Below are positions 1 to 64,000 of a stretch of 64,000 bases of DNA, piece by piece. The stretch spans positions 180,641-244,640 of the forward strand of contig JAHQWK010000004.1 in NCBI GenBank assembly GCA_029856145.1. Reading direction: 5' to 3'. Every line of letters starts with the position of its first letter. Position 1 is the stretch's first letter. The translations under genes were made by a program, and so were the position numbers. This DNA is from Promethearchaeia archaeon. Lineage in GTDB: Archaea > Asgardarchaeota > Lokiarchaeia > Sigyniarchaeales > SOKP01. The notes under the pieces were generated by a model. That model did no database searches and was not told where the DNA came from. It saw only the letters and a list, made by a program, of their open reading frames with translations.

Positions 1-128
1 TTATCAAGTTCATAATTTCCAACAAATCGGGAAGAAATCGATGAAACTAGTTTCTCAAACCTTAGTTTTCTTGTAATTGATATATCTTCTTTCACTTGTG
101 TAGTTTTATCTCTCAAATTAGACACCAT
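1..128 (-). CDS. N-terminus of a probable GAF/PAS sensor protein (runs off the window)
   Basis: ATG at 128 after GAGGAGA; MVSNLRDK...RKLRFEKLVSSISSRFVG resembles the helix preceding GAF domains in sensor kinases. Confidence 0.55.
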   Translation of the reverse strand, partial: MVSNLRDKTTQVKEDISITRKLRFEKLVSSISSRFVGNYELD

Positions 129-183
129 TTTATCTCCTCAATCTTCAACCCAAATTTGATGAAATGATTAATTTTTATTTAAC

Positions 184-1065
184 TTAATCTTCTTTCTCCT
201 TAAGATAGAGAAAAATATTAAAAAATTCAATCTCTTTATTGAAATGTGAATTTTCCATATTAATACAATCTCTTTCTAATCCAATTTTAAAATAATATGC
301 TCTATTAGTTAATTTAAAGAAGTCGTATTCATCAAAACTTTCTACAACACCTAATTTCTCTAACTCTTCTATATAGAGTTTGGCCTTTTTAGAATTGATT
401 TTAAATTTTTGAGATACATCATCGATACTATACTTTACATTAATATCGGATTTTAATATCATAGATAATTGGTTTTTCAGCTTTTGAAATTCTTCACTCT
501 TGATTGGAATTTTATTTCTTTTAATAATTAAATTTAAAATTTCTGAAATTATACAAAAGGTATTATAAAAGTTGTCTTTTGTAATAGATGTTTGATATAT
601 CTCAAAATCCTTACCTTGTGGATGTTGAATTGTAATGAACTCTTGGATAGTCTTTAATTTACTACATACATAGGCATTACTCCTAAGATCTATTTTATGT
701 AAAAAAGCAATAATATTACATGAATGAAGGTGAAGATCTTTTTTCACTTTATATATATTGATTAAAAATTTAATTATAGATTCTAATGAATTTCCAATGT
801 CAAAAACACAAATTATGATATTACTTTCACTAAATACATCTTTCCCTTTATCTGAAAACCAAGTTTCATTTTCTTGTCCTGCTAAATCAAAGACTCCTAA
901 ATCAGTATTAGATGTTGTATAAATTCTAGAGCTAATCCCTCTTGATGGTTGCAAAGGTTCTTCTAAAAGTGAAATTGGGCTCACTTGATCGAAATAGACT
1001 TTCTGGAGTGTTGTTTTTCCTACTCCAGATGGACCAACAAGAACAATTTTTTTTCTACTTATCAA
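184..1065 (-). CDS. Rag/Gtr1-like small GTPase with C-terminal winged-helix-like domain
   Basis: GPSGVGKT, DLAGQ, HKID (Rag-type G4); C-terminal SIDDVSQKFKINSKKAKLYIEELEKLG. Confidence 0.8.
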   Translation of the reverse strand: MISRKKIVLVGPSGVGKTTLQKVYFDQVSPISLLEEPLQPSRGISSRIYTTSNTDLGVFDLAGQENETWFSDKGKDVFSESNIIICVFDIGNSLESIIKFLINIYKVKKDLHLHSCNIIAFLHKIDLRSNAYVCSKLKTIQEFITIQHPQGKDFEIYQTSITKDNFYNTFCIISEILNLIIKRNKIPIKSEEFQKLKNQLSMILKSDINVKYSIDDVSQKFKINSKKAKLYIEELEKLGVVESFDEYDFFKLTNRAYYFKIGLERDCINMENSHFNKEIEFFNIFLYLKEKED

Positions 1066-1100
1066 AGGTATTAACCGATTTTTAAATAAATTTGTATTAT

Positions 1101-1784
1101 TTATTGCATGGAATTTTTTAGATATTTTTCTAGAGATATAATTATATCTTTACATGATTCTAACATCATTTCTATAAAATTTATTAAATTCTCATTTGAT
1201 AGACTTTTATTTTCCTTTTTATCTTCTAAAATTAAATCACAAAATCCTTGAATTGTATTAATACCACTACGAATTTGTAGATTAAATCTTTCTAATGGAA
1301 GAATTTCATTTTTTTTTATATAGATATAGCTTAATTCTTTAAAAAAACTCTCAAATACATTTTTATCATCTGATAATATTTTATCTTCACCAATTTTACG
1401 AAACATCATTTCAATTTTTCTAAAATGTATTATAGGAATTAAAGGATATTCGATATCACGAAGTAAAATGATAGAATATAATTGCTTTCCACCTCGAGCA
1501 TTATTATCTTCGACTTCGATTTTATAGATTTGAGAATAGAAATAATTAAAATCTAAAATTACAAATTGATTTTTTGTATTTAAAGCATCTCTTAGAAGAT
1601 TTCTAATAAAATGTTTCTGTCTTTCAATATTGACTGACGTGTATATAGCTCTTGGTCCTAGGGTATGATCATATTTACCAATAATTATTATGAAAGGATT
1701 TTTTTCTAAAATTGATTGAAAATTCTTATAAGTATCCGAAATTTCATTTTCTATGGATTCTTTTGTTAAATTTTTTTCTATCAT
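1101..1784 (-). CDS. uDENN/longin-like protein with a C-terminal HisKA-like helix pair lacking the His
   Basis: IIIIGKYDHTLGPRAIY resembles the uDENN/longin FDxxxGP motif; NLQIRSGINTIQGFCDLIL resembles an H-box without histidine. Confidence 0.55.
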   Translation of the reverse strand: MIEKNLTKESIENEISDTYKNFQSILEKNPFIIIIGKYDHTLGPRAIYTSVNIERQKHFIRNLLRDALNTKNQFVILDFNYFYSQIYKIEVEDNNARGGKQLYSIILLRDIEYPLIPIIHFRKIEMMFRKIGEDKILSDDKNVFESFFKELSYIYIKKNEILPLERFNLQIRSGINTIQGFCDLILEDKKENKSLSNENLINFIEMMLESCKDIIISLEKYLKNSMQ

Positions 1785-2018
1785 AAAATTTCCTCATTTC
1801 TGAATAAATATTTCTTATCTATATCATTTTCAGAATAATACAATAGAGATTTTTGAATTAAAATTTTAAATTAATATACACTAAAATAGATACTAATTTG
1901 GTATAATAGTAACAAATTTTATTTATTAATTTATTTATTTTACTAAATAATTATTATTCAGTACAAAAAAATGATAATTTAGTAAAAATTTATAAAACAA
2001 TAAAATTATTAGTAAAAT

Positions 2019-3518
2019 ATGTCAGAATCTGCAAAAACAATCATAAAATATTTCTGTGATCGATTTCTTGACTTAGATTATTATCCAACTAATTTAAAAA
2101 CCATATTAGATTTGGAATTAGATAAATTACGAAGTATAAAAGATGATGAAATAGAGAAATTTAAAAAAATCGATATCGTGAGTCTACGCGACCTTACTAA
2201 ACTAGAGGATTATGGATTTGAAAATTTGATTGAAAAACTGCATATTGAAAAATCAACTATAAAAAATGCTCTTATCGCATCAACTCTTATATCTAACGCT
2301 TGGAATAAAAGGAATTTATATCTGAAAAAACAAAAATTGAAGGTTGTAGTGGCTGGTCTTGATTTCGCGGGTAAAACATCTCTCATAAATAGATTGATTA
2401 ATGATTATAATTATAATGATATGGCTAATCTAGAACCCACAATAGGAGCAAATGTAGAGGAATATCAATCTGATAAATTAGATTTAATTCTCTGGGACCT
2501 TGGAGGACAGAAAGATCATGTAGACGAATATCTTGCTTCTCCAGAAAGTTTTTTTATAAACGTAGATATCATGATATTTGTAATTGATTCACAAGATGAT
2601 GTTAGATATTTAGAAGCTGTAAACTTTTTGAATGATATAATTGATATTCTCAAATTCTTGAAAGAGAATCCTTTTATTGTAGTTTTATTGAATAAAGCAG
2701 ATTTAGATATCAGAAAAGATCCTGATTTTCAAATTAAGCTTGAATATCTAGCAGATAAAATTTCAGAGATTTTTAAAAAATCTGAAAATCCTTGGAATTT
2801 TGAGATCATTCCCACAAGTATTTATAATTATTATTCTAATCAACCAGAAATAGTTAAAAGTATTAAAAATATCTTTTCAAAAGGAAAAGAGGAGACAGAT
2901 AAAGAGATTGTGATACCTGACATTGAAGAAAAATTTCAGAAAATTTTAGATCTTAATCTGAAATTGATGGATAAATTCGTATCTGAGCTTGCGGAAATTA
3001 AACGAGCTTTACTACGATTAAATCCATCAGATATAACTCAATCTCTTTTTTCAGTTCCTTTCAAAAAAGTACAACCAGATTATATATCTCCAGACTTAAA
3101 ATCAAATGGAAAAAGTAAAAAAAAGAAGAAGAAAGCTAAAATTGATGAATTTCAAAAAAAGAAAAAAACTAAAAAAGGTTCAGGACCTCCAAAACCACTG
3201 CCAACACACCCTTCTTTAAAAATAGAAGAAGAAAAAATAGTTAAAAACGAAAAACTCACAACTAAGAAATTAGAAAAAGTTAAATCTTCTTTAAAATCAA
3301 AATCTCAATTATCTAAGATGTCATCTAGTCCACCAACAGCTCCACTAACAACACCTAAACAGGATGAAATCAACTTAAATTCGCTTAAACCTCCACCTCC
3401 CCCTCCAAGAATTTCAACAAGTGGCAATATTAGATCAACCTCACCTAGAGGTGAAGTCCTTTCAGAATTAAAAGAAATGTTCTTGAAGCGAGGCTTAGTC
3501 AATCGTTATGACTTCTAA
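2019..3518 (+). CDS. Arf-like GTPase with N-terminal HhH-like region and Lys-rich, polyproline C-terminal tail
   Basis: GLDFAGKTS, PTIG, WDLGGQ, NKAD; PPPPPP near the C-terminus. Confidence 0.8.
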   Translation: MSESAKTIIKYFCDRFLDLDYYPTNLKTILDLELDKLRSIKDDEIEKFKKIDIVSLRDLTKLEDYGFENLIEKLHIEKSTIKNALIASTLISNAWNKRNLYLKKQKLKVVVAGLDFAGKTSLINRLINDYNYNDMANLEPTIGANVEEYQSDKLDLILWDLGGQKDHVDEYLASPESFFINVDIMIFVIDSQDDVRYLEAVNFLNDIIDILKFLKENPFIVVLLNKADLDIRKDPDFQIKLEYLADKISEIFKKSENPWNFEIIPTSIYNYYSNQPEIVKSIKNIFSKGKEETDKEIVIPDIEEKFQKILDLNLKLMDKFVSELAEIKRALLRLNPSDITQSLFSVPFKKVQPDYISPDLKSNGKSKKKKKKAKIDEFQKKKKTKKGSGPPKPLPTHPSLKIEEEKIVKNEKLTTKKLEKVKSSLKSKSQLSKMSSSPPTAPLTTPKQDEINLNSLKPPPPPPRISTSGNIRSTSPRGEVLSELKEMFLKRGLVNRYDF

Positions 3519-3723
3519 TTAAGTTTATTGATTAAAATAGCTGTATAAGATTTATGTCTTATCTTAATACTAACAATGAAATTTCTCACAATCAGAGATA
3601 TGATATTTATAATTCTTTAGAATTATTTGATCAATTTTAAATATTTATTAGTGTAAAATTCAACTAAAGAATAGAATAAAAAAATGAATTATTGGATAAT
3701 TTTCTAATCAAAGGTGAAAGTTC

Positions 3724-4587
3724 ATGTCGAATAGTGACAAAAAAACAAAGGAAATGGAACAATATGAGCAAGAGACTGGAAAACAAGCAATTTGGCAGGG
3801 AAAAACCACTAAGGGATTCCTAAGATGGAAAAAAGGTGAAAAAAATTATTATGCTGATAAAAAAAGAATTTCCGTTTATGTATCAAGTGAAACTGAAAGG
3901 AATTGGAAGGAATATATTAACACACATAAAATTACTTCATTTTCTAAACTAATTAGAGAAAGCGTTAATTATTATATTAAAGAAAGATCTAAATTTGGTG
4001 GAAATTTATTTCCGGATTTAGAAACTAGTACTAAATCTAAAATGACTCACACTTTGAAAGAAAAGCTAACAACGATAAAAGGATTTTCGCAATTATTACT
4101 TGAAAAATATAGTGGGAATTTAAATGATGAAATAAAAACGATTATTAATAATGTCTTGAAGGAAACTAAACAATTGGAAAATAAATTCATAGTTCAATTA
4201 GAAGAAAAAGAATTTAAACCTTCACAATATGATATTTTACTCATTGAAGATAATTTGTCTACTATAGATTTATTGAAAAATTATTTTGAAAGCAAGGGGT
4301 ATTCTTTTAAAGGAGTATTAACAGGTTTGGAAGGAATTGAAGAACTATCCTCGTCTACTCCAAAATTAATATTGCTGGATATAATTTTACCAGATGTTAG
4401 TGGATATGATATTTGTAAGGACATAAAATCTAATATGAATTTAAAAGAAATACCTGTATTTTACTTAACTGCTTTACCCGGTATTAACGTAGAGAATAAA
4501 ATAGAAGAAACAATGGCAGATGGTTTTATTTTAAAACCTTTTGATTTACTAGATTTAGAATTTTTATTTGATTATCTCCAAACTTAG
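3724..4587 (+). CDS. Response regulator: short N-terminal motif, RHH-like, HisKA-like and receiver domains
   Basis: ILLIEDN, LLDIILPDVSG, LTA, KPF; RISVYVS..SKLIRESV; THTLKEKLTTIKGF. Confidence 0.8.
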   Translation: MSNSDKKTKEMEQYEQETGKQAIWQGKTTKGFLRWKKGEKNYYADKKRISVYVSSETERNWKEYINTHKITSFSKLIRESVNYYIKERSKFGGNLFPDLETSTKSKMTHTLKEKLTTIKGFSQLLLEKYSGNLNDEIKTIINNVLKETKQLENKFIVQLEEKEFKPSQYDILLIEDNLSTIDLLKNYFESKGYSFKGVLTGLEGIEELSSSTPKLILLDIILPDVSGYDICKDIKSNMNLKEIPVFYLTALPGINVENKIEETMADGFILKPFDLLDLEFLFDYLQT

Positions 4588-4637
4588 CACAAATAGCATT
4601 TAAGTCAATTAATTACTTGTTTTAAACATAGTTGTCA

Positions 4638-4950
4638 TTACTTATAATTGGAAGTGAAATTTAAATCTAATTCTCCAACCACATTTGAGATATTATTTAT
4701 TATATATTGATATCTCATTTCGGAATCATGTAATACATTTTCAATTTCAGTCAATTTTTATACAACCCTTTTAATTTTTAAGAAGATTAGTAAATTAAGA
4801 ATTAAATCGTCTTTTTTTTAGTAATTTACGTTATTTTTAATCCTAATCTTTTACCCAATTTTGAAGTAAGTTAACTTTTTATTTAATAAATTCGATGATA
4901 ATGTTGAAACTAGATCATAGGCATATTTTTTTGCACTACTAAACTTGATT
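4638..4950 (-). pseudogene. Relic of a GTPase C-terminus followed by the start of a PAS gene
   Basis: LTYFKIG*...LNLLIFLK resembles YYFKIG...FNIFLYLK of 184-1065; 4638-4754 reads MTEIENVLHDSEMRYQYIINNISNVVGELDLN and stops after 38 aa. Confidence 0.5.
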
Positions 4951-5123
4951 TAGGTAACCTTAAAAATAAAAAATTTTATCTCTAGTGTAAATATTAAAAA
5001 ATTTTGCATCTGATTCAACTTGATAATAATCACTATAATTTCGAGAATTTCAAAGTGTAATCGATCATACTTTATTATGTAAAGTGTTACGCAATTATTA
5101 AAAGAAAAGAGTATGAATTTAAC

Positions 5124-6074
5124 ATGCCGGAAAAAATAACTTTGATAGGAAGAGCGGGGGTTGGAAAAACAAGTATACTTAGAGTATTATTCGAAGGAGA
5201 ATATTCTAAAGATCTTATGATTAATCCGCTTGAACCTACACGTGGTATAATACCTAAGATTTATTCATGGATGGACATAGAATTAAGTATTTTTGACACT
5301 TCCGGACAAGAATTACCATTTCTGTTAGAGGATGAGAATGAACAGATGATCGCCTTTGATAAGGTTGCTATTGTTATCTACATCTTTGATTATCCAAATT
5401 GGATAAATCAATCTCAAGATATTGTTAATGAAATAAACATGGTATTCAAAATATTAAAACTTAAAAATATTGAAAATAATCTTGTATTAATCTTTCATAA
5501 GATTGATTTAATAAAACAAAAAGCTAGTGTTAATTACCAGTTAATGAAAAGTGGAATTAAAGAACGATTAAATCTCCCAAAAAATATACCTCTTTACCTT
5601 ACAAGTATATCTCCAGAATTAGATTTCACATCATATAATGCTTTTTCTGAGATATTGAGTAGTTTATCACAAGATTCCAATAATTTAAAGTTAATTGTTG
5701 ATGAAAAGATCAGGTTTCTCTCAGAATCGATCTGTTTTATTACTAATAAAGAGAATTTTATAATAGTTCAATCAATTACACAAGATTTCAATACAGATTT
5801 AATTTATAAATTATATATTTTGGTTTCCTATTATGTAAAATCTATTTCTACAAATAGTGATTTTGAAAATGTTATTCATTCAATTGATTCAACGACCCTT
5901 ACTTTAAGCTTAATTGTTAGTAATCTTGAAAATTTAAATCCAAATCTTAAAAACTTAGTTTTAATATCGGATACTAATAACAAAGATGATTTATTCAAGG
6001 TAAAGGAAAATATAAAGTTAGAGATTGAAAAATATTATGATTCTGCTGATAATAAAAATATCAAAAAGAAATAA
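5124..6074 (+). CDS. Rag/Gtr1-like GTPase with Roadblock-like C-terminal domain
   Basis: GRAGVGKTS, PTRG, DTSGQ, HKID, TSI. Confidence 0.8.
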   Translation: MPEKITLIGRAGVGKTSILRVLFEGEYSKDLMINPLEPTRGIIPKIYSWMDIELSIFDTSGQELPFLLEDENEQMIAFDKVAIVIYIFDYPNWINQSQDIVNEINMVFKILKLKNIENNLVLIFHKIDLIKQKASVNYQLMKSGIKERLNLPKNIPLYLTSISPELDFTSYNAFSEILSSLSQDSNNLKLIVDEKIRFLSESICFITNKENFIIVQSITQDFNTDLIYKLYILVSYYVKSISTNSDFENVIHSIDSTTLTLSLIVSNLENLNPNLKNLVLISDTNNKDDLFKVKENIKLEIEKYYDSADNKNIKKK

Positions 6075-6173
6075 CAACTGAAAATCACTATATTTTCTTA
6101 GGTAATTTCTATTCTAATTCTGAAAATTGTTAAGGAATATTAAACATAATATATTTCTATTAAGATCCTTCAT

Positions 6174-6467
6174 TTAAGTGTAAATATGTGAAAAAGTCTC
6201 TACAGTTTTTACAATATCTGTAGCTAAATAATTTTACTTAAACACTGAAGCAAAGAAAGCACGATCTCTTGGGTTGAAATAATTATACCCAAACTTTTTC
6301 CATTCAATACTGACTTGTAAAGGGGCAAAAAGAGAAATCTGATCTTTCATTAAATTCATCAATAATAAGTTTCTCTCTTGCAGAGTATTATTAGATATAG
6401 TATTTAATAAAATACATTCACTAAAAAAATCCCAAGAATCCTTAAATTGAATACAGAATTTTTATAT
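6174..6467 (-). pseudogene. Diverged copy of the 3' end of the amidohydrolase gene (8934-9227)
   Basis: Ungapped alignment at offset 2760; ...WKKFGYNYFNPRDRAFFASVFK*NYLATD...FSHIYT* with an internal stop. Confidence 0.9.
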
Positions 6468-6565
6468 AGAAGGAAGGAGAAAAGGATTATTATTATATTG
6501 ATAATAAAAGAAATTCTGGCTCTGTATCAAGTGAAACTGAAAAGAATTGGTAGAAATTTATGAAT
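6467..6565 (+). pseudogene. Decayed fragment of the response regulator gene (3826-3921)
   Basis: Shares TGTATCAAGTGAAACTGAAA exactly; frame carries two TAG stops. Confidence 0.8.
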
Positions 6566-6570
6566 TATTT

Positions 6571-8124
6571 TTATTGTCCCTTTATATCATCATCTATATT
6601 CTTTATAATTGGTAGTGAAAAATGGAATATACTTCCTTTATTTTTACCTTTTGATTCAACCCATATCTTCCCTCCATGTAAATCTATAATCTCTTTTGAG
6701 AAATATAGCCCTAATCCAATCCCATCAGAAATTATGTCCCAACCTTTTCCATATCTCTCAATCTTTCCAAACGGTCTAAATAATTGTTCTATTTCTTTTT
6801 TCTGTAAACCTATTCCATTATCTTTAATAGAGATTATTATAGATTTTTTATTGATTCGAGATTGAATAGTAATATTACCTTCTTTAGGTGTAAATTTAAT
6901 TGCATTCTGTAAGAGATTTATAAATACGCTATAAATTTTATTTTTATCAAAATCTATAAATAGTTTATCATGAATATCTATAATTAATGTGTGTTTTCTT
7001 AATTTAATCAATCCCTCCATCTCTGCTATACTCTCTTTAATTAAATCATGTAGATTTTCCCGATTTAAATTTAATTCTATTAACTGCCTATCTAACATTA
7101 TACATTCTATGAAATGATCTATAAGTAATTTCAGCTTATCTGCTCCTTTATCGATCTTCTTCAAAGATGATATTGTATCATTATCTAGATTTTTCCTAGT
7201 CTCTGTTAGTAAAAATTTAGAAAATCCCTTAATAGATATGAGAGGTGTTTTGAACTCATGTGAAAACCTTGTTAATAAATTTGATTTCATTTCTTCCATC
7301 TCTTTTCTTTCAGTAATATCTTGCACCCATAATCTTAGAGTCGCCAAAGATCCATCATCTTGATAATGAGGTAAGATTTTTCCTGATAACCAAATAATTC
7401 TCCCTTCTTTGTTAATTATTTTAAACTCTATATTTCTTTCATCAAATAATTTTTTAATATTATGAATATCTTCTGGATATACCGCTTTATAAAAAACTCC
7501 TTCATTTTTTAGTTCTTCTTGGGTATAACCAATAATCTCTAACAATCTAGGATTAATATAAATAACTCCTCCTTTTGTAGAATCAATCTCCAATAACCCC
7601 ATTGAAGATGTTTCGATTAAATTCCGATATTTTTTTTCCGATTCTTTTAATTTTTGCTCGGCTTTCTTATGTTCGGTAATGTCTCTTAAGAATCCTTTAT
7701 ATCCGATTTTTTCTCCCTTAATATTGTATCTTAAATAATCAGAGGAATCAACAAATAATTTTTTCCCATTCTTTGTGATAATTTCATATTCACCTGAATT
7801 AAATCCTTTTCCTGCTTTATATAGGTTGTTAAACCCACTTAATACTTTCTTTCTAGTTTCTTCATCGTATAATTGACTATATTTCATATTCATTAAGTCT
7901 TCATTTGTATAACCAGTACACTCTCGTATTACGTTATTGCAATAAGTAAAATTACCTTTAAGATCAAGTTCAAAATAACCATCCTTAAGAATTTCTATTA
8001 TATTCTTATATTTTTCTTCTAATTTTTTAATGGATTCTTCTAATTCTTTTATTTGTATAAGTAAATAATTGCTATCCCTTTCATATTCGTTCTTATTTTT
8101 TTCTAAATCTTGTTTAAAATGAAT
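6571..8124 (-). CDS. PAS-PAS histidine kinase
   Basis: SHEFKTPL, NLLQNAIKF, DNGIG, GIGLGL; frame open 77 codons upstream of the listed ATG (7893) to an ATT at 8124 after GAGGT, which completes the first PAS domain. Confidence 0.9.
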   Translation of the reverse strand: MHFKQDLEKNKNEYERDSNYLLIQIKELEESIKKLEEKYKNIIEILKDGYFELDLKGNFTYCNNVIRECTGYTNEDLMNMKYSQLYDEETRKKVLSGFNNLYKAGKGFNSGEYEIITKNGKKLFVDSSDYLRYNIKGEKIGYKGFLRDITEHKKAEQKLKESEKKYRNLIETSSMGLLEIDSTKGGVIYINPRLLEIIGYTQEELKNEGVFYKAVYPEDIHNIKKLFDERNIEFKIINKEGRIIWLSGKILPHYQDDGSLATLRLWVQDITERKEMEEMKSNLLTRFSHEFKTPLISIKGFSKFLLTETRKNLDNDTISSLKKIDKGADKLKLLIDHFIECIMLDRQLIELNLNRENLHDLIKESIAEMEGLIKLRKHTLIIDIHDKLFIDFDKNKIYSVFINLLQNAIKFTPKEGNITIQSRINKKSIIISIKDNGIGLQKKEIEQLFRPFGKIERYGKGWDIISDGIGLGLYFSKEIIDLHGGKIWVESKGKNKGSIFHFSLPIIKNIDDDIKGQ

Positions 8125-8933
8125 TTTTTTTTACCTCTTTAGATTCTAATTAAATAGGATTCATATGAATTTTTATAAAGAATCCAATTCATAACTAATA
8201 TATTTAGATTTCCATGTTTTGAAAATCCAAGATTTTTCTCAGTGAAATTTAAGTAAGGAACTTGTAAAACAATTAAAACCATTTTTAATTATTAGAGTAA
8301 TCATTTATCCTGCCTAACTCTATTTTTTTACTGCTTCAGCTAATTGTTATAAGCTACCCTATTTTGAGAACTTTTATTGTAATATCAAAACTTTGAGATA
8401 AATACGTTACCAGTTTCACTTATAAATATTTCCATTAAAGAGTAAAACAATGAGTAGAAGCTTTCTTTTCAACAAATTCAAATTATGGATAGTATAAAAA
8501 ACCACGATTTTTTAATTTTGCTTGTCATTGACAAAAAAGTCAATCGAGGAAAAAGATATTATAATTTAAAGACTAGTAAATCTATAACTCATTTATCCAG
8601 GGGTAAAATCTTATTAAAGATTTTTATAAATAGAAGGGATAATTCAGAAAATATATAACTATACCATTTAGTAAATAATCGTTTCACCTTTGAAGACTGC
8701 TTCTCCTTTAAACTCTTGGCTTCTATTTTATTTTTATGATTCCGCTTATTTATTTTCATATTACTGTCTTTCTGTTAATCTATTGATCTTTAAAGGCGTT
8801 AAGGAATACAAAATCCTTTTAAAAGTTCTTCTATAATACTAATTTTTGCCTATTGCTTGTAGAAAGCTCAATTAAAGGATTAGACTTAGAAATAATTCTG
8901 ATTTTTTATAGATTTACTGTGAGTATTTACAGA

Positions 8934-10481
8934 TTATGTATAAATATGTGAAAAAGTATCTACTGTTTTTAAAACATCTGTAGCTAAATAATTCTGCTTA
9001 AACACCGAAGCAAAAAAAGCGCGATCTTCAGGGTTGAAGTAATTATAACCAAATTTTTTCCATTCAATACTAGAATGTAAGGGAGCAAAAAGAGTTATTT
9101 GATCTTTCACCAGATTCATTAATAATAAATTTCTTTCTTGTTTGGTTTTATTTGTCAACGTAGTTAATAAGATATCCTCATTAAAAGTGTCCCAAGTATC
9201 TTTAAATTGTAAACAAAACCTTTTAATGTCGATTTTATTTTCAACAATTAACCTTGCTAAAGCCATTATAGATGTCTCATAAGTACTCATCTTATTTTGA
9301 TGAAATTGAGGGTTTGAAATAATTATGCTTGGTACAGACTTTGCTTCTTTTTGATTTTGAGACACATTATACTCTGGTAAAATTCTTAACTGGTTTAATC
9401 CAAGTATATTTCTAACATCTGCAATTTTTCCCCCTGTATCAAAGAACTGCTTATTAATAATATATACCATTAATTTTTGAGCATGAACATCACCAAAATA
9501 TGGGTAATCTGAAGCATAGAGGAGATATTCAGACCAATCTCGATTATCTACACTCTTTTTGTTATTAGATTGAAACCATTTGCGAAAACTTTCAAAAAAA
9601 TTCCCAGCACCCGCACCATGCAACATTGAAAGATCTCCATATGTGTTTGGCTGGACAATAGTATTGTATACTTCGTAATCATCAATGTTTCCTTGAGCAA
9701 AATGGGCAATTATCACTTTAAAATGAGGTAATAAATCAGGATATTTAGATTGAATTACATTTCTTGCAGATCTAATTAATTTTCCAATTTCTAAAATCGA
9801 ACCCCGACCTCTTGTATCAAAAATAACTGGTAAGGAATAGCTAGCAGCTTCAATAAGAACATTTATTACCTTTTCAGAAGTCATTTTGTCAATATATCCC
9901 TCTGACCTAGGATGCAATTTTAAACCTCGAAGTCCTAGTGTCTCTCTTATATATTTCACTTCATTTACAGCTTTTTGTCCTTCCATTGGATCACAGCGAC
10001 CATAACCAATTAATTTCATAGAAAATGGAAATCTAGTTGTAAAACGTGAAACATTTATGTTACTTGCTCTATACAATGCTTCTGGCATTTTCGCCCTAAA
10101 AATGTCTTGAAAGGGGAAACACACCCCCATATCTATGAAAGAATAAAATTTGGATTTCTCTTTTAAATCGGAAAATCTTTTTCCTAACTTTTCAAGCTCA
10201 CTATAGAGCCTGATTGTAAAAGGAAAGGGTGTAAAAGACCACGAAATTTTTGTAAATTTTCCATCCATCGTAGTTGTAAAAGACTGTTCTCCAGTCTTTT
10301 CCCAATCACTTTTTATTCTACCTTGTACATTACCCCAAAAATCGAACGTCCCAACTCCTGGAGCTAAAGGGTTCATCATCGTTGCCCCATCTACATCTTG
10401 ACCAAGATGAGAATGAGCATCAATTACAAGTAAATGTTCTACTCTTTTTTTTCCATCTTGTTCTATAGTACATGTTAACAT
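8934..10481 (-). CDS. Amidohydrolase-family metallohydrolase with C-terminal extension
   Basis: IDAHSHLG, GLKLHP, IIAH, YASDYPY. Confidence 0.8.
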   Translation of the reverse strand: MLTCTIEQDGKKRVEHLLVIDAHSHLGQDVDGATMMNPLAPGVGTFDFWGNVQGRIKSDWEKTGEQSFTTTMDGKFTKISWSFTPFPFTIRLYSELEKLGKRFSDLKEKSKFYSFIDMGVCFPFQDIFRAKMPEALYRASNINVSRFTTRFPFSMKLIGYGRCDPMEGQKAVNEVKYIRETLGLRGLKLHPRSEGYIDKMTSEKVINVLIEAASYSLPVIFDTRGRGSILEIGKLIRSARNVIQSKYPDLLPHFKVIIAHFAQGNIDDYEVYNTIVQPNTYGDLSMLHGAGAGNFFESFRKWFQSNNKKSVDNRDWSEYLLYASDYPYFGDVHAQKLMVYIINKQFFDTGGKIADVRNILGLNQLRILPEYNVSQNQKEAKSVPSIIISNPQFHQNKMSTYETSIMALARLIVENKIDIKRFCLQFKDTWDTFNEDILLTTLTNKTKQERNLLLMNLVKDQITLFAPLHSSIEWKKFGYNYFNPEDRAFFASVFKQNYLATDVLKTVDTFSHIYT

Positions 10482-10512
10482 TAATTTATCCTCCAGTTTT
10501 TAATAATGGTAA

Positions 10513-12195
10513 CTAATCCCTCATTTCTTTTGGAAGGGTTAAAACACCTGTAAGTGGATTATTTAAAGGATCCTGGCAATATTGAATTGTAAAATATATC
10601 AAATCATATAAGATGCTTGGATCCTCTCCGTTTTTTAATTTGTAATCATAAAGTGAAAGCTGATATTCTGCCTCTGTTATTGGCGGTTCGGCATAGCTTA
10701 CACTTCCAAATACGGACTGGAGCACTGGTTTTAAAAAGGGACTGTAGAGAAATCCTAACTCTTTCAATTCATCTTTTAAGTAGAAAAACATTCTCTGAAC
10801 TGCTTGCATCATATAACGTATCGGTTGATCTTTTGGTCCTAAATATTGCACTGCAAATTCTGGATCATATTGAGCAAGCTTCTCGTGACTAATATTAGGA
10901 GCAGGCCTAAATAAAGAAATCAACCCCCTCTCAATTGCTCCTTGACGATTTATTGCAATTGTTTCACTACCCGCATCAGGCACCCAAACTCCTTTTTCTA
11001 GCAATTTTCTTGCTTTATAGCACATAGCTTGAATCAGCATTCCGACTCCGATACGGCGACAAATAGAAATCTGCGCATCACTAATTCTAACTTCGATTGT
11101 CCCCCAATCCGTTAGTGGGAACACATCTTGAAATCTTCCGTCTTCTAAACTTGCTTTCTGGACAGTTTGAAGAAAGAAATTAACAGAATTCTCACTAAGA
11201 TCAGTTAAATAGGGAATATAATATTTTGGGTCATTCCCACTTAACATGGTAGTGTTATATTTTAAACGCAAAGATCTAGTGCAGTTTGGTGCAGTAATTC
11301 TTCTATTAATAATTTTTACCACATCAGTCGGTTTATTATTCAAAATCGGAGAATTACATGTAAGAGCAATAAGATGAGGTATAAAATTTCGAATCATACA
11401 ATATGCTTGAATTTTCTCTAATTCTGAATTAAAAGTACCTAAGTGCGAATGGTCAGCCTGGGAGACTCCGCGCATGTATTCCTTCGTCGCTGGATTAATT
11501 GCAGAAGCGATGATGTGCAGATCCTTGGGTAGTGTGGTTTTAGCTAATAAAAACAGAGTACTCGCCCAGTATGCTAACTCTTCAACATAAACACATGGAG
11601 GTGTTACAAGTTCTAATATATACGTAATTGCTGTGACATTTCCATCTCTAGCAAAAGTATCTATATCAACAGAACTATCTCCTAAAGCGTAACGTATATC
11701 CATAGCATACCCTTTTTCAAGATCATCTCGTCCCCAAGGTCTAGCTAAAACTTTTTGTCTAATATAGTCAGGTACTGGTAAAAAATCACTTCTCCCTTCA
11801 TATAATATGTCATCCATAATTTTAATGGCATCTTTTACAATTTCTTTCATTCGATAAACCATTTCTTCGCCGGGAGGATAATTACCATTGTCATCTGCTA
11901 TTATTAATTCCATTTCGATACCATGTGTAAATGGTAAAGGTGTCCAATGTTCTGTATCAGCAAGCATTTCCGCCCATGGTCTTTCAGGGATATAAACCTC
12001 TCGATAATCTGACCCGAGAAATAATTTATCACCAGATCTATCTATGTTATTTCCCAATGAAACCGCTTGTGCTGCTGCTTTACCTTTTTTAGTATATAGC
12101 TGGGAAAAAGTATCTACTTTCTGTCCAGATTTTTGTTTCTTCTTTTTCTCTTTCTTTTTCTCTTTCTTTTGCTTCTTTTTTTTGTCTTTTGCCAT
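10513..12195 (-). CDS. Glutamate-cysteine ligase family 2 (YbdK-like) carboxylate-amine ligase with Lys-rich N-terminus
   Basis: THGIEMELI, LELVTPP, HSHLG, ALTCNSP, GTIEVRISDAQ. Confidence 0.8.
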   Translation of the reverse strand: MAKDKKKKQKKEKKKEKKKKQKSGQKVDTFSQLYTKKGKAAAQAVSLGNNIDRSGDKLFLGSDYREVYIPERPWAEMLADTEHWTPLPFTHGIEMELIIADDNGNYPPGEEMVYRMKEIVKDAIKIMDDILYEGRSDFLPVPDYIRQKVLARPWGRDDLEKGYAMDIRYALGDSSVDIDTFARDGNVTAITYILELVTPPCVYVEELAYWASTLFLLAKTTLPKDLHIIASAINPATKEYMRGVSQADHSHLGTFNSELEKIQAYCMIRNFIPHLIALTCNSPILNNKPTDVVKIINRRITAPNCTRSLRLKYNTTMLSGNDPKYYIPYLTDLSENSVNFFLQTVQKASLEDGRFQDVFPLTDWGTIEVRISDAQISICRRIGVGMLIQAMCYKARKLLEKGVWVPDAGSETIAINRQGAIERGLISLFRPAPNISHEKLAQYDPEFAVQYLGPKDQPIRYMMQAVQRMFFYLKDELKELGFLYSPFLKPVLQSVFGSVSYAEPPITEAEYQLSLYDYKLKNGEDPSILYDLIYFTIQYCQDPLNNPLTGVLTLPKEMRD

Positions 12196-12309
12196 AAAAC
12201 CCTTCCCTTTTGATTGCTTTACACTATTTTCTAATTTAAAGATATCTTTTTATCTTTTACAATATATATAAAAAATTTTAATTTTAAATTTTAGGTAAAT
12301 CTCTTCATT

Positions 12310-14187
12310 TTAAAATAAAGATTGGATAAAAGTTTTAAAAATATTATAATCGTTGATAAATTCGTAGGAAAGGACTAAGTTGATGATTTTTGATTTGGCT
12401 GTTGGAAATATCTGTGAAAGCTCATTAGAGATTTTACCCCCTTTAAAAATAGAATCGTCTATTATCAAATTAATAGTATCTCCAACTTTTTTAATTTTTG
12501 AATAAAATCGATCGCTTAAATCGTGTTCAGACGATATTATAATTGTTGGTTTTCCTAAATATGGAATAAAGTCTAAATTAAAAATTAATACTTGACCGGG
12601 GACACTGCTGAGATTTTTAAAAAATTGTTTCAATGAAGCATTAAGGGTGTTTAACTCATTTTGGTTATAAATCTCTTTTGATGGAAAGACATAATACGCT
12701 ATTGATTTTTTTAGAGAATATTTCAAATCATTATATACACGATCTAATATTGGAAAAATGCTAAAATCAAAACTAAATAAAGATAAAAACGCAATTGGAA
12801 AATTGAAATCATTTACAAGAATATTACTGCTTACATTTCCACCAATTAAACTAAAATTTGTAATTTCCCTATTAACTTGAGAGATAAACGTATTCAATAA
12901 GAAATATTGAGAAAAAGCTAATGTAGCTTCAACTTTAGTTTGAATTTCATCTACCATTACATAAATAATATCGAATAGATTTTTTGTTAATTTTTCTTTA
13001 AGCTCTTGAATAGCAATAGTTTCAATAATAGAATGAGCTACTGTAGGACTATCAAATTCAGCAAGAGCATTAATTGCGTCCTTTATAAACTCATAAGATT
13101 GTTTTCTTAATTTTCTATTTTCTAGGTTGTTGCTATATGAATTATGGCTTAATTGAATGATTAAATTAAAAATTTTAATTACTTCAGATTGAGAATTCTG
13201 ACCATATAACTTTTTCGCTATATTAAACAAAACTCTTGTCTTTAGAAAATCATTATCTATTTGCTCTACTAATTTCTGAGCTGATAAGGGATTAGATTCA
13301 ATTACTTTACTAAATATAATGCTTATAAGATCTTCTTTAATAGAAGGATTTTGAATTAAAGATCCAGTTCTAATTGCTTGTTCAGGATTCACTAAAACTT
13401 GATCTAAAGCTAATAATTTCAATATCTTTTGTTGGAGATCTAAATCTTGTAAATTTCGAGCTACTTGGACCATTTGATTAAAATCTTTTGAGGCATAAGC
13501 TCGAATTAAATTTGTATATAAATTAATTTGTTCAGTCTTGTTGGATAGCATTAATGCGAACTCTAAAGCTTTTAGAGGATTATTAATTGAAAGATAACCT
13601 TTTGCTAACTGCTTTATATAAGCATCTATTTTTTCAAGCAGTTGAGAAGTCGACGAACCCATAGATCGTGCCGAATTGAATTCCTCTCTCAAAATTTTTA
13701 ACTGTTGTTCTGCCTTTTTTATTGCATTTTGATCCATATTAATGAAATAATCTTCTGAATTAAACATTTCAACCTTTTCTGTAATGGTAAAAGCATAATT
13801 TTTTAAAATTGCGTTCATTTTGCTAACTGGGACAACCCCTCTGACTTTTTGTACTTTTACCTTATATTCAGTAATCTTAAGCCAATTTACATTAATAATT
13901 AATTTACCAAAACCATCAGCAGTTGGCTCTAACTTTAATGTTATATCCTTGGTTTCTCCCGGACCAAATTCTATATGGGTGTTAAATTCTTCGGGTTGTA
14001 ATCTAATGTTTAAGTTTTCTCCCTCAAAATCGAATTTAAATGTCTCTTTTTTGCTTGAAGTGTTTACCGTCTGAATTTTGATCTCATTATCAATACCGGT
14101 AATTAATAAATTTTGCGGGAATTTTGTTATATTTAAAGAGATGATTTTATCTGCGTTTGACATAATTCGAAGGTTCTTCTTGTTCAC
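12310..14187 (-). CDS. Hypothetical protein: Ig-like N-terminus and helical-repeat middle
   Basis: 625-aa ORF co-oriented with the ligase; likely start is the ATG of MSNADK. Confidence 0.6.
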   Translation of the reverse strand: MNKKNLRIMSNADKIISLNITKFPQNLLITGIDNEIKIQTVNTSSKKETFKFDFEGENLNIRLQPEEFNTHIEFGPGETKDITLKLEPTADGFGKLIINVNWLKITEYKVKVQKVRGVVPVSKMNAILKNYAFTITEKVEMFNSEDYFINMDQNAIKKAEQQLKILREEFNSARSMGSSTSQLLEKIDAYIKQLAKGYLSINNPLKALEFALMLSNKTEQINLYTNLIRAYASKDFNQMVQVARNLQDLDLQQKILKLLALDQVLVNPEQAIRTGSLIQNPSIKEDLISIIFSKVIESNPLSAQKLVEQIDNDFLKTRVLFNIAKKLYGQNSQSEVIKIFNLIIQLSHNSYSNNLENRKLRKQSYEFIKDAINALAEFDSPTVAHSIIETIAIQELKEKLTKNLFDIIYVMVDEIQTKVEATLAFSQYFLLNTFISQVNREITNFSLIGGNVSSNILVNDFNFPIAFLSLFSFDFSIFPILDRVYNDLKYSLKKSIAYYVFPSKEIYNQNELNTLNASLKQFFKNLSSVPGQVLIFNLDFIPYLGKPTIIISSEHDLSDRFYSKIKKVGDTINLIIDDSIFKGGKISNELSQIFPTAKSKIINLVLSYEFINDYNIFKTFIQSLF

Positions 14188-14286
14188 TTTATTAATACTA
14201 ATCCAAAATATCTCATTATTTTTTAGGTTTAATAATTAATAATGGATTAACTAGTTTAGGTTTAATTAACAAAAAGCAATGAAGTT

Positions 14287-15054
14287 TTATTTTCCCATTC
14301 TTCGATTTCTTCTTAAATAATCTTCTATATCTTCAATTACCATTTCTTTATTATAATCAGGCCATAAATCCTCTCTAAATTTAAATTCAGCATAAGAAGA
14401 ATCCCATAACAAAAATCCTGAGATTCTTGCTCCATCATCCATTCCAGTTCTAATGATGTAATCTACTGGAGGGAAATTTTTCGTATAAAGATATTTTTTA
14501 ATTAAATCCGTATTTACATCTTCTGGATTAACACCATCACTGATTATTTCCTTTACAGCGTCGACTATTTCTTCATGACCATCATACATAATACAAAGGT
14601 TTATGAAATTTTGGTCATGTTTCTTAGTAAATTCAATTAATTCTTCAATTTTTTTCTTTGCATTCTCTGGTAACATTGATATCCTACCAATAACATTGAA
14701 TTTAACTTTTTCTTCTTTGACAATCGATTCATTTATTACCGTATCGACTGCTTTAATCACTATCTTATAAATATACTCAAGTTCCTCAGGTTTACGTTTT
14801 TTCACATTTTCAAGTGATAAAATATACAAACTTAAATATTGGATCCCCGCATCAAAAAAATCAAATAGCCTCTTTTTGAGGTTTTCATATCCGACTAGAT
14901 GACCAAAATTGATATCAAGGTTTCTTTTTTTCGCCCATCGTCTGTTTTTGGTTAAAGGGGGAAATCCCTTTTAAATACCATCAATGATGAGCCCGATATG
15001 CTTAGGTAACCTATCTTTTCCAGTTTTTTTTAATTCTTCTAAAGTAGTGACCAT
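14287..15054 (-). CDS. uppS: cis-prenyltransferase (undecaprenyl diphosphate synthase family), split by a 30-nt intron; 245 aa spliced
   Basis: Exon 1 MVTT...PKHIGLIIDG; exon 2 NRRWAKK...SLEN...IRTG..RISGFLLW..SYAE; in-frame TAA at 14971-14973 lies within the insertion. Confidence 0.92.
14946..14975 (-). other. Putative bulge-helix-bulge mRNA intron in uppS (30 nt)
   Basis: TTTAAAAGGGATTTCCCCCTTTAACCAAAA hairpin; removal gives GAT GGT AAC AGA CGA TGG (DGNRRW). Confidence 0.85.
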
Positions 15055-15189
15055 CTAACCAATTAAAAAGTTGTATTATTTTTAATATTAATATTAAATA
15101 TTAGAGTTATTAATTTTATCTAAAAATTTTTTATTATATAAATTTATGATTTAAACTCTTACCAACTTAACATCGTTGATTGGGTTTAT

Positions 15190-15431
15190 TTTTTTAGAAC
15201 AATCAGGAGGAATTTTAAATTTATAAGCGATTATCTCATCTTTCATTGACATGTCTAGCTTTTCCTCTGCCTCATAATAGATTCAATTTCATCAAAAGTG
15301 CTTATCTCATCGATGTTGATATTCAGCAATAAGAATGCATACTGAATGAACCTTGCACGAGAGATATAAATTACTGTCTCCTCATCTTCGAAGCGAAGTG
15401 ATAAATATTCATTTACTATAAATTCTTGCAT
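15190..15431 (-). pseudogene. Frameshifted N-terminal fragment of a Loki-type LRR-associated protein family
   Basis: MQEFIVNEYLSLRFEDEETVIYI...FDEIESI continues in another frame as EAEEKLDMSMKD...KIPPD, then decays. Confidence 0.55.
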
Positions 15432-15705
15432 GTTTTCTTTGAGTAGGTTTTTCAATATTATAATATTACCTATTTAAATTGAACGACTCCACAAATTTAA
15501 ATCATTATCCTCATAATTAATGATAAGTGAGATAATCATATGACAAATCTTTAGATTATTACTCTTCATACTCTTATTATTCGAAATTATCATTCATATC
15601 ATTAATTTTAAATACTATTTTGCAATACTTTGGTTTAATTAGATAAGTTTTTGAATAAATAAATATTACATTAAAGAAAAAAAAAGAAATTCAGAGATAC
15701 GGTTA

Positions 15706-17382
15706 ATGCTTTCTAACGATTATTTATTTTCGAACATTGGAATTGATTCTCTATCGTTTTTTTCGCCCAGAACTTATGTTGATTTACGTGAACTTGCGAG
15801 AGAACGGAATGTAGATCCTAATAAATATACTAAGGGTCTTCTGTCTAAGGAGATTCGAATACCTGAAGTTGATGAAGATGTTGTTTCTTTAGGTTTAAAA
15901 GCAGGTTATAATACCTTACAAAGAGGTGGTATCTCTCCTAAGAGTATTGATGCTTTGTTTTTTGGAAACGAAACTATAACATATAGTGTCAAGTCGATCT
16001 CTAACATTTTTGCCGAAATGTTAGATATTTCTCCTAATTCGATTACTCAAGACATATATAATGCTTGTGCAGGCGGAACAATAGCAATTCTTAACGCTAT
16101 AGGTTTAATTGAAAACAATATTATTAATAAAGCCCTCATTATAAGTGCTGATATCTCATCATATCGTATAGGTTCGCCCGGTGAGCCAACACAAGGTTCA
16201 GGAGCTATTGGATTGGTTATCTCGAAAAATCCTCGAATAGCTAAATTTAGTAAAAATTTTGGAAAGATATCAGGTAATGTTAATGACTTTTTCAGACTTC
16301 CAAATGATAAAAATGCACAAGCATATGGTAAATATTCTCAAGAGGCTTATTTTAAATTCCAGCTTGGTGCATATGATGATTTAATCAAACATATTGGGGA
16401 TTTTCATGCAGATTTCTATACATTTCATGCACCATACTCGAAACTTCCGATAAAGATAATGCAACAAATAATACTAAAGCGTTGGATTAAACATATATAT
16501 GAACTACCTAAATTTGAGAGAAAAGCGATTAGATCATCCATACTTACGAAGCTTGATCATTTTCTACATGATGTAACCGTATTACCAGAATATCTTTATT
16601 TAAAACTAAAAGAAAGAGGATATTCTTCCCCCACTTTAGAGAAATTTTCATATTGGGTGAACACAAATGTAAAAGAACGAGTACTTCCTCAACTAAATGT
16701 TCCAATGCACTTTGGTAACATGTATAATGCTTCGCTTTGGGCTCAAGTCCTTTACCTTCTCGAAAACCATGCTCGTGTTGATGATACAATTTATTTTGGT
16801 TCATACGGCTCGGGAGCGACTTGTATTTCAGGGCTTCTAAAAGTTCAAGATGATTTTAAGAAAATTATTCAGAATGGTCCTCACATTGATGACTTTATAA
16901 ATATGAAAAAGAGAAAAAGCGTTCAAGAATACGAATTAATAAAGAATGGTACTACTAAACCAAAGATTTTATTGGGTTATATTGTTGAACATGAACAAAA
17001 TAATGAAAGAGGCTTTACCCTTCATTACTGTGATGATGGGTGCCTTATCCCGAATATAAAAGGATTAGATCACTGTCCGAAAGGGCATTCAGGATATCAT
17101 AAACGGTTTTTCCCTCTCTTTGCGAAGTTGAATAGCGATCCAATTGCTCAATCAGATATCAATGATCTCAAATATTTAAAAGAAGGGTTAGTAAGAGTAG
17201 CTAGTAATGTAAAAAAAGGCAGTGCTTTAGAGTATGAAATAAGAAGAGTTGAGAATGAAAACGAGGGAAATCTAAACGCAAAAGGATTATTAAATTGGAG
17301 TCCTATATATTTGCCAATATCAGAAAAATATTTAATAAAAAGAGATAATCAAATCGAAGATCTGCCTATTGTTCTTGAATAA
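15706..17382 (+). CDS. mvaS: HMG-CoA synthase with C-terminal DUF35-like extension
   Basis: ED, GNET, NACAGG (catalytic Cys), GEPTQGSGA, FHAPY, GNMYNAS. Confidence 0.9.
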   Translation: MLSNDYLFSNIGIDSLSFFSPRTYVDLRELARERNVDPNKYTKGLLSKEIRIPEVDEDVVSLGLKAGYNTLQRGGISPKSIDALFFGNETITYSVKSISNIFAEMLDISPNSITQDIYNACAGGTIAILNAIGLIENNIINKALIISADISSYRIGSPGEPTQGSGAIGLVISKNPRIAKFSKNFGKISGNVNDFFRLPNDKNAQAYGKYSQEAYFKFQLGAYDDLIKHIGDFHADFYTFHAPYSKLPIKIMQQIILKRWIKHIYELPKFERKAIRSSILTKLDHFLHDVTVLPEYLYLKLKERGYSSPTLEKFSYWVNTNVKERVLPQLNVPMHFGNMYNASLWAQVLYLLENHARVDDTIYFGSYGSGATCISGLLKVQDDFKKIIQNGPHIDDFINMKKRKSVQEYELIKNGTTKPKILLGYIVEHEQNNERGFTLHYCDDGCLIPNIKGLDHCPKGHSGYHKRFFPLFAKLNSDPIAQSDINDLKYLKEGLVRVASNVKKGSALEYEIRRVENENEGNLNAKGLLNWSPIYLPISEKYLIKRDNQIEDLPIVLE

Positions 17383-17435
17383 TAAGATACTACTACTTTT
17401 TTATCCTCATAACTAATTTTACATCCGCATTCAAT

Positions 17436-17996
17436 TTATTCATCTCCCCACCTCTTAATGTCACTTTCCACCCCAATTTGGTCAAGAATCCTCCCTACAG
17501 TATGATCGATAAGTTCATCAACGGATTCTGGATTAATGTAATAAGAAGGAATTGGGGGTGCAATTACAACACCTAAATTTGCTAGTTTAAGCATATTCTC
17601 TAAATGTATTGGACTTAATGGACTTTCCCTTACAATAAGAATTAGTTTTCGTTTTTCTTTTATTGTTACATCCGCAGCTCTTGTAATTAAATTATCAGAA
17701 TAACCATTAGCTATTGATGCTAAAGTTTTCATAGTACAAGGAACAATGATCATTCCATCAGTTTTATACGAACCACTAGCAGGTGGAGCAGTCAAATCAT
17801 TTACATCATAATAAGTTGTAGCTAATTGTTGAATATCAGTAATTCTTATGTTAGCTTCACTTAAAAGAACTAGTTCAGCTGCTTTAGATATGATTAATTC
17901 AGTTTCAATATTTTTTTCTTTTAAATAATTTAATAATTTCACTGCAATTGATATACCTGAGGCACCAGTTATCGCAATAAGAATCATAATTCTCAC
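17436..17996 (-). CDS. ubiX: Flavin prenyltransferase
   Basis: AITGASG, ASGS, PCTMKTLASIANGYSDNLITRAADV, RESPL. Confidence 0.95.
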   Translation of the reverse strand: MRIMILIAITGASGISIAVKLLNYLKEKNIETELIISKAAELVLLSEANIRITDIQQLATTYYDVNDLTAPPASGSYKTDGMIIVPCTMKTLASIANGYSDNLITRAADVTIKEKRKLILIVRESPLSPIHLENMLKLANLGVVIAPPIPSYYINPESVDELIDHTVGRILDQIGVESDIKRWGDE

Positions 17997-18114
17997 AGAT
18001 ATTTGATTGTAAATTTAAATTTCTTCTAAGTATTAATTAATTAGGAATAATAATTATTTTTTGTATTAATTGTAAAAATGTATAATAAAAAATACTTTTC
18101 TAAGATAAAATCGA

Positions 18115-19404
18115 TTGTTAATTATGAGTGGATATAATTCTGAAATTTCTGGTTTTTATAAATTATCAATAAAAAAACGCAGAGAACTATTATCTGAACT
18201 TATTAATTTTAATGAAAATGATATAAAACTTCTGGAGAATTTAGGTTACTTTACAGAAACTCAAATTGATACCTTTATAGAGAATGTAATTGGTTCTTAT
18301 CAATTACCAATTGGAATTGCTTGTAATTTTAAAGTAAACAATAAGGACTATTTAATCCCTATGGTTATTGAAGAACCTTCAGTTGTAGCAGCAGCCTCAA
18401 ATGCAGCAAAAATAGCTAGAAAACATGGAGGTTTTCACTCTGAGAATGTTAAATCAGTAATGATCTCTCAAATTCAAATAACTAACGTAAAAGATATTGA
18501 ATCTGCTAAAAGGAAATTAGAAGAAAATAAGGAAAGCATTTTAAAATACGCAAATGAAAAAGATCCTCTCTTAATAAAATTAGGTGGCGGAGCTTTTGAT
18601 TTTGAAATTCGAGAGTTAACAACGAGAAGAGGAGAGATGTTGATTGTTCATTTATTAGTTGATGTTTTAGATGCCATGGGGGCGAATGTGGTAAATACTA
18701 TGGCTGAAACCATTAGTCCGTATATAGAAGAAATATCTGGAGGCAAGATATATCTTAGAATTGTATCCAATTTGGCAACTCATCGAATAGCGAAAAGTAA
18801 AGCAACATTTGATAAGGATTTATTAGGTGGAGACGAAGTAGTAGAAGGGATCTTAAATGCATATGAATTTGCACTAGCAGATCCTTATAGAGCTACAACC
18901 CATAATAAAGGAATAATGAATGGAATTATAGCTTTAACGATGGCTACAGGAAACGATACGCGAGCTATTGAATCTGGGGCACACGCATATGCTGCATTGA
19001 ATGGACAATATTCTCCATTAACCAAATTTCAGATTGATTCTAATGGAAATTTAGTAGGAGAAATAGAAGTCCCTCTTGCTCTAGGCATTATTGGAGGGAT
19101 GACTAAAATACATCCTATGGCTCGACTAACTTTAAAAATTTTAAATATCAAAAGTGCAAATGAACTTTCTCAAGTAGCAGCTGCGCTTGGTTTAGCTCAA
19201 AATGTGGCCGCCTTAAGAGCCTTAGCTTCAGAAGGAATCCAAGAAGGTCACATGGTTCTCCATTCGAGAAATATTGCAAAACTTGCAGGCGTACCTGAAA
19301 AGTTAATAGAAAAAGTAGCAAGCAAATTAGTAGAAGATAAGAAAATTAGAGTTGACCATGCGAAAGAAATTTTAAAAAGAATACTTAATAATGAAAACCT
19401 TTAG
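18115..19404 (+). CDS. mvaA: HMG-CoA reductase, class II
   Basis: IENVIG, EEPSVVAAAS, DAMGANVVNT, RATTHNKGIMNG, EGIQEGHMVLH. Confidence 0.95.
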   Translation: MLIMSGYNSEISGFYKLSIKKRRELLSELINFNENDIKLLENLGYFTETQIDTFIENVIGSYQLPIGIACNFKVNNKDYLIPMVIEEPSVVAAASNAAKIARKHGGFHSENVKSVMISQIQITNVKDIESAKRKLEENKESILKYANEKDPLLIKLGGGAFDFEIRELTTRRGEMLIVHLLVDVLDAMGANVVNTMAETISPYIEEISGGKIYLRIVSNLATHRIAKSKATFDKDLLGGDEVVEGILNAYEFALADPYRATTHNKGIMNGIIALTMATGNDTRAIESGAHAYAALNGQYSPLTKFQIDSNGNLVGEIEVPLALGIIGGMTKIHPMARLTLKILNIKSANELSQVAAALGLAQNVAALRALASEGIQEGHMVLHSRNIAKLAGVPEKLIEKVASKLVEDKKIRVDHAKEILKRILNNENL

Positions 19405-19471
19405 TTTTATAAAATTTGTTTCTGTAACTCAAAATATTAGTCAATTAGATCGAAATAAGTTTATGAGATGA

Positions 19472-20782
19472 ATGAAATTTATGGGCTTTAGAGAATATAT
19501 AAATCAAATTGATGAAGAAGGTCTTCTTCGAAAGGTTGAAATTGAAGTATCGAAAAATTTAGAGATTCCCGGAATTTTGAAAGAGATTGAACCAACTCCA
19601 GTTATGTTTAATCATGTTAGAGAATCGGAATTTCGTGTAATTGGTAATGTTTTCTGTACTAAAAATGTAATTGCTTCATATTTCGGTGTTACTCCTGCAG
19701 ATCTCATACCAATGCTCTCAAAAGCGATTTCAGAACGTTCAGAACCAGAAGTTGTTTCTAGGGCTCCTTGTCAAGAAGTCATTGAATCAGGAGTTGATTT
19801 AGATAATCTTCCAATTTTATTCCATTGTGAAAAAGATGGTGGAAATTATATTAGTTCTGCTGTTGTTATTACTCGAGATCCTGATTATGGACAAAATATG
19901 GATTTTCATCGAGCAATGCAATTTTCAAAAGGAAAATTTTCAACTCGAATAGTAAGGGGTCGTCATTTTCACAAATTTTTAGAAAAAAATGGTGAATTAG
20001 ACGTAGCTTTTTGTATAGGAAATACTCCAAACATTCTAATTGCTGGAGCAACTTCTGTAGATATTGGAGTTGATGAATTACAAATAGCAAATGCATTAGA
20101 ACCTATTAAAGTAGTTAAAGCAAGTTCAGTAGATCTTCTAATACCTGCAGAAGCAGAATTCATTTTAGAAGGACGTGTTTATTTAGAAGAAAAACATTCA
20201 GAAGGTCCTTTTGTTGATCTAACTGAGACCTATGACACGATTAGAGAAGAACCCGTCTTTGAAGTAAAAAAAATCACTCATAGAAAAGATGCGATTTGGC
20301 AAGCTTTATTACCAGGTGCACTTGAACATAAAATATTAATGGGGATGCCTCGAGAGCCAACTATATTTAATAAAGTAAAGGAAGCAGGAGTAAAGTGTTT
20401 AGATGTAAATGTAAATCCTGGAGGTTGTTCATGGTTACATGCAATAGTCCAGATTGATAAAAAAACAGAAGAAGACGGGAAAAAAGCGATATTTGGTACC
20501 TTTACAGGGCATAGAAGTTGTAAACATGTTTTTATTGTTGATAAAGATATTAATATTTATGATCCTCTCTCTGTAGAATGGGCGATGGCAACTCGCTTCC
20601 AAGGAGATACCAGAATGATAGTGAAAAATAAAGAACCAGGCAGTAGTTTGGACCCCAGTGCTGAACCAAGCAGTAAGTTAACTACCAAAATTGGGTTTGA
20701 TTTAACTAAACCACTTGTCGTTAAAGGAAAGAGTTTTGATATTGCAGAATTTCCAAAAGTTGATCTGAACAAATATTTTTAA
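19472..20782 (+). CDS. UbiD-family decarboxylase, probably anhydromevalonate phosphate decarboxylase
   Basis: DGGNYI, EGPFVD, VEWAMATR, SSLDPS; mevalonate operon context. Confidence 0.9.
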   Translation: MKFMGFREYINQIDEEGLLRKVEIEVSKNLEIPGILKEIEPTPVMFNHVRESEFRVIGNVFCTKNVIASYFGVTPADLIPMLSKAISERSEPEVVSRAPCQEVIESGVDLDNLPILFHCEKDGGNYISSAVVITRDPDYGQNMDFHRAMQFSKGKFSTRIVRGRHFHKFLEKNGELDVAFCIGNTPNILIAGATSVDIGVDELQIANALEPIKVVKASSVDLLIPAEAEFILEGRVYLEEKHSEGPFVDLTETYDTIREEPVFEVKKITHRKDAIWQALLPGALEHKILMGMPREPTIFNKVKEAGVKCLDVNVNPGGCSWLHAIVQIDKKTEEDGKKAIFGTFTGHRSCKHVFIVDKDINIYDPLSVEWAMATRFQGDTRMIVKNKEPGSSLDPSAEPSSKLTTKIGFDLTKPLVVKGKSFDIAEFPKVDLNKYF

Positions 20783-20799
20783 GATGAGGAAAGGAAAAA

Positions 20800-21993
20800 A
20801 TGAAATTAACATCAGAAGAACAGGACACGCTGGATGGCAAGCACGGTAAAGCTGCCCAAAAATCAATGGAAATTTTAACCACATTGGGCGAAATATTTGA
20901 TGCTGAATGCATGATCGATGTATATGGCGTTCAGATAGCTGGAGTATCGTACGCCAATCTAGGGGAAGCAGGTTTGGAATTCTTAAGCGAAATGGCAGAA
21001 GATGGAAAAGTTAGAGTTTTAGCGACATTAAATCCAGCAGGAATGGATCGTGAAAATTGGCAAGCTTTAGGAATAGATGAAGAATTTGCTAAAAATCAGA
21101 ATCGAGCAATTGATGCATTTGCCAAAATGGGTATAATTACAACATGCTCTTGTACCCCATATTTAATTGGAAATGCTCCACACTACGGTCAACATCTTGC
21201 ATGGGCTGAAAGTAGTGCTGTATGTTATGCAAACTCAGTTATAGGTGCTAGAACTAACCGTGAGGGTGGTCCAAGTGCTTTAGCTTCAGCTATAACCGGA
21301 AAAACGCCAAAATATGGTTATCATTTAGATGAACATCGTCATGGAGAGGTATTAGTTAAAATAAATGCTCCAATTAAAGGTACTGATGGATTTGGTGTTT
21401 TGGGAAAAATAATTGGGGATAAATTAGTCGAGTTAGGAAAGAAAATTCCTTATATAACAGGAATTCCTTCTGCTACAGTTGAAGAACTCAAATCTTTTTG
21501 TGCATCAGTTGCGACTTACGGTGGAACAGCTTTATTCCATATGAAAGGTATAACTCCAGAATATAATAATTATCAGAAACCTAGTGATATTGTTTTTGAA
21601 ATTAATCAAGATGACTTAGATAGAACGCGATTGGAACTTATTGATGATGATATTGAGATAGATTTTGTTAGTATAGGGTGCCCTCATGCTTCAATTCACG
21701 AAATTGCAAAGATTGCGAGCTTATTGAAGGGAAAGAAAGTAAAAAAAGAATTTTGGATCACGACTGCTCGACCTACAAAAAGAATTGCTGATGAAGCGGG
21801 TTATTCTAAAATAATTGAAAATGCAGGAGCGAAATTTGCAGCAGATACTTGTTGTGTTGTTGCTCCAATTAAAGAACGTTTTAAAGGAATTATGGTAGAT
21901 TCAGCAAAAGCTTGTTATTATGGTCGTGCAAAGAACAAATTTAAAGTAAAAATTGGTTCAGTTGAAGAATGTGTTGAGGAGGCAATAAAATGA
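20800..21993 (+). CDS. Phosphomevalonate dehydratase large subunit (aconitase X)
   Basis: GVSY, CSCTPY, ESSAVCYANSVIGARTNREG, GCPH, DTC. Confidence 0.9.
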   Translation: MKLTSEEQDTLDGKHGKAAQKSMEILTTLGEIFDAECMIDVYGVQIAGVSYANLGEAGLEFLSEMAEDGKVRVLATLNPAGMDRENWQALGIDEEFAKNQNRAIDAFAKMGIITTCSCTPYLIGNAPHYGQHLAWAESSAVCYANSVIGARTNREGGPSALASAITGKTPKYGYHLDEHRHGEVLVKINAPIKGTDGFGVLGKIIGDKLVELGKKIPYITGIPSATVEELKSFCASVATYGGTALFHMKGITPEYNNYQKPSDIVFEINQDDLDRTRLELIDDDIEIDFVSIGCPHASIHEIAKIASLLKGKKVKKEFWITTARPTKRIADEAGYSKIIENAGAKFAADTCCVVAPIKERFKGIMVDSAKACYYGRAKNKFKVKIGSVEECVEEAIK

Positions 21994-22379
21994 AATTAGC
22001 TGGTAGAAAAATCTTTAAAGGTACTGCTGAGGCAGAAGCAATTGTTACACAAGATGGAATTTCTTTTTATGGTGGTATTGACCCTGATACAGGAAAAGTA
22101 GTTGAAGTTGGCCATGAGCTTGAAGGACAATCGATATCAGGAAAAGTGTTGGTTTTTCCAACCGGTAAAGGATCAACAGTGGGATCTTATACCATGTATA
22201 GAATGAAAAAGAATAACACTGCTCCTGTTGCAATCGTTAATAAAGAAATCGATACAATTGTTGCAGTAGGGTGTATAATCAGCGAAATTCCTTGTGTGGA
22301 TAAAATTGATATAAGTAATATCAAAACAGGACAAAAAATTATTGTTAATGGTTCTGAAGGAACTGTGGAGGTAAAATAA
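21990..22379 (+). CDS. Phosphomevalonate dehydratase small subunit (DUF126 swivel domain)
   Basis: ISFYGGIDPDTG, GKGSTVGSY. Confidence 0.9.
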   Translation: MKLAGRKIFKGTAEAEAIVTQDGISFYGGIDPDTGKVVEVGHELEGQSISGKVLVFPTGKGSTVGSYTMYRMKKNNTAPVAIVNKEIDTIVAVGCIISEIPCVDKIDISNIKTGQKIIVNGSEGTVEVK

Positions 22380-23346
22380 ATGGGAGTCGGAAAAGGATAT
22401 GGAAAGACCATACTTTTTGGTGAAATTATTTTCCTATTTCAGGAATAAACACTATCATTTTGTTGTGTATGGTCTTCCAGCAATCGCATCAGCTTTAGGA
22501 TCCTCTACGACTGCTGAAGTTAAAGTAGTCAAGGGTAATGGTTGGACAGTTAATGATCAAAGACTTGCAACACCAGGTTACAAAAAGAAGAAATTCAATG
22601 AGGCAATACAATCAATTAAAAATGTAATTGAACATTTGAGAGTGGATACCGAGAATAAAAAACTTGAAATAAAATTTGCGGGGGATCTGATTGCCGCTAG
22701 CGGAGTAGGTGCTTCAGCTGCTCAATGTACATCACTTTCCCGAGCTTTAAATGACACGTTTAATCTCAAATTAACTGAAAAAAAGATAAATGAGGCAGCT
22801 TATGAAGGAGAGAAAGCCTATCATGGTACTCCTTCAGGTATTGATAACACAGCCTCTACTTATGGTGGTTTAATTTGGTTTGTTAAAAACTTGAGAGGGG
22901 GGGAAAATACGATGGAACTTCTACAGTCACCAAAGAAAATGCCCTTAGTAATAATAAATTCAGGAATAACAGCTTCTACAACAGAAGTAGTAGCTGATGT
23001 TCGACGTTTAAAAGAGGAATCTCCTTTAAAATTTGAAAAAATCTTTAATAATTATGAAAAATTAGCATTAGCAGCAAAAAAAGCCTTACTTGAAGGAAAT
23101 ATTAACACTGTTGGTGACCTAATGAATCAAAACCACAAATTACTACAAGATATAACGGTATCTGGAGAGATTAATGATAAATTAGTCGAAATCTCCTTAC
23201 GAAATGGGGCTAAAGGTGCTAAAATGACAGGAACAGGGCGAGGTGGTTTGGTCATAGCATTAGCTGAAAATGAAGAAATTCAAGATGAAATCGCCAAAAC
23301 TATTGAAAAAAAAGGATATAATGCCTGGAAAACCATGATTGGATGA
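22380..23346 (+). CDS. mvk: Mevalonate kinase split by a 31-nt intron; 311 aa spliced
   Basis: Exon 1 MGVGKGYGKTILFGE starts immediately after the upstream stop; exon 2 HFVVYG...GVGASAA, HGTPSGIDN, KMTGTGRGG. Confidence 0.93.
22425..22455 (+). other. Putative bulge-helix-bulge mRNA intron in mvk (31 nt)
   Basis: ATTATTTTCCTATTTCAGGAATAAACACTAT; central helix GGTG/CACT with 3-nt bulges; removal gives GGT GAA CAT TTT (GEHF). Confidence 0.9.
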
Positions 23347-25252
23347 GTGGGAGTTAAAATTGAAAAGTGATAATGAGATATTTCTATTAAAGTTAGGAGG
23401 TAGTTTATTAACTGATAAGAATAAACCTTTTTCTCTTAGAGAAGAGGTTTTAGAGAACTGTCTTAATCAAATTATTGAAAGTAAAAAATCAATTATTTTA
23501 ATTCATGGAGGCGGATCATTTGGGCATCCAATTGCTAAAAAATATCAAATTTCTGAAGGACTAAATGATACTGTCAAGGATCAAATAATTGGACTTTCAA
23601 AAACCCATGAGGTTATGAATAAATTTAATTCTATAATAATAAACAAATTATTAGATAAAGGATATCCCGCAATTTCGATTCAGCCTTCTAGTATTTTTGT
23701 AAAAGATTTTAATCAAATAAAAATAAATACAATAGAACCTATTGAAAAATTACTTGAACTTGGAATAATCCCGGTTTTATATGGTGATATTGTTTTAAGT
23801 TGGGATTCTTATTTTTCAATTCTTTCAGGAGATCAAATTATTTTAAAACTATGTGAAAAAATTCAAAATTTTAAGATTTCAAAAGTCATATTTGCAATTG
23901 AAAAGGATGGTATCTTCATAAAAGACAATGGAAACGAAAAACTGGCTTTAAAATTAAGTTCCAACGATTTAAATAATCTAAAATTGGCTGAATTAGATCA
24001 AAAAATAGATGTTACTGGGGGGATAAAAGGTAAACTAGAAACAATTAAAGAAATAATAAAATTTAATATCCCTGTTCAAATTGTTAATGGGCTTAAGAAT
24101 AAAAATATTCTAAAGGCATTACTTAATCAATCTATAGAATGTACTAATATTAAAGTGCCATCTGATAAAAGATTTGAAAATAAATTATATAATAGGAAGA
24201 TAGAACACATAGAAATCCCTTTAAAGTATAATGTGCAACATTCAAAGAACTATTTTGATGATATAAATCTACTTCATCATCCCCTACCGGAGTATGAATT
24301 AGAGGATATTGATCTTTCTGTTGATTTTTTTAAAAAAGAAATTTCAGCTCCTATATGTATTGCAGCAATTACAGGTGGCCATGAAATTTCTAAAGCAATT
24401 AATAATATCTTAGCAAATGCTGCAAGTTCAGAAAATATTATTATGAGTGTTGGATCTCAAAGAATAGGCTTGGAGGATCCTTCCACCATTGATTCATTTA
24501 AAGTTGTACGTGATGTTGCCCCTAATATTCCAATAATAGGAAATTTGGGAGTTGGACAGTTATGTGATCCTAATTTTAATTTAGATCATTTTAATAAATG
24601 CATTGAGATGATTAATGCTGATGTTATGGCTATACATTTGAACGCTTTACATGAACTTACTCAAAGTGATGGTAATCTTTCTTATAAAAATTTTGAAGAA
24701 ATATTTAAAGAAATAAGAAAAAATCTGAAAATTCCAATTATAGCTAAAGAAGTGGGATCAGGGTTTAATAAGGAATTAGCGTTAAAACTCGATTCATTAG
24801 GAATTGATGGATTTGACGTTGGAGGAATGGGGGGTACTAGTTTTGCTGCAATAGAGTCAATACGCGATGATTCTAGCTATGAAGTATATACTCGAAAGAT
24901 TGCAGACACTTTTCGAGAATGGGGCATTCCAACACCCGTAAGTATAATCAATGTTAGAAAAGCCACTAAAAAACTTATAATAGCAACAGGAGGCTTAAGA
25001 AATGGTCTAGATATAGCCAAAGCAATCTCAATTGGAGCAAATATCGGGGGATTTGCATTTAAGTTTTTAAAAACAGCATGGCAAGATTATAAAAATAATA
25101 CTTTGTCAAATACAATCAAGGAGATAAAAACGCTGAAACAAGAATTAAGATCCTCACTATGGTTAATGAATATAGATAATATTGATAAGCTAATAGGTAA
25201 TGACGATAAAAGGGTTTTATTGGGCAAATTATATCAATGGATAAATCAATGA
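23339..25252 (+). CDS. fni: Fusion of isopentenyl phosphate kinase and type 2 IPP isomerase
   Basis: KLGGSLLTDK, HGGGSFGH, DVTGG; then RKIEH, GSQR, HLN, KEVGSG, GGTS, WGIPT. Confidence 0.92.
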   Translation: MDEWELKLKSDNEIFLLKLGGSLLTDKNKPFSLREEVLENCLNQIIESKKSIILIHGGGSFGHPIAKKYQISEGLNDTVKDQIIGLSKTHEVMNKFNSIIINKLLDKGYPAISIQPSSIFVKDFNQIKINTIEPIEKLLELGIIPVLYGDIVLSWDSYFSILSGDQIILKLCEKIQNFKISKVIFAIEKDGIFIKDNGNEKLALKLSSNDLNNLKLAELDQKIDVTGGIKGKLETIKEIIKFNIPVQIVNGLKNKNILKALLNQSIECTNIKVPSDKRFENKLYNRKIEHIEIPLKYNVQHSKNYFDDINLLHHPLPEYELEDIDLSVDFFKKEISAPICIAAITGGHEISKAINNILANAASSENIIMSVGSQRIGLEDPSTIDSFKVVRDVAPNIPIIGNLGVGQLCDPNFNLDHFNKCIEMINADVMAIHLNALHELTQSDGNLSYKNFEEIFKEIRKNLKIPIIAKEVGSGFNKELALKLDSLGIDGFDVGGMGGTSFAAIESIRDDSSYEVYTRKIADTFREWGIPTPVSIINVRKATKKLIIATGGLRNGLDIAKAISIGANIGGFAFKFLKTAWQDYKNNTLSNTIKEIKTLKQELRSSLWLMNIDNIDKLIGNDDKRVLLGKLYQWINQ

Positions 25253-25275
25253 GATTTCTACAAAAGATGCAATTT

Positions 25276-25497
25276 TTAATATCTTGTATCAAAAATTTTA
25301 TTCACTAGCTGGTAGCCTCTATTATTTTCATCCGAAAAGATACATCTATGCCTAATATCATTCTTTTTTTGGGAATATTTCATACATCCCCAACATTGTA
25401 CTTTAGCAAAACTGAACTTCTTTTTTTTATTTTGTTCTCTTACCTCTTCGCATATCTTTAATGCAATTTCTTCTGGAATAAGGTCCTTTTCTTTCAT
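25276..25497 (-). CDS. Small Cys-containing hypothetical protein
   Basis: 73 aa; C..QCWGC..RC pattern. Confidence 0.6.
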   Translation of the reverse strand: MKEKDLIPEEIALKICEEVREQNKKKKFSFAKVQCWGCMKYSQKKNDIRHRCIFSDENNRGYQLVNKIFDTRY

Positions 25498-25623
25498 ATT
25501 CTTTCACGATGTATTATTTAAGATAGAATTTACCTATTTAAGATAGACTTATATTTATAATTATTAAAATCATCAATAGACCAAATATTGAATATTAATC
25601 CAAATTGGACTTTTTTCCTTTCG

Positions 25624-26010
25624 CTAAAGATTTTTTTCTTCCAATGAAGTTTCAATTTCATTAATAAAATCATAAAAAGCACCTATTTTTCCCTTAAAGC
25701 TTTTTACTTCTTCATTGTAAAGTTTTAAGAATTTATTTGATATCTTTTCTAATTCTTTATTTACTTTTTTCTGATTGTATTTTTTTGATGATGTCGCAAC
25801 GAGTATTAGGTTCATCTTCTTTATTATAGTGAATCTCGTATCTTTTAAATCGAAATTTGATAAACCTCCTTCAGTTAATTGTTCAGCAAACATATTTAGT
25901 GCGCTCAACATTGCCCCAAAAAGTTGAGGAGAAACCACATTATCAAACTCTCTATGAAAAATCACTATCCCTGATTTTTCCAAAATCCAAATATCTTGGA
26001 GTATTTTCAA
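25624..26010 (-). CDS. Stand-alone longin-like domain protein
   Basis: IWILEKSGIVIFHR..PQLFGAMLSALNMFAEQL; TTG start after GAGGAG. Confidence 0.75.
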   Translation of the reverse strand: MKILQDIWILEKSGIVIFHREFDNVVSPQLFGAMLSALNMFAEQLTEGGLSNFDLKDTRFTIIKKMNLILVATSSKKYNQKKVNKELEKISNKFLKLYNEEVKSFKGKIGAFYDFINEIETSLEEKNL

Positions 26011-26171
26011 TTAGACTCCTCGTTAAATCTCTATTAATTTATTAAAGTCAATAAAATCATACAAAAGTATAGTCTTTTATAAACTATCCTTTTTCATATA
26101 TTATGAAATAAATATGTTTTTAATCTATTTTTAAGTTTTTGAAGCTTTCATTTATTAATTTCTAAACAACA

Positions 26172-26558
26172 TTAAACAAGATTATATTTTTTAATATGTT
26201 CAAAAATCTCATTAAAATAAGACAAGTCAAAAGGTTTTTTCAAATATCCCTCTGCTTTTGTTTCAAGCGCTTTTACTGCAACCTCTGCCTCAGTAACTCC
26301 GGTAAAATAGTATACAAGTACTTTATTGAATTTCTCTGTTGATTTAAGCATTTTACAAAAATCATATCCATTCGAACCCGGTAAATTCACATCTAAGAAT
26401 ATTAATTTAGGTAAGCAAGTATCTAATACTTCCATTGCTAAAGAGATATTTTCAACAGCTCTACATGTATAGCCTTTTGATTCTAAAATTTCTGTTAATA
26501 GCATTTTTATATATTTGCTATCATCTATAATTAGAATCTCATATTGAAGATCCTCCAT
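26172..26558 (-). CDS. Single-domain response regulator
   Basis: ILIIDDS, FLDVNLPGSNG, FTG, KPF. Confidence 0.9.
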   Translation of the reverse strand: MEDLQYEILIIDDSKYIKMLLTEILESKGYTCRAVENISLAMEVLDTCLPKLIFLDVNLPGSNGYDFCKMLKSTEKFNKVLVYYFTGVTEAEVAVKALETKAEGYLKKPFDLSYFNEIFEHIKKYNLV

Positions 26559-26723
26559 TCCATATCAACTGTCAAATTTTTATCTTCATTATTTGAATAA
26601 TAAAATTATCTTTCTTACATATCTTCAACAAAGAAAGATTTATTTAAAGTTGAGTTTTTAGATAAAACTGTGTAACAATATCATAAAATCACTAAAAGGG
26701 GATAATTTACACACAAATCTTTT

Positions 26724-27791
26724 TTAGAATTTTCTCTCTCTCACAAAATTTAATAAATCTTCATAGAATTCCATTTCAGATTGTTTAGTCTCACTTTTTA
26801 ACCTATTTAAAGATAATCTTGCTTCTTGAAAATACGAATTTGCTAAAGCTTTGCATGATTTAATGACATCTGCTTTAAGAAACAAATCTTTAACACTTTG
26901 AACATCTTTATTCGTCATATCTGGCTTTTCTATTAATTCCTCAAGTTTAATCTTTTCCCTATCCTCTAATTTATTCAAAGCATCAATCAGTAGACAAGTT
27001 TTCTTACCCTCTCTGATATCTCCATCTATTGGTTTACCAGTTACTTTTTCATCACCAAATGTTCCTAAGATATCATCAATTATCTGGAAAATAATACCAA
27101 GATTTATACCATAAATCGAAAGATTCTTTAATATCTTCTCATTAACTTTCGCATAAGTTGCACCAATTAAAATTGATTTTTCCAATAATGCTCCAGTTTT
27201 AAGTGAAATCATCCTAATATAATCTGAAATTGTAAGATCTTTCTGGTTCACCATATCAGTTTCAATTAGTACACCATTAGCAATATCAATAAATCCTTGT
27301 TCATAATATTTAATGGCATTTAAATTCAAATCATTATTAAAATTGTTAAAAAGATAAGCTTCTAATCCTAAAAAAAAAGCTGAATCCCCTCCAATAATTC
27401 CTATTGAATTACCAAAATCAATATCGTTCATTTTCTTCAAATTGTATCGTTGATGATAATTGCGGAATCTAAAGTGAAATGCAGGTTTTCCCCTTCTAAA
27501 ATTATCTTTATCGATAATGTCGTCATGGATCAATGAGGCATTATGAAGGAATTCCACCCCAACACTTGGTAAAACAATTTTTTCATCTATTTTCTCATTA
27601 AAAGCATTAAAGCTAGCAATACATAATAATGGCCTGATTCTCTTTCCACCTGATAGAAAGTAATCCTTTAATTCTGAGTAGTAATCCTTTAAAAATGGGT
27701 TTTTTTTACTATTCAGTTTCCTATCATAGATCGATTTTATCGCGTTATTTATCTTAGGAATATATTTCTTTGAGTATTCGATAAATTTCAT
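26724..27791 (-). CDS. Polyprenyl (geranylgeranyl) diphosphate synthase
   Basis: GGKRIRP, HDDIID..RRG, KTG, FQIIDDILG, GK..D. Confidence 0.93.
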   Translation of the reverse strand: MKFIEYSKKYIPKINNAIKSIYDRKLNSKKNPFLKDYYSELKDYFLSGGKRIRPLLCIASFNAFNEKIDEKIVLPSVGVEFLHNASLIHDDIIDKDNFRRGKPAFHFRFRNYHQRYNLKKMNDIDFGNSIGIIGGDSAFFLGLEAYLFNNFNNDLNLNAIKYYEQGFIDIANGVLIETDMVNQKDLTISDYIRMISLKTGALLEKSILIGATYAKVNEKILKNLSIYGINLGIIFQIIDDILGTFGDEKVTGKPIDGDIREGKKTCLLIDALNKLEDREKIKLEELIEKPDMTNKDVQSVKDLFLKADVIKSCKALANSYFQEARLSLNRLKSETKQSEMEFYEDLLNFVRERKF

Positions 27792-27951
27792 TGAGTATCA
27801 CGATTTTTTTATTAATACTGTATTTTATAGTCAGTATACTACATTTAATTTGCTAAAATAAAAGGAATTTCAGATTTTCAATACTCTTAACCATTAGAGA
27901 AAAAATTAAGATCTAATTTTTCATTAATTTGAAGTTTTAAATTTAATTAAA

Positions 27952-28869
27952 TCACCAAATTAATTCAAAAACAATTTTAAATGTAGCTATTATATGAGGT
28001 TGTAATGTAATTTCGAGCTTATTTTGTGCATAATTATTAACTTTTGCTTTAATATCATTTTTTGGTTTTTCTTCAAGAAAGTTTACAATTATAACATTTT
28101 TAATAGATATTTTCTCGTAAAATGTTAAAATCGCTTTTTGAGGAATAGAAGATATATTATAAAATCTTATAATAAGAGAATCTCCTTCTTCAGCTTGTTT
28201 TAATGCACTTAAAACGACACTTTTATTATCAATTTCAAGAAATCTAAAAATCGGTGGAAGGTAAGATTCAAATTGGTTCTTATTAGGTTTAAAAAGATAG
28301 GATAACACTCCAGTTGGCTTTAATACAACTTTATTTGACATTCTAAAGGGACTTTGAGCCATTGCTGGAAAGATTGGTTTAAGCGGATTGTTAAATTCCT
28401 TTCCTTTAAGGTGTACTTCTGAATCTAACCAGTTTGATTCTGATGAAGTAACTACTGCTAATTCAAATGAATATTTGCTGAGACATTGCGCACCTGGAGT
28501 ACTAAAACCTGGACCTGCATGAGACATTCTAGACGCAAAATCATCACGGGATAGCCACTCAATACATCGTAAAAGAGTTATTACAAATGTAATTGTATTA
28601 TCCTCATTTATTTTAGCTTCATATTCTGGCAAGCCCTTATTTAATACTGCAAAAGTGCTTGAATCATTACTAATGGAGACTTCTAAATTATCCTCTAAAG
28701 GAATGGTTTGGCCATCTAATACAAAATTACTATATTCAGGATCAGTTTTTAGAATATCCAATAATTTATCCATCATAATTACAAGCCTAGCTCGAAATTC
28801 TTGAAAAGTGAGATACCACTCTCTATCCCAATGAGTTTCTGGAACGATTATGATATTATTTGCTTTCAT
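27952..28869 (-). pseudogene. GH38 alpha-mannosidase with a large in-frame internal deletion
   Basis: THWDREWY..LDGQT..LED joined at about residue 64 to the C-terminal NKGLPEYE..TLLR..PGAQ and ALKQAE..IIRFYN domains. Confidence 0.75.
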
Positions 28870-28950
28870 TCTTATTGTACTCGAAAATAATTTGTTCTTT
28901 TCTTTATTAATAATTATTTAATTTACTTCTATAAGAATTTAAAATCTCAA

Positions 28951-30477
28951 TTAATTGGCATCTAATATAGATTTACCAATTACACTTGTGTTTGGTTTTA
29001 TTCCTAATAAATCCAATAAAGTTGGAACCATATCTGTTGTTTTACAATATGATAATTCTTTTGATGGAATTTCTAGAGAACCACCAATAATAAAAGGGAC
29101 AATCATCGACTCTCTTAGTCCATTATCATGAGAGTATGGTGAATCACCAACTGTTTTTCCATGTTCATAGTTGAAGTAATAATCACCTAAAGTCGAGACT
29201 ATAATATCACAAGATCGAGGATTTTTGAAATAACGTGGAATTTGATCAACTATCATTGGAAAATTAATCTGATTTGTAGCTTCTAACCATTCATCTATGG
29301 TATGAAATTTATTATCAAGAATCCTGGCTGACTTCTCAATCTCGCTGTATTTATAAAAATCATCTCCATCAAAAGTAAATCTTGTTTTTTGTTCTTTACC
29401 AAAACCCTGGTATTCTATCATTCCATTCATTCTTTTTTCAGAGCTCTTTTCTCGATATTCAATGTGAATTATTCCCTTTTCTGGCTTATTATTATCTTCT
29501 CTATAATACATATATTTAACACCTGGAATTTCCCAAAGAGTATCAATAAGGTTCAATTCATGCTTTCCAACACCATTAGGTTTGAATTTTTGCATCTGTT
29601 GAATCGAGGGATGATGATGCCAAGTATCTCCTGGAAAATTAAAAAAGCCAACTGAACCAAAATTGCAATCAAAATCTCCGATCCCTTTCTCAGGAACGTA
29701 TGGTTTTAACCCTTTTTTTTGAAAAAATGGTTCGAGGTCAAATAATTTTTTTGCTTTAAAATTACCATGGTCAGAAATTATCCCAATTGCCGTACTATCA
29801 TAATATCCCGTTTTTTTTAAAGTATTCATTAAAAACCCTAGATATTTATCACACTCAATTATTAGGTTGATATAATCTTGATGGTCAAAACCTTTTTTAT
29901 GCATAATTTCATCTGTATGAGGGACATAACCTACAGTTATTAACGGAACTTCTTTATTTGCATAATAATTCCCAGGATTTTGAAAAACGTCAGAAATATT
30001 TTTAAAAATAGGCTCCACATCAAAAAAATTTTCTGCAAGTACAAAATAAGCTCCACGATATAAAAAACATGTAGAACTCAACATGTTTCCTTCAGGTGGT
30101 TGTTCAAAAATAGTTTTGACATTTTTTCCAATATCTTTATTTACTTTAAGTACATATTTCCTATCTCCATAATTTCGAATGAAGGGAAACTTTTTACTCG
30201 TTGATGGAGGGTCCATTCTATTAACCCAATGATACATTGGAATTCCACTTCCTTCCTTAGGAAAATACCCTGAATAAGCACCTGTTACAATGTTTCCATA
30301 ACAAGGAAATGTAATGGCAGGATAAGATGTAACACAATTAAAACATTTAATCCCATCTTCAGCAATTTTTGCTATATTTGGAAGCCTTCCTTCCTTCATC
30401 AAGTTAAATAAATGCTCAGCGCGAACATCATCAAGGATGATTAATATAACTTGATTAACTTTATTGCTTCGACTCAT
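28951..30477 (-). CDS. Alkaline phosphatase superfamily (nucleotide pyrophosphatase/phosphodiesterase-like)
   Basis: LIILDDVR, PAITFP, TDEIMH, ISDHG, SH, VPFII. Confidence 0.85.
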   Translation of the reverse strand: MSRSNKVNQVILIILDDVRAEHLFNLMKEGRLPNIAKIAEDGIKCFNCVTSYPAITFPCYGNIVTGAYSGYFPKEGSGIPMYHWVNRMDPPSTSKKFPFIRNYGDRKYVLKVNKDIGKNVKTIFEQPPEGNMLSSTCFLYRGAYFVLAENFFDVEPIFKNISDVFQNPGNYYANKEVPLITVGYVPHTDEIMHKKGFDHQDYINLIIECDKYLGFLMNTLKKTGYYDSTAIGIISDHGNFKAKKLFDLEPFFQKKGLKPYVPEKGIGDFDCNFGSVGFFNFPGDTWHHHPSIQQMQKFKPNGVGKHELNLIDTLWEIPGVKYMYYREDNNKPEKGIIHIEYREKSSEKRMNGMIEYQGFGKEQKTRFTFDGDDFYKYSEIEKSARILDNKFHTIDEWLEATNQINFPMIVDQIPRYFKNPRSCDIIVSTLGDYYFNYEHGKTVGDSPYSHDNGLRESMIVPFIIGGSLEIPSKELSYCKTTDMVPTLLDLLGIKPNTSVIGKSILDAN

Positions 30478-30590
30478 CTTAATCTAAAATTTGATAATAA
30501 TTTATATAAATTTAAAATAAAATATTGTTGTATAGAATTTGAATTTTTAATTATTAAATATTAACAAGAAATAATAAGAAAAACAATAAA

Positions 30591-31661
30591 GTGATAATGG
30601 AAACAACTCATAAGGTATATTTTAAAGATTCTTCTAATTTGTCTGAGGTTGAATCAGATTCCATAGATTTAATGATAACCTCACCCCCATATCCAATGAT
30701 TGAGATGTGGGATTCATTATTTTCTTCTTTAAATGGTGAGATTAAACAAACCCTTGAAGATAAGGATGGTAAGAGAGCATTTAATTTAATGCATCAAGAG
30801 CTAGATAAAGTGTGGATTGAAGTTACACGGGTGTTAAAAATAGGAGGAATAGCTTGTGTAAATATTGGAGATGCCACAAGAAAAATCGGTAAGACTTTTC
30901 AATTATTTCCTAATCATGTTAAAATAACTAATTTTTTCCAAGAAAATGATTTTATTGAATTACCGTGCATTTTATGGAGAAAACCAACAAATAGTCCAAA
31001 TAAATTCATGGGTTCCGGCATGCTCCCTCCAAATGCATATGTTACTCTTGAACATGAATATATTTTAATTTTTAGAAAAGGTTATATTAAACGAAAAATG
31101 CCACCGAAATCGGAAAATAGATATAATAGCGCTTTTTTCTGGGAAGAGAGGAACAAATGGTTTTCAGATGTGTGGGAGGACGTAAGAGGGATTTCTCAGA
31201 ATTTAAATGAAAACAATATTAATCAAAAGAATATAAGGAAACGATCAGCAGCTTTCCCTTTAGAAATCCCTTATCGCTTAATTAATATGTTTTCATTATA
31301 TGAAGATATGGTTTTAGACCCGTTCTGGGGAACAGGAACAACCTCATTAGCTGCCATGATCTCTGCAAGAAATTCAATTGGGTATGAAATCAATTCTAAA
31401 TTCATGGGATTGTTTAAAAAAAATATGGGTAAGCTTAGAAAATTAAATAATGAAATAAATAATAATAGATTACATCAACATCTTGAATTTATTAAGCATT
31501 ATAGGAATAAGGTTAAAGATATTAAATATAACTCAGCTCTCTATAAATTTCCAGTAATTACGAAACAGGAAATAGATGTTTTATTATATTGTATAAAAAA
31601 TTATAGTGAAGATGAGAATAAATTTATTCTAAACCATCAAAAATTTGAATTTGCACAATAA
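30591..31661 (+). CDS. DNA amino-methyltransferase, beta class (probably N4-cytosine)
   Basis: ITSPPY precedes LDPFWGTGTT. Confidence 0.9.
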   Translation: MIMETTHKVYFKDSSNLSEVESDSIDLMITSPPYPMIEMWDSLFSSLNGEIKQTLEDKDGKRAFNLMHQELDKVWIEVTRVLKIGGIACVNIGDATRKIGKTFQLFPNHVKITNFFQENDFIELPCILWRKPTNSPNKFMGSGMLPPNAYVTLEHEYILIFRKGYIKRKMPPKSENRYNSAFFWEERNKWFSDVWEDVRGISQNLNENNINQKNIRKRSAAFPLEIPYRLINMFSLYEDMVLDPFWGTGTTSLAAMISARNSIGYEINSKFMGLFKKNMGKLRKLNNEINNNRLHQHLEFIKHYRNKVKDIKYNSALYKFPVITKQEIDVLLYCIKNYSEDENKFILNHQKFEFAQ

Positions 31662-31676
31662 ATAGATAAATTGTTT

Positions 31677-31755
31677 AAATCCTTCCTCGAGCAGAGCATT
31701 CATCAAATAACTTTCCTTAAAAGGGTTTTTTTATTTGAGTCATTATTTTGGATTT
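31677..31755 (-). promoter_or_regulatory. Putative eukaryote-like SECIS element in the 3' UTR
   Basis: AUGAC-UCAAAUAA-AAAAA-CCCUUUUAAGG-AAAG-UUAUUUGA-UGAA: GA/GA quartet, 8-bp helix II, apical As with mini-stem, basal AAAUCC/GGAUUU. Confidence 0.75.
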
Positions 31756-31758
31756 TTT

Positions 31759-32682
31759 TTATTCACAATCTTCTTCGGCTTGCTGGAGATTAATCTTTAT
31801 AAAACCTGCTTCCTGAAGATTCCTTTGTTCAGATTTCACTGATCTATTTACCTGATGTAAATGTTTCATAGCATTTTTTTTTCCTTCTTTGATATTTTCA
31901 ATTAGTTCTTCTTTGCTAAAACCACCAGAAATAACAAGAGCTGTTTGAAAAGAATGATCAGGTTCTAAAGTCATAAATTCAATTTGCATAGCAGATAATA
32001 TTTCTCCTTGTCCTTTATATATAGTATTTGAAAGGTTCATAGTCTTTCTATCGATTTTGAAATCTTTTGTTAGACATGACTCGTAGTTTGTTGATTTTGA
32101 TAGAGGAGAAAACCCACCATATAAACCCGTATTATCATATTGGTAAATAACGTCACTTTCTTCATCATAGTCGGATAGATCATTATCATAACCCATAAGT
32201 CCATTTATATCAAAATCAAAAACAAAATACATTGAAAAATCTTTCAATGCAAAATCTGAAATGTTTTTAATCGTGAAAAAAGTACTAATGTAGGGTATGT
32301 GAGGTGGATTGAAAATGTCTTTGTACACACGAACGAATTGTTTTTTTTCTATTGGGATCGATTTCAAATTTTGTTCTTGAGACAATTTCTTAAAATACTC
32401 TGTAATATTAAAATCTAAAGTAATTCTACTTATAGCAGTCCCCGTACGAGTATTTACCATATTGTATATCGGTGTTGGCTCGATATTTTTGAGAATCACT
32501 GGAATTGTTCCAATTTCTTTCCCTTCTAGTGTAAAGCTAAACCAAGGACCAGTTAATTCTTGTTCACTAAGATATACAAGATACTTTCCTTTGTATGTCA
32601 GTTCTTTAATTGAAAATCCCATTACATAGCCTTGAGCGTTTCAAGTTGCAACTACATCATGCCAAATAATTTTAAGTACTAT
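31759..32682 (-). CDS. Probable selenoprotein of unknown function (Sec14; beta-sandwich-like domain); 307 aa
   Basis: AAGGAGGT, 8-nt spacer, ATA start; MVLKIIWHDVVAT-TGA-NAQGYV in frame with the 287-aa ORF; SECIS-like hairpin after the stop. Confidence 0.7.
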
Positions 32683-32788
32683 TTTTTTTAACCTCCTTCA
32701 AATTATTTTAAATTATTATATTTTATATAGATAGTTTATCAATTATTAAAAAAAATAAGAATTCATAAAAAAGTTTGTAATGAATGTA

Positions 32789-33772
32789 TTAAAGGTTTTC
32801 TACAACTCTATACGCAATATATAAGAAAGCATCATTAACATTCTCACCCGTTAAAGCTGATGTAAGAATATAATGAAAACCAAATTCGTTAGCAACCTCC
32901 TTTATCTCTTCTTCACTTATTACAATTTCATCCACTAGATCTGATTTGTTTCCCACAATTACTACAGGGATCGTTCTTTTAAGTGTTTTTTGAATCTCAT
33001 TATACCATTTTTCAATACTTTTTAGATTATTTGGACGAGTTCTATCTACAACTATGAATGCGGCATTAGCTCCGTTATAGAATCTTGCTCTATTCAAGTC
33101 AAATTGACTTTGGCCTCCAATATCCCATATAATAAAATTCAATTTTGTCTTTTCGCTTAAAATTACCGTTTTTTTGCTTAATTGGACTCCGATTGTACTA
33201 ATATAGTCTTTCTCGAATCTATTTTTGATAAATCGTCTAATTAATGATGTTTTACCAACCTGATAATCTCCCGTTAATATTAATTTATTTGAATATTCTC
33301 CTGCTAAATTTGGAAGTTGACCTCCTCGAGTTTTTGACAATGCTTTTATAATCTCAGGTATCTTTGGTGATACAAATTGATTTCCAAGTAAAATAAGTTC
33401 AATTTTAGAAGCTATATGTTCAGAATAAACCTTTAATTCAATATCCGCTGTGGATTGATCTGCTACTGTTGATAAAATTGAATTTGGCCCCATTGAACTA
33501 AAAATAAACTTCTTATCCCCTGTCTCTGTGATATTAAAGAAACTATCTGTTGTTCCAAACTCGGCTTTAATTCTATCTATGTAAGCCTGATCTAGCGTGG
33601 CTGATAATGCTCCAATTATTGCATCTGATTCCTCCTTATTTTCTTGCTTAGACTCTGAAGCGATAATAAATCCGTTTCTATCACATATAGCCACTCCTAA
33701 AATACCTTCCACTTCATTAAAATAATTTTTTAAAATTTCTTTTAACAGATTAGTACTTTGAAGCCGTTCCAT
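32789..33772 (-). CDS. Roadblock/LC7 domain fused to a Rab-like GTPase
   Basis: GILGVAICDRNGFIIAS; GDYQVGKTS, TIG, WDIGGQ, GNKSD, TSA. Confidence 0.9.
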   Translation of the reverse strand: MERLQSTNLLKEILKNYFNEVEGILGVAICDRNGFIIASESKQENKEESDAIIGALSATLDQAYIDRIKAEFGTTDSFFNITETGDKKFIFSSMGPNSILSTVADQSTADIELKVYSEHIASKIELILLGNQFVSPKIPEIIKALSKTRGGQLPNLAGEYSNKLILTGDYQVGKTSLIRRFIKNRFEKDYISTIGVQLSKKTVILSEKTKLNFIIWDIGGQSQFDLNRARFYNGANAAFIVVDRTRPNNLKSIEKWYNEIQKTLKRTIPVVIVGNKSDLVDEIVISEEEIKEVANEFGFHYILTSALTGENVNDAFLYIAYRVVENL

Positions 33773-33919
33773 TGGTATTCAACTTTTTTTTAAATTACTA
33801 TATTCTTAGATAATATAAAAATAATATAAATATAGGTATTTGGATAATATTAAAGTCATATCTAAGTCCAGTTCTACATACCATTCTATTTTAAATTCAT
33901 TTATTATCTTTTTTCAATC

Positions 33920-34087
33920 ATGATAGACACATCATCTCGTGATTCTGATATCATAAAATATGAAGAAAATATAGCCCAACTCTTAGACAGAGCAGTAAAA
34001 CTCTTTAGAAGAACTAATTTAAATGAATTAGCGGATAAATGGGATAAAATATTAAAGACTTACGATTCCAAAAAGAGATCTCATTAA
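33920..34087 (+). CDS. Small helical ORF or gene remnant (55 aa)
   Basis: MIDTSSRDSD...LADKWDKILK; below the ORF track cutoff. Confidence 0.35.
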   Translation: MIDTSSRDSDIIKYEENIAQLLDRAVKLFRRTNLNELADKWDKILKTYDSKKRSH

Positions 34088-34103
34088 ACCAAGCGATTAA
34101 ATT

Positions 34104-36017
34104 TTAATTATTAAGAGTTTTCAAATAATTCAGGATGTATTTTCGGTTATTATCAGTAATCTCATATAAATTAAAAACTAATAAATCGATGGTTTCTTGG
34201 AGATGTTCCAATTCATCAAAGTTTTCTAAAATGAGTTTAACATTTTCTATTATTTTTTTAGCATTCTCTTTTTCTTTATTAGAAATAGGAACTTTAATCG
34301 GAAAATCTTCTATTTTTTCTATTAAAATTCTTGGAAATAATTTTTTATAAGTTCCAAAGGATTTAATGAAGAAATATGAGAAAAGCATTGAATTTAAAAG
34401 CCCTAATAAATAAAAATTATTAAATTCAGAAATAGGGGATTGTTTGATTCTTAAATTATAAAAAGATTGAGAAGTTAGTGATAAATTCTTATCATATGTA
34501 GCACAAATTTTACTATTTTGGCTTAATTGTCTTATTATTATGCGATCTTCATAAAGGCTAAACTCTTTATAATTTATTCCGACTTTAGAAGTATCAATAT
34601 ATTTGTATTGAGTTATCTGATAACGGATTATAGAATATAGAAATAATTGAAAATTATCTTTTGTCGCATTTGAAGGAATTGCTTCATAAACTATGTTTTC
34701 ACTATTCTTTTCATTTAGAGGTGAGTTACATATATGACATTTTAATTTCTTTTGAGGAATTGGCAAATATTTATTACATATTTTACAAAATATTATCTTT
34801 CCTTTTTTAGTTAGCTCAACTCCCCTACCTAATACTAGTTTAATATTATATTTCTTTGATAAATCCTTTAATTTCAGAAATTTTGTGCTTAATTGCTCAA
34901 GAATTAATATATCAATTTCATTTAAATGGATTAAAAATTTATAATTCCACTTTTCTATAATATTTTGGGGGATAGATTCTTCGTGTTGATTTAACACTTT
35001 TAATTTGATATAGTTACTTTTTCTTTCTGATATATCATCTTCCTTTTCTAAAATTATAATAATATTTGAAACAACAGGATCACTGAATTTTGGGCCTGTA
35101 TGATAAATTTCTTTAATTTTTGTAGAATTATATATATATTTCCTAAGAATTGACCGATTTGAAAGAGCTAAAAGTGAATCTGGGACGATATAACCTAACA
35201 TGCCCCCTTTTTTCAAAATCTTTATTCCAAGTTCCATAAATATCTGATAATAATCGTATTGACCATCATTAGTTTCAAAATTAGATGTTTCAATAATTTG
35301 CCTTTGATCTAAGGGAATATCTCTTATAAATAAATAGGGAGGGTTTCCTACTACATAATCATACTTTTTTTCACTGTCAATCATTAATGTGTTAAAATTT
35401 TTTATATTGAACCATGGTAGATGATAGTTTGGCTCAAAAGATAAAATCAAATTTAATAATTCGAATAAAGTGAAATGAATATTAATCTGACATAAAATAC
35501 AAGCAATTGGATTAATATCTATGCCAAAAATACTCTTTTTAACTATTGAAATTATACCTTTAGCTTCTTCAACTGTTAATTCAGAAATTATTTCTCGTTT
35601 ATAAATTCTAAGACATCTTTCAATCAAAATTCTAATTGCCTGGATGATAAAACTTCCAGAACCACAGCTAATATCAATTAATTTTTTTGTTTCAATCTGC
35701 TTAAGGTAATTATAATCTACAGCATCTAAGATATATTTAACTACAGGAGAGGGAGTATAAAATTCACCAAGTTTTTTTTTCTCTTTATGATTTCGCGTCT
35801 TTTCATATATCTTACTAAACACATCAAAAGTAATATCATATAAATCAAAGGAGATACTATCTTTTATGGTATTTTCGGCATTATTAAATGAACCAAGACT
35901 TTCAATTATTCTATTTAGGAAAACATCGCCATTATGATTATTCAAGCTAACTTTATGAAATTGTTTTAAATTTCCAATAACATTTTCCTTTTCCAGATAA
36001 TCAATAAAATCTTGCAT
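34104..36017 (-). CDS. N6-adenine DNA methyltransferase, gamma class (Eco57I/TaqI-like), with a Cys4 insert
   Basis: GEFYTP, DISCGSGSF, VGNPPY; CKIC..CHIC; YLLGLLNS. Confidence 0.88.
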   Translation of the reverse strand: MQDFIDYLEKENVIGNLKQFHKVSLNNHNGDVFLNRIIESLGSFNNAENTIKDSISFDLYDITFDVFSKIYEKTRNHKEKKKLGEFYTPSPVVKYILDAVDYNYLKQIETKKLIDISCGSGSFIIQAIRILIERCLRIYKREIISELTVEEAKGIISIVKKSIFGIDINPIACILCQINIHFTLFELLNLILSFEPNYHLPWFNIKNFNTLMIDSEKKYDYVVGNPPYLFIRDIPLDQRQIIETSNFETNDGQYDYYQIFMELGIKILKKGGMLGYIVPDSLLALSNRSILRKYIYNSTKIKEIYHTGPKFSDPVVSNIIIILEKEDDISERKSNYIKLKVLNQHEESIPQNIIEKWNYKFLIHLNEIDILILEQLSTKFLKLKDLSKKYNIKLVLGRGVELTKKGKIIFCKICNKYLPIPQKKLKCHICNSPLNEKNSENIVYEAIPSNATKDNFQLFLYSIIRYQITQYKYIDTSKVGINYKEFSLYEDRIIIRQLSQNSKICATYDKNLSLTSQSFYNLRIKQSPISEFNNFYLLGLLNSMLFSYFFIKSFGTYKKLFPRILIEKIEDFPIKVPISNKEKENAKKIIENVKLILENFDELEHLQETIDLLVFNLYEITDNNRKYILNYLKTLNN

Positions 36018-36232
36018 ATAGAATTGAAACTTGAGACCCTTTTTTTAAAATTAAATTATAAGAATATTTCTTTTTTATTATTTGTAATTTAATAGTAGAA
36101 ATTAAATATTGAGACAATGTTATAAAATTGAATAAAATACAAATTGAGAAATAAGATTCTTAAATATATCAAATTTAAATAATATTAACCTATATGTTTT
36201 TTGTCTGAGTAAAAGGAATTCATAGATGAATT

Positions 36233-37333
36233 ATGATAATCGATATATTTCTGATCATAGTTTCAATAATCATTTCTATGATTGGGCTTTCTTTTCTTTA
36301 TTTCAATCGCAGAAATTTCGGTAGTAAACTAAATGTCTTTTTAAACGGCTCAATTTATTTATTTTTGGGGATGCTATTTTTCACATTTTTCTTTTTATCC
36401 GCAGAGACTTATTTTACAGAAGATATTGTACTCGCATTGTGGTATCTCTCAATATTTTTTTGGGTTTTTTCTTTAAGTATGTTGAGTCTTATTCATAGCT
36501 TTGTAATTATTTTCGAAAAGAAAGCAGTTTTTTCAATGCTTTTTTATTCACTAATGATCGGGATAATTTTGGGGTTGTTATTCATTCCCGATTCATTTAC
36601 AATTAATTTAAATAATGGATTCTATAGTTTTATATTTCAGAACATGATACTCTTGTATTTTCTACTAAGTTATAATTCTATTATAATTGGTGTAATGTGC
36701 TATAATCTTATAAAAAATTATTTCCGTATTCGAGATAATAAATCAAGAAAAATGGTAATTATTCTTACCTTTGAATTTTGTCTTATTACAATTTTATATT
36801 CTGTTTATATTATATCGCAAAACATCATAATCAGGTATTTTTATGGTGCTCTTTATTTAGTCGGTGCAATTTTTGCGTCCTATTATTTAATTAAAAAGCC
36901 TTTTCTATTCATTGAACTAACTAATAAGATCTATGATTTTATTATCTTTCATAGAAGTGGAATTCTTCTTTATTCATATAATTTCGAGACTGGAGAAGAA
37001 ACAGACGAATCTCTCTTAAAAGGGTCTATACTTATAGGAATTAATCATATTCTTTCAAATTTTATTAATAAAAAAGATCAATTAGGTCTCATTAAAATGC
37101 AGAATAGAGATATTATATTTGAATATGATATTAATCATGGTTACGCTCTATTATTAACTACTAATCATAAAAATGCTTTTATCGATAAAGCCGTGAGCAA
37201 TTTTATGAAAAAATTCACAGGCTTAAATAAAGAAAAATTGAAGAATCTGACTGGTCTTATTGATGTCTCAGAATTTAGAAATGCAAAAGACATGATATTA
37301 GAATTTTTTGAGCCTTTTATAATAAAAGGTTAA
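36233..37333 (+). CDS. Multi-pass (about 7 TM) membrane protein with C-terminal longin-like domain
   Basis: About seven hydrophobic segments, then IIFHRSGILLYSYNF..GSILIGINHILSNF. Confidence 0.75.
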   Translation: MIIDIFLIIVSIIISMIGLSFLYFNRRNFGSKLNVFLNGSIYLFLGMLFFTFFFLSAETYFTEDIVLALWYLSIFFWVFSLSMLSLIHSFVIIFEKKAVFSMLFYSLMIGIILGLLFIPDSFTINLNNGFYSFIFQNMILLYFLLSYNSIIIGVMCYNLIKNYFRIRDNKSRKMVIILTFEFCLITILYSVYIISQNIIIRYFYGALYLVGAIFASYYLIKKPFLFIELTNKIYDFIIFHRSGILLYSYNFETGEETDESLLKGSILIGINHILSNFINKKDQLGLIKMQNRDIIFEYDINHGYALLLTTNHKNAFIDKAVSNFMKKFTGLNKEKLKNLTGLIDVSEFRNAKDMILEFFEPFIIKG

Positions 37334-37538
37334 TCAGATTAGAAAAATAGGTTTTTTGAAAAAAGAAATCTAATATAACTGATTTTTTTAAATTAATGTT
37401 AGCTTTTATCAATAATAAAATAAAATTATATTTATGACTGTGCCTTCTATAATCAATAATATACTTGATATTAATATATTATTTATAGAAATCACATCGT
37501 AGGTAAAGATAAACAAATTATATTTGTGAATAAATTAT

Positions 37539-38681
37539 ATGTCCAGTGTATTCTTGATAATAATAATAATTGGATTTGTTTTCACTTTATGTGTTAGTAT
37601 ATATACCCTGATTTTCATCTTCAAATATCATGGCAAATATGGTATAAGATTTACAGCAATTTTAAATTTCTTAGCGATTTTCAATGCTGTTATAATTTAT
37701 TCTACTCTTTATATGTTTTCGGTACTAATTTTATTTTCTGAAAGCATCAACATCTTATTATGGAAACTTTCTTTAATATCTGGTTTTATATCGTTATTTA
37801 TTACTTCATTAATCTACACATTTTTAAACGAATTCAAGAGGATTCCATATTTTCCTTTTTTAGTCTTTACTACACTTTTTGGGTTATTAATTGGATCGTT
37901 TTTTTCACCAAATTCGGTTCAGATTTCCATCAATTCTCTCAATTCTCCCCCATTTTTGGTTAATGATATTTCAATAATAAATTACATATTTAATCTTATG
38001 ACTGGATTAATCATAGGAATATTTCAATTATCCTTTGTGCTTTATTATTTCTTACTTTCTTATGTGATATATACTAAAGCAAGGAATAAAGAACCGGTTA
38101 AGGGTTTAATTGTTAATACATTTATCTTTTTTGTCCCCATCTTAATGTATATTTTATATATTACTTTTCAGGTCTCGATTTTTAGAGAATTACATATTCT
38201 TTCTTTATGGATTAATATCTTGTCGATTTGTTATATGTTAGTGAGAAAACCCGAAATGTTTTCAGAATTAACAAATAAAATTTATTACATCAATATTTAC
38301 CATAAATCAGGTATTTTATTATATTCCTATCAATTTGGAACTGAAAATAATCAGGTTGATTCAACTATATGGGGAAATATTCTTATAGGAATCAACCATA
38401 TTCTCTCTGAATTTGTTGATCCAAAAGACCAAATCGAAGTAATCCAAACTGACAACTCAGATATTATCGTAAATTATGATAGTCTTGGATTTGCTGTGAT
38501 GTTAATAACTAATCGTAAAAATCCTATTTTAAAAAAACTAATGGATAAATTTGCTAAAGAATTTAAAAATAAATATGAAAAAGAATTAACTGAAATTCAA
38601 GATCTAAATAAATTAATTAATGTTTCTGAATTCAAACAGACCAAAGGTGTTATTGAAAAAAATTTTCAAATGTACTTATAG
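37539..38681 (+). CDS. Multi-pass (about 7 TM) membrane protein with C-terminal longin-like domain (paralog)
   Basis: NIYHKSGILLYSYQF..GNILIGINHILSEF..LINVSEF. Confidence 0.75.
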   Translation: MSSVFLIIIIIGFVFTLCVSIYTLIFIFKYHGKYGIRFTAILNFLAIFNAVIIYSTLYMFSVLILFSESINILLWKLSLISGFISLFITSLIYTFLNEFKRIPYFPFLVFTTLFGLLIGSFFSPNSVQISINSLNSPPFLVNDISIINYIFNLMTGLIIGIFQLSFVLYYFLLSYVIYTKARNKEPVKGLIVNTFIFFVPILMYILYITFQVSIFRELHILSLWINILSICYMLVRKPEMFSELTNKIYYINIYHKSGILLYSYQFGTENNQVDSTIWGNILIGINHILSEFVDPKDQIEVIQTDNSDIIVNYDSLGFAVMLITNRKNPILKKLMDKFAKEFKNKYEKELTEIQDLNKLINVSEFKQTKGVIEKNFQMYL

Positions 38682-38769
38682 AGGTTTTTTCTATTAAAAT
38701 TTATAACCTATAAATATAAATAAAATAACCAACATTTGAAATTAAAAAAAATTTTGGTGTAAGAACAGA

Positions 38770-39324
38770 TTGTCAATAAAATTTTGTTCCAAATGTGGAA
38801 ATGAATTAGAACCAGAAGCAACTTTTTGTCCTTCTTGTGGAGCAGATTTAGGAGTAAAAGAGGAATTTGTTAAAACAGATTCAGCTAACGTAGAATACGC
38901 AGGTTTTGGAAGTAGATTAATTGCTCTCATTATTGATAGCATCATTATCGGTCTAATTGGTTCCACTCTTTCATTTGTCATCTTTATCTCGTGGATACCT
39001 TTTAATATTTTCGATCCTCTGGGTGGATGGTGGTATGTCGGCTTTCCCTTTGATTGGATGCTTGGATTTTTATATCACTGGGGCTTTGAAGCTGGTAAAA
39101 ATGGCCAGACTGTAGGGAAAATGGCAATGAAAATTAAGACTGTAGATGAGAAGACTTTAAGTGCCGCAACAACAAAGAATTATGCTATTAATAATATTTT
39201 TAAGAGTTCTCCTTTTCTAATATTAGATTTTATCATTGGAATCATCAAAAACTCAGGAGATTCTAAAAGAAGAATAAGAATCATGCAAAATACCTCTGAG
39301 ACAGTAGTAATTAATGCAAAATAA
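38770..39324 (+). CDS. Zinc-ribbon RDD-family membrane protein
   Basis: CSKCG..FCPSCG; AGFGSRLIALIIDS; GQTVGKMAM. Confidence 0.85.
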   Translation: MSIKFCSKCGNELEPEATFCPSCGADLGVKEEFVKTDSANVEYAGFGSRLIALIIDSIIIGLIGSTLSFVIFISWIPFNIFDPLGGWWYVGFPFDWMLGFLYHWGFEAGKNGQTVGKMAMKIKTVDEKTLSAATTKNYAINNIFKSSPFLILDFIIGIIKNSGDSKRRIRIMQNTSETVVINAK

Positions 39325-39462
39325 GTATGCCTAAAAATTTTTAATAATCTTTTTTTATTTGTTAGAAATTTATCAGTATCTAAATATTTATAAAGGCATG
39401 TTTGTATGAATATCCTCAGAGATTATATTTTCAATATCTCATTAATAGAGATGATTCTATAA

Positions 39463-39663
39463 ATGGAACAAATTCAAGATTATGAGTGGGCTCATGACTG
39501 GAAAATTATTGTAGGTATATTTGAAAATATTGATAAATTAAAATCATTATTTACACAATTAGATGTGCCTTACCTAAGAGTAGTTCAGCAAAAAATCCTA
39601 ATATTAAATCTTGAAAAATATGCTTGGTCTTTGCAGGAATACATTATTCAGAAATACAGTTAA
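39463..39663 (+). CDS. Small hypothetical protein (66 aa)
   Basis: Clean ORF with protein-like composition. Confidence 0.6.
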   Translation: MEQIQDYEWAHDWKIIVGIFENIDKLKSLFTQLDVPYLRVVQQKILILNLEKYAWSLQEYIIQKYS

Positions 39664-39712
39664 TTAAGGGAATTTTAGCTAATTTTTAAAAAATATATAT
39701 TTGCGCTCCAAT

Positions 39713-40429
39713 CTATTTTCTTTTCTTTATTTTATTAAAGAGATCCACAATATTTACCTTTAACATGAGGTAAACTGTAATAACAGTAAAATACATAGTA
39801 ATTATACTTAATATCCAATTTTCTGCCCCCAAGAAAATACATATATTAAATAAATTATACGCAAAAATAAGCATTAATCCTAATTTTCCAAGCCATACCC
39901 AAAAAATTGTCTTTTTCACATCATATTTTATCAAACCCAATGGTATTGTAATCATATCATCATTTAATGGGGTAAATCCAAAAAGAAATATTAGAAAGGG
40001 GGCAAGTTTTGGATGTTCCATTAGATATTGTTGATATTTTTTTAAGTTTTCTTTACGTTCAACTGAAATTACTTCTGAAGCTCCTCTACCAACAAGATAA
40101 CCCCCCATCTCTCCTACCAAGCATCCTAATGACGCGATAAATCCTACTAAAAGGGGAATAAAAATATTCATTTGTCGAAAAGGTAGGGAACTAAAACAAA
40201 CTACAAAAATATACGGAGTAGGGACAGGGAGTAAGTTTCCAATCATACACACCCAAAAAGTAATGAGAAGACCAGAGCCTAAATCTTGAAAGGGGGCATA
40301 AAGCGAAATATTTTCTATAAGTTCTCTATGAGATTCATTTAATAAAAGATCTATTACTATTATAGCTAAGGCTATAAGTAAAATAATGAAAACAAAGTCA
40401 ATCTTTTTAAGTTTCAATTTAATTTCCAT
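39713..40429 (-). CDS. DedA/VTT (SNARE-associated) membrane protein
   Basis: LPVPTPY, GEMGGYLVGRG, FGFTPLNDD..PLG. Confidence 0.85.
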   Translation of the reverse strand: MEIKLKLKKIDFVFIILLIALAIIVIDLLLNESHRELIENISLYAPFQDLGSGLLITFWVCMIGNLLPVPTPYIFVVCFSSLPFRQMNIFIPLLVGFIASLGCLVGEMGGYLVGRGASEVISVERKENLKKYQQYLMEHPKLAPFLIFLFGFTPLNDDMITIPLGLIKYDVKKTIFWVWLGKLGLMLIFAYNLFNICIFLGAENWILSIITMYFTVITVYLMLKVNIVDLFNKIKKRK

Positions 40430-40490
40430 ATTCTTTATGATAATTAAGGTAAACGAATTAGAATTATAAAATTAATGATTTAAGAGCATT

Positions 40491-40643
40491 TTAAGGCATT
40501 GAAAGACTTATAAAAATAATACTTAAGATTATGCTAATAAAAATAACTACTATAATAACTATCCCAAGTATTTTTCTTTTCTTATGCCTTTTTCTTAATG
40601 ATATCCTGTGAAGCTGAGAAGGGCCACGTCGAACATGAGACAA
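40491..40643 (-). CDS. Basic tail-anchored membrane microprotein (50 aa)
   Basis: TTG start; MSHVRRGPSQLHRISLRKRHKKRK-ILGIVIIVVIFISIILSIIFISLSMP*. Confidence 0.6.
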   Translation of the reverse strand: MSHVRRGPSQLHRISLRKRHKKRKILGIVIIVVIFISIILSIIFISLSMP

Positions 40644-40676
40644 TGTACTTTCTTTCAAAAAGAGATGATTTTAAAA

Positions 40677-41381
40677 TTAATTTTTTTCTTCATTTTCTTT
40701 CTTTTTTTTCTTATCTGTTTTTTGTAAAAGTTCAATTAATATCACGTTATTGAATGAAAAAAGTATCCTAGGAATGTAATTTTCTGCTAAGTAGGGACCA
40801 TCATCGATATCTTCTTTTAAGGGAAAGATTTTCTTCTCTTTTATAACTGAATCCAAATAATTTCTGTCGTATTCTTTGTACGCATATACTTTGTTATTTA
40901 CAATAACAAGTTTTCTTTCATAACCTTCAGGTATGTCAGCTTTTTCAATAAGTAATAGAATTTTTTCTTTTGATAGTTTTTCAAGCAATTCCAAATCTTG
41001 TTCAGTTCCCTCATATGTAGGCCCAGTCTGTGCTTCTACATACTCAGGTTCTTTTTCGATACCTGCGGCTACTTTGAAACCTAAAGTTTCATTACCCTCA
41101 TCAACAGCACTTATTTTAAAACCAATCCCATACCTATCCCTAACGCTCGGTGCTAATTTAGCAGCAATAAATTTCATCCTTGTAGTAGTATTACTCCCAT
41201 GCCAAATCCACACTCTATAATGAATAGGATCAACAAAAAGTAAAACGAAATCTGGATCTAAAAGTTCAGTTATTTGAATATCATCTGCCAATTCTAATTC
41301 TTGGAATTCACTTAATTCATCATTATATTGAAAAACAATAATTTTCTCTTTTTCTTGTTCTGGTAATTTATCATCTGACAT
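40677..41381 (-). CDS. Gelsolin-homology domain protein with C-terminal extension
   Basis: LLDPDFVLLFVD..RVWIWHGSNTTTRMKFIAA..VDEGNETLGF. Confidence 0.75.
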   Translation of the reverse strand: MSDDKLPEQEKEKIIVFQYNDELSEFQELELADDIQITELLDPDFVLLFVDPIHYRVWIWHGSNTTTRMKFIAAKLAPSVRDRYGIGFKISAVDEGNETLGFKVAAGIEKEPEYVEAQTGPTYEGTEQDLELLEKLSKEKILLLIEKADIPEGYERKLVIVNNKVYAYKEYDRNYLDSVIKEKKIFPLKEDIDDGPYLAENYIPRILFSFNNVILIELLQKTDKKKKKENEEKN

Positions 41382-41463
41382 AATCTTGGTTAATCAGTCT
41401 TCAATTTATATTACTATATAATTTTACTAATATATTACTATTTTGACTTTTAAAAATATCTAA

Positions 41464-41548
41464 TGCGGGAAGGGAGATTTGAACTCCCGAACTCCTTTGA
41501 GACTGGATTCTGAGTCCAGCACCGTTGACCAGGCTTGGCTATTCCCGC
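41464..41548 (-). tRNA. tRNA-Leu(CAG), intronless, CCA not encoded
   Basis: GCGGGAA/TTCCCGC acceptor stem, CTGGA-CTCAGAA-TCCAG anticodon arm, long variable arm, GTTCAAATC. Confidence 0.97.
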
Positions 41549-42089
41549 AAGCTTTTTTCAAAATCGAGAAACTCACCTATAACTCCTTTTAATTAAGAAA
41601 TCTTGCATTCTATTTAGATTTTAATAATTCTTAACAATTTTTTTATTGTTATCATTAAATGGATGAGTTATTATCGATTAATTCCTCGTTATATTCATAC
41701 AACCGAATGGGTTTGATATGCTAACCCTTGTATATCAAATATGGTTAAAGAACGTGTTATTTGCTTTCTCCCTCCTTAAGTTTTAGATTTGAGAAACTTT
41801 CAAGTCTTTGTAGTCGTCTTATTTCATTACGAATTTGAATTCCATTTATCTAACCTCCTTTTAATTTGATTTTTTTATTTTCTTCTCTAAAGTGTCTATT
41901 TCGGCAGATCTGACCAAATACGCGAAAAATCAAAAGATTAAGATCTTCAAGATGCCTTATTTCATTGGTTAAGTGATATGTTTCTAATGTTCTGTGTGAT
42001 TGCTTGAAACATTGAAACATCTTAGAATTAGATATCTAAATTAGAAGCAGAGAATATGAATAGAAAAAAGATTATTTTAATTATTTTTA

Positions 42090-42584
42090 CTAATTACCGA
42101 CCTGTAAAATTTCAAAACAAGAACCTATTTTATTTTTATTTCTTACCGTCTCAAGCGTTTCTTGAATTTTCTCAATTAAACGCACTCTATCATAATCCGT
42201 GGAGCCAAAATAAGCGAAATACTTAATTGATCTTCCATCAAACGTAGTAAATTTACGCAAATGACCATCCTTGTCATGAGAAACCGCGGTGTAATACATA
42301 ATATCAAAAAAAAGTGCAACTAACTCTAATACAACACGTTCATCTTTTAGAGGTTCTTTGGCAATCTCTTTCATCTTTTTTCGAATGCTAGTGATGATTT
42401 TTGGTCCAAATCGCTTCCTTCGCACTTCATGACATTTTTTGCATAACTTATACATACTATCCCTAAAGAATTCAGACTCACTGATCACCACAAACCCAAA
42501 ATCAGTATAAAAGACTTTTTGGTGATAGAAATTAAAATCGTCAGGATAGATAACCATTATAAAAGATTTTCCAAGAAGTTCCAA
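42090..42584 (-). CDS. Hypothetical protein (island cargo)
   Basis: 164-aa ORF with one CxxC. Confidence 0.6.
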   Translation of the reverse strand: MELLGKSFIMVIYPDDFNFYHQKVFYTDFGFVVISESEFFRDSMYKLCKKCHEVRRKRFGPKIITSIRKKMKEIAKEPLKDERVVLELVALFFDIMYYTAVSHDKDGHLRKFTTFDGRSIKYFAYFGSTDYDRVRLIEKIQETLETVRNKNKIGSCFEILQVGN

Positions 42585-42712
42585 TTATATCATCTCAAAA
42601 TTATGTTATAAAGATATTATAATAGAACTATTTAAAGGAAAATTCAATTCAATCTCAAGAATTCAAAAAGATCAAGTTTTTTTTTTAAATAAAAAGATCT
42701 AAAGAACCATAT

Positions 42713-43252
42713 ATGGAAGATATAAAAAATAAATATATAGCCCAACCACTTAAAGTACTTCAAATCCATAAAATCTTAAAAAAAATAACTCAAAATTATG
42801 AAAAGGAGTTAATAGAAACATATGAACTGATAAATGAGACTTTAAATTTCCTAAAATCCAAAGCTAATAATATAGGAAGAAAACCTTTGATACTCTTCAA
42901 TATGGCTGCGGTATATTTGATCATCTTATTTGAGGGATTCAATAAACAATTCTTCAAAGCCGCAGCAAATTTCGTATATTATGAAGATGAGATCAGTTTT
43001 GAAAAAAAATATAATAAGTCTTATAAACTTAAAGAAGAAATAATAGAAGGAGCATTTGGAATTGATTTAAAAAGGGAATTTAAGCAATGGGAACATATAG
43101 AGAAATTACATGAAGCTCGAAATCAAGTTACTCATAATATAAAGGATATTCCAGAACATTCTATTATTGAAATTTCCTATCACGCTGTAAAAGAATATTT
43201 TCAATTCATTCAGGAGAAAGTAATAGCTTTTATTGAAACGACAAAAGAATAA
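42713..43252 (+). CDS. HEPN-domain protein
   Basis: LIILFEGF and W..IEKLHEARNQVTH (RxxxxH). Confidence 0.7.
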   Translation: MEDIKNKYIAQPLKVLQIHKILKKITQNYEKELIETYELINETLNFLKSKANNIGRKPLILFNMAAVYLIILFEGFNKQFFKAAANFVYYEDEISFEKKYNKSYKLKEEIIEGAFGIDLKREFKQWEHIEKLHEARNQVTHNIKDIPEHSIIEISYHAVKEYFQFIQEKVIAFIETTKE

Positions 43253-43310
43253 AATAACACTAGATTTCTTTATTCTTTTTCAAAAAATGGTTTATATACC
43301 TAAATCCAGC

Positions 43311-44234
43311 CTAAGTTCTTGATGATTTAGAGATCATATTCTCATTCAAGTCTTTTTCTTCTGAATAAAATACTCCATCATTGGTATATATAAATCCTTT
43401 TATTTTTGTTGGCAAAGTTAGATTATGATTAGAGAGATCTTCTCTAAACATCGATATTGGGTAGTATCCTGAACATTTATCACCATCTAACAATTTTGTG
43501 TTTGGAGGTGTATTGAAAATAGTTGTTGGATACCTATAATTAGGTGCTGGTAACCATAAACCAAACCATTTATCATCATTTTTATTTAAAATCTGGAACC
43601 CATAACTGCCAACTGTTATAGGCCGGACAGATTTATTTACGCCATGTACACTTACGTACTCTTCTACTTTACCTGATTTTCCTACTAGACCAAATTCTAC
43701 TCTAACTTTGATATATTTTCTATAGGGGTCGGTCTTAATAATATATGAATTCACCTCTTCCATTGAAAGTTGTCTTTTACGGCCATCTGATCGAATCCAA
43801 AATGAATAATATAGAAAATTAGGGTTATTTGGATTATTTTTTTTCCGGATTGCATACAAACCTTTTTCTTTTGGGAATATCTGAACCCCCAAGATATACA
43901 AACCGTTAGATAAGAATATAGGATTTATAATAGGCGGTGGATCAAGGTGTGGGTCGATCTTAATATTAATAATGGTATCAATGGCATTTTTTAAATTGTC
44001 AAGCTGATCCCTACTTATACCTATAAGTTCAAATGGATCATCTCTTATCCCATACAATATATAACCACCTACCTCGGAATTGGCAAATGAAACTATATCT
44101 TTTCTTAACTCACTAACATCTCTACTATATTGCTCCTTATATTCAATATTCCGATCCTCTACATTATAAGGATCATCGCGTAGTAATTTTAAGTCATCAA
44201 ATGTCCAAGCTAAAATTGGTTTATCTATTTTAAT
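43311..44234 (-). CDS. AlbA_2/Schlafen-like domain protein
   Basis: Upstream extension encodes EDRNIEYKE..KDIVSFANSEVGGYILYGIRD; needs an ATT (44234) or ATA (44228) start. Confidence 0.8.
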   Translation of the reverse strand: MKIDKPILAWTFDDLKLLRDDPYNVEDRNIEYKEQYSRDVSELRKDIVSFANSEVGGYILYGIRDDPFELIGISRDQLDNLKNAIDTIINIKIDPHLDPPPIINPIFLSNGLYILGVQIFPKEKGLYAIRKKNNPNNPNFLYYSFWIRSDGRKRQLSMEEVNSYIIKTDPYRKYIKVRVEFGLVGKSGKVEEYVSVHGVNKSVRPITVGSYGFQILNKNDDKWFGLWLPAPNYRYPTTIFNTPPNTKLLDGDKCSGYYPISMFREDLSNHNLTLPTKIKGFIYTNDGVFYSEEKDLNENMISKSSRT

Positions 44235-44444
44235 AAAAACACCATATTTCTTTAATTAAAGATTTCTGTCATTGGAATTTATCTCACTATTCTTATTAAG
44301 TATAATTTAGGTGCTTTCTTAATAAGTATTTGAGTATAAAACATTTTTAATTTATGTGTGAATGTCTAAAAGCTATTGAGACAACCAAATTTTTTTACCA
44401 TTAAGTTTAAAAAAGTTATATATTTAGAAAGTCCTATTCAAAAT

Positions 44445-44612
44445 CTACTTATCTTGCTCTGTTAAAATCTTTTGGATTGAAACTACAGATTTTATTAGCT
44501 CCTTTAAAACGTCCGCTGTTTTTTTTGTTCCTAAAGTCCATCCACTTCCTATTCTAAATGATTTTAATCTTAATATACTCTCTTTTAGTTCTTTTTTAAT
44601 CTCTTCATTCAT
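44445..44612 (-). CDS. Small hypothetical protein (55 aa)
   Basis: GAGAGGT then ATG; MNEEIKKELKESILRLKSFRIGSGWTLG... Confidence 0.55.
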   Translation of the reverse strand: MNEEIKKELKESILRLKSFRIGSGWTLGTKKTADVLKELIKSVVSIQKILTEQDK

Positions 44613-44981
44613 TTTTTAACCTCTCTCGTTTATAAATATTAAGTACTCTATATTATATGTACATTGATAGAAAAAAAATAAGAGGTAAATAATCGATTTG
44701 TTTTCGAACAATTATGTTTTGTAATTTAACTCCCATAATTACAATTAAATAAAAAAGAATAATAAAAAGAAAAAAATTTTAGAATTTATTTTTAGATTTA
44801 AAAAAATGTATATATGGATAGTTCATTAGAAATCTGAGGATTCTGGAGCATTTGAGTAAATAAATCTCCATCTGCCCATTCCCAGCATGCGACAGCATCA
44901 TCAGAATAAAACCTAGCATAATACCAAAAATTTCCACTACTTAAAAAGTTAACCGAAGTAGGAGATCCTAAAGCAAAAAAA

Positions 44982-45776
44982 GTGTTTAAAGATGAGATTA
45001 TAAAAAGATTTATTAGAGGTAATCCAAATGTTATTTCCTATTTCCTTGAAGAAAATTTTTTAAATTATTTTAGTAAAGAAGAGATTCAAATCTTATTTGA
45101 AAATTTAAACTCATCACCCATAATTAAAGAAGACCCAAAGTTAATTTTTCTATTATTAAATAAATTTAATGACATTGACGTTTCTGAAATAAAATGGCTT
45201 GATAATCTAAAAATAATTAAAAAATTGAATCTTACAGCCAATAAATTAACTTATCTTAAAGGAATTGAATATTTCACTCAATTAGAAAAACTGAATCTTA
45301 GTGAGAATCAGCTTGTGGAGATTAAAGGGTTAAGACCTCTAATTAATTTAATGAAATTAATTTTAAATAAGAATCATATAAAAGAAATTAAAGGAATAGA
45401 AAATCTTATCAATTTAAGGGAACTTTATCTTTGGGATAACAAGATAGAAGAGATTAAAGGTTTAGAGAACTTGAGAAAATTAGAAAAATTGAGCCTTGGT
45501 GGCAATCGAATAAAAGAGATTAAAGGTTTAGAGAGTCTTACAAACTTAACATCCTTAGATCTTAGTTATAATCAAATTACACGAATAAATAGATTAAATA
45601 ATCTCCAAATGTTACAGAGATTATATCTTCATTCTAATGAGTTAAAAGAAATGAAGGGAATAGAGAATCTTAGTAACCTTCAAGAATTATGGATCGCCAA
45701 TAATAAGTTACCTGATAAGATACTTAATAATTTAAAAAGTTCTAAAATTAAGTTTCATTTACATGAGACCAATTAA
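44982..45776 (+). CDS. SDS22-like leucine-rich repeat protein, probably 5'-truncated
   Basis: 22-aa repeats LxxLxLxxNxIxEIKGLE; upstream FPLLKKLTEVGDPKAKK is preceded by stops. Confidence 0.8.
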   Translation: MFKDEIIKRFIRGNPNVISYFLEENFLNYFSKEEIQILFENLNSSPIIKEDPKLIFLLLNKFNDIDVSEIKWLDNLKIIKKLNLTANKLTYLKGIEYFTQLEKLNLSENQLVEIKGLRPLINLMKLILNKNHIKEIKGIENLINLRELYLWDNKIEEIKGLENLRKLEKLSLGGNRIKEIKGLESLTNLTSLDLSYNQITRINRLNNLQMLQRLYLHSNELKEMKGIENLSNLQELWIANNKLPDKILNNLKSSKIKFHLHETN

Positions 45777-45790
45777 AATCACCATCGCTT

Positions 45791-45816
45791 TTGACCAAAC
45801 TTGACAATTCCCGCAA
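45791..45816 (-). repeat. Decayed copy of the tRNA-Leu 5' end (att-like)
   Basis: TTGACCAAACTTGACAATTCCCGCAA vs TTGACCAGGCTTGGCTATTCCCGCAA. Confidence 0.7.
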
Positions 45817-45921
45817 AATTTTTGTAAATAGTCCGAATAACTTATTTTTTTAAATAATAATTATTTAAAATTCCTAAAAATTTTAATGATTACTTTATAA
45901 TTGGATTAGTATGCTTAAAAA

Positions 45922-46548
45922 ATGCAAGAGCTCCTAAATAAAATATTAATTCTAAAAGACAGCGAAATAAAATCCCGTATTGACTCTCGTTTAGCTGAAT
46001 TTAGTATTATTAAACACCAACAAAAAGAAGCAATTTTTAAAGAACTCTGTTTTTGTATTATGACGGCTAACTGTAGCGCTGTGAAATGTATTGAGGTGCA
46101 TGAACGCGTTAAAGACGGTTTTCTCACTTTTACTGAAAATGAGCTAGCAAATAAATTCAAAGAACTCGGATATCGTTTTCCAAATATAAGATCGCAATTT
46201 ATAATTGAAGCACGAGAAAATATTTCTCAGCTGGAAGACATCATTAAAACAGGAGATGGTGGAAGAAATCTGCGAGAATGGATAGTGAGAAATATTAAAG
46301 GTATTGGATATAAAGAAGCGAGTCACTTTCTAAGAAATATTGGATATACTGAGTATGCAATCATAGATTTTCATATTGTAGACCTTTTAGTCAAAAACAA
46401 CCTACTACAAAAACCAAAAGCTATAACAAAGACAAAATATTTAGAAATCGAATTACTTCTGAAAAGTATCGGAAATAAATTAAATTTAAACATGGCAGAA
46501 TTAGATCTATATTTATGGTTTTTAGAAACAGGAAAGATACTTAAATGA
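45922..46548 (+). CDS. ogg: 8-oxoguanine DNA glycosylase/AP lyase
   Basis: ELCFCIMTAN, GYRFPN, KGIGYKEASHFLRNIG, IIDFH. Confidence 0.92.
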   Translation: MQELLNKILILKDSEIKSRIDSRLAEFSIIKHQQKEAIFKELCFCIMTANCSAVKCIEVHERVKDGFLTFTENELANKFKELGYRFPNIRSQFIIEARENISQLEDIIKTGDGGRNLREWIVRNIKGIGYKEASHFLRNIGYTEYAIIDFHIVDLLVKNNLLQKPKAITKTKYLEIELLLKSIGNKLNLNMAELDLYLWFLETGKILK

Positions 46549-46625
46549 TAAAATCTCTTTTAAATTTTAACTAGCATGCTCGAATAATCAATAATTCCAA
46601 AAAAAAACATAAAAAAAAATTGTTA

Positions 46626-47333
46626 TTATTCTGATTTTAAGTTATATCCACATCCAGGGCAAAATTTAGCCTCATTGTCTGGTATTTTTTCACCACATAC
46701 TGGACAAAAATTAATTCCATGAGGTTCTTCAATTGGTTCTGAAACTGATGGGGTTATTTCTTCACTTACTTGGGGTTCTTCTTTCACTACTGGTGTTTCT
46801 TCTTTACTTATTGGTTTTATTTCAACTTCTTCTTTACCAACACTTTTACCTATGATAAATCCTAAAATTGATAATCCACCTCCAATAAATGGAGCGATGA
46901 CTGCGAAACTAGGAATGCCTCCTTGCCAAAAACTAAGTGGAAAACCATAGTTTATTATGGTATATATGAAATAACCTAGTTCTGACCCTGCAATATAGAA
47001 AATTGTACCTCCAATAAGCAGAATACCAAGAGCTATCCAAGAACCAGGTGTCTCTTTCCCTCTATGGGTGAGAGGAGAGATGAACAATATAATTGTACAA
47101 ACGGTTATTAAAATTGTACAACTAATCCCAACAATCATTAAACTCGGAATAGCCAAAAAACCAGGTACAGGAAAACCTAAACCAACGATTAGATAAAATC
47201 CATTCATATATTGAAGCACATGTGGGAGACCAGGAAAAACTACAGCGGGTGTGAAAAGACTAATTGCTGTAAGTATACTTCCGATAAAAGGTAATATCCA
47301 AATATAATTTCTTACCTTAGACATAAATTTCAA
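46626..47333 (-). CDS. Multi-pass membrane protein with C-terminal zinc ribbon
   Basis: Hydrophobic helices; FCPVCG..FCPGCG. Confidence 0.75.
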   Translation of the reverse strand: MKFMSKVRNYIWILPFIGSILTAISLFTPAVVFPGLPHVLQYMNGFYLIVGLGFPVPGFLAIPSLMIVGISCTILITVCTIILFISPLTHRGKETPGSWIALGILLIGGTIFYIAGSELGYFIYTIINYGFPLSFWQGGIPSFAVIAPFIGGGLSILGFIIGKSVGKEEVEIKPISKEETPVVKEEPQVSEEITPSVSEPIEEPHGINFCPVCGEKIPDNEAKFCPGCGYNLKSE

Positions 47334-47678
47334 CTCTTTTTTTTTAAAATTTCAAATAGGGAATTTCTATAAGATAATTAAAGTATTTGCTGATTTATGA
47401 TTATATTCTTTCTTATTTAATTCTTTACGTTAGAATAAAAGCTTAGAGAGATATTAAAACTTTTATATAAAACCTCTCTTGCTTTTAATTTACATATAAA
47501 AATTTCAATGATAAATTCATTAAGTTTTATTATTTAACTCAGATTTCCTTGAAGATTAAAATTATAAGGGGCAATCCTTTTATTAAAGTTTTAATACATT
47601 TAATCAAATTTGTCTTAAATAAATGAATATTAAGAAAAAGTAAATTCACAAAAAAAATCAAGAAAAAAATGATTAGAA

Positions 47679-48350
47679 ATGGATCCTACTTGTCATGAAT
47701 GTAATAGCATTAGTTTTTGCATTCTTGGAAAACCAAACAAAAGTATAGGAAATTGTCCTATGATAAAAAACTCTGAAATAGAAAATGAAGCGTTAAATCT
47801 TTATAAAACTGATGAAATCATAAAAACAACAACAAAAATGGCATCTATCGTAGAAGCTTCAGGATATCTTCTTTGGCCTCGTTTAAAGGATACTATAGAA
47901 TTTGCTAAAGGAATGGATTTTAAAAAAATAGGGTTAGCTTTTTGTGTTGGTTTACGAAGAGAAGCAAGAAAAACAGCAGAAATATTAAATAAATATGGTT
48001 TTGAAGTGTGTTCAGTTTGTTGCAAGACAGGAGCAATTAAAAAAACAGAAGTAGATATTCCTAAAGAGTATACAATATTTTCGAAAACAGGATATCCTCT
48101 TGGTTTTGTCTCATGTAACCCTGTTGCTCAAGCATTATTATTAAACAATTCTCAAACAGATTTGAACTTAATAATTGGTTTATGCGTGGGACATGATATT
48201 ACTTTTACCCAACTATCGATGGCTCCAGTGAGTACATTAATTGCTAAAGATAGGTCAAATCCACATAGCCCCGCAGCAGTTCTGTATACTCCATACGGAG
48301 ACTCATATTTTGCGAAAGATTTAAAAATATCTCAGAAGGAAAAGAAATAA
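47679..48350 (+). CDS. DUF1847-family Cys-rich metal-binding protein
   Basis: KIGLAFCVGL, SVCCKTG, CNPVAQA, GLCVGHD, LIAKDR. Confidence 0.85.
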   Translation: MDPTCHECNSISFCILGKPNKSIGNCPMIKNSEIENEALNLYKTDEIIKTTTKMASIVEASGYLLWPRLKDTIEFAKGMDFKKIGLAFCVGLRREARKTAEILNKYGFEVCSVCCKTGAIKKTEVDIPKEYTIFSKTGYPLGFVSCNPVAQALLLNNSQTDLNLIIGLCVGHDITFTQLSMAPVSTLIAKDRSNPHSPAAVLYTPYGDSYFAKDLKISQKEKK

Positions 48351-48603
48351 AAAACTCTAACTTAAGATTTTTCTTTCAACCTTCTTTAATAATAGATGAT
48401 TCTTAACATTAAGTAAATTTAAATATTAAAGTATGAAATTCAACATTAATAATTACAAGATAGGTAAGTGATTTAAGATAAGATACCCAAATAAAGTAAT
48501 AGAATTAATTAAACAGCTCCCTGAGGGGCATTCTGAGTTAAAAAAGTTAATTAAAAAAAATTATCAAAAAATAAATTTTGATAAATTAAAGACTTTTGAT
48601 CTT

Positions 48604-50334
48604 GTGGGTGATGAAGCACAAATAGAGATATTTTATGGTAAAGTTATTGAGGAAATTCTTTTAGATAATTCAGACGCTTTTAAATTACTTAAGATTTTAT
48701 CTGTTATCAATACAGAGATAGATACTAATATTGATAGAAAAACTATTGAAACCTGCTGTAAATTATCAAATGTAGAGAAATCCTTTGATGAATTATTGGA
48801 TACAGGAATATTAAAGAAAAAAAAAGGCAAAGAGGTAGTATTTGAATTCTTGTCTCAAGAAATCCAAGATGCTTTAGAACCCCTAACTGATGATAAAAGC
48901 CATGAAAAAGCATTACAATATTATCAAAGAAAAAGCAAGAAATTTAAAGACGATCTTCAGGATGATATTGAGGTTCTTTTTCATAAGGTAAAATTAAACC
49001 CATCTGAGGGATTAGTTGATGAATTTCTAGCGATTGCCAATAATATTGCACAATTTGATTATGGGCACAAAAGATTAATTGATGTTGCGCAAGATTTGTT
49101 TGTTCTTGATGATAAATATAAGGCACCAATTCTAATCGTGCTTGGAAATCTTTTTTCTGTGATAGGAAATTCTGAGGACGCAGAGAAAATATACCTGAAA
49201 GCTTTGGATATTTACAAAAATTTAGCCAAAAAGTATTACAGATTATATTTACCCTATGTCGCTGCAACTCAAAAAAATCTCGGAACTTTATATATTGATT
49301 TAAAAAGGTTTGAAGAGGCAGAAAAGATATATAGCGATGCATTGAGTTCATATAAAGAGCTAGAAAGGCAATATTATGATGCACATTCACCTGACTTTCA
49401 TTCAAAAGAGTATAAGGGTATAGAAAAGTCTTACATTGATGATTTAAAGGCATATAATGAGATATTGAAACGATATTATAATATATATCTACCTGAGGAA
49501 CCCTCAATTACAAGTGATTTTGGCAATATAGGAATTGATTTGGACTTATTAGAGGATATTCAAGATGGATCCATTGATTCTATAGATAGTTACAAAACAT
49601 TAGCGAAAGTGTATTATGATATGTATTTAATCGATATTGCAAAGACTCAGAGTAGCCTTGGAATTATCTATAGTGAATTAATGAAATTTGAAGATGCCGA
49701 ACGAATGCACCTTGAAGCATTAAAAATTAAAAAAAAAATAGCTGAACATTATCCTGATCAGGTTTTACCTGAACTTGTCCTTACTCTATTAGATCTTGGA
49801 GACTTATATGCTAGTTTAAATAAATTTGAGGACGCAGAACCAATGTTCATTGAAGCATTAAAAATTACTCAACAATTAGCAGAACAGAATCCAGAAGTAT
49901 ATATGTACAATATTGCTCTTATCCAGAATTCCCTTGGGACTATATACACCAAATTACAGAGGTTTGAAGAGTCTGAACAATTTTACCTTGAAGCATTAAA
50001 AATCTTTAAAATCTTTGCAAATGAAGACCCAAAAACCTATTCTTACAACGTTGCTGATGTTCAGAACAACCTTGGGAATTTATTTTTGATCTTAAGAAAT
50101 CTTGATAAAGCCGAATCATTTCTAAATAAGGCACTCAAGAAAGATCCTGCTAATATTGATATACTATATAATCTCGCTTGTCTTGAATCACTTAGAGATA
50201 ACCAAATAAAAGCACTGGAAATATTAACAAAAGTAGTAGAATTTGATAAAAATTATATTGAAAAGGCAAAACAAGATAAAAGATTTGATAATATTAGAAA
50301 TTTAAAAGAATTTAAAGATTTAATAACTGTTTAA
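48604..50334 (+). CDS. Tetratricopeptide repeat protein
   Basis: Repeated A..QNNLGNL..L.RFEEAE..Y..AL; frame open upstream to an ATA at 48478. Confidence 0.85.
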   Translation: MGDEAQIEIFYGKVIEEILLDNSDAFKLLKILSVINTEIDTNIDRKTIETCCKLSNVEKSFDELLDTGILKKKKGKEVVFEFLSQEIQDALEPLTDDKSHEKALQYYQRKSKKFKDDLQDDIEVLFHKVKLNPSEGLVDEFLAIANNIAQFDYGHKRLIDVAQDLFVLDDKYKAPILIVLGNLFSVIGNSEDAEKIYLKALDIYKNLAKKYYRLYLPYVAATQKNLGTLYIDLKRFEEAEKIYSDALSSYKELERQYYDAHSPDFHSKEYKGIEKSYIDDLKAYNEILKRYYNIYLPEEPSITSDFGNIGIDLDLLEDIQDGSIDSIDSYKTLAKVYYDMYLIDIAKTQSSLGIIYSELMKFEDAERMHLEALKIKKKIAEHYPDQVLPELVLTLLDLGDLYASLNKFEDAEPMFIEALKITQQLAEQNPEVYMYNIALIQNSLGTIYTKLQRFEESEQFYLEALKIFKIFANEDPKTYSYNVADVQNNLGNLFLILRNLDKAESFLNKALKKDPANIDILYNLACLESLRDNQIKALEILTKVVEFDKNYIEKAKQDKRFDNIRNLKEFKDLITV

Positions 50335-50335
50335 A

Positions 50336-50800
50336 TTGCCAAAATTTACATTAAAAAAGATTACAAAAATTAATTTGATGTCAATTTTACAATTAGATGT
50401 CAATCCAGAGCAGAAAAGCTTAGTTGCTTCTAATGCTGTATCAATAACACAAGCCCATTTCAATAAAGATGCATGGTTCCGAGCGATTTATGTAGATAAC
50501 AAACCAATTGGTTTTGTAATGATAAGCGATACTTTATTAAAGTCTAAATCTAACCCAAATCACCGCCCATCCTATTATCTTTGGAGATTTATGATCGATG
50601 CTAAAAATCAAGGAAAGGGTTATGGTAAAGAAGCAATGAAATTAATAATTAATCATTTAAAAAGTAGGCCAAAAGCGAAAGAATTTCTATTAAGTCATTC
50701 CAAGTCTGATGGAAATGCGGGAGAATTTTATAAAAAATGTGGTTTTAAATATACTGGTAAAGAAATTGGGGATGAATTAGTAATGCGTTTAGAATTATAA
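50336..50800 (+). CDS. GNAT N-acetyltransferase (diamine acetyltransferase-like)
   Basis: LWRFMID..QGKGYGK, FYKKCGF. Confidence 0.88.
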   Translation: MPKFTLKKITKINLMSILQLDVNPEQKSLVASNAVSITQAHFNKDAWFRAIYVDNKPIGFVMISDTLLKSKSNPNHRPSYYLWRFMIDAKNQGKGYGKEAMKLIINHLKSRPKAKEFLLSHSKSDGNAGEFYKKCGFKYTGKEIGDELVMRLEL

Positions 50801-50812
50801 ATTTTTAACAAC

Positions 50813-52960
50813 TTATTTTAACTCTAATTTTTCATTACAATAAGGACAGTGAAGTGGCAATTCCTCATCACAAGTCTCCAATTCCTCACTACTTAGGATA
50901 TTCTTCCAGCAAACTAATTTATCTCCTTTTTTAACCATATCTCTGCCATGGTGTTGTGGTATAATATCCTTAGTTTGACAATTATCACATATAATTAACT
51001 TAGCTTCACTTTCTAACTCTTCAGTTGAAAGTTCTTTATATAAGAATTTATACCTAAAAATTGTTAGACTATTAAGTAAAACCAGTAAAGAAACACCCAT
51101 ATCTCCTATTCCTACTGCTAACCAGAGAGTCATAAAGCCGATAACAGTTAAAATTGCAAAAGATACTTTAACAATAATAGAAGTCCAAATGTTCTGTTTT
51201 ATTTTTTTATTAGTTTTTTTCGCAATATCGATGTAAGTAAGTATTTTTTTTAAATCATCGCCGATAATAATAATATCTGCAGTTTCTAAAGTGATATCTG
51301 AAGCAGAAGCTCCAATAGCAATTCCTAAATCTGAAAGAGCTAAAGCGGGAGCATCATTGATGCCATCACCAACCATAGCAACTCCTTTATATTGTTGTTT
51401 TAGTTTTTTTATTTCTTCAAGTTTTTGATCTGGTAGGTGTTCACCATAAGCTTGATCAATGTCTAAACATGCTCCAATTGAATTACATACACTTTGATTA
51501 TCACCAGAAATTAAAACCGTCTCATAACCCCTCTTCCTTAAACCATTAATTAGAATTGGAGCAGATACTCTTAAAACATCTCTAATTGTAATTATCCCCA
51601 ATAAATGATTTTTGTTTCCTAAAAGAATAGGGACTGTTCCTGAGGTTTCAATATTTTTAATGTCATCGATAGGAAGCTCATAATTCAAATCTTCAATAAA
51701 TTTTTGACTCCCTATATAGAACATCTCACCGTTAATTTGACCTTTAATTCCTTTTCCTTTTATTACTTCAAAATTATCAACATTATGAAATGTTATATCC
51801 ATATCTTTTGCTTGATTCACAACTGTTTTTGCGATTGGATGTTCTGAAAGAGCTTCTAAACTGGCTGCAATACTAATTATATCAGATCTATTAGCAGTAT
51901 TATAAGTATAAATATCAAAAATTTTTAAGTTGCCTTCAGTAAGAGTACCAGTCTTATCAAACGCAAAAACCTCGATATCTTGAAGTTTTTCTATAAACTT
52001 ATTCCCTTTTACCAGAATGCCTTCTCGTGCTTGCTTTGTTAAAGATGCAATATTAGCCAAAGGAGTAGATAGGGTCAACGCACATGGACATGAGACTACT
52101 AATAGTACTAATCCACGATAGAACCATATATAAAAATTGAATCCAAATAAGGGGGGAATAACCATAACTAAAATGGATGATAGAAGGATAATAGGTGTGT
52201 AATATTTAGCAAACTTTTCTATAAATCTTTCATGTTTGCTTTTATTTTGTTGAGCAATTTTCACGCTTTCAGCAATTTGAGCTACAATAGTATTGGAACT
52301 TTCTCTTGTAACTTCAATATCTATAAAACTATCAGAATTTAAGCTAGCTGCAAATATCTCATCACCTTTTTGTTTAAAAACCGGAACCGATTCACCAGTA
52401 ATTGCACTCTCATCAAAATAAGAACTCCCTTTTATAATTACACCATCTAATGGCACTTTCATACCCGGTTTTATCCCAATGATATTGCCTATTTTTACTT
52501 CTTTCGAGGGAACATTTACATATCTGTTTTCAGATTTTAGCAATGCATCATCTGGAGCAAGTTTGAGCAATTCTTTAATAGCATTTCTCGACCTATCCGT
52601 TGTTATTTCCTCTAACCTTTCTGCGATAGCATATAATAATAGTGCTGTTGCTCCTTCTTGCCCATGTAATATAAAAAATGAAGCAACACCCGCGATAAGC
52701 ATTAGTAAGTTTGCGGTTATTTTCTTTTGACTCAGATCTTCTATAGCTTCCTTAACCACTCTAGAGCTAGAAAGGAGGATTGAAGCAATTGCTAGAATCT
52801 GAGCAATTAACACAATTTCAAACGCAAATTCTAAAAATATGGAAATTCCAAGTAAAATCGCCGCAGGAATTATGAAATACCAGAAATTTTCTTCAAAAAA
52901 CGATTCTTCTTCTTCCTCCTCTATTTCACAATAAGATGATGAACATGCTATAGTAGTAAT
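50813..52960 (-). CDS. P1B-type heavy-metal ATPase (Zn/Cd-type) with C-terminal Cys/His domain
   Basis: TGES, SCPCAL, DKTGT, SEHP, GDGINDAPAL; extension to an ATT at 52960 after AGGTGA adds the first TM helix. Confidence 0.9.
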   Translation of the reverse strand: MTTIACSSSYCEIEEEEEESFFEENFWYFIIPAAILLGISIFLEFAFEIVLIAQILAIASILLSSSRVVKEAIEDLSQKKITANLLMLIAGVASFFILHGQEGATALLLYAIAERLEEITTDRSRNAIKELLKLAPDDALLKSENRYVNVPSKEVKIGNIIGIKPGMKVPLDGVIIKGSSYFDESAITGESVPVFKQKGDEIFAASLNSDSFIDIEVTRESSNTIVAQIAESVKIAQQNKSKHERFIEKFAKYYTPIILLSSILVMVIPPLFGFNFYIWFYRGLVLLVVSCPCALTLSTPLANIASLTKQAREGILVKGNKFIEKLQDIEVFAFDKTGTLTEGNLKIFDIYTYNTANRSDIISIAASLEALSEHPIAKTVVNQAKDMDITFHNVDNFEVIKGKGIKGQINGEMFYIGSQKFIEDLNYELPIDDIKNIETSGTVPILLGNKNHLLGIITIRDVLRVSAPILINGLRKRGYETVLISGDNQSVCNSIGACLDIDQAYGEHLPDQKLEEIKKLKQQYKGVAMVGDGINDAPALALSDLGIAIGASASDITLETADIIIIGDDLKKILTYIDIAKKTNKKIKQNIWTSIIVKVSFAILTVIGFMTLWLAVGIGDMGVSLLVLLNSLTIFRYKFLYKELSTEELESEAKLIICDNCQTKDIIPQHHGRDMVKKGDKLVCWKNILSSEELETCDEELPLHCPYCNEKLELK

Positions 52961-53271
52961 AATTTCTCACCTATGTAATGATTGTTTAAACTTCAATTAG
53001 AACTTAACATTTATGGAGTATAAAAGAATAAAACTTTGTATATACTCTAGTAATGAATTTTCAAAAATCTTTTTATTTTTAATAAATAATCTTAGTAAGA
53101 TCAATTTTAGGGCATATTATGACCAGAAAGATATTAGAAACTACTTATTTCTTCTATACAATCTAGGCATTGCTGAACTTTTTCAAGACTATCTATTTTT
53201 AGATATAAATCAAAAAGAGAGATAAGAACCGGGGCTTTTTTAAAAACTATTTTAAAAGATCAAAGAAATGT

Positions 53272-54165
53272 TTATTTTATAACATAGACAAGCTTTTGAC
53301 CTTCTTGTTCTTCAAGGTTTAATTCTCGTCTGATGGCATTTCTGATGAGATATCCTCCAACATGCAGTATGGAATCCTTGAGAATAGAATCTTGGTCCAT
53401 TGAAGCATTACAAGGATAAGCATGATGAGCCTTACTTATTCTTTCATTTAAAGAAAGTTCTCCACTCTTTCCATTCTTAAAATACTTTGATTTTAATTGT
53501 TGGCAAACATAATAACTGCTTCCGCATGGAGCAGTTTGAATGATGCAAGTATCTTCAATTGATTCCCCATCCTTACTTAATAGAAATGAGACTATTGGTT
53601 CTCCAATTTTAAAATAATCTATAAATTCATCAACAAAATCATGATGGCTTGTTAAATGAAAGCCAATTTTGTTATATTCATTTTGTTCTTTGCTAAGTGA
53701 ACAAAAAGGTTTAGGAAACGCCGCCTGAATTCCATATTTCTCGAATTCTTCTAAGATCATTGATTGTAATCCTGAAGGCACCCATTTGGGATCTTCTATT
53801 GGAACTATAACTGCTTTAATGCCTTTATCCTTGAGATAATTAGGAAGGTCCAAAAGTAAATCTTGATGGATACCTACGACCAATAAAAAATCGACAGGTG
53901 GCAAATTTTTTGGTAGATATTCCGTTGAGTCTTCAACAAAATCGGGAACACCTTCACCAATTTTCTCGTAAAAATAAATCGAGCTTGCAAAACTCTTTAA
54001 ATGTTCCCGACATTTATCGCATTTTACATTTTGTTCTAAATCTTCGCAAGCTTTACAGAATTCTTCATTATTTATGAGATTGCCTGCAAATTTTTGCGCG
54101 AGCATCTCTGTATCTGGGCCAAACCCATAAAATATCCCTATTTTATAATTATTCTGGCTCAACAT
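53272..54165 (-). CDS. DUF166-like protein
   Basis: VED..EYLP, GIHQDL, FPKPFCSL, TAPCGSS, HHAYPCNASM; likely start at MLSQNN. Confidence 0.65.
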   Translation of the reverse strand: MLSQNNYKIGIFYGFGPDTEMLAQKFAGNLINNEEFCKACEDLEQNVKCDKCREHLKSFASSIYFYEKIGEGVPDFVEDSTEYLPKNLPPVDFLLVVGIHQDLLLDLPNYLKDKGIKAVIVPIEDPKWVPSGLQSMILEEFEKYGIQAAFPKPFCSLSKEQNEYNKIGFHLTSHHDFVDEFIDYFKIGEPIVSFLLSKDGESIEDTCIIQTAPCGSSYYVCQQLKSKYFKNGKSGELSLNERISKAHHAYPCNASMDQDSILKDSILHVGGYLIRNAIRRELNLEEQEGQKLVYVIK

Positions 54166-54232
54166 TAGAATAGAACAATTAAAGGTTTTTATTTGTATTT
54201 TTAATAATTTATAGAACATTTAATTATTTAGC

Positions 54233-54244
54233 TGAACATGTTCA
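54233..54244. promoter_or_regulatory. Perfect palindrome between divergent genes, candidate operator
   Basis: TGAACATGTTCA. Confidence 0.4.
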
Positions 54245-54285
54245 ATTATATCAAACTTTTGAATAATGCAACCTTGTTTATGATA

Positions 54286-55134
54286 ATGAGGTTTGTAACT
54301 TTTTTTTTTAGTGGTACTGGAAATACATGGTGGGTAGTTAAGGAATTTACTGATATAGCCTCCAAAAATGGATACAATGCAGAAATGTTTTCTATTGAAA
54401 ACGATCAAATAAAAAATCCTAGCATTTTAAGCGAACTTTTAGAAAAATCTGATGCGATTGGATTTGCTTATCCAATATATGGGGCGAATATACCTCCTAT
54501 TATGAGAGAATTTATAACAGAAGTAAAAAGGATTAGTGATAATCTTAATAAATTAGACCAAAAATATTGCTATATTATAACTACGATTGGATATGTTAAC
54601 GGATATGGTCCCTTTAAAATAAAAAATACTTTAAGATCAATAGGATTAAAACTCAAAGCGCATATTAATATTCGTCTTACTAATAATATATCTACACCTG
54701 GACTGAAAATAAATCCCGTTTCAAGTAAAAAACTAGAAAAACGAAAAAAAAAGGGAACCAAAAAATTAAATAAATTCTTCGGAAAAAATATTAAAGAAAA
54801 AAAATATATTAGAGGAATCGGTCCTTGGCTTATCCCTGGAATGCTTATTAGAAGAAGAACAGCACCAAAAATGAAAGTGTCCTACCAAAGGTTTTCTATT
54901 AATTTGGATACGTGTAATAATTGTAATATTTGTATTAATAATTGCCCTTCTAATAGCATTATAGAGGTAGATAACAAAATAATATTTAAAAAAGGTTGTA
55001 CCGCGTGTTTCCGATGTTATAATTTCTGTCCAACTCATTCTATACTATATAATGGAAAATTTGCAGACCCTGGAGTTTATCATAGATATCTTGGACCTAT
55101 TGATAACTTGAATTTGAAAAATTTAAAATATTAA
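54286..55134 (+). CDS. EFR1-type flavodoxin-ferredoxin fusion
   Basis: FSGTGNT, AYPIYG; CNNCNICINNCP and CTACFRCYNFCP. Confidence 0.88.
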   Translation: MRFVTFFFSGTGNTWWVVKEFTDIASKNGYNAEMFSIENDQIKNPSILSELLEKSDAIGFAYPIYGANIPPIMREFITEVKRISDNLNKLDQKYCYIITTIGYVNGYGPFKIKNTLRSIGLKLKAHINIRLTNNISTPGLKINPVSSKKLEKRKKKGTKKLNKFFGKNIKEKKYIRGIGPWLIPGMLIRRRTAPKMKVSYQRFSINLDTCNNCNICINNCPSNSIIEVDNKIIFKKGCTACFRCYNFCPTHSILYNGKFADPGVYHRYLGPIDNLNLKNLKY

Positions 55135-55189
55135 TTGAGCCAATTTGGGATTTAATATCCCTCAACCACGAATCAATAATATAAAATAA

Positions 55190-55516
55190 GTTAAGTTCAT
55201 AATCGGTGGACACACATCAGTAGATCCGATAAAGTTTCCTGATGTTGTTCCAAATTTCTTTAAATCATTAGAAAAGTTCGTCAATAAAGGAAAACATAAG
55301 AGAGATAAAAGTATTATAAAAATTTTACTACCTCTTGCAAAAATGACAGAACTAGAGGTAATTAAATTAGCCAAAAAGTTAGATGTCTCTTTTAAATGGA
55401 CTTGGAGTTGTTATAGTGATGGAAAACAGCCTTGTGGCAAATGTTCTTCATGTCGGAAAAGAGAAGAAGCTTTTATTAGTCTTGATTATTCTCAACCAAA
55501 ATTTTCTCTATTATAA
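55190..55516 (+). pseudogene. queC: C-terminal remnant of 7-cyano-7-deazaguanine synthase
   Basis: FPD..LPL..TWSCYSDGKQPCGKCSSCRKREEAF; stop directly upstream and no N-terminal SGGxDS. Confidence 0.8.
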
Positions 55517-55622
55517 ATCTATCATTAATTTAGCATCCAATTTTTTATTGAGGAAAGTTATTAAAATCAAAAAAAATATTTTATACTTAAAAATTCTCAA
55601 TAATAGAAAACATTAAATCCAT

Positions 55623-56279
55623 ATGATTGAGACTGAAGATTTTACTGTAAAAGAGGATTATCAAGACATCCATGTAGTATGCCCAACTTGTAAGGCTAAG
55701 AAAGAACTGAGGATACCTACAAAAATTATTAACCTAGCTAAACATTTAACAACGGTTTCAATACCTTCAGGGCCTGTTTGTAAGCACGGCTTTCAAGCTT
55801 TTGTAGATAAGAATTTTAAGGTCCGTGGATATCAAATAGTTGACTTTGAATTTTCTCACATGGAATTTTTTCAGAGTACTGATGCTGACGTGGCAGAACC
55901 AAACGATCCTACTGTTAAGCTTAGTTCAATGCCATTGTTCCAGGAGATCATCAAGCTTTTAAGAAGTTTTGTGGATGATAAGGAAATCTTGGGGTCAGGA
56001 CTATTCACGGATGATGGTCATATATTATACTCCTCCCTTCCGAGTAATACGCTATTTTCAATAATTAGAGAGTTTGAAGTCCGAAGTGAGAAGAAGTTAA
56101 ATAGGCTAAAGAAAATGTACTTAGAATTAGAGAATAATCAAAAGATTTGCTCTAATTATATTGAGATTCAAGAAATGAGATTCGCATTGGTATTATTTTT
56201 CTCTCGGATTGTGAAACTTGGTATGGGCAACCTTTATTTAAATGATTTAGTAAAGAAAATTAGGAAATTAGAAAATTAA
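55623..56279 (+). CDS. Zn-binding domain plus Roadblock/profilin-like domain
   Basis: CPTC..CKHGFQAFVDKNFKVRGYQ; ILGSGLFTDDGHILYSSLP. Confidence 0.6.
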   Translation: MIETEDFTVKEDYQDIHVVCPTCKAKKELRIPTKIINLAKHLTTVSIPSGPVCKHGFQAFVDKNFKVRGYQIVDFEFSHMEFFQSTDADVAEPNDPTVKLSSMPLFQEIIKLLRSFVDDKEILGSGLFTDDGHILYSSLPSNTLFSIIREFEVRSEKKLNRLKKMYLELENNQKICSNYIEIQEMRFALVLFFSRIVKLGMGNLYLNDLVKKIRKLEN

Positions 56280-56395
56280 AATATTAAGATTCTTTTATAA
56301 TTCTTTTTTTAAGTTCTTGACTAATCATTTATAAATAGTTATAAATATGGCTATAGTTATGTGCTTATTAAGAGTTAAATGTTCATCTTTAAAAA

Positions 56396-57232
56396 ATGGC
56401 TCTCCAAAAAGTACAAAGCAGAATGGTTAAAGATTTAAAACATCAAATTCCCGAATTTAACCAAAATAATATTAAAGTAACTGAATTGCCAAGTAAGAAA
56501 AATTCTGTTATTAATGTGGTGTTTGATAGAAAGCCTTCTAAATTACCGAAAGAAGTAGTGGTTAAAATATTTCGGACTAAAAACATTGTTCATGAAATCA
56601 ACATATTAAACAGATTGAAAAATCAAAATTTCCATGTTCCAAGTATTTTATTTTTTCAAAAACCTTATTTAATCCTTGAGAAAGTTAATGGTACTAATTT
56701 ATGTGATTTTATTAATGAAAAATTGAAAGGAACAAAAAGTTTAGATGAATTGGATTCTAGTGTAAGAAATCAGATTATCCAGAGCATAGAAAAACTTGCT
56801 GAATATCTTTCTCAATTACATGAAAAGAATTTTGTAAGGAAAAGATATAAAGTAAAAAAGAAATATGTACTCTGTAAAGGAGATACAAGACTGAGAGATT
56901 TCATTTTTGATTCCGCTAACGGCATTCTATATGCTGTTGATTTTGAAGATTCATATGAAGGTAATCATTTGGACGATTTGGCATGGATCTGTACTTCTCT
57001 TCTTGATACAGATCCCGGACTCTTTGAAATGGAAGAACCCAAACATAAAATAGAACTAATTAATGTATTCCTACGAAAATATTACCAAAGTAATGTTAGA
57101 TTTCCTTTTAAGTTCAACTACTTAGCAGAACAAATAATAGAGAAGTTAAATATAGTCATAGAAAGAAGAAATCTCCCATTTGGGAGATTCAGTAAAGATA
57201 AATTTATAGAACATATTTCTAAAGAAATTTAG
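56396..57232 (+). CDS. Atypical kinase-fold protein (APH/Bud32-like)
   Basis: VVVK..HE..L, LILEKVNG, LSQLH, GDTRLRD, VDFE, DLA. Confidence 0.75.
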   Translation: MALQKVQSRMVKDLKHQIPEFNQNNIKVTELPSKKNSVINVVFDRKPSKLPKEVVVKIFRTKNIVHEINILNRLKNQNFHVPSILFFQKPYLILEKVNGTNLCDFINEKLKGTKSLDELDSSVRNQIIQSIEKLAEYLSQLHEKNFVRKRYKVKKKYVLCKGDTRLRDFIFDSANGILYAVDFEDSYEGNHLDDLAWICTSLLDTDPGLFEMEEPKHKIELINVFLRKYYQSNVRFPFKFNYLAEQIIEKLNIVIERRNLPFGRFSKDKFIEHISKEI

Positions 57233-57325
57233 TCTTTTTTTAAATTTCTAAAAATCAAAATTTAATAATATTAACACTATTATTTTATAAAAATTAATAA
57301 AACCTTTTTTAAAGGAGAAATTAAC

Positions 57326-58072
57326 ATGAGTCTTACCGATACAAAATCATCTTTAAAGAAAATAATTTCTATTATTGAAGAACTTAATGGATTAAATTCG
57401 GGTTCAATCCCAAAATTACAAACTCAGCCAAATAATCTACTCGAACAGATTGGAAAACTAGAAGAAACTAAAACCAACGATTTAAGAACTATTGAAACTA
57501 ATGATGATGAAATTAATTCATTGAAAAATAAGATTTCTCAGAATCAACGAGATATCGCTTCATTAGAAGAAAATAATGTGGAGCTAACAAATCAACGTCA
57601 AACTCTTCTTGATAAAATTCAAGATGCCCAAAATGAACTAAATGAAACTCAAACAAAAATAACAGCACGAAGGGAGGAATTAGCAACTCGAAGCAGTCGA
57701 CTTAGCGAATTAGAAAATAGACTTGTAGAACTAAAAGATATTCAAGAAAAATTTGATAATAAAATGAAAGAACTTGAAAATCAACTTCAAGAAGAATATA
57801 ATAAAAAAGACAAGTTTAGTAATTCATACGCTATGCGAACAGCAGCTATGAAGTCTTTGATCAAAGCTGGCTATGTACAATCTGCCCAATTAAAACTTAT
57901 ACAAGCATTGCAACCTAATACTACTCTTGATCTAAAGGGCATTGTCCAAGCTATGGGTTTAAGGGAAGATGTGGCAAAAAATATACTAACAAAAATGGTT
58001 CAAAAAAATGGACCCATTGAATATGATGAGGCAAGTGGAACAGTAACATTAAAGGGAGAGGTGGATTTCTAA
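57326..58072 (+). CDS. Long coiled-coil protein with C-terminal winged-helix-like domain
   Basis: Heptad-rich core; LDLKGIVQAMGLREDVAKNILTKM..IEYDEASGTVTL. Confidence 0.7.
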   Translation: MSLTDTKSSLKKIISIIEELNGLNSGSIPKLQTQPNNLLEQIGKLEETKTNDLRTIETNDDEINSLKNKISQNQRDIASLEENNVELTNQRQTLLDKIQDAQNELNETQTKITARREELATRSSRLSELENRLVELKDIQEKFDNKMKELENQLQEEYNKKDKFSNSYAMRTAAMKSLIKAGYVQSAQLKLIQALQPNTTLDLKGIVQAMGLREDVAKNILTKMVQKNGPIEYDEASGTVTLKGEVDF

Positions 58073-58800
58073 TGAGTACACAGGAAATATTAGCATTAAT
58101 TGAGCAATTTGAGACAGCATATGACACTTATTGGCAAGTTCTGCAAAAACACAATGAAGAAGTTCTTTCTCAATTAAGAGAAGCATGGCGTTTCATGCAA
58201 GCTGAACAAAAAGAAGAAGAAACTATTAAAGAGAAATTATCTGCTCAGAATTCAGAATTAACAGAATTAAGGACAAAGTCAGAAGAATTAGATAGGTTTA
58301 TTGATGGATCAAAAGCAAAAAAGGATGAACTAACTGCGAAAATCTCTGAATTAACAAATAACTTAGAAACAAGTGTGAATGATCTGAAAAAACCAGCATT
58401 CGAGCTCACACAACTTGAGGATAAGCTTAGTGTTGTAAATGAAAAAATTACTGTGAAAGAAGAAGAAAAAACAGTATTAGATCAAAAAACAGTTGAAAAT
58501 GAGAACCGAGAAGTAGAATTAAATAATACTTATCAGAAGAAAATGGATGAACTTGAAGCTAAAATTGACCAATTGAGGCAAGCAAATTTCTTTACATCAT
58601 TCTTGATTGAAAATTCAGACGAAGAAATTCATGAGGTTGATATAATTGCTACAATCATGGATAAGGGAGAAGCTAAATTGGATGATTTAAAGAAACTTCT
58701 TGATGTTCCGCCAATAATGGCAGTCAGAACCATTAAACAACTTGCTGTCAAAGGAATTCTCAATCTTGATGAAAATACTAATCGAGTAACTTTACCTTAA
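58072..58800 (+). CDS. Long coiled-coil protein with C-terminal winged-helix-like domain
   Basis: TAATG overlap with the previous gene; DIIATIMDKGEAKLDDLKKLLDVPPIMAVRTIKQLAVKGILNLD. Confidence 0.75.
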   Translation: MSTQEILALIEQFETAYDTYWQVLQKHNEEVLSQLREAWRFMQAEQKEEETIKEKLSAQNSELTELRTKSEELDRFIDGSKAKKDELTAKISELTNNLETSVNDLKKPAFELTQLEDKLSVVNEKITVKEEEKTVLDQKTVENENREVELNNTYQKKMDELEAKIDQLRQANFFTSFLIENSDEEIHEVDIIATIMDKGEAKLDDLKKLLDVPPIMAVRTIKQLAVKGILNLDENTNRVTLP

Positions 58801-58930
58801 ATTGATTTTTTAATTTTTTATTCTATTTTTATTTTTTAAAGCTTCTTTGGACAAATATGGATATATTTAAAATCTCATTAGTATTGTAATAAATAATCTA
58901 CTTTTAAAATAAATATGAGAGGGAGAATAA

Positions 58931-59524
58931 ATGGGATCTAATAAATACTTAAAGATTGAGAATGCTGCAGAAAGATTAGGCTTTACTAACTTTCCTTTAA
59001 CTATTCTATATGGACAACCTAAATGGATAAAAACATATAGATCTGGTTTGGATGATACGCTTAGTCTTTTTGGTTTAAATTTCTCTTCAGGAATTCTTAC
59101 TGATACGGCAAGAATCATCCTAAGAATGTTAGAAAACCAATACCAACTTTATCCTGGAATGCTAAAGAACATCAATAAGCCTTCTGAAAAACCTCGTTTT
59201 TTTCATGCATATGGTATGAAGAAGAGAGTACATAAGTATTATTTTCTTATTCCGAGGGCAAAATTATACATTGAACTCAATAATAAAGTGAAAGAACCAG
59301 CAAGAAGGAATTTGAAAAGACACGGATTTCAGTTAAAAATCTATTCTTCAGAAGAGGAGCATAAATATAATGTAGCTAATGCCATAAATAATGCTTATGA
59401 CAGTGGATTTCTTAACCATATTAATAATTGGGAAAGGATAGAGGAATTTTTTGATGTAAAGTCTGAGGAATGCATTGAAGATTGGAATTCGCTCTTAAAA
59501 CCTTCTTTAACTCCTATAACTTAA
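58931..59524 (+). CDS. Hypothetical protein (inserted cargo)
   Basis: 197-aa ORF after GAGGGAG, lying between duplicated gene ends. Confidence 0.7.
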   Translation: MGSNKYLKIENAAERLGFTNFPLTILYGQPKWIKTYRSGLDDTLSLFGLNFSSGILTDTARIILRMLENQYQLYPGMLKNINKPSEKPRFFHAYGMKKRVHKYYFLIPRAKLYIELNNKVKEPARRNLKRHGFQLKIYSSEEEHKYNVANAINNAYDSGFLNHINNWERIEEFFDVKSEECIEDWNSLLKPSLTPIT

Positions 59525-59588
59525 TATTTTTTATTATTCGTTTTTTTCATTCTAATCTCGACAAATGAGTGCATTTCACTTAATTGAG

Positions 59589-59702
59589 TTGAAGAAACTT
59601 CTTGATGTTCTACCAATAATGGCTGTCCGTACAATAAAGCAATTAGCCGTTAAGGGTATTCTCAATCTCGACGAAAGCACGAATCGCGTCACACTTCCTT
59701 AA
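59589..59702 (+). pseudogene. Duplicate 3' end of gene 58072-58800
   Basis: LKKLLDVLPIMAVRTIKQLAVKGILNLDESTNRVTLP*; 35/37 aa identical, many synonymous changes. Confidence 0.92.
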
Positions 59703-59816
59703 TCGCGCTTCAATTAAATTAATTATTTTTCTATTTATTTTCTCATTATTTTAGATCTAGGGTTTTAAATATATTATCTACAGCTTCAATAATTTAAATT
59801 AACATTTTATTTCATT

Positions 59817-60887
59817 TTATAGAGAACTTAAATATATTTCATACTTTTGAGTAAGAGCTCCTTTATAATAAGGCTTCCCGCCTACTTTTTGTTGAAATTT
59901 TTTATGCATTTTTAATTTCCAATTTTCAAAACCCTTAGTTATTCTTCCACCATATATAGCATTCTTCCCTGTCAATTTTTTATAAATTTTAGCTTCCAAA
60001 TTTAATGATGTTAGTTTTTTAATAGTTGGCTTCTTTTTATCTACAGTTTTTTTAGCATTAGGTTTTCTAACTGTAGATTTTTTGACTTTCGGCTTTTTAG
60101 GTGGAGCTTTTTTAGAAATAGTCTTTTTAGGTGGAACTTTTTTAGAAACAGTCTTTTTAGGTGGAGCTTTTTTAGAAACAGTCTTCTTAATGAGGCTATT
60201 TAAGTATAATTCATATTTCTTAGTAATTTTTCCCTTATAGTATGGAAAACCACCTGTTTTCTCCCGAAACTCTTTATGAACTCTCATTTTCCATTTTTGA
60301 AAAGCTTTCGTTTCAGTCCCACTCCATATGGCATTTTTCTTAGTGATTCTCTCATAAGTTTCAACTTCTGATTTGAATGTATCTAGTTTTTTAGACGGTC
60401 CTGGTTTTTTTACTTTTTTGGGTACTTTTGGTTTGAATCTACGTATAATTTCCATTATTTCGAGACATTCAAAGACATTTCCTTTATTATCACTAAAATA
60501 TGGAAGATCAAAACTATCTAAATAAATGGCAAAATCGAAGTAGTTAGTATGATCAATCTCAGGGCCCATATATTGAGCAGTAAAAACGATTACATTCTTA
60601 TCTTTAGAGACATTGATAATATTTCTTTTATATTCAGAGTATTGATAAAGAGATATTTTTTCAAAATCAGTGATGGAAGATAATAGTTTAATTTGAGCTT
60701 TAGATTTAATTTGAACATCATATTCTTCATACTTTTTATTATTAATAATAGCATTGAGAGCAATTAAGGAATATTCTTCTTCTGAATCAAGGGTTATATC
60801 TAAGAGAGCTTTTATAAATTGTTTTATGTGATTCCATTCTGACGCATAAGCAATTCCAATGATTTCTTTGGGTATACTTTCAAACAT
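59817..60887 (-). CDS. Basic protein with four copies of a short helical motif and an H1-like K/P/A linker
   Basis: YERITKKNAIWSG.ETKAFQKWK-type repeats; KKTVSKKAPP x3. Confidence 0.7.
   Translation of the reverse strand: MFESIPKEIIGIAYASEWNHIKQFIKALLDITLDSEEEYSLIALNAIINNKKYEEYDVQIKSKAQIKLLSSITDFEKISLYQYSEYKRNIINVSKDKNVIVFTAQYMGPEIDHTNYFDFAIYLDSFDLPYFSDNKGNVFECLEIMEIIRRFKPKVPKKVKKPGPSKKLDTFKSEVETYERITKKNAIWSGTETKAFQKWKMRVHKEFREKTGGFPYYKGKITKKYELYLNSLIKKTVSKKAPPKKTVSKKVPPKKTISKKAPPKKPKVKKSTVRKPNAKKTVDKKKPTIKKLTSLNLEAKIYKKLTGKNAIYGGRITKGFENWKLKMHKKFQQKVGGKPYYKGALTQKYEIYLSSL
60091..60188. repeat. 30-bp tandem repeat, about 3.2 copies, in frame
   Basis: gtctttttaggtggagcttttttagaaaca units. Confidence 0.9.
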
Positions 60888-61248
60888 GGACTTATTACAT
60901 AAAAAAAAGAAATATTCTAAAATATTATCAATTATAAGCTTTTCCTATACTTATAACACATAAAACTAATGTTTATTATATATTTGGATAATTCCTAAAC
61001 TTTATATTGATTTTAATTGTCTGGAAAAAGAGATTATCCACAAAAATAATCGATTTAATGAAAAAATAATAAAAAAATTCACTTCTTTTAAAATACTTTA
61101 ACTTTTTATTTAGGATTAAGAAGGTGATTTGTTTAGGATACTTTAGATTAAGATATTTGACTTTATTTAATTTAATTTTTTTTTTATAATATTACATATT
61201 CCAATTAATTTTTTGATGATAAAAATTACATCTTTTAATGATATGGAG

Positions 61249-61272
61249 CGTTATGTTTCTTTGGTAATAACG
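61249..61272. promoter_or_regulatory. ModE-like box upstream of tupABC
   Basis: CGTTAT-N12-ATAACG followed by TTTAAA. Confidence 0.65.
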
Positions 61273-61335
61273 TTTAAATTCAAAGAAGATTTTGACTTAA
61301 TATTAAATCTACCAATAAAAATTAGATAAAATATA

Positions 61336-62370
61336 ATGTTCACAAGAAAACCTTTAAAAATAATATTAAGTGAGCATAAAGCTGCTGTAATACTAGCTGT
61401 GGTAATTATCGCAGGAGGTTCAATTGGAACATATTTCGCAATAGATTACCTTAATGCTCAAAATCCTGAGAAAATTACACTAGCAACAACTACATCTACA
61501 TATGACTCAGGATTGTTAGATTACTTACTTCCAAAATTTACTGAACAAACGGGAATTCAAATTAAGGTTTTATCAGTCGGTACTGGCACTGCTATACAAT
61601 ACGGGAAAGATGGGAATGCTGATGTGATTCTCGTTCATTCAAGATCTAGAGAAGATGATTTTGTTAATGCTAGTCTTGGCGTTGATGGAATCCCATACGG
61701 AATTCATCGCGCTTGTATTATGTTCAATGATTTTATTATCGTTGGTCATTCTTCAAATCCAGCTAATTTACTTCCTGGTGATAACGTCACAACTGTTATG
61801 ACAAAATTAAGAGATGCAATAGATACAGGTAATATGACTTTTTACTCTAGAGGCGATAATTCTGGGACTCATTCAAAAGAAAAAGCATTATGGGCAGAAC
61901 TTGGTATTATAGCAGCAACAAGATGGAGTGCTCAGCCAGATAAGTATACAGAAACGGGACAAGGCATGGCTTCAACATTATTAATGACTTGGGAAGATGT
62001 TGATGCAGCTCATGAAGGATATACTTTAGTTGATAGAGGCACATGGCTTTCCTTCAATGACACTTATATTTCCTTGAATATATTAGCAGAATCTGTTGTT
62101 GGTGAAGATATTTTGTTAAACCCATATGGTGCTATCCCTATTAATCCAGTTCTACATCCTCATGTAAAGTATCTTTCTGCTTGTCGCTTTATTGGTTTTT
62201 TAACATCTCCTTATGGTCAAGCATTAATTAACACATATAGAAAAAATAATGTTGTTTTATTTCATGCGAGTTTTGGAACTTGTGATCATAATTGCAGTTG
62301 TACTACTACTGATGATGAAATCGTTATATGGACCCCCTTTCAAGCAGAATTTGCAGGTTTAACAGTCTAA
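61336..62370 (+). CDS. tupA: Tungstate ABC transporter substrate-binding protein
   Basis: LATTTSTYDSGLL, VGTGTA, DVILVH, SRGDNSGTH, DRGT, LLNPY. Confidence 0.93.
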   Translation: MFTRKPLKIILSEHKAAVILAVVIIAGGSIGTYFAIDYLNAQNPEKITLATTTSTYDSGLLDYLLPKFTEQTGIQIKVLSVGTGTAIQYGKDGNADVILVHSRSREDDFVNASLGVDGIPYGIHRACIMFNDFIIVGHSSNPANLLPGDNVTTVMTKLRDAIDTGNMTFYSRGDNSGTHSKEKALWAELGIIAATRWSAQPDKYTETGQGMASTLLMTWEDVDAAHEGYTLVDRGTWLSFNDTYISLNILAESVVGEDILLNPYGAIPINPVLHPHVKYLSACRFIGFLTSPYGQALINTYRKNNVVLFHASFGTCDHNCSCTTTDDEIVIWTPFQAEFAGLTV

Positions 62371-62432
62371 ACAATTTTAACAAAAATCTTTTTTTTAAAA
62401 ATTAATTTTATTTTGTTGTATTGGAAAAAGAA

Positions 62433-63128
62433 ATGTCGAATGAAATAATAGAAGGAATATTAGAAGCAATACGTTTAATATTTACCCTTGATCCCGAAAT
62501 TTGGGGCATTATTGCAGTATCTTTTAGAGTATCATTAACTTCAACTTTTTTAGCTGCCTTAGTGGCGTTGCCAATAGGGACATTCATAGGCTTGAGAGAA
62601 TTCAAGGGAAAAAGAGAATTAACAAATCTGATCAATACTTTTATGGGATTCCCCCCCGTAGTCATGGGATTAATAGTTTATTTGCTATTATCTCGGACTG
62701 GTCTATTTGGTGCATTAGGACTTTTATATTCAACTACCGCTATGATAATCGCTCAATTTCTTCTGGCAGTTCCAATAATTATGGGTACAACAAAAGCAGC
62801 CATTGAAAGCGTAGACCCTACCTTAAAAGAGACAATTCTCTCTTTAGGGGCAAATGAACGCCAATTATGGTGGGAATTAATCAAACACTCGAAAAAATCT
62901 ATTATTGCTGGATTTCTTGTCGCTTTTGGTCAGGCAATTTCAGAGGTGGGTGCAGTTATGATTGTTGGAGGTAATATTCGATGGGAAACAAGAACATTTA
63001 CTACCTCTATTGTACTTGAGACTCGTATGGGAGAATTCGGGATGGCTATCGCATTGGGTGCAATTCTTATTATAATATCTTTTATTGTGAATTATGGATT
63101 AACTCGTTTACAAAGTAGAGCTGATTAA
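62433..63128 (+). CDS. tupB: Tungstate ABC transporter permease
   Basis: NTFMGFPPVVMGL, FGQAISEVGAVMIVGGNIR.ETRT.TT. Confidence 0.93.
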   Translation: MSNEIIEGILEAIRLIFTLDPEIWGIIAVSFRVSLTSTFLAALVALPIGTFIGLREFKGKRELTNLINTFMGFPPVVMGLIVYLLLSRTGLFGALGLLYSTTAMIIAQFLLAVPIIMGTTKAAIESVDPTLKETILSLGANERQLWWELIKHSKKSIIAGFLVAFGQAISEVGAVMIVGGNIRWETRTFTTSIVLETRMGEFGMAIALGAILIIISFIVNYGLTRLQSRAD

Positions 63129-63129
63129 C

Positions 63130-64000
63130 ATGGAATTACTTGAAGTAAAAGATCTTAGCAAAGAATTTTACAAAAGAGATAAATCAATTATCAAAGTCCT
63201 CTCTAGTATCGATCTTATGGTTAAAAAAGGTGAAACCTTTGTAATAATAGGCCCAAATGGAAGTGGTAAAACTACACTATTAAAAATTATAGGGCTACTT
63301 GATTTACCAACACAAGGACAAATATTTTATAATCAACAAGATCTTACAAATATTTCAAGGAATATGCAAGTCCAATATAGAAGAAGACTCTCATTTGTTA
63401 GACAAAAACCTATTGTACGGAATACATCTGTATTCAATAATATTGCATATGGCCCAAAAGTACGTGGAATGAAATATAATGAATACAAGACATCTGTAGA
63501 TGAAATAATTGAGATTATTGGATTAAAAGGTATGGAAAATAAAAATGCAAGATCTCTATCAGGTGGAGAAATGCAACGTGTTGCGATTGCAATGAATTTT
63601 GTAATCAATCCTGAGATTTATTTATTAGATGAGGTTTCAGCTAACCTCGATTCGATGAATGTTAAATTATTAGAAGATTTTATAATGAGAATAAAGCAAG
63701 ACAAAGAAAAAACCATTATTATGAGTACCCATGATCCCCTTGAAGCAATAAAATATGCAGATCGCATCGCTGTACTCAATAATGGACAAATTATTCAGAT
63801 TGGAACTCCTAATGAAATATTTACAGCACCAAAGGATGAATTTACCGCTCTTTTTGTAGGATATGAAAACATCCTTTATGGAATTGCCGAATTAGATAAA
63901 ACTACAGGTTTATCCCAAATAAAAGTTAATGACTTAACTATTACATCATCAAACCAACTGGAGGGGGAAGTAAAAGTCTGTATTCGCCCAGAAAGCATTG
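63130..64000 (+). CDS. tupC: Tungstate ABC transporter ATPase (runs off the window)
   Basis: GPNGSGKTT, LSGGEMQR, LLDE, STHD. Confidence 0.9.
   Translation, partial: MELLEVKDLSKEFYKRDKSIIKVLSSIDLMVKKGETFVIIGPNGSGKTTLLKIIGLLDLPTQGQIFYNQQDLTNISRNMQVQYRRRLSFVRQKPIVRNTSVFNNIAYGPKVRGMKYNEYKTSVDEIIEIIGLKGMENKNARSLSGGEMQRVAIAMNFVINPEIYLLDEVSANLDSMNVKLLEDFIMRIKQDKEKTIIMSTHDPLEAIKYADRIAVLNNGQIIQIGTPNEIFTAPKDEFTALFVGYENILYGIAELDKTTGLSQIKVNDLTITSSNQLEGEVKVCIRPESI

What the first reader, a model, noticed from the sequence alone, without database searches (positions are those of the whole stretch)
14287..23346. Candidate system: bulge-helix-bulge mini-introns in protein-coding genes of an Asgard isoprenoid pathway
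Seen: two genes of one pathway (uppS, mvk) each carry a 30-31 nt hairpin insertion 15-26 codons into the gene. Each sits inside the signature motif, contains a stop in the exon-1 frame, is closed by the identical loop AUUUC, and has exon-exon pairing on either side. Cutting after the second nucleotide of each 3-nt bulge regenerates the exact conserved peptide in both. Established: archaeal EndA cuts BHB motifs at those positions and RtcB ligates; the well-known archaeal mRNA case is crenarchaeal cbf5, also split at a catalytic motif. Inference: this lineage splices mRNAs with tRNA machinery, possibly gating isoprenoid and lipid-carrier synthesis post-transcriptionally. The stems differ while the loop is shared, which hints at a recognition signal or a common mobile origin. 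I am not aware of such introns in these genes, but novelty needs a literature check.
Basis: partly seen in the sequence, partly recalled or inferred. Interest (0 to 1): 0.96.

Follow-up and report, generated by a model that had tools for sequence, protein, structure and literature searches.

The report
tRNA-type mini-introns in Asgard mRNAs
Two single-copy lipid-pathway genes of this Asgard archaeon, and at least eight unrelated housekeeping genes in the same genome, are broken by 28-32-base hairpins shaped like archaeal tRNA introns, so their messenger RNAs very probably have to be cut and re-joined, which the papers I could search show inside an archaeal coding sequence for one gene only (cbf5).

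Summary
Both inserts are real: 30 nt in uppS (14975-14946, minus strand) and 31 nt in mvk (22425-22455). Both genes are single-copy. Removing the inserts at the bulge-helix-bulge (BHB) cut sites gives 245-aa and 311-aa proteins matching intron-less orthologs. Distinct orthologs carrying them: mvk 32 of 51, uppS 14 of 64, with compensatory changes and constrained silent flanks.

A motif-free comparison with a relative found the same class in aIF2-gamma, uS3, uL11, NifU and a B12-binding protein; motif-guided checks added pyrG, rnhB and a histone. Relatives have it at five EF-2 sites. The 98 introns at 18 sites share one geometry: about 9-bp stem, 5-nt loop. The genome encodes an (alpha-beta)2 EndA with its catalytic triad and specificity loop, plus RtcB.

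EndA/RtcB splicing is very likely (0.9), but no spliced transcript was found. Isoprenoid-specific gating is not supported: the introns are genome-wide and patchy, and the AUUUC loop is only the commonest variant. The scan has reported this class before on other DNA, including mvk; I found no paper describing it.

The parts
14976..15054 (-). uppS (cis-prenyltransferase) exon 1: 26 codons plus 1 nt; ends in the central-helix strand (14981-14978) and two bulge bases
   Evidence: orthologs
14946..14975 (-). 30-nt BHB intron with in-frame TAA: 9-bp stem (one mismatch), loop AUUUC (14965-14961), central-helix partner (14951-14948), 3' bulge
   Evidence: present in 14 of 64 distinct orthologs
14287..14945 (-). 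uppS exon 2; spliced protein 245 aa; only cis-prenyltransferase in the genome
   Evidence: (TIGR00055)
22380..22424 (+). mvk exon 1: 15 codons ending GKTILFGE; holds the 5' arm of the exon-exon helix (about 22401-22413) and the central-helix strand (22419-22422)
22425..22455 (+). 31-nt frame-shifting BHB intron with TAA in the exon-1 frame; loop AUUUC (22436-22440), central-helix partner (22450-22453)
   Evidence: present in 32 of 51 distinct orthologs
22456..23346 (+). mvk exon 2, with the 3' arm of the exon-exon helix (about 22467-22478); spliced protein 311 aa; single copy
   Evidence: (TIGR00549)
15706..22379 (.). Uninterrupted genes of the modified archaeal mevalonate cluster: HMG-CoA synthase, UbiX (minus strand), HMG-CoA reductase, UbiD, AcnX large and small subunits
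   Evidence: no intron in orthologs
23339..25252 (+). Isopentenyl-phosphate kinase / type-2 IDI fusion, uninterrupted (context only)

Best explanation
The two inserts are archaeal BHB introns in mRNA. They belong to a standardised 28-32-nt class scattered through protein genes of one Lokiarchaeia (Promethearchaeota) family; this genome's tRNA genes carry introns of the same size. Shown from sequence: the pre-mRNA can fold so that the last six bases of exon 1 and the last six of the intron form the central helix and two 3-nt bulges, closed by a 9-bp intron hairpin on one side and an exon-exon helix on the other. Inferred from established enzymology: the cell's (alpha-beta)2 EndA cuts after the second base of each bulge, and RtcB joins the exons, restoring the frame and the motif. 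Inferred, weaker: the introns are tolerated parasites, not pathway switches. They sit in highly conserved motifs and come and go between close relatives, at least partly by homologous recombination that exchanges the site together with its flanks.
For: (1) The cut sites defined by protein homology coincide with the BHB register. At 7 sites with a unique, motif-free boundary there are 3.5 of 4 central pairs and 6.4 of 7 stem pairs at shift 0, against 1.1-2.4 and 2.2-3.3 at shifts of 1-6 nt. (2) Exon-intron covariation at silent positions. mvk pair 3 is C-G in 30 and U-A in 2 orthologs, never broken, while intron-less genes use A9/G5/T4/C1 there. uppS pair 2 is U-A in 9 and C-G in 5. (3) The exon-exon duplex is stronger with the intron: mvk -15.0 vs -6.7, uppS -11.1 vs -6.3 kcal/mol. 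mvk flank DNA is 90% identical against 82% for the gene body only when both genes carry the intron. (4) Exon 1 stays under protein selection: synonymous to non-synonymous codon differences are 1039:87 (mvk) and 445:101 (uppS). Both genes are single-copy. (5) In a motif-free census of 1,675 ortholog pairs, all frame-breaking inserts with flanks at least 80% identical are 28-32 nt; seven form BHBs and one is doubtful. (6) aIF2-gamma is interrupted in 29 family genomes and EF-2 in 21 checked genomes at five sites. (7) The EndA alpha subunit keeps Tyr/His/Lys and the loop lysine matching Aeropyrum K44; a second subunit and RtcB are present (PMC5829648).
Against: No spliced transcript or cleavage assay. 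A metagenome scan open to both forms returned 10 loci, all unspliced, and two near-identical intron-less alleles turned out to be recombinant-looking DNA, not cDNA. The uppS central helix often has only 2-3 standard pairs. In this genome a register one base away is about 0.8 kcal/mol more stable and would excise 28 nt, out of frame. The predicted minimum-energy folds are not the exact BHB conformers. Orthologs are related, so pair counts overstate independence.
Confidence: 0.9

Rival explanations
1. The introns are a dedicated post-transcriptional switch for isoprenoid and lipid-carrier synthesis.
For: Two genes of one cluster carry them. The two introns co-occur somewhat more than chance (odds ratio 6.9, p=0.11, not corrected for kinship). 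Unspliced mRNA cannot make active enzyme.
Against: The same class is in translation, nucleotide, Fe-S and chromatin genes. Presence changes at least 7 times (mvk) and 4 times (uppS) on the gene trees. Many close relatives have neither intron. No feature distinguishes the two introns from the rest of the class.
Confidence: 0.07
2. The inserts stay in the mRNA and ribosomes hop over them (translational bypassing, as in phage T4 gene 60 or yeast mitochondrial byps; comparison from my own knowledge).
For: Similar size, a hairpin, and a stop codon just after the break.
Against: Bypassing needs matched take-off and landing codons. Only 5 of 98 inserts have a boundary repeat of 3 nt or more, and 26 of 31 mvk inserts have none. 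Many sites split a codon. Bypassing does not explain the exon-intron helix placed exactly 2 nt from each boundary, nor the exon-exon helix.
Confidence: 0.03
3. The genes are pseudogenes or are translated from downstream starts (mvk has an ATG at 22399 in the exon-2 frame), or the inserts are assembly errors or transposon scars.
For: Public gene callers annotate 293-315-aa mvk products with wrong N-termini.
Against: The inserts recur in independent assemblies and across genera. Exon 1 is under purifying selection. The alternative mvk frame is closed three codons upstream of the query start in several species (open frame 296 aa). No second copy exists. There are no target-site duplications. Essential genes such as EF-2, aIF2-gamma and uS3 are affected.
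Confidence: 0.02

Closest known systems
cbf5 pre-mRNA intron of Desulfurococcales and Sulfolobales (Watanabe 2002; Yoshinari 2006; Yokobori 2009, PMC2738675)
   Same: Short BHB-type intron inside a coding sequence, at a catalytic motif, with relaxed BHB, cut between the second and third bulge bases by a hetero-oligomeric EndA; patchy gain and loss.
   Different: One gene in one crenarchaeal lineage, with cDNA evidence. Here there are at least ten genes per genome, 18 sites seen, a narrow 28-32-nt geometry with a shared pentaloop, an Asgard host, and no transcript evidence yet.
HVO_1309 5' UTR intron of Haloferax volcanii (Schwarz 2020, PMC7714728)
   Same: BHB intron in an mRNA, cut by EndA in vitro.
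   Different: 46 nt and in the untranslated leader, so it does not break a reading frame.
Non-canonical tRNA introns of Asgard archaea (bioRxiv 10.64898/2026.10.13.758758)
   Same: BHB geometry, repeated independent gains, (alpha-beta)2 EndA. tRNA genes of this genome carry 29-31-nt BHB introns too.
   Different: That study covers tRNA genes, focuses on other Asgard families, and does not mention mRNA introns.
XBP1/HAC1 mRNA splicing in eukaryotes (own knowledge)
   Same: Protein-catalysed, spliceosome-free removal of a short frame-changing intron, ligated by RtcB in animals.
   Different: Cut by IRE1 at stem-loops, not by EndA at a BHB, and it is a regulated single-gene switch.

Membership tests
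Archaeal BHB (EndA-spliced) intron | [quoted passage not shown] | tested here: met
   mvk 4 of 4 pairs; uppS 3 of 4 (relaxed form); boundary-shift control and covariation
Archaeal BHB (EndA-spliced) intron | Cut after the second base of each bulge gives the correct product | tested here: met
   Restores GEH (the only boundary that does) and DGNRRWA, matching intron-less orthologs; a competing 28-nt register exists for uppS in this genome
Archaeal BHB (EndA-spliced) intron | Flanking intron helix and exon-exon helix | tested here: met
   Seven outer uppS stem pairs kept in 13-14 of 14 orthologs; eight outer mvk pairs in 24-30 of 31; exon duplex stronger with the intron
Archaeal BHB (EndA-spliced) intron | Host encodes an EndA able to cut relaxed motifs, and a ligase | tested here: met
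   Two EndA subunits; alpha has the triad and L1 loop lysine; RtcB intact (PMC5829648)
Archaeal BHB (EndA-spliced) intron | Cleavage by EndA or spliced mRNA demonstrated | not testable with these tools
   No RNA reads available; search for spliced junctions in assembled collections found none
cbf5 intron family | Located in the cbf5 catalytic Asp codon | tested here: not met
   Host genes are uppS and mvk; works like the cbf5 intron but is not its ortholog
Translational bypass elements | Matched take-off and landing codons | tested here: not met
   Boundary repeat of 3 nt or more in 5 of 98
Group I / group II self-splicing introns and curated RNA families | Ribozyme core or Rfam match | tested here: not met
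   30-31 nt is too short for a core; no Rfam match reaching a gathering score in 14000-24000
Homing or retro-mobile introns | Homing endonuclease or reverse transcriptase in the host | tested here: inconclusive
   No PF00078 or PF14528 match in this genome; each found in 1 of 4 relatives; other families not searched

The most novel reading that the evidence does not exclude
In this Lokiarchaeia family, EndA/RtcB splicing is a general mRNA-maturation step for many genes. The introns are a mobile class that still colonises new sites, and their shared 9-bp stem and pentaloop are read by a dedicated factor, making splicing a regulated checkpoint on translation, nucleotide and lipid synthesis in a close relative of eukaryotes.
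Probability: 0.25. Interest if true: 0.95.

Novelty: new variant of a known kind. Interest (0 to 1): 0.85.

Why it matters
The papers I could search list cbf5 as the only archaeal coding sequence with a BHB intron. Here one Asgard genome has at least ten such genes, including uS3, uL11, aIF2-gamma, CTP synthase and a histone. If spliced, routine spliceosome-free mRNA splicing exists in the archaeal lineage nearest to eukaryotes, which bears on how introns arise and spread. The polymorphic sites and near-identical allele pairs make gain and loss directly testable. It also has a practical cost: of the 121 best mvk homologs only 35 begin with the intact motif, and most of the rest are truncated or wrong-frame calls, so Lokiarchaeia proteomes and marker genes are mis-annotated.

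Tried and rejected
Motif-only genome scans gave thousands of candidates and could not stand alone, so I used a homology-first census. A relaxed tRNA search was noisy; only GC-rich genes whose length after excision fits a tRNA were used. The search for spliced cDNA failed: a pattern open to both forms found 10 unspliced loci. Two intron-less proteins 98% identical to interrupted ones had divergent exon-1 DNA, so they are not spliced copies. Longer aIF2-gamma matches outside the family are ordinary in-frame loops without BHB. The other two GHMP kinases of the genome are not mevalonate kinases. The candidate at C2:207975 was set aside: weak stem, and it lies upstream of the likely start. The mvk structure I bracketed by hand was mis-indexed, and its energy is not used. 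Five literature searches found no report of these introns, but the library lacks most subscription papers.

Full report
Observation. The region is a modified archaeal mevalonate cluster in a 3.55-Mb, 97%-complete genome whose nearest relatives are Promethearchaeota/Lokiarchaeia MAGs. uppS starts at 15054 on the minus strand and stops at a TAA inside a 30-nt insert (14975-14946). mvk starts at 22380 and is frame-shifted by a 31-nt insert (22425-22455). Deleting them gives 245-aa and 311-aa proteins. For mvk only one boundary restores GEH; for uppS three adjacent ones restore DGNRRWA. In both, a homology-allowed boundary is the BHB register. The mvk insert is identical in ten contigs from independent samples, and the uppS insert in the three of these that reach it. 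Each gene is the only copy found.

Orthologs. Among distinct sequences, 32 mvk genes carry the insert and 19 do not; for uppS the numbers are 14 and 50. By open-frame length, about 56 of 89 family genomes have an interrupted mvk (proxy checked against 18 loci). The introns are about 73% identical within a site, yet pairing is kept. The silent third base of the mvk Gly codon pairs with the intron as C-G in 30 cases and U-A in 2, whereas intron-less genes use all four bases. The silent base of the uppS Asp codon pairs as U-A in 9 and C-G in 5. The exon-exon duplex averages -15.0 kcal/mol with the mvk intron and -6.7 without (uppS -11.1 and -6.3). Flanking DNA is more conserved than the gene body when both genes carry the intron (mvk 0.90 vs 0.82; intron-less pairs 0.82 vs 0.81), and the effect is small for uppS. 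Exon 1 changes are mostly synonymous. These counts are not independent of kinship.

It is not confined to the pathway. I fetched a whole relative (G022, CP070805) and aligned 1,675 of its proteins to this genome with a free gap state and no motif. Frame-breaking inserts with well-conserved flanks were all 28-32 nt: mvk, uppS, aIF2-gamma (P-loop), uS3, uL11, NifU (CxxC) and a B12-binding protein (DxH), plus one doubtful case. The reverse comparison gave EF-2, a metallo-beta-lactamase-fold protein and a zinc-ribbon protein. Motif-guided checks added pyrG, rnhB (shared with G022) and a histone. This is a lower bound, since G022 is 81% complete. Seven other genes of the cluster have no intron in 21-59 orthologs each. 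Across the class, aIF2-gamma is interrupted at one P-loop site in 29 genomes from several genera. EF-2 shows stops in 26 genomes, and the 21 checked have introns at five sites. All are in the host's family. None was seen in the 22 and 24 genomes of other families for these two gene segments.

Anatomy. The 98 distinct introns at 18 sites are 28-32 nt. The 30-nt form is one bulge base, a 9-bp stem, a 5-nt loop, the stem partner, four helix bases and two bulge bases. The stems share little sequence. The loop tends to R-W-Y-U-C/A (U at position 4 in 95% of site-weighted cases), and the first base of the 3' bulge is A in 90%. For seven sites with a unique motif-free boundary, pairing peaks sharply at shift 0. 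tRNA genes of the genome hold BHB introns of 29-31 nt at non-canonical positions.

Machinery. There are two EndA paralogs and one RtcB. The first subunit's best structural-database match is the Aeropyrum catalytic subunit; Tyr, His, Lys and the loop lysine equivalent to K44 align. The second lacks the catalytic His. PMC5829648 reports that this (alpha-beta)2 type with the L1 loop is general in Asgard archaea and cuts relaxed motifs. That fits the mismatched central helices seen here.

Mechanism. Shown: structure potential, covariation, restored frames, machinery. Inferred: cleavage and ligation in vivo (0.9). One weak point: in this genome the uppS intron has a second register, 0.8 kcal/mol more stable, that would excise 28 nt and lose the frame; only one other ortholog of 14 has it. 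On dynamics, presence changes 12 times on the mvk tree (7 forced by strong branches) and 7 times on the uppS tree (4 forced). In two pairs of near-identical mvk alleles that differ by the intron, mismatches cluster in exon 1 and upstream (and, in one pair, the first 20 nt of exon 2), while the rest is 96-99% identical. This suggests exchange of the site with its flanks by recombination, but these are short metagenome contigs and could be chimeras, and the direction is unknown. No reverse transcriptase or LAGLIDADG_3 match was found in the genome. How new sites arise is open.

Rivals. Pathway gating (0.07), ribosomal bypassing (0.03) and pseudogene or artefact (0.02) are treated above. Gating and splicing are not exclusive.

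Comparison with what is known. The class works like the cbf5 intron (PMC2738675), which a 2020 paper still names as the only other mRNA case beside a Haloferax 5' UTR intron (PMC7714728). The 2009 paper notes that introns in other protein genes had been predicted but not confirmed. A 2026 preprint on Asgard tRNA introns does not mention mRNA. I found no paper on these genes, within an incomplete library. This scan has noted the same class many times in other genomes, including mvk and rnhB; those notes are not independent evidence.

Verdict. It is a new variant of a known kind. Interest 0.85.

Noticed in passing
G000 C1:34460-34488 (+), outside the window: A histone gene carries a 29-nt insert. 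BHB excision gives the N-terminus MAKKVFAW of an intron-less ortholog, and three other interrupted orthologs have a perfect central helix and no AG acceptor there.
   Followed up: yes
G000 C5:34200, C8:31453, C28:14768, C10:33334, C19:57732, C18:61155, C23:64816: Further BHB mini-introns in aIF2-gamma, uS3, uL11, NifU, a B12-binding protein, RNase HII and CTP synthase.
   Followed up: partly
   Followed up: partly
L326 (G017:C4): EF-2 with two 30-nt introns, at residues 30 and 63.
   Followed up: partly
L411/L412 and L413/L414: Near-identical mvk alleles with and without the intron; divergence is confined to exon 1 and upstream, suggesting recombination across the site.
   Followed up: partly
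uppS, aIF2-gamma and EF-2 residue 34 sites: Three unrelated sites share the exon hexamer ATGG-(A/T)A, and some uppS and aIF2-gamma introns match at 20 of 30 positions (median across sites 13), a hint of intron movement between look-alike sites. Not tested statistically.
   Followed up: no
window 23339-25252: IPK and IDI-2 are fused here but are separate genes in several relatives.
   Followed up: no
L254 (uppS ortholog): The uppS intron has lost its in-frame stop in one genome, so an unspliced transcript would give a 10-residue insertion in the active-site motif.
   Followed up: no
window 41463-41549 (-); G000 C8:12915-13007: tRNA-Leu(CAG) in the window; the genome has a selenocysteine tRNA; ARAGORN finds only about 19 tRNA genes at default settings, probably because of non-canonical introns.
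   Followed up: no
G000 C3:138162 (-), C9:450000 (-), C19:13689 (-): High-ranking motif candidates without ortholog support; may be further introns or ordinary gene junctions.
   Followed up: no

What the first reader, a model, noticed from the sequence alone, without database searches (positions are those of the whole stretch)
14933..14992. 30-nt BHB-like intron inside the catalytic DGNRR motif of uppS
Minus strand reads GCUCAUC-A-UUG [AUGG] UA|U UUAAAAGGG-AUUUC-CCCCUUUAA [CCAA] AA|A CAG-AC-GAUGGGC. The exon stem GCUCAUC/GAUGGGC, the intron stem and two 3-nt bulges are present; the central helix has three pairs plus an A-A mismatch. The insertion keeps frame but contains TAA, so the unspliced mRNA yields 27 aa. 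Removing 14946-14975 restores PKHIGLIIDGNRRWAK. The rest of the gene shows no decay, and cis-prenyltransferase is normally needed for glycan lipid carriers.
Basis: partly seen in the sequence, partly recalled or inferred. Interest (0 to 1): 0.9.

Follow-up and report, generated by a model that had tools for sequence, protein, structure and literature searches.

The report
tRNA-type mini-intron splitting Asgard uppS
The only gene for a lipid-carrier enzyme (uppS) in this Loki-type Asgard archaeon is broken inside its active-site motif by a 30-base hairpin shaped like an archaeal tRNA intron, and related genomes keep it in a way that makes sense only if the messenger RNA is cut and re-joined, which the papers I could search confirm inside a coding sequence for just one archaeal gene (cbf5).

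Summary
Observation confirmed. A 30-nt insert (14946-14975, minus strand) with an in-frame TAA splits the DG|NRR motif of the only uppS in a 97%-complete Promethearchaeota genome; cutting at the two BHB bulges restores a 245-aa protein. Six other assemblies of the species carry it identically. A homologous insert sits at the same site in 10 of 48 same-genus genomes, 4 further genomes and 4 metagenome contigs. Intron stem, central helix and an exon-exon helix all show compensatory changes; one synonymous exon-exon pair holds in 14/14 intron-bearing versus 6/50 intron-less genes. dN/dS (0.06-0.11) equals that of intron-less genes, so it is not a pseudogene; readthrough and ribosomal bypass do not fit. 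The genome encodes a two-subunit EndA with the broad-specificity loop, and RtcB. Its mvk, uL11 and uS3 genes carry similar inserts. No spliced RNA was found, so splicing is inferred. The scan noted the same uppS intron, and the class, before in other Asgard genomes.

The parts
14976..15054 (-). uppS exon 1 (ATG 15054; 26 codons plus the first base of the Asn codon; ends ...HIGLIIDG)
   Evidence: same N-terminus in intron-less orthologues
14946..14975 (-). 30-nt BHB-type intron; in-frame TAA at 14973-14971; stem 14974-14966 with 14960-14952, loop 14965-14961
14287..14945 (-). uppS exon 2 (NRRW... to stop; 219 codons, no lesion)
   Evidence: PF01255 and TIGR00055 above cut-off; dN/dS
14978..14981 (-). 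exon strand of the central helix (AUGG), pairs with intron 14951-14948 (CCAA): A-A, U-A, G-C, G-C
   Evidence: middle two pairs kept in 17/17 distinct sequences, one with a U-A to C-G change in 5
14975..14977 (-). 5' bulge UA|U, predicted cut between 14976 and 14975
   Evidence: BHB rule (cut between 2nd and 3rd bulge base, PMC2738675); A at position 2 invariant in 18 sequences
14945..14947 (-). 3' bulge AA|A, predicted cut between 14946 and 14945
   Evidence: A at positions 2 and 3 invariant
14933..14992 (-). whole motif with exon-exon helices (14984-14982 with 14944-14942; 14992-14986 with 14939-14933)
   Evidence: inner exon helix 100% paired in intron-bearing genes
22425..22455 (+). second BHB-type insert (31 nt, frameshifting) in the GE|H motif of mevalonate kinase, same gene cluster
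   Evidence: present in 22 and exactly absent in 8 of 30 same-genus loci; TIGR00549

Best explanation
The insert is a real pre-mRNA intron of the archaeal tRNA type. The uppS transcript folds at the exon-intron junctions into exon helix / 3-nt bulge / 4-position central helix / 3-nt bulge / intron hairpin. The cell's (alpha-beta)2 splicing endonuclease EndA, which has the broad-specificity L1/CSL loop, cuts after the second base of each bulge, and RtcB joins the exons, restoring the DGNRR motif and a 245-aa cis-prenyltransferase. Shown here: the anatomy, exact restoration of the gene, conservation and covariation of the fold, purifying selection on the protein, single copy, presence of EndA and RtcB. 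Inferred: that the fold forms in vivo, that EndA cuts a helix with only two constant pairs, and that RtcB ligates. History (inferred, weaker): one origin in this family, then repeated exact loss and/or replacement between intron-bearing and intron-less alleles.
For: Only one PF01255 gene in the genome; uppS found in 88 of 90 high-quality Asgard genomes searched. Same-site 30-nt insert in 10 of 48 same-genus genomes, 4 other genomes, 4 metagenome contigs. On 17 distinct sequences 84.4% of cells pair, 6 pairs and 19 cells change on both sides, 0/500 shuffles reach percent paired or covariation score, slid controls 33-50%. Exon-intron compensation: Asp codon GAT to GAC with the matching intron base in 5 sequences. 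Exon-exon pair -8/+2 holds in 14/14 intron-bearing (U-A 9, G-C 5) versus 6/50 intron-less genes; Asn codon AAC 13/14 versus 10/50; on independent tree pairs it goes the same way 4.8 of 6 times and never the other way. dN/dS 0.06-0.11 versus 0.06-0.10. EndA catalytic subunit aligns to Aeropyrum pernix EndA with the loop motif KPR and the Y/H/K triad (residues from PMC3241643); second paralogue lacks the His; Asgard (alpha-beta)2 EndA with L1 loop is published (PMC5829648); RtcB present. Single-copy uL11 and uS3 and also mvk carry 28-31-nt inserts of the same geometry, so a removal route independent of reading frame must exist.
Against: No spliced transcript or peptide seen. The central helix is weak: outer positions pair in only 8/17 and 4/17 sequences, and the BHB-constrained fold is 0.1-7.0 kcal/mol above the computed minimum in the 18 sequences. 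Covariation counts come from related sequences and the independent-pair sign test is not significant (median p 0.06, 6 pairs). Asgard EndA has not been assayed (10.64898/2026.10.13.758758).
Confidence: 0.92

Rival explanations
1. Translational recoding: the ribosome reads through the stop or hops over the 30 bases (T4 gene 60 type bypass), with the hairpin as the signal.
For: The insert is a multiple of three, begins with one sense codon and a stop in most copies, and forms a hairpin.
Against: Matching take-off and landing codons in only 1 of 15 sequences. The stop varies (TAA, TAG, TGA, two stops in two genomes, none in G036). Readthrough would leave ten extra, unconserved residues inside DGNRR. 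It does not explain selection on exon-exon pairing across the insert or the 28- and 31-nt frameshifting inserts in uL11 and mvk.
Confidence: 0.03
2. Pseudogene or N-truncated protein: the insert inactivates the gene, or exon 2 is translated from an internal start.
For: Databases annotate these genes as 220-227-aa proteins starting at or just before NRRW.
Against: No second copy; dN/dS as low as in intact genes over dS 0.4-0.8; exon 1 is conserved with its start codon; a product starting after DG lacks the Asp that aligns with the DGN motif of solved UPPS structures (catalytic role of Asp26 from own knowledge, D26A mutant mentioned in PMC7839719).
Confidence: 0.02
3. The insert is removed, but by another nuclease or at DNA level (a small excising element), not by EndA.
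For: The central helix departs from the canonical four pairs; exact presence/absence is patchy on the tree.
Against: The 3-4-3 geometry and cut positions give exactly the restoring junction in every copy; no other copy of the sequence in the genome; no target duplication or mobile-element gene nearby; all six assemblies of the species hold the insert, none the empty site.
Confidence: 0.03
4. Assembly or sequencing artefact.
For: The genome is metagenome-assembled.
Against: Identical in six other assemblies; diverged homologues in 13 other genomes.
Confidence: 0

Closest known systems
cbf5 pre-mRNA intron of Crenarchaeota (Desulfurococcales, Sulfolobales; Watanabe 2002, Yoshinari 2006, Yokobori 2009 = PMC2738675)
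   Same: Short intron in a catalytic motif of a protein gene; unconventional (relaxed) BHB at the borders; cut between 2nd and 3rd bulge base; hetero-oligomeric EndA; lost exactly in some lineages.
   Different: Different gene and phylum; interrupts the Asn codon next to the catalytic Asp-Gly rather than the Asp codon; far patchier (at least 6 changes within one family); one of several such introns in the same genome; not yet confirmed by cDNA.
Haloferax volcanii HVO_1309 BHB intron (PMC7714728)
   Same: mRNA substrate of the splicing endonuclease, shown in vivo and in vitro.
   Different: Lies in the 5' UTR, not in the coding sequence; the Haloferax enzyme needs a strict hBHBh' motif.
tRNA introns of Asgard archaea (10.64898/2026.10.13.758758)
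   Same: Same motif, same enzyme type, similar size (this genome has 21-43-nt tRNA introns by ARAGORN), repeated gains, many relaxed motifs.
   Different: That study covers tRNA genes only ('mRNA' does not occur in its text); no tRNA intron of this genome matches the uppS intron beyond chance-level words.

Membership tests
EndA-spliced BHB intron (cbf5 type) | Two 3-nt bulges on opposite strands, four positions apart, at the exon-intron borders | tested here: met
   Geometry fixed in 18 sequences without gaps; flanking helices covary
EndA-spliced BHB intron (cbf5 type) | Canonical 4-bp central helix (strict hBHBh') | tested here: not met
   3 of 4 pairs here; outer positions paired in 8/17 and 4/17, middle two in 17/17. 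It is a relaxed motif, as most cbf5 introns are
EndA-spliced BHB intron (cbf5 type) | Cuts after the second base of each bulge restore the functional RNA exactly | tested here: met
   245-aa ORF with DGNRR, matching intron-less orthologues
EndA-spliced BHB intron (cbf5 type) | Outer helices h (exon-exon) and h' (intron) | tested here: met
   inner exon helix 100%, intron stem 89.5%, outer exon helix 80.7% paired
EndA-spliced BHB intron (cbf5 type) | Host encodes a broad-specificity (alpha-beta)2 EndA with L1/CSL loop, and a ligase | tested here: met
EndA-spliced BHB intron (cbf5 type) | Spliced mRNA or EndA cleavage demonstrated | not testable with these tools
   No raw RNA reads; indirect contig searches negative
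Programmed ribosomal bypass (T4 gene 60 type) | Matched take-off and landing codons | tested here: not met
   1 of 15
Pseudogene | Relaxed selection or further lesions | tested here: not met
   dN/dS 0.06-0.11; exon 2 open for 219 codons in all 14 genomes
cis-prenyltransferase (UppS, PF01255 / TIGR00055) | Score above curated cut-off and DGNRR motif | tested here: met
   exon 2 alone 189.9 bits Pfam (cut-off 27), 164.2 bits TIGR00055 (cut-off 109.55); motif restored by splicing
Described Rfam RNA family | Match to a covariance model | tested here: not met
   no match at E up to 1 in 14200-15700

The most novel reading that the evidence does not exclude
Loki-type Asgard archaea run EndA/RtcB splicing as a general step of gene expression, and the deliberately weak two-pair central helix makes uppS splicing conditional, so that introns in uppS and mvk gate isoprenoid and glycan-carrier synthesis, a prokaryotic parallel to RtcB-ligated non-spliceosomal mRNA splicing in eukaryotes. 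The multi-gene part is well supported here; the regulatory part is not: most relatives do without the uppS intron, uppS and mvk introns are gained or lost independently, and unrelated genes (uL11, uS3) have them too.
Probability: 0.15. Interest if true: 0.92.

Novelty: new variant of a known kind. Interest (0 to 1): 0.78.

Why it matters
In the papers searched, archaeal mRNA splicing inside a coding sequence is confirmed only for cbf5. This case, with mvk, uL11 and uS3 in the same genome, says that the closest prokaryotic relatives of eukaryotes interrupt core protein genes with introns and must splice them, which bears on how intron-tolerant the host of eukaryogenesis was. It gives a 60-nt substrate for a first assay of Asgard EndA and a natural series of relaxed motifs. 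It also means Asgard genes are mis-annotated: these uppS genes are in databases as N-truncated proteins or with ten extra residues, and pathway presence/absence calls can be wrong.

Tried and rejected
Search for spliced RNA: a metagenome pattern allowing 0 or 30 inserted bases gave four contigs with the insert and one without, and the latter is an intron-less gene of another lineage (87% to its nearest locus); no full-length protein in the lists is closer than 92% to an intron-bearing gene's spliced product; full-length uL11 proteins clustered with truncated ones come from contigs only 86-88% identical. De novo genome-wide BHB scan: first run timed out; the second gave no enrichment of the true geometry over decoy geometries, so no intron count can be given from motif alone; it served only for leads. 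A shared intron family in this genome: uppS, mvk, uL11, uS3 and csp inserts are not alike in sequence (one of ten pairs, uppS-csp, p 0.002 uncorrected; the mvk slice in that script was shifted by 2 nt), and the loop AUUUC is not conserved among uppS introns. Monophyly of intron-bearing uppS genes rejected (AU p 2.4e-07). Intron versus exon distance correlates over all 15 genes (Mantel rho 0.40, p 0.003) but not within the 11 closest (rho 0.10, p 0.24), so vertical descent versus lateral exchange is unresolved. A longer match in L140 is a scaffold-gap duplication. Protein P0125 seemed to be a stop-free variant but is a TAG read as Q. Promoter scan uninformative. Exact look-up of the 180-aa exon-2 ORF found nothing.

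Full report
Observation. The gene starts at ATG 15054; unspliced it ends at TAA 14973-14971 after 27 residues. Removing 14946-14975 (or, with the same product, 14947-14976) gives a 245-aa frame with PKHIGLIIDGNRRWAK. Exon 2 alone passes the Pfam PF01255 and TIGR00055 cut-offs. Only 14 of 200,000 shuffles of the insert give as many central-helix and intron-stem pairs in this register. All six other assemblies of the same species that cover the site hold the identical 60-mer, so it is not an assembly error.

Organism and copy number. The closest relatives are titled Promethearchaeota (Lokiarchaeota). The genome is 3.55 Mb, 97% complete, and has one cis-prenyltransferase gene. The family was found in 88 of 90 high-quality Asgard genomes searched. 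The gene lies next to an isoprenoid cluster with HMG-CoA synthase and mevalonate kinase.

Relatives. Of 48 same-genus genomes in which the site is covered, 10 carry a 30-nt insert at exactly this place and 38 read DGNRRW without it. Four more genomes and four metagenome contigs carry it too. The inserts are homologous (gap-free alignment) but differ by up to 13 of 30 bases. Seventeen of 18 hold an in-frame stop, of three kinds and at two positions; G036 has none. So the stop is not what is conserved.

What is conserved is the fold. On 17 distinct sequences 84.4% of cells pair; 6 pairs and 19 cells change on both sides; no shuffle of 500 reaches the percent paired or the covariation score, and slid structures give 33-50%. 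Four intron-stem pairs switch between A-U and G-C. In the central helix the Asp codon changes GAT to GAC in five sequences and the facing intron base changes with it (U-A to C-G). The inner exon-exon helix is paired in every sequence, with U-A in 12 and G-C in 5 at its middle pair. That pair uses synonymous or near-synonymous positions and holds in 14/14 intron-bearing genes but 6/50 intron-less ones; the Asn codon is AAC in 13/14 versus 10/50. Related sequences inflate such counts: on six independent pairs of the tree the trait goes the same way 4.8 times on average and never the other way, median p 0.06. The second base of both bulges is an invariant A.

The motif is relaxed. The outer positions of the central helix pair in only 8/17 and 4/17 sequences; several copies have just the two middle pairs between A-A and G-A mismatches. 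The BHB-constrained fold lies 1.5 kcal/mol above the computed minimum here and 0.1-7.0 above it in the set. A strict hBHBh' test is therefore not met. Most cbf5 introns are also unconventional and need the hetero-oligomeric enzyme (PMC2738675).

The gene is alive. dN/dS between intron-bearing genes is 0.06-0.11 at dS 0.38-0.84, against 0.06-0.10 between intron-less genes; exon 2 is open for 219 codons in all 14 genomes and exon 1 keeps its start and sequence. An internal start would lose the Asp-Gly of the motif, which aligns with the DGN motif of solved UPPS structures. Bypass needs matched take-off and landing codons, seen in 1 of 15.

Machinery. The genome has two EndA paralogues. One aligns along its length to Aeropyrum pernix EndA, including the loop with KPR and the Tyr, His and Lys of the active site; Lys44 of that loop gives broad specificity (PMC3241643; PMC12397907). 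The other lacks the His, as fits a structural subunit. Asgard (alpha-beta)2 EndA with this loop is published (PMC5829648). RtcB is present and intact.

Not alone. Mevalonate kinase in this window has a 31-nt frameshifting insert of the same geometry (22425-22455), present in 22 and exactly absent in 8 of 30 same-genus loci. The single uL11 gene has a 28-nt frameshifting insert shared by 12 relatives; other relatives have inserts at two other sites of uL11, and G064 has three. The single uS3 gene has a 30-nt insert with a stop (not compared with relatives). Since these include ribosomal proteins and lengths that break the frame, the cell must remove such inserts at RNA level. My motif-only genome scan had no power to count them.

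History. On the uppS tree (junction codons left out) the intron needs 8 changes, at least 6 on well-supported branches, and a single clade is rejected. Sisters differ: G009 has it and G019, 91% identical, has not. As the inserts are homologous, one gain followed by many exact losses, or exchange of alleles, is likelier than many gains; the distance test does not separate these. Yokobori et al. proposed replacement by a copy of the spliced mRNA for cbf5 losses.

Mechanism, shown and inferred. Shown: anatomy, exact restoration, selection on the RNA fold and on the protein, enzymes present. Inferred: folding in vivo, two cuts by EndA, ligation by RtcB. Not found: any spliced sequence; these look-ups reach assembled contigs only and are weak evidence either way. 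A regulatory role is possible but unsupported: most relatives lack the intron, and uppS and mvk introns do not always co-occur (G009 has only the first, many have only the second).

Comparison and novelty. It works like the crenarchaeal cbf5 intron and meets every testable feature of a relaxed BHB intron; experimental proof is missing. Papers searched give cbf5 and the Haloferax HVO_1309 5' UTR as the only archaeal mRNA cases (PMC7714728) and treat Asgard introns in tRNA only; I found none on Asgard mRNA introns, within the limits of that library. Earlier notes of this scan describe the same uppS intron in another genome and similar introns in other Asgard classes; they are unchecked and were not used as support. 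Verdict: real, very probably spliced; new variant of a known kind; interest 0.78.

Noticed in passing
window 22425-22455 (+): 31-nt frameshifting BHB-type insert in mevalonate kinase; 22 of 30 same-genus loci have it, 8 lack it exactly.
   Followed up: yes
G000:C28:14741-14768 (-), L181: 28-nt frameshifting BHB-type insert in the only uL11 gene; same site in 12 relatives; two more intron sites (35-37 nt, one 31 nt) in other relatives; G064 (L224) has three inserts in the first 35 codons.
   Followed up: partly
G000:C8:31424-31453 (-), L183: 30-nt insert with a stop in the only uS3 gene; removal restores a continuous uS3 frame.
   Followed up: partly
G000:C6:11598-11627 (-), L182: 30-nt insert in a cold-shock-domain gene; removal gives a typical CspA start.
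   Followed up: partly
L036 (G036): The uppS intron has no stop here, so the unspliced mRNA would give a 255-aa protein with ten extra residues in DGNRR; it is in databases in that form.
   Followed up: partly
whole genome: ARAGORN finds only 19 tRNA genes in a 97%-complete genome, several with implausible introns, which suggests many multiply interrupted tRNA genes.
   Followed up: no
window 14287-23346: Isoprenoid gene cluster: uppS, HMG-CoA synthase, UbiX-like, HMG-CoA reductase, UbiD-like, aconitase-X-like subunits, mevalonate kinase (some names from sequence resemblance only).
   Followed up: no
G017, G027, G035: Three same-genus genomes of 95-98% completeness gave no uppS match; assembly gaps or loss, not examined.
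   Followed up: no
window 8934-14187 (-): Three long ORFs downstream of uppS (625, 560 and 515 aa) have no Pfam match.
   Followed up: no

What the first reader, a model, noticed from the sequence alone, without database searches (positions are those of the whole stretch)
22401..22478. 31-nt BHB intron splitting the GEH motif of mevalonate kinase
The ATG at 22380 abuts the upstream stop and gives MGVGKGYGKTILFGE, then hits TAA at 22446-22448; HFVVYG resumes in another frame at 22456. Fold: central helix GGUG(22419-22)/CACU(22450-53), bulges AA|A and AU|C, intron stem ending UUCCU-AUUUC-AGGAA, and a perfect 10-bp exon stem AAGACCAUAC/GUAUGGUCUU separated from the core by an internal loop (relaxed BHB). 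Standard cut sites remove exactly 22425-22455 and give GKTILFGEHFVVYG, the GHMP-kinase N-terminal motif. The ORF-track start MERPYF is an artefact of the intron.
Basis: partly seen in the sequence, partly recalled or inferred. Interest (0 to 1): 0.92.

Follow-up and report, generated by a model that had tools for sequence, protein, structure and literature searches.

The report
Mobile tRNA-type intron in mevalonate kinase
The only close mevalonate kinase gene of this Asgard (Loki-type) archaeon is broken by a 31-base insert shaped like the introns archaea cut out of tRNAs, so its mRNA almost certainly must be spliced (published for only two archaeal mRNAs), and related genomes suggest the insert spreads together with a neighbouring DNA-cutting enzyme gene.

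Summary
Confirmed. Removing 22425-22455 joins MGVGKGYGKTILFGE to HFVVYG and gives a 311-aa mevalonate kinase; only this register restores GEH and fits a bulge-helix-bulge (BHB). The host is a Promethearchaeota (Loki) archaeon, and 17 contigs carry the same interrupted gene. Among relatives, 54 distinct alleles carry a 28-31-nt insert at this junction, always with a stop codon, and 38 lack it exactly. The 3-bp helix core is always paired, with C-G/U-A covariation. The genome encodes two EndA subunits and RtcB, and has at least six more such introns (uppS in this window, rpl11, rnhB, aIF2-gamma, pyrG, elf1). My addition: the intron is mobile. It needs at least 11 changes on the gene tree; near-identical allele pairs differ in a short conversion tract around it; and all six loci found for a free-standing tandem-HNH nuclease family lie just upstream of intron-bearing mvk. 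This points to collaborative homing. Caveats: no spliced RNA was seen, the BHB fold is about 2 kcal/mol above the predicted minimum, and its fourth pair is usually G.A. The scan noted this intron before in other genomes (e1-4843944, e1-5498842); in the papers searched I found only cbf5 and HVO_1309.

The parts
22380..22424 (+). mvk exon 1 (15 codons, MGVGKGYGKTILFGE)
   Evidence: same N-terminus as intron-less orthologs and aligned to the start of the solved mevalonate kinase 2hfs
22425..22455 (+). 31-nt BHB-type intron, with TAA at 22446-22448 in the exon-1 frame
22456..23346 (+). mvk exon 2 (296 codons and stop; GHMP kinase N and C domains)
22419..22422 (+). 5' strand of the central helix (GGUG; GGCG in most relatives)
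22423..22425 (+). 5' bulge AA|A; predicted cut after 22424
22426..22449 (+). intron hairpin with a conserved ANUUC loop (22436-22440)
22450..22453 (+). 3' strand of the central helix (CACU; CGCA in most relatives)
22454..22456 (+). 3' bulge AU|C; predicted cut after 22455
22404..22413 (+). 5' arm of the exon-exon stem
22467..22476 (+). 3' arm of the exon-exon stem
21990..22379 (+). acnX small-subunit gene. Its junction with mvk is the cargo slot: empty here, but holding an HNH gene, a diphosphomevalonate decarboxylase gene or remnants in 28 of 53 intron-bearing alleles
14946..14975 (-). second 30-nt BHB-type intron, in the DG|NRRW motif of uppS (gene 14287-15054), same AUUUC loop

Best explanation
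The 31 nt are a BHB-type mRNA intron. On the operon transcript, exon-1 GGUG pairs with intron CACU between two 3-nt bulges, held by the intron hairpin and an exon-exon stem. The genome's two-subunit splicing endonuclease EndA cuts after the second base of each bulge, RtcB ligates the exons, and the 311-aa mevalonate kinase is translated from ATG 22380. Shown: sequence, structure conservation, exact absence in relatives, presence of the enzymes. Inferred: cutting and ligation in vivo. The intron is also a laterally mobile marker. It spreads among Promethearchaeota by recombination together with about 40-100 nt of exon flank. The most likely driver is a free-standing tandem-HNH/winged-helix nuclease that sits upstream of mvk in some strains, cuts intron-less alleles near the junction, and is copied with the intron during repair (collaborative homing). 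The nuclease gene is later lost or replaced, as in this genome. Shown: patchy distribution, conversion tracts, linkage. Inferred: nuclease activity and target. My odds: splicing about 0.9, lateral spread about 0.85, HNH-driven homing about 0.55.
For: Only one mvk match in the genome by tblastn and by the HMMER search. 54 intron-bearing against 38 exactly intron-less alleles. Exon base -4 with intron base 27: C-G 39, U-A 4, U.G 2, never C.A. On 30 alleles, 87% of cells are paired against 37-44% for slid controls, and 7 pairs have double changes. 52 of 54 alleles keep the core. Exon duplex -14.9 against -6.6 kcal/mol in intron-less alleles; Phe codon TTT in 50/50 against 9/38. EndA alpha and beta and RtcB are present; alpha is closest to the crenarchaeal-type 3p1z and keeps the Y/H/K residues and the KPR loop; Asgard EndA is (alpha-beta)2 with the L1 loop (PMC5829648). 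Mobility: 17-18 changes on the tree, at least 11 forced by well-supported branches, monophyly rejected. Four intron+/intron- pairs have 13-15 mismatches in the 72 nt around the junction against 4-23 in 640 distal nt (p 1e-7 to 1e-10). The flanks of L136 are 3/81 from those of the window but its distal gene is 5/640 from intron-less L034. HNH gene (PHROG E 1e-20; weak beta-beta-alpha-Me fold hits) lies next to intron-bearing mvk in 6 of 6 loci, four of them picked by protein similarity alone. Slot cargo in 28/53 intron+ against 1/37 intron- alleles; about 6 to 0 in independent pairs, p about 0.03.
Against: These collections are mostly DNA, so this is weak. The BHB form is not the predicted minimum-energy fold (median 1.9 kcal/mol above it). 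The fourth helix pair is mostly G.A, and only one pair closes the exon side. The HNH gene was not found in this genome; its activity and target are untested; distant relatives at 30-40% identity lie at other loci with no convincing intron. Flank conservation may reflect shared descent by conversion rather than selection on RNA structure. Single tracts in short metagenomic contigs could be chimeras.
Confidence: 0.88

Rival explanations
1. mvk is a pseudogene, or the insert is an assembly error.
For: The insert shifts the frame and contains a stop.
Against: 17 contigs carry the identical interrupted gene. It is the only mvk match in the genome, inside an intact mevalonate operon. Exon 2 is intact at 70-89% identity across intron-bearing alleles, and exon 1 varies almost only at synonymous sites.
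Confidence: 0.02
2. The protein is made without splicing from ATG 22399 (MERPYF...), and the hairpin is regulatory or incidental.
For: That frame is open here and in 22 of 54 alleles, and gene callers use it.
Against: It is closed or has no start in 32 of 54 alleles, and 20 have a stop in the exon-2 frame inside the insert. It loses the GK.ILFGE motif shared with solved mevalonate kinases.
Confidence: 0.03
3. Translational recoding: a programmed frameshift or a ribosomal hop over the 31 nt.
For: A hairpin with a stop codon is typical of recoding signals (own knowledge), and no spliced RNA was seen.
Against: Insert lengths of 28, 30 and 31 need different frame changes; the 30-nt alleles contain in-frame stops; a simple frameshift would put about 10 residues inside GEH. 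The conserved pairing is exon-to-intron at exact BHB spacing, and the same geometry recurs in six other genes, in different codon phases.
Confidence: 0.04
4. The intron is spliced, but its patchy distribution comes from repeated loss or neutral recombination, and the HNH gene is only one passenger in an insertion-prone slot.
For: 25 of 53 intron alleles, this one included, have an empty slot; most cargo is a decarboxylase gene, not a nuclease. One intron-less allele (L092) has partly intron-type flanks and a 159-nt spacer, which looks like a loss. No nuclease was seen beside the uppS or rpl11 introns in 30 loci each.
Against: Flank comparisons point to gain in L132 and L136. Loss through cDNA would leave intron-type flanks without the intron, which was not seen. 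Two HNH subfamilies in opposite orientations both sit beside intron-bearing alleles only. Cargo is nearly absent from intron-less alleles.
Confidence: 0.35

Closest known systems
cbf5 pre-mRNA intron of Desulfurococcales and Sulfolobales (Yokobori 2009, PMC2738675)
   Same: Short (16-44 nt) intron at a conserved catalytic motif, relaxed BHB, cut between the 2nd and 3rd bulge bases by a hetero-oligomeric EndA, with gain and loss across species.
   Different: Here: an Asgard host, a metabolic gene, one of at least seven such genes in one genome, polymorphic among 99%-identical alleles, with conversion tracts and a linked free-standing nuclease. cbf5 splicing is shown by cDNA; this is not.
Haloferax volcanii HVO_1309 mRNA intron (reviewed in PMC10485636)
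   Same: An mRNA cut by the archaeal tRNA splicing endonuclease and found spliced in RNA-seq.
   Different: Different lineage and enzyme type (alpha2); here the intron interrupts an active-site coding motif.
Collaborative homing of free-standing homing endonucleases with ORF-less group I introns in T3/T7-like phages and a cyanophage (described in PMC10448857)
   Same: A nuclease gene beside, not inside, an intron-bearing essential gene; intron, nuclease and flanks co-convert.
   Different: Here the intron is a 31-nt protein-spliced BHB intron in an archaeal chromosome, not a ribozyme in a phage; cleavage is untested.
Archaeal rRNA BHB introns that encode homing endonucleases (PMC2738675, citing its ref. 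38)
   Same: BHB introns made mobile by a DNA endonuclease.
   Different: There the nuclease is encoded inside the intron and the host is rRNA; here the intron is too small, and the HNH gene ends 145-211 nt upstream of the junction (in L173 it faces the other way).

Membership tests
Archaeal BHB (EndA-spliced) intron | Two 3-nt bulges on opposite strands with cuts after the 2nd base matching the exon borders | tested here: met
   Only register 22425-22455 gives GEH and the BHB core
Archaeal BHB (EndA-spliced) intron | 4-bp central helix | tested here: inconclusive
   4/4 in the window (one G.U); three pairs in 45/45 relatives with covariation, but the outer pair is G.A in 30/45. Fits a relaxed, not a strict, BHB
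Archaeal BHB (EndA-spliced) intron | Helix on the intron side (relaxed HBh' form) | tested here: met
   Intron stem 86% paired, 6 of 9 pairs with double changes
Archaeal BHB (EndA-spliced) intron | Helix on the exon side directly next to the 3' bulge (strict hBHBh') | tested here: not met
   One U-A pair, then an internal loop, then a 9-10-bp stem; relaxed form only
Archaeal BHB (EndA-spliced) intron | Exact absence in orthologs, with the reading frame restored | tested here: met
   38 intron-less alleles
Archaeal BHB (EndA-spliced) intron | Host encodes a broad-specificity EndA and an RNA ligase | tested here: met
   Two PF01974 genes and RtcB; alpha keeps Y/H/K and the KPR loop as in 3p1z
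Archaeal BHB (EndA-spliced) intron | Spliced RNA or circular intron observed | not testable with these tools
   No raw transcript reads; the contig scan found no spliced form
Collaborative homing (free-standing HEG plus intron) | Nuclease gene adjacent to the intron-bearing gene | tested here: met
   6 of 6 loci in relatives; not found in this genome
Collaborative homing (free-standing HEG plus intron) | Co-conversion of exon flanks | tested here: met
   Four pairs, p 1e-7 to 1e-10
Collaborative homing (free-standing HEG plus intron) | Nuclease cuts the intron-less allele and spares the intron-bearing one | not testable with these tools
   Needs an in vitro cleavage assay
HNH (beta-beta-alpha-Me) endonuclease | HNH sequence motif and fold | tested here: inconclusive
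   PHROG HNH families at E 1e-20, two stretches; invariant FHH...LC.NCH twice; top structure hits Hpy99I, ZRANB3 HNH, EndoVII, Cap5 only at Z 4.0-4.7; Pfam HNH below cut-off
Mevalonate kinase (GHMP) | GHMP N and C domains and the N-terminal GK.ILFGEH motif | tested here: met
   the motif is complete only after removal of the insert

The most novel reading that the evidence does not exclude
Loki-type Asgard archaea routinely splice essential mRNAs with the tRNA endonuclease, and their 30-nt micro-introns invade conserved motifs as passengers of free-standing HNH homing nucleases: the intron makes the allele immune to cutting, and splicing makes the insertion harmless. This would be an undescribed route of intron gain in the archaeal relatives of eukaryotes.
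Probability: 0.5. Interest if true: 0.92.

Novelty: new variant of a known kind. Interest (0 to 1): 0.8.

Why it matters
A 2023 review lists only two spliced archaeal mRNAs, cbf5 and HVO_1309 (PMC10485636), and my searches found no paper on such introns in Asgard protein genes. This genome alone has at least seven, in core genes. mRNA splicing by EndA and RtcB, the chemistry eukaryotes keep for tRNA, would then be routine in the lineage closest to eukaryotes. The origin of the cbf5 intron was left open because it is too short to encode a nuclease (PMC2738675). The mvk locus gives a direct test of how such introns spread: a defined nuclease, a defined target, and natural allele pairs with and without the intron. 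In practice, public annotations of these genes have wrong N-termini (55 of 146 homologs checked).

Tried and rejected
Search for spliced contigs: the JGI pattern scan gave 9 hits, all unspliced. Intact 311-aa homologs close to interrupted ones (P0019, P0049, P0011) proved to be intron-less alleles with different flank codons, not cDNAs. Rfam: no match. A de novo BHB scan of the genome was not specific (the mirror-geometry control gave as many hits) and missed real cases; it yielded only rpl11, and the other genes came from earlier notes and were re-checked. The candidates at C25:30254, C2:152894 and C26:74613 were not validated (for C25). The tRNA introns that ARAGORN reported show no obvious resemblance to the mvk intron by eye; only 19 tRNAs were called. 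Foldseek and VIA on the whole HNH model found only the winged-helix domain. No relative of the HNH gene in viral contigs. The ORF upstream of uppS in two intron-bearing relatives is a membrane protein, not a nuclease. Registers giving GDH were rejected by structure.

Full report
Observation. The sequence is as described. ATG 22380 directly follows the stop of the acnX small-subunit gene, the first frame reads MGVGKGYGKTILFGE and stops at 22446-22448, and HFVVYG resumes at 22456. Removing 22425-22455 gives a 311-aa protein. It is the only mvk match in the genome and lies in a mevalonate/isoprenoid operon. An intron-less ortholog aligns from its N-terminus to solved mevalonate kinases through the GK.ILFGEH motif. 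Of 14 registers for a 31-nt removal, only the BHB register restores GEH; 2.2% of shuffled inserts fit the core. 17 contigs from ENA, JGI and Logan carry the same interrupted gene, so this is not an assembly error. The nearest records are Promethearchaeota (Lokiarchaeia) MAGs.

Comparative test. Among related loci, 54 distinct alleles have an insert at the same GE|H junction (50 of 31 nt, 3 of 30 nt, 1 of 28 nt) and 38 lack it exactly. Every insert has a stop in the exon-1 frame. The inner three pairs of the central helix are standard pairs in 45 of 45 unique 31-nt regions; the synonymous Gly position covaries with the intron (C-G 39, U-A 4, U.G 2, no C.A). On a 30-sequence alignment, 87% of cells pair against 37-44% when partners are slid, and seven pairs show double changes (relatedness inflates the shuffle test). 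Exon codons that build the outer stem are strongly skewed in intron-bearing alleles (duplex -14.9 against -6.6 kcal/mol), though shared descent by conversion contributes to this. Weak points: the outer helix pair is G.A in 30 of 45; only one pair closes the exon side; and the BHB form is 2.2 kcal/mol above the predicted minimum here (median 1.9 in 54 alleles). This is a relaxed BHB.

Machinery. The genome has two EndA genes and RtcB. The alpha subunit is closest to the crenarchaeal-type chain 3p1z and keeps the catalytic-position Tyr, His and Lys and the KPR loop. Asgard EndA is reported as (alpha-beta)2 with the L1 loop, the type that cuts non-canonical introns (PMC5829648). Splicing is therefore inferred from structure, conservation and machinery; no spliced RNA was observed.

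Not a single case. The same genome has the same kind of insert in uppS (window 14946-14975, minus strand; 8 of 30 loci of the genus carry it), rpl11 (C28; 28 nt, about 9 of 30 loci; Pfam positions 1-25 and 27-58 on the two exons), and in rnhB, aIF2-gamma, pyrG and elf1, where removal at the BHB register restores the signature motif. uppS and the last four came from earlier notes of the scan; I re-checked their geometry and translation, and for the last four not their relatives.

Mobility. On a tree of the distal gene the intron needs 17-18 changes, at least 11 on well-supported branches, and monophyly of intron-bearing alleles is rejected. Four close intron+/intron- pairs differ at 13-15 of 72 nt around the junction but at 4-23 of 640 nt further down. 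In one clade the intron-less alleles share flanks (4-10 mismatches of 81), whereas L136 has flanks 3 of 81 from this window's type and an intron identical to that of L112, which is 93 of 640 away distally. This indicates lateral gain of the intron with its flanks. The acnX-mvk junction carries cargo in 28 of 53 intron-bearing but 1 of 37 intron-less alleles, and the link holds in independent pairs (about 6 to 0, p about 0.03). Most cargo is a diphosphomevalonate decarboxylase gene. In L111 and L132 it is a 420-aa protein with two HNH-type repeats and a C-terminal winged helix. I predicted that its homologs would lie at the same place. Four proteins chosen by similarity alone (44-77% identity) all lay upstream of mvk, one in the opposite orientation, and all four mvk genes had the intron. 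This matches collaborative homing as described for phage group I introns (PMC10448857). The nuclease was not found in this genome, so here the intron would be an orphan of an earlier homing event. Activity and target of the nuclease are untested, and chimeric contigs cannot be excluded for single pairs.

Rivals. Pseudogene, alternative start at 22399 and ribosomal recoding each fail on the allele series (stops in both frames, three lengths, loss of the motif). The serious rival concerns only the mobility: neutral recombination and loss, with the HNH gene as a passenger.

Known and new. cbf5 and HVO_1309 are the two published archaeal mRNA introns (PMC2738675, PMC10485636). Searches for Asgard or Loki cases found nothing; the library lacks most subscription papers. 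The scan's earlier notes report this mvk intron in other genomes and many similar introns; these are unchecked AI notes and were not counted as support. A word search of the notes found none that links an HNH nuclease to the mvk intron, though first-reader notes raise collaborative homing at other genes. Verdict: a real relaxed-BHB mRNA intron, a new variant of a known kind, with evidence for lateral spread and a testable homing mechanism. Interest 0.8.

Noticed in passing
window 14946-14975 (-): 30-nt BHB-type intron in uppS splitting DG|NRRW; present in 8 of 30 loci of the genus, exactly absent in 22.
   Followed up: yes
L179:1242-1269 (-), G000 C28:14741-14768: 28-nt BHB intron in ribosomal protein uL11 with a perfect GCAU/AUGC helix; patchy in the genus.
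   Followed up: yes
L184, L206, L207, L208, L211, L212 (rpl11 5' part): A second, different interruption upstream of the GPxVGP motif of rpl11 in six relatives; L206 has both. Borders not worked out.
   Followed up: no
G000 C18:61135(+), C5:34181(+), C23:64843(-), C18:41921(-): 30-32-nt BHB-type inserts in rnhB, aIF2-gamma, pyrG and elf1; removal restores the signature motifs.
   Followed up: partly
window 22436-22440: The intron loop is conserved as ANUUC (ATTTC 17, AATTC 12, ACTTC 9 of 50), and ATTTC recurs in the uppS, rpl11, pyrG and elf1 introns, although a BHB does not need a fixed loop. Unexplained: common origin or a binding site.
   Followed up: partly
L031:1704-2732 and about 15 other loci: A diphosphomevalonate decarboxylase gene sits in the acnX-mvk slot only in intron-bearing alleles; it may hitchhike with the homing tract and add a second mevalonate route.
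   Followed up: partly
L067-L069, L073, L075, L082, L093, L098, L101: A clade of mostly Bathyarchaeia-labelled mvk genes nests inside the Loki alleles (lateral transfer of the operon); all lack the intron.
   Followed up: no
L055 mvk start; P0052: ACG in place of the ATG start of mvk in L055; P0052 is called from an internal start, perhaps for the same reason.
   Followed up: no
window 15255-15593 (-): Decayed fragments upstream of uppS: the start of a membrane protein that is intact in L226 and L233, and a piece resembling the Loki leucine-rich-repeat family (the latter from memory).
   Followed up: partly
L171 mvk: One-base difference in a poly-A run shifts the mvk frame in L171 but not in L172; probably an assembly slip.
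   Followed up: no
G000 whole genome: ARAGORN calls only 19 tRNAs in a 97% complete genome, several implausible; many tRNAs are probably split by non-canonical introns.
   Followed up: no
L137-L166: Distant relatives of the tandem-HNH protein (25-43% identity) occur in 25 of 54 genomes of the genus, free-standing or inside long ORFs, at varied loci.
   Followed up: partly

Follow-up and report, generated by a model that had tools for sequence, protein, structure and literature searches.

Does the DNA upstream of a 287-residue hypothetical protein of an Asgard archaeon hide the start of a selenoprotein? We examined this in a window of 64,000 nucleotides (the whole stretch analyzed) from a Promethearchaeia archaeon (assembly GCA_029856145.1, contig JAHQWK010000004.1, positions 180,641 to 244,640). 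A preliminary description, made from the sequence alone, had proposed a new selenoprotein with a eukaryote-like 3' untranslated region (3' UTR) SECIS. It pointed to a perfect Shine-Dalgarno (SD) sequence, an in-frame TGA and a hairpin just after the stop codon, with the caveat that the start codon would be ATA. Every feature it reported was found at its place, and our analysis supports its interpretation. We infer, with high confidence, that the gene starts 20 codons earlier than annotated and reads an internal UGA as selenocysteine (Sec), although no protein-level evidence exists.

The 307-codon frame and its UGA

The gene lies on the minus strand, as do all features of the locus given below. 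The SD sequence AAGGAGGT is at 32698-32691 and is followed by eight bases and then ATA at 32682-32680. From there, the frame IVLKIIWHDVVAT-TGA(32643-32641)-NAQGYV runs into the 287-aa open reading frame (ORF) (ATG 32622, TAA 31761-31759), which ends EEDCE. The full coding sequence (31759-32682) comprises 307 codons plus TAA and is broken only by the TGA at codon 14. Standard ORF calling gives only the part from ATG 32622, and databases likewise annotate only 31759-32622. All 120 listed database homologs, hypothetical proteins of Lokiarchaeia/Promethearchaeota, are 281 to 287 aa long and cover 92 to 93% of the query.

We next asked whether the TGA is conserved. In the genus of the window, 30 of 34 matching genomes had one TGA inside the match, and the other four carry an intron at that spot. 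Across the phylum, TGA holds codon 14 in 85 of 85 genomes examined from three families: 66 of 66 of the window's own Lokiarchaeia family (f1), 16 of 16 Thorarchaeia-type genomes (f12), and 3 of 3 of family f21. Four more Lokiarchaeia of families f3 and f4 read CxxU, as do the Thorarchaeia. Since related genomes are not independent, these counts describe conservation and are not a statistical test. Ten orthologs of family f2, among them "Ca. Lokiarchaeum ossiferum" NEF87_004727, read CxxC, and Sec14 aligns with the second Cys; 37 database proteins have Cys at the aligned position. Trp at this position, or the absence of a conserved peptide upstream, had been named in advance as an observation that would overturn the selenoprotein reading. 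Homologs had TGA or Cys and never Trp, and they kept the upstream peptide.

The 20-codon N-terminal extension (32623-32682) is not annotated but changes as coding sequence does. Codons 2 to 13 differ at rates of 0.32, 0.11 and 0.59 by codon position, and codons 2 to 13 and 15 to 20 show third-position bias without in-frame stops. None of 49 genomes has a stop in frame, against 42 and 39 in the other two frames. Assembled RNA contigs from two studies run from the body through the TGA to 32695-32698, which is compatible with transcription of the extension, although DNA carry-over is not excluded; incorporation of selenium was not measured. The start codon is ATA in 46 of 49 genomes and ATT, ATC or TTG in the others. 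The distance from the end of GGAGG to the start codon is 9 nt here and 8 to 13 nt in the family, while GGAGG-to-ATG spacing in this genome is mostly 7 to 11 nt. Because 40 of 49 genomes have an in-frame stop within 12 codons upstream, an Ile codon inside a longer frame is excluded, and an AUA start is the simplest reading. Some genera use ATG or GTG at or near this position, and most Thorarchaeia use ATG about 25 codons before the Sec. The downstream ATG has no SD sequence.

The absence of Sec machinery had also been set out as a refuting condition. The genome (3.55 Mb, 97% complete) has tRNA-Sec(UCA) next to SepSecS on one contig, with a SelB/EFSec homolog 4 kb away, as well as a PSTK homolog; the SelB and PSTK hits are below the curated cut-offs. 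It also has two selD genes with one TGA each, four vhuD genes with two TGA each, and two prx-like genes with one TGA. ARAGORN found only 11 tRNA genes in this genome, consistent with the heavily intron-interrupted tRNAs reported for Asgard archaea (10.64898/2026.10.13.758758).

Seven related alleles, but not that of this genome, carry a 28- to 32-nt insert one base after the UGA (equivalent to 32640/32639). Five come from 54 genomes of the genus and two from metagenome contigs (loci L002, L025, L026, L030, L064, L076 and L154); a metagenome scan for the pattern was otherwise mostly noise, with two true loci among those returned. The insert folds as a bulge-helix-bulge motif, with 3-nt bulges around a 4-bp central helix that includes the UG of the Sec codon (97.1% paired). 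Cutting after the second base of each bulge restores Sec-Asn and a frame of 305 to 307 aa in all seven, including L026, where removal at the naive boundary would give Tyr. Splicing is not shown; the RNA data were contigs only, and these cannot be assigned to intron-bearing strains. The alleles fall in four places on the gene tree, one beside the window's own intronless allele, and two EndA genes are present in this genome and in four carriers. In WHD-type alleles, the coding RNA around the UGA (32610-32662) can also form a hairpin with the UGA in its loop (codons for WHDV pair with GYVM), and the same helix is the exon helix of the intron motif. The literature consulted names only cbf5 among archaeal coding sequences with such introns, the cbf5 pre-mRNA intron of Crenarchaeota (Watanabe 2002 and Yokobori 2009, as cited in PMC7714728). 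The predicted introns share its bulges, central helix and frame-restoring cut but sit one base after a Sec codon that forms part of the central helix, and their exon-side helix is relaxed.

The hairpin behind the stop codon

The element at 31677-31755 has the parts of a type II eukaryote-like SECIS. AUGA is at 31743-31740, followed by an 8-bp Watson-Crick upper helix (31738-31731 with 31710-31703), an A-run (31730-31726), a mini-stem of 2 to 3 bp, and GA at 31701-31700. We also identified a lower helix (31754-31750 with 31682-31678) and a small extra hairpin in the 3' internal loop (31696-31686), neither of which was in the preliminary description. The element fits the published criteria (GA_GA core, upper stem of 7 to 15 bp, mini-stem of 2 to 8 bp, unpaired adenines, and a position within 600 nt of the stop; PMC11227280). 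Bacterial promoter and terminator scans were uninformative and showed no terminator on the coding strand at the hairpin.

It had been stated beforehand that conservation of the hairpin merely as a terminator, without the GA quartet, would speak against the proposal. We found the AUGA/GA quartet conserved. Over 31 genus sequences, 96.4% of cells pair and four pairs change on both sides, while slid controls fall to 23 to 50%. Further compensatory swaps occur in the upper helix across the family (loci L284 to L286, L298 and L300). Folding energy alone is unremarkable (z -1.4). A loose SECIS descriptor matched behind only 22 of 2,999 ORFs of this genome (antisense control, 23), a chance rate of 0.7% behind any ORF; a first genome-wide descriptor was too loose and missed most known SECIS elements (75 hits against 48 to 53 in shuffles). 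The descriptor found the element behind 45 of 45 f1 loci, behind 13 of 16 Thorarchaeia loci (there with AUGA overlapping the stop) and, in f21, just inside the coding end, but behind none of 10 Cys orthologs.

We then compared the hairpin with other SECIS elements. The selD elements of this genome and genus have the same layout, including the extra 3' hairpin. A covariance model trained on 28 selD elements alone scored the hairpin at only 13.2 bits (E = 2, rank 6 in the window), and an Rfam scan gave no SECIS match; the selD model is dominated by selD-specific sequence, and the hairpin was not scored with the published lokiSECIS model, so that this comparison does not settle the matter either way. 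The CxxU or xxxU homologs of f3/f4 (L031, L038, L041, L229 and L218) show no canonical SECIS core near their stop, and most keep only a short hairpin resembling the extra one. The extra hairpin, usually with GC in its loop, follows the 3' GA of the quartet in the selD, vhuD and prx 3' UTRs of this genome and in Thorarchaeia loci L265 to L280, and it covaries in this family. It is not described in the sections of Huang 2024 (PMC11227280) that we consulted.

Distribution, predicted fold and proposed activity

In 251 genomes drawn across the phylum, stand-alone members occur in f1 (50/54), f2 (3/5), f12 (46/59) and f21 (5/5), all SepSecS-positive families. They were not found in the SepSecS-negative families searched (f10, 0/26; f17, 0/19; f19, 0/10; f27, 0/16; and others) or in SepSecS-positive f5, f13, f18 and f24, where f24 has only weak hits to long surface proteins. 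A quick protein tree needs two changes between Sec and Cys. With the midpoint root between Thorarchaeia plus f21 and Lokiarchaeia, Sec is ancestral and Cys derived twice, but the root is not inferred and long branches meet. The gene neighborhood differs between lineages. In f1 and f2, the gene follows a co-directional roadblock plus small-GTPase gene (32789-33772 in the window; Pfam Ras, E = 1.7e-40). In f21, it lies within about 600 nt of SepSecS in all five genomes, with a GcvH gene between them where we looked; in L261, L262 and L227 it sits between a radical SAM gene and GcvH, convergent with SepSecS. Thorarchaeia homologs (L225:982-2217, L222 and L224) are divergent from a 411- to 413-aa gene (weak VPS28 match in L225, E = 2.5e-4) and a D-aminoacyl-tRNA deacylase gene.

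Homologs in L043, L218 and L044 lie near hypD on the opposite strand. We rejected an apparent vWA fusion, as it spans runs of N in L043, and L218 shows two overlapping genes, the homolog overlapping a downstream vWA gene by ATGA. A beta-class SPPY methyltransferase (30591-31661) and a gamma-class NPPY methyltransferase (34104-36017) flank the selenoprotein and GTPase genes, with no nuclease seen among the ORFs nearby. The idea that our gene is their endonuclease was rejected because no nuclease is among the fold matches and the methyltransferase neighbor is not kept across lineages. Elsewhere in the window, a 305-aa ORF (27952-28869) resembles the N- and C-terminal ends of a GH38-type alpha-mannosidase joined without the middle, possibly an internal deletion or assembly collapse, and a 637-aa ORF (23339-25252) reads as an isopentenyl phosphate kinase fused to a type 2 IPP isomerase; neither resemblance was tested.

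To obtain a fold, we modeled an unaltered Cys ortholog (pLDDT 85.8); the read-through protein of the window itself was not folded. The model is a beta-supersandwich followed by a long helix. The CxxC motif lies in a beta-hairpin loop of the all-beta sandwich rather than at the start of a helix in a thioredoxin fold, and the listed top 50 structural matches are nearly all supersandwich proteins. The preliminary description considered a pair between Sec14 and the C-terminal Cys conceivable. This is supported only by conservation: position 14 and Cys306 (31765-31767) are invariant in the alignment with the f2 orthologs, but residues 12 to 17 and 311 to 316 of the model have pLDDT under 50, so that proximity of the two was not tested. 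Cys306 is present in all 66 f1 genomes and absent in the CxxU forms of Thorarchaeia and f21. Of the 85 Sec forms, 84 keep a partner Cys: 62 f1 genomes have xxxU plus the C-terminal Cys, 18 Thorarchaeia/f21 genomes have CxxU without it, four have both, and one Thorarchaeia form (L276) has neither.

Taken together, we believe that the gene encodes a 307-residue selenoprotein. The frame, the UGA, the SECIS, the machinery and the Cys orthologs are seen directly in sequence, while initiation at AUA 32682 and decoding of UGA14 by tRNA-Sec and SelB/EFSec under control of the 3' UTR SECIS, as for the genome's selD, vhuD and prx-like genes, are inferred with high confidence. In this view, the product would be a stand-alone beta-supersandwich with Sec on an N-terminal hairpin loop and a C-terminal helical arm ending in Cys, a fold predicted on a Cys ortholog. 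With only about even confidence, we propose a redox role: the exposed selenol would attack a disulfide, peroxide or selenium/sulfur-bearing substrate and be resolved by a cysteine, three residues upstream in CxxU forms or at the C terminus in this lineage, while the sandwich would bind the partner or substrate. The either-or pattern of cysteines is what a catalytic selenol with an interchangeable resolving thiol gives, by analogy with peroxiredoxins and methionine sulfoxide reductases. No substrate is identified; restriction to Sec-using lineages and the SepSecS neighborhood in f21 hint at selenium handling but do not show it. The weak AUA start and UGA recoding would keep the protein scarce and selenium dependent.

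Other readings survive less well. Sec14 could be a metal ligand in a zinc-knuckle-like half site completed by the C-terminal Cys or a second subunit, serving as structural metal site, metal sensor or metal/selenium carrier. Cys orthologs read C-x-x-C-x-x-x-G like a rubredoxin knuckle, the loop is unresolved in a metal-free model, and VhuD and VhuU use Sec as a metal ligand. However, 62 of 66 f1 genomes have lost the first Cys and Thorarchaeia have lost the C-terminal one, so no fixed set of three or four ligands is conserved. Either-or retention fits a two-residue redox pair better, and we consider the metal-ligand role possible but unlikely. Less likely still, the protein could be a redox-sensitive effector or regulator of the upstream roadblock-GTPase. 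That gene lies upstream in all f1 and f2 loci where it was checked (20 aligned), but the neighbor differs in Thorarchaeia, f21 and f4, so the link is not family-wide; a complex prediction of a Cys ortholog with its upstream GTPase returned no verdict. It is very unlikely that UGA14 is a true stop after a 13-codon leader, with the protein starting at ATG 32622 and the SECIS only tuning read-through as a selenium sensor. AUA is a poor start codon, Met21 is common in f1 and gene callers start there, but the leader aligns residue for residue with the N-terminal strand of uninterrupted Cys orthologs, which is part of the predicted sheet (residues 3 to 8), and Met21 is absent in genus g19 (Phe), in Thorarchaeia and in f21. 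UGA read as Trp through a change of genetic code, a sequencing error or a pseudogene mark is contradicted by a TGA shared by 85 independent genomes, by Cys rather than Trp at the aligned position, by TGA ending this same gene in several genomes, and by separate tRNA-Trp(CCA) and tRNA-Sec(UCA) genes, and nothing was found in its favor.

A further reading is tentative and somewhat less likely than not. This may be an ancestral, Asgard-restricted family and the first selenoprotein with a beta-supersandwich fold, present as a Sec form in the common ancestor of Loki- and Thorarchaeia. It would have reverted to Cys twice (including in the lineage of the cultured Lokiarchaeia) and swapped its resolving cysteine between CxxU and the C terminus. 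It would serve selenium handling or redox control and be throttled by an AUA start, UGA recoding and, in some strains, an intron whose splice helix contains the Sec codon.

Comparison with known selenoproteins and folds

The mechanism, SECIS-dependent Sec insertion, is known; here it is inferred to act on an unlisted, widespread Asgard family with a predicted fold not in the prokaryotic selenoprotein list and a conserved non-AUG start. The 2024 survey lists seven Asgard families from a search with known families only (PMC11227280), and Mariotti 2016 (PMC4989117) also ran a SECIS-first search and reported no further family. The 2026 review (PMC13188914) lists 11 archaeal and 119 prokaryotic families, none matching by domain or description, and a literature search, which was not exhaustive, returned no paper on this family. 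Found in most sampled genomes of f1 and Thorarchaeia, the family is about as widespread as the known ones, yet every listed database record is truncated. It gives independent SECIS examples for the question of how eukaryote-like Sec decoding works without SBP2, and it shows a conserved AUA start, inferred as above, in archaea. As a Cys ortholog exists in a cultured organism, the function is open to direct test.

The closest systems are the Lokiarchaeota selenoprotein genes with lokiSECIS or type II eSECIS-like elements (SelD/SPS, VhuU, HdrA-VhuD and PrxL; PMC4989117, PMC11227280). These share the in-frame UGA and, in the 3' UTR right behind the stop, the AUGA/GA quartet, 8-bp upper helix, apical adenines and mini-stem. 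The preliminary description had inferred that the body does not resemble SelD, HdrA, Vhu, Fdh or Prx-like selenoproteins and may be a new family. Pfam and NCBIfam searches gave no match, and neither sequence nor predicted fold relates the protein to the known Asgard families (SelD, FrhA/VhuU, HdrA, FrhD/VhuD, Prx-like, AhpF-N and DsbA-like). The AUA start in most of f1 is a further difference.

By fold, the model resembles the N-terminal beta-supersandwich domains of GH94 phosphorylases, GH15 glucodextranase/glucoamylase, GH116 and GH149, and the galactose mutarotase-like fold (PDB 8rf9, 8bou, 6ggy, 1ulv and 3mwx). Z was 20.2 with an rmsd of 2.7 Å over 232 residues to 8rf9, 18.5 to 1ulv and 12.8 to 3mwx, and the Foldseek E value was about 1e-7. 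A shared fold shows no function, and identity is only 5 to 14%. For a mutarotase or aldose epimerase, which has catalytic His and Glu in the sugar site, no His or Glu is invariant in the alignment, but without a residue-level superposition this leaves the point undecided. The protein ends after the sandwich and its helical arm, without the (alpha/alpha)6 catalytic barrel, and carries Sec/Cys at both ends. Its nearest sequence relatives outside the family, from a wide profile search with Cys orthologs and database records, are uncharacterized domains in long surface or secreted proteins.

Finally, the CxxU redox selenoproteins (SELENOW/Rdx-like, GrdA and AhpD-like; PMC13188914, Table 1) share the CxxU motif with the Thorarchaeia, f21, f3, f4 and g19 members and have Cys homologs with CxxC. 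Here, the predicted fold is a beta-supersandwich and is not thioredoxin-like, and the window's lineage has lost the first Cys and keeps a C-terminal Cys instead.
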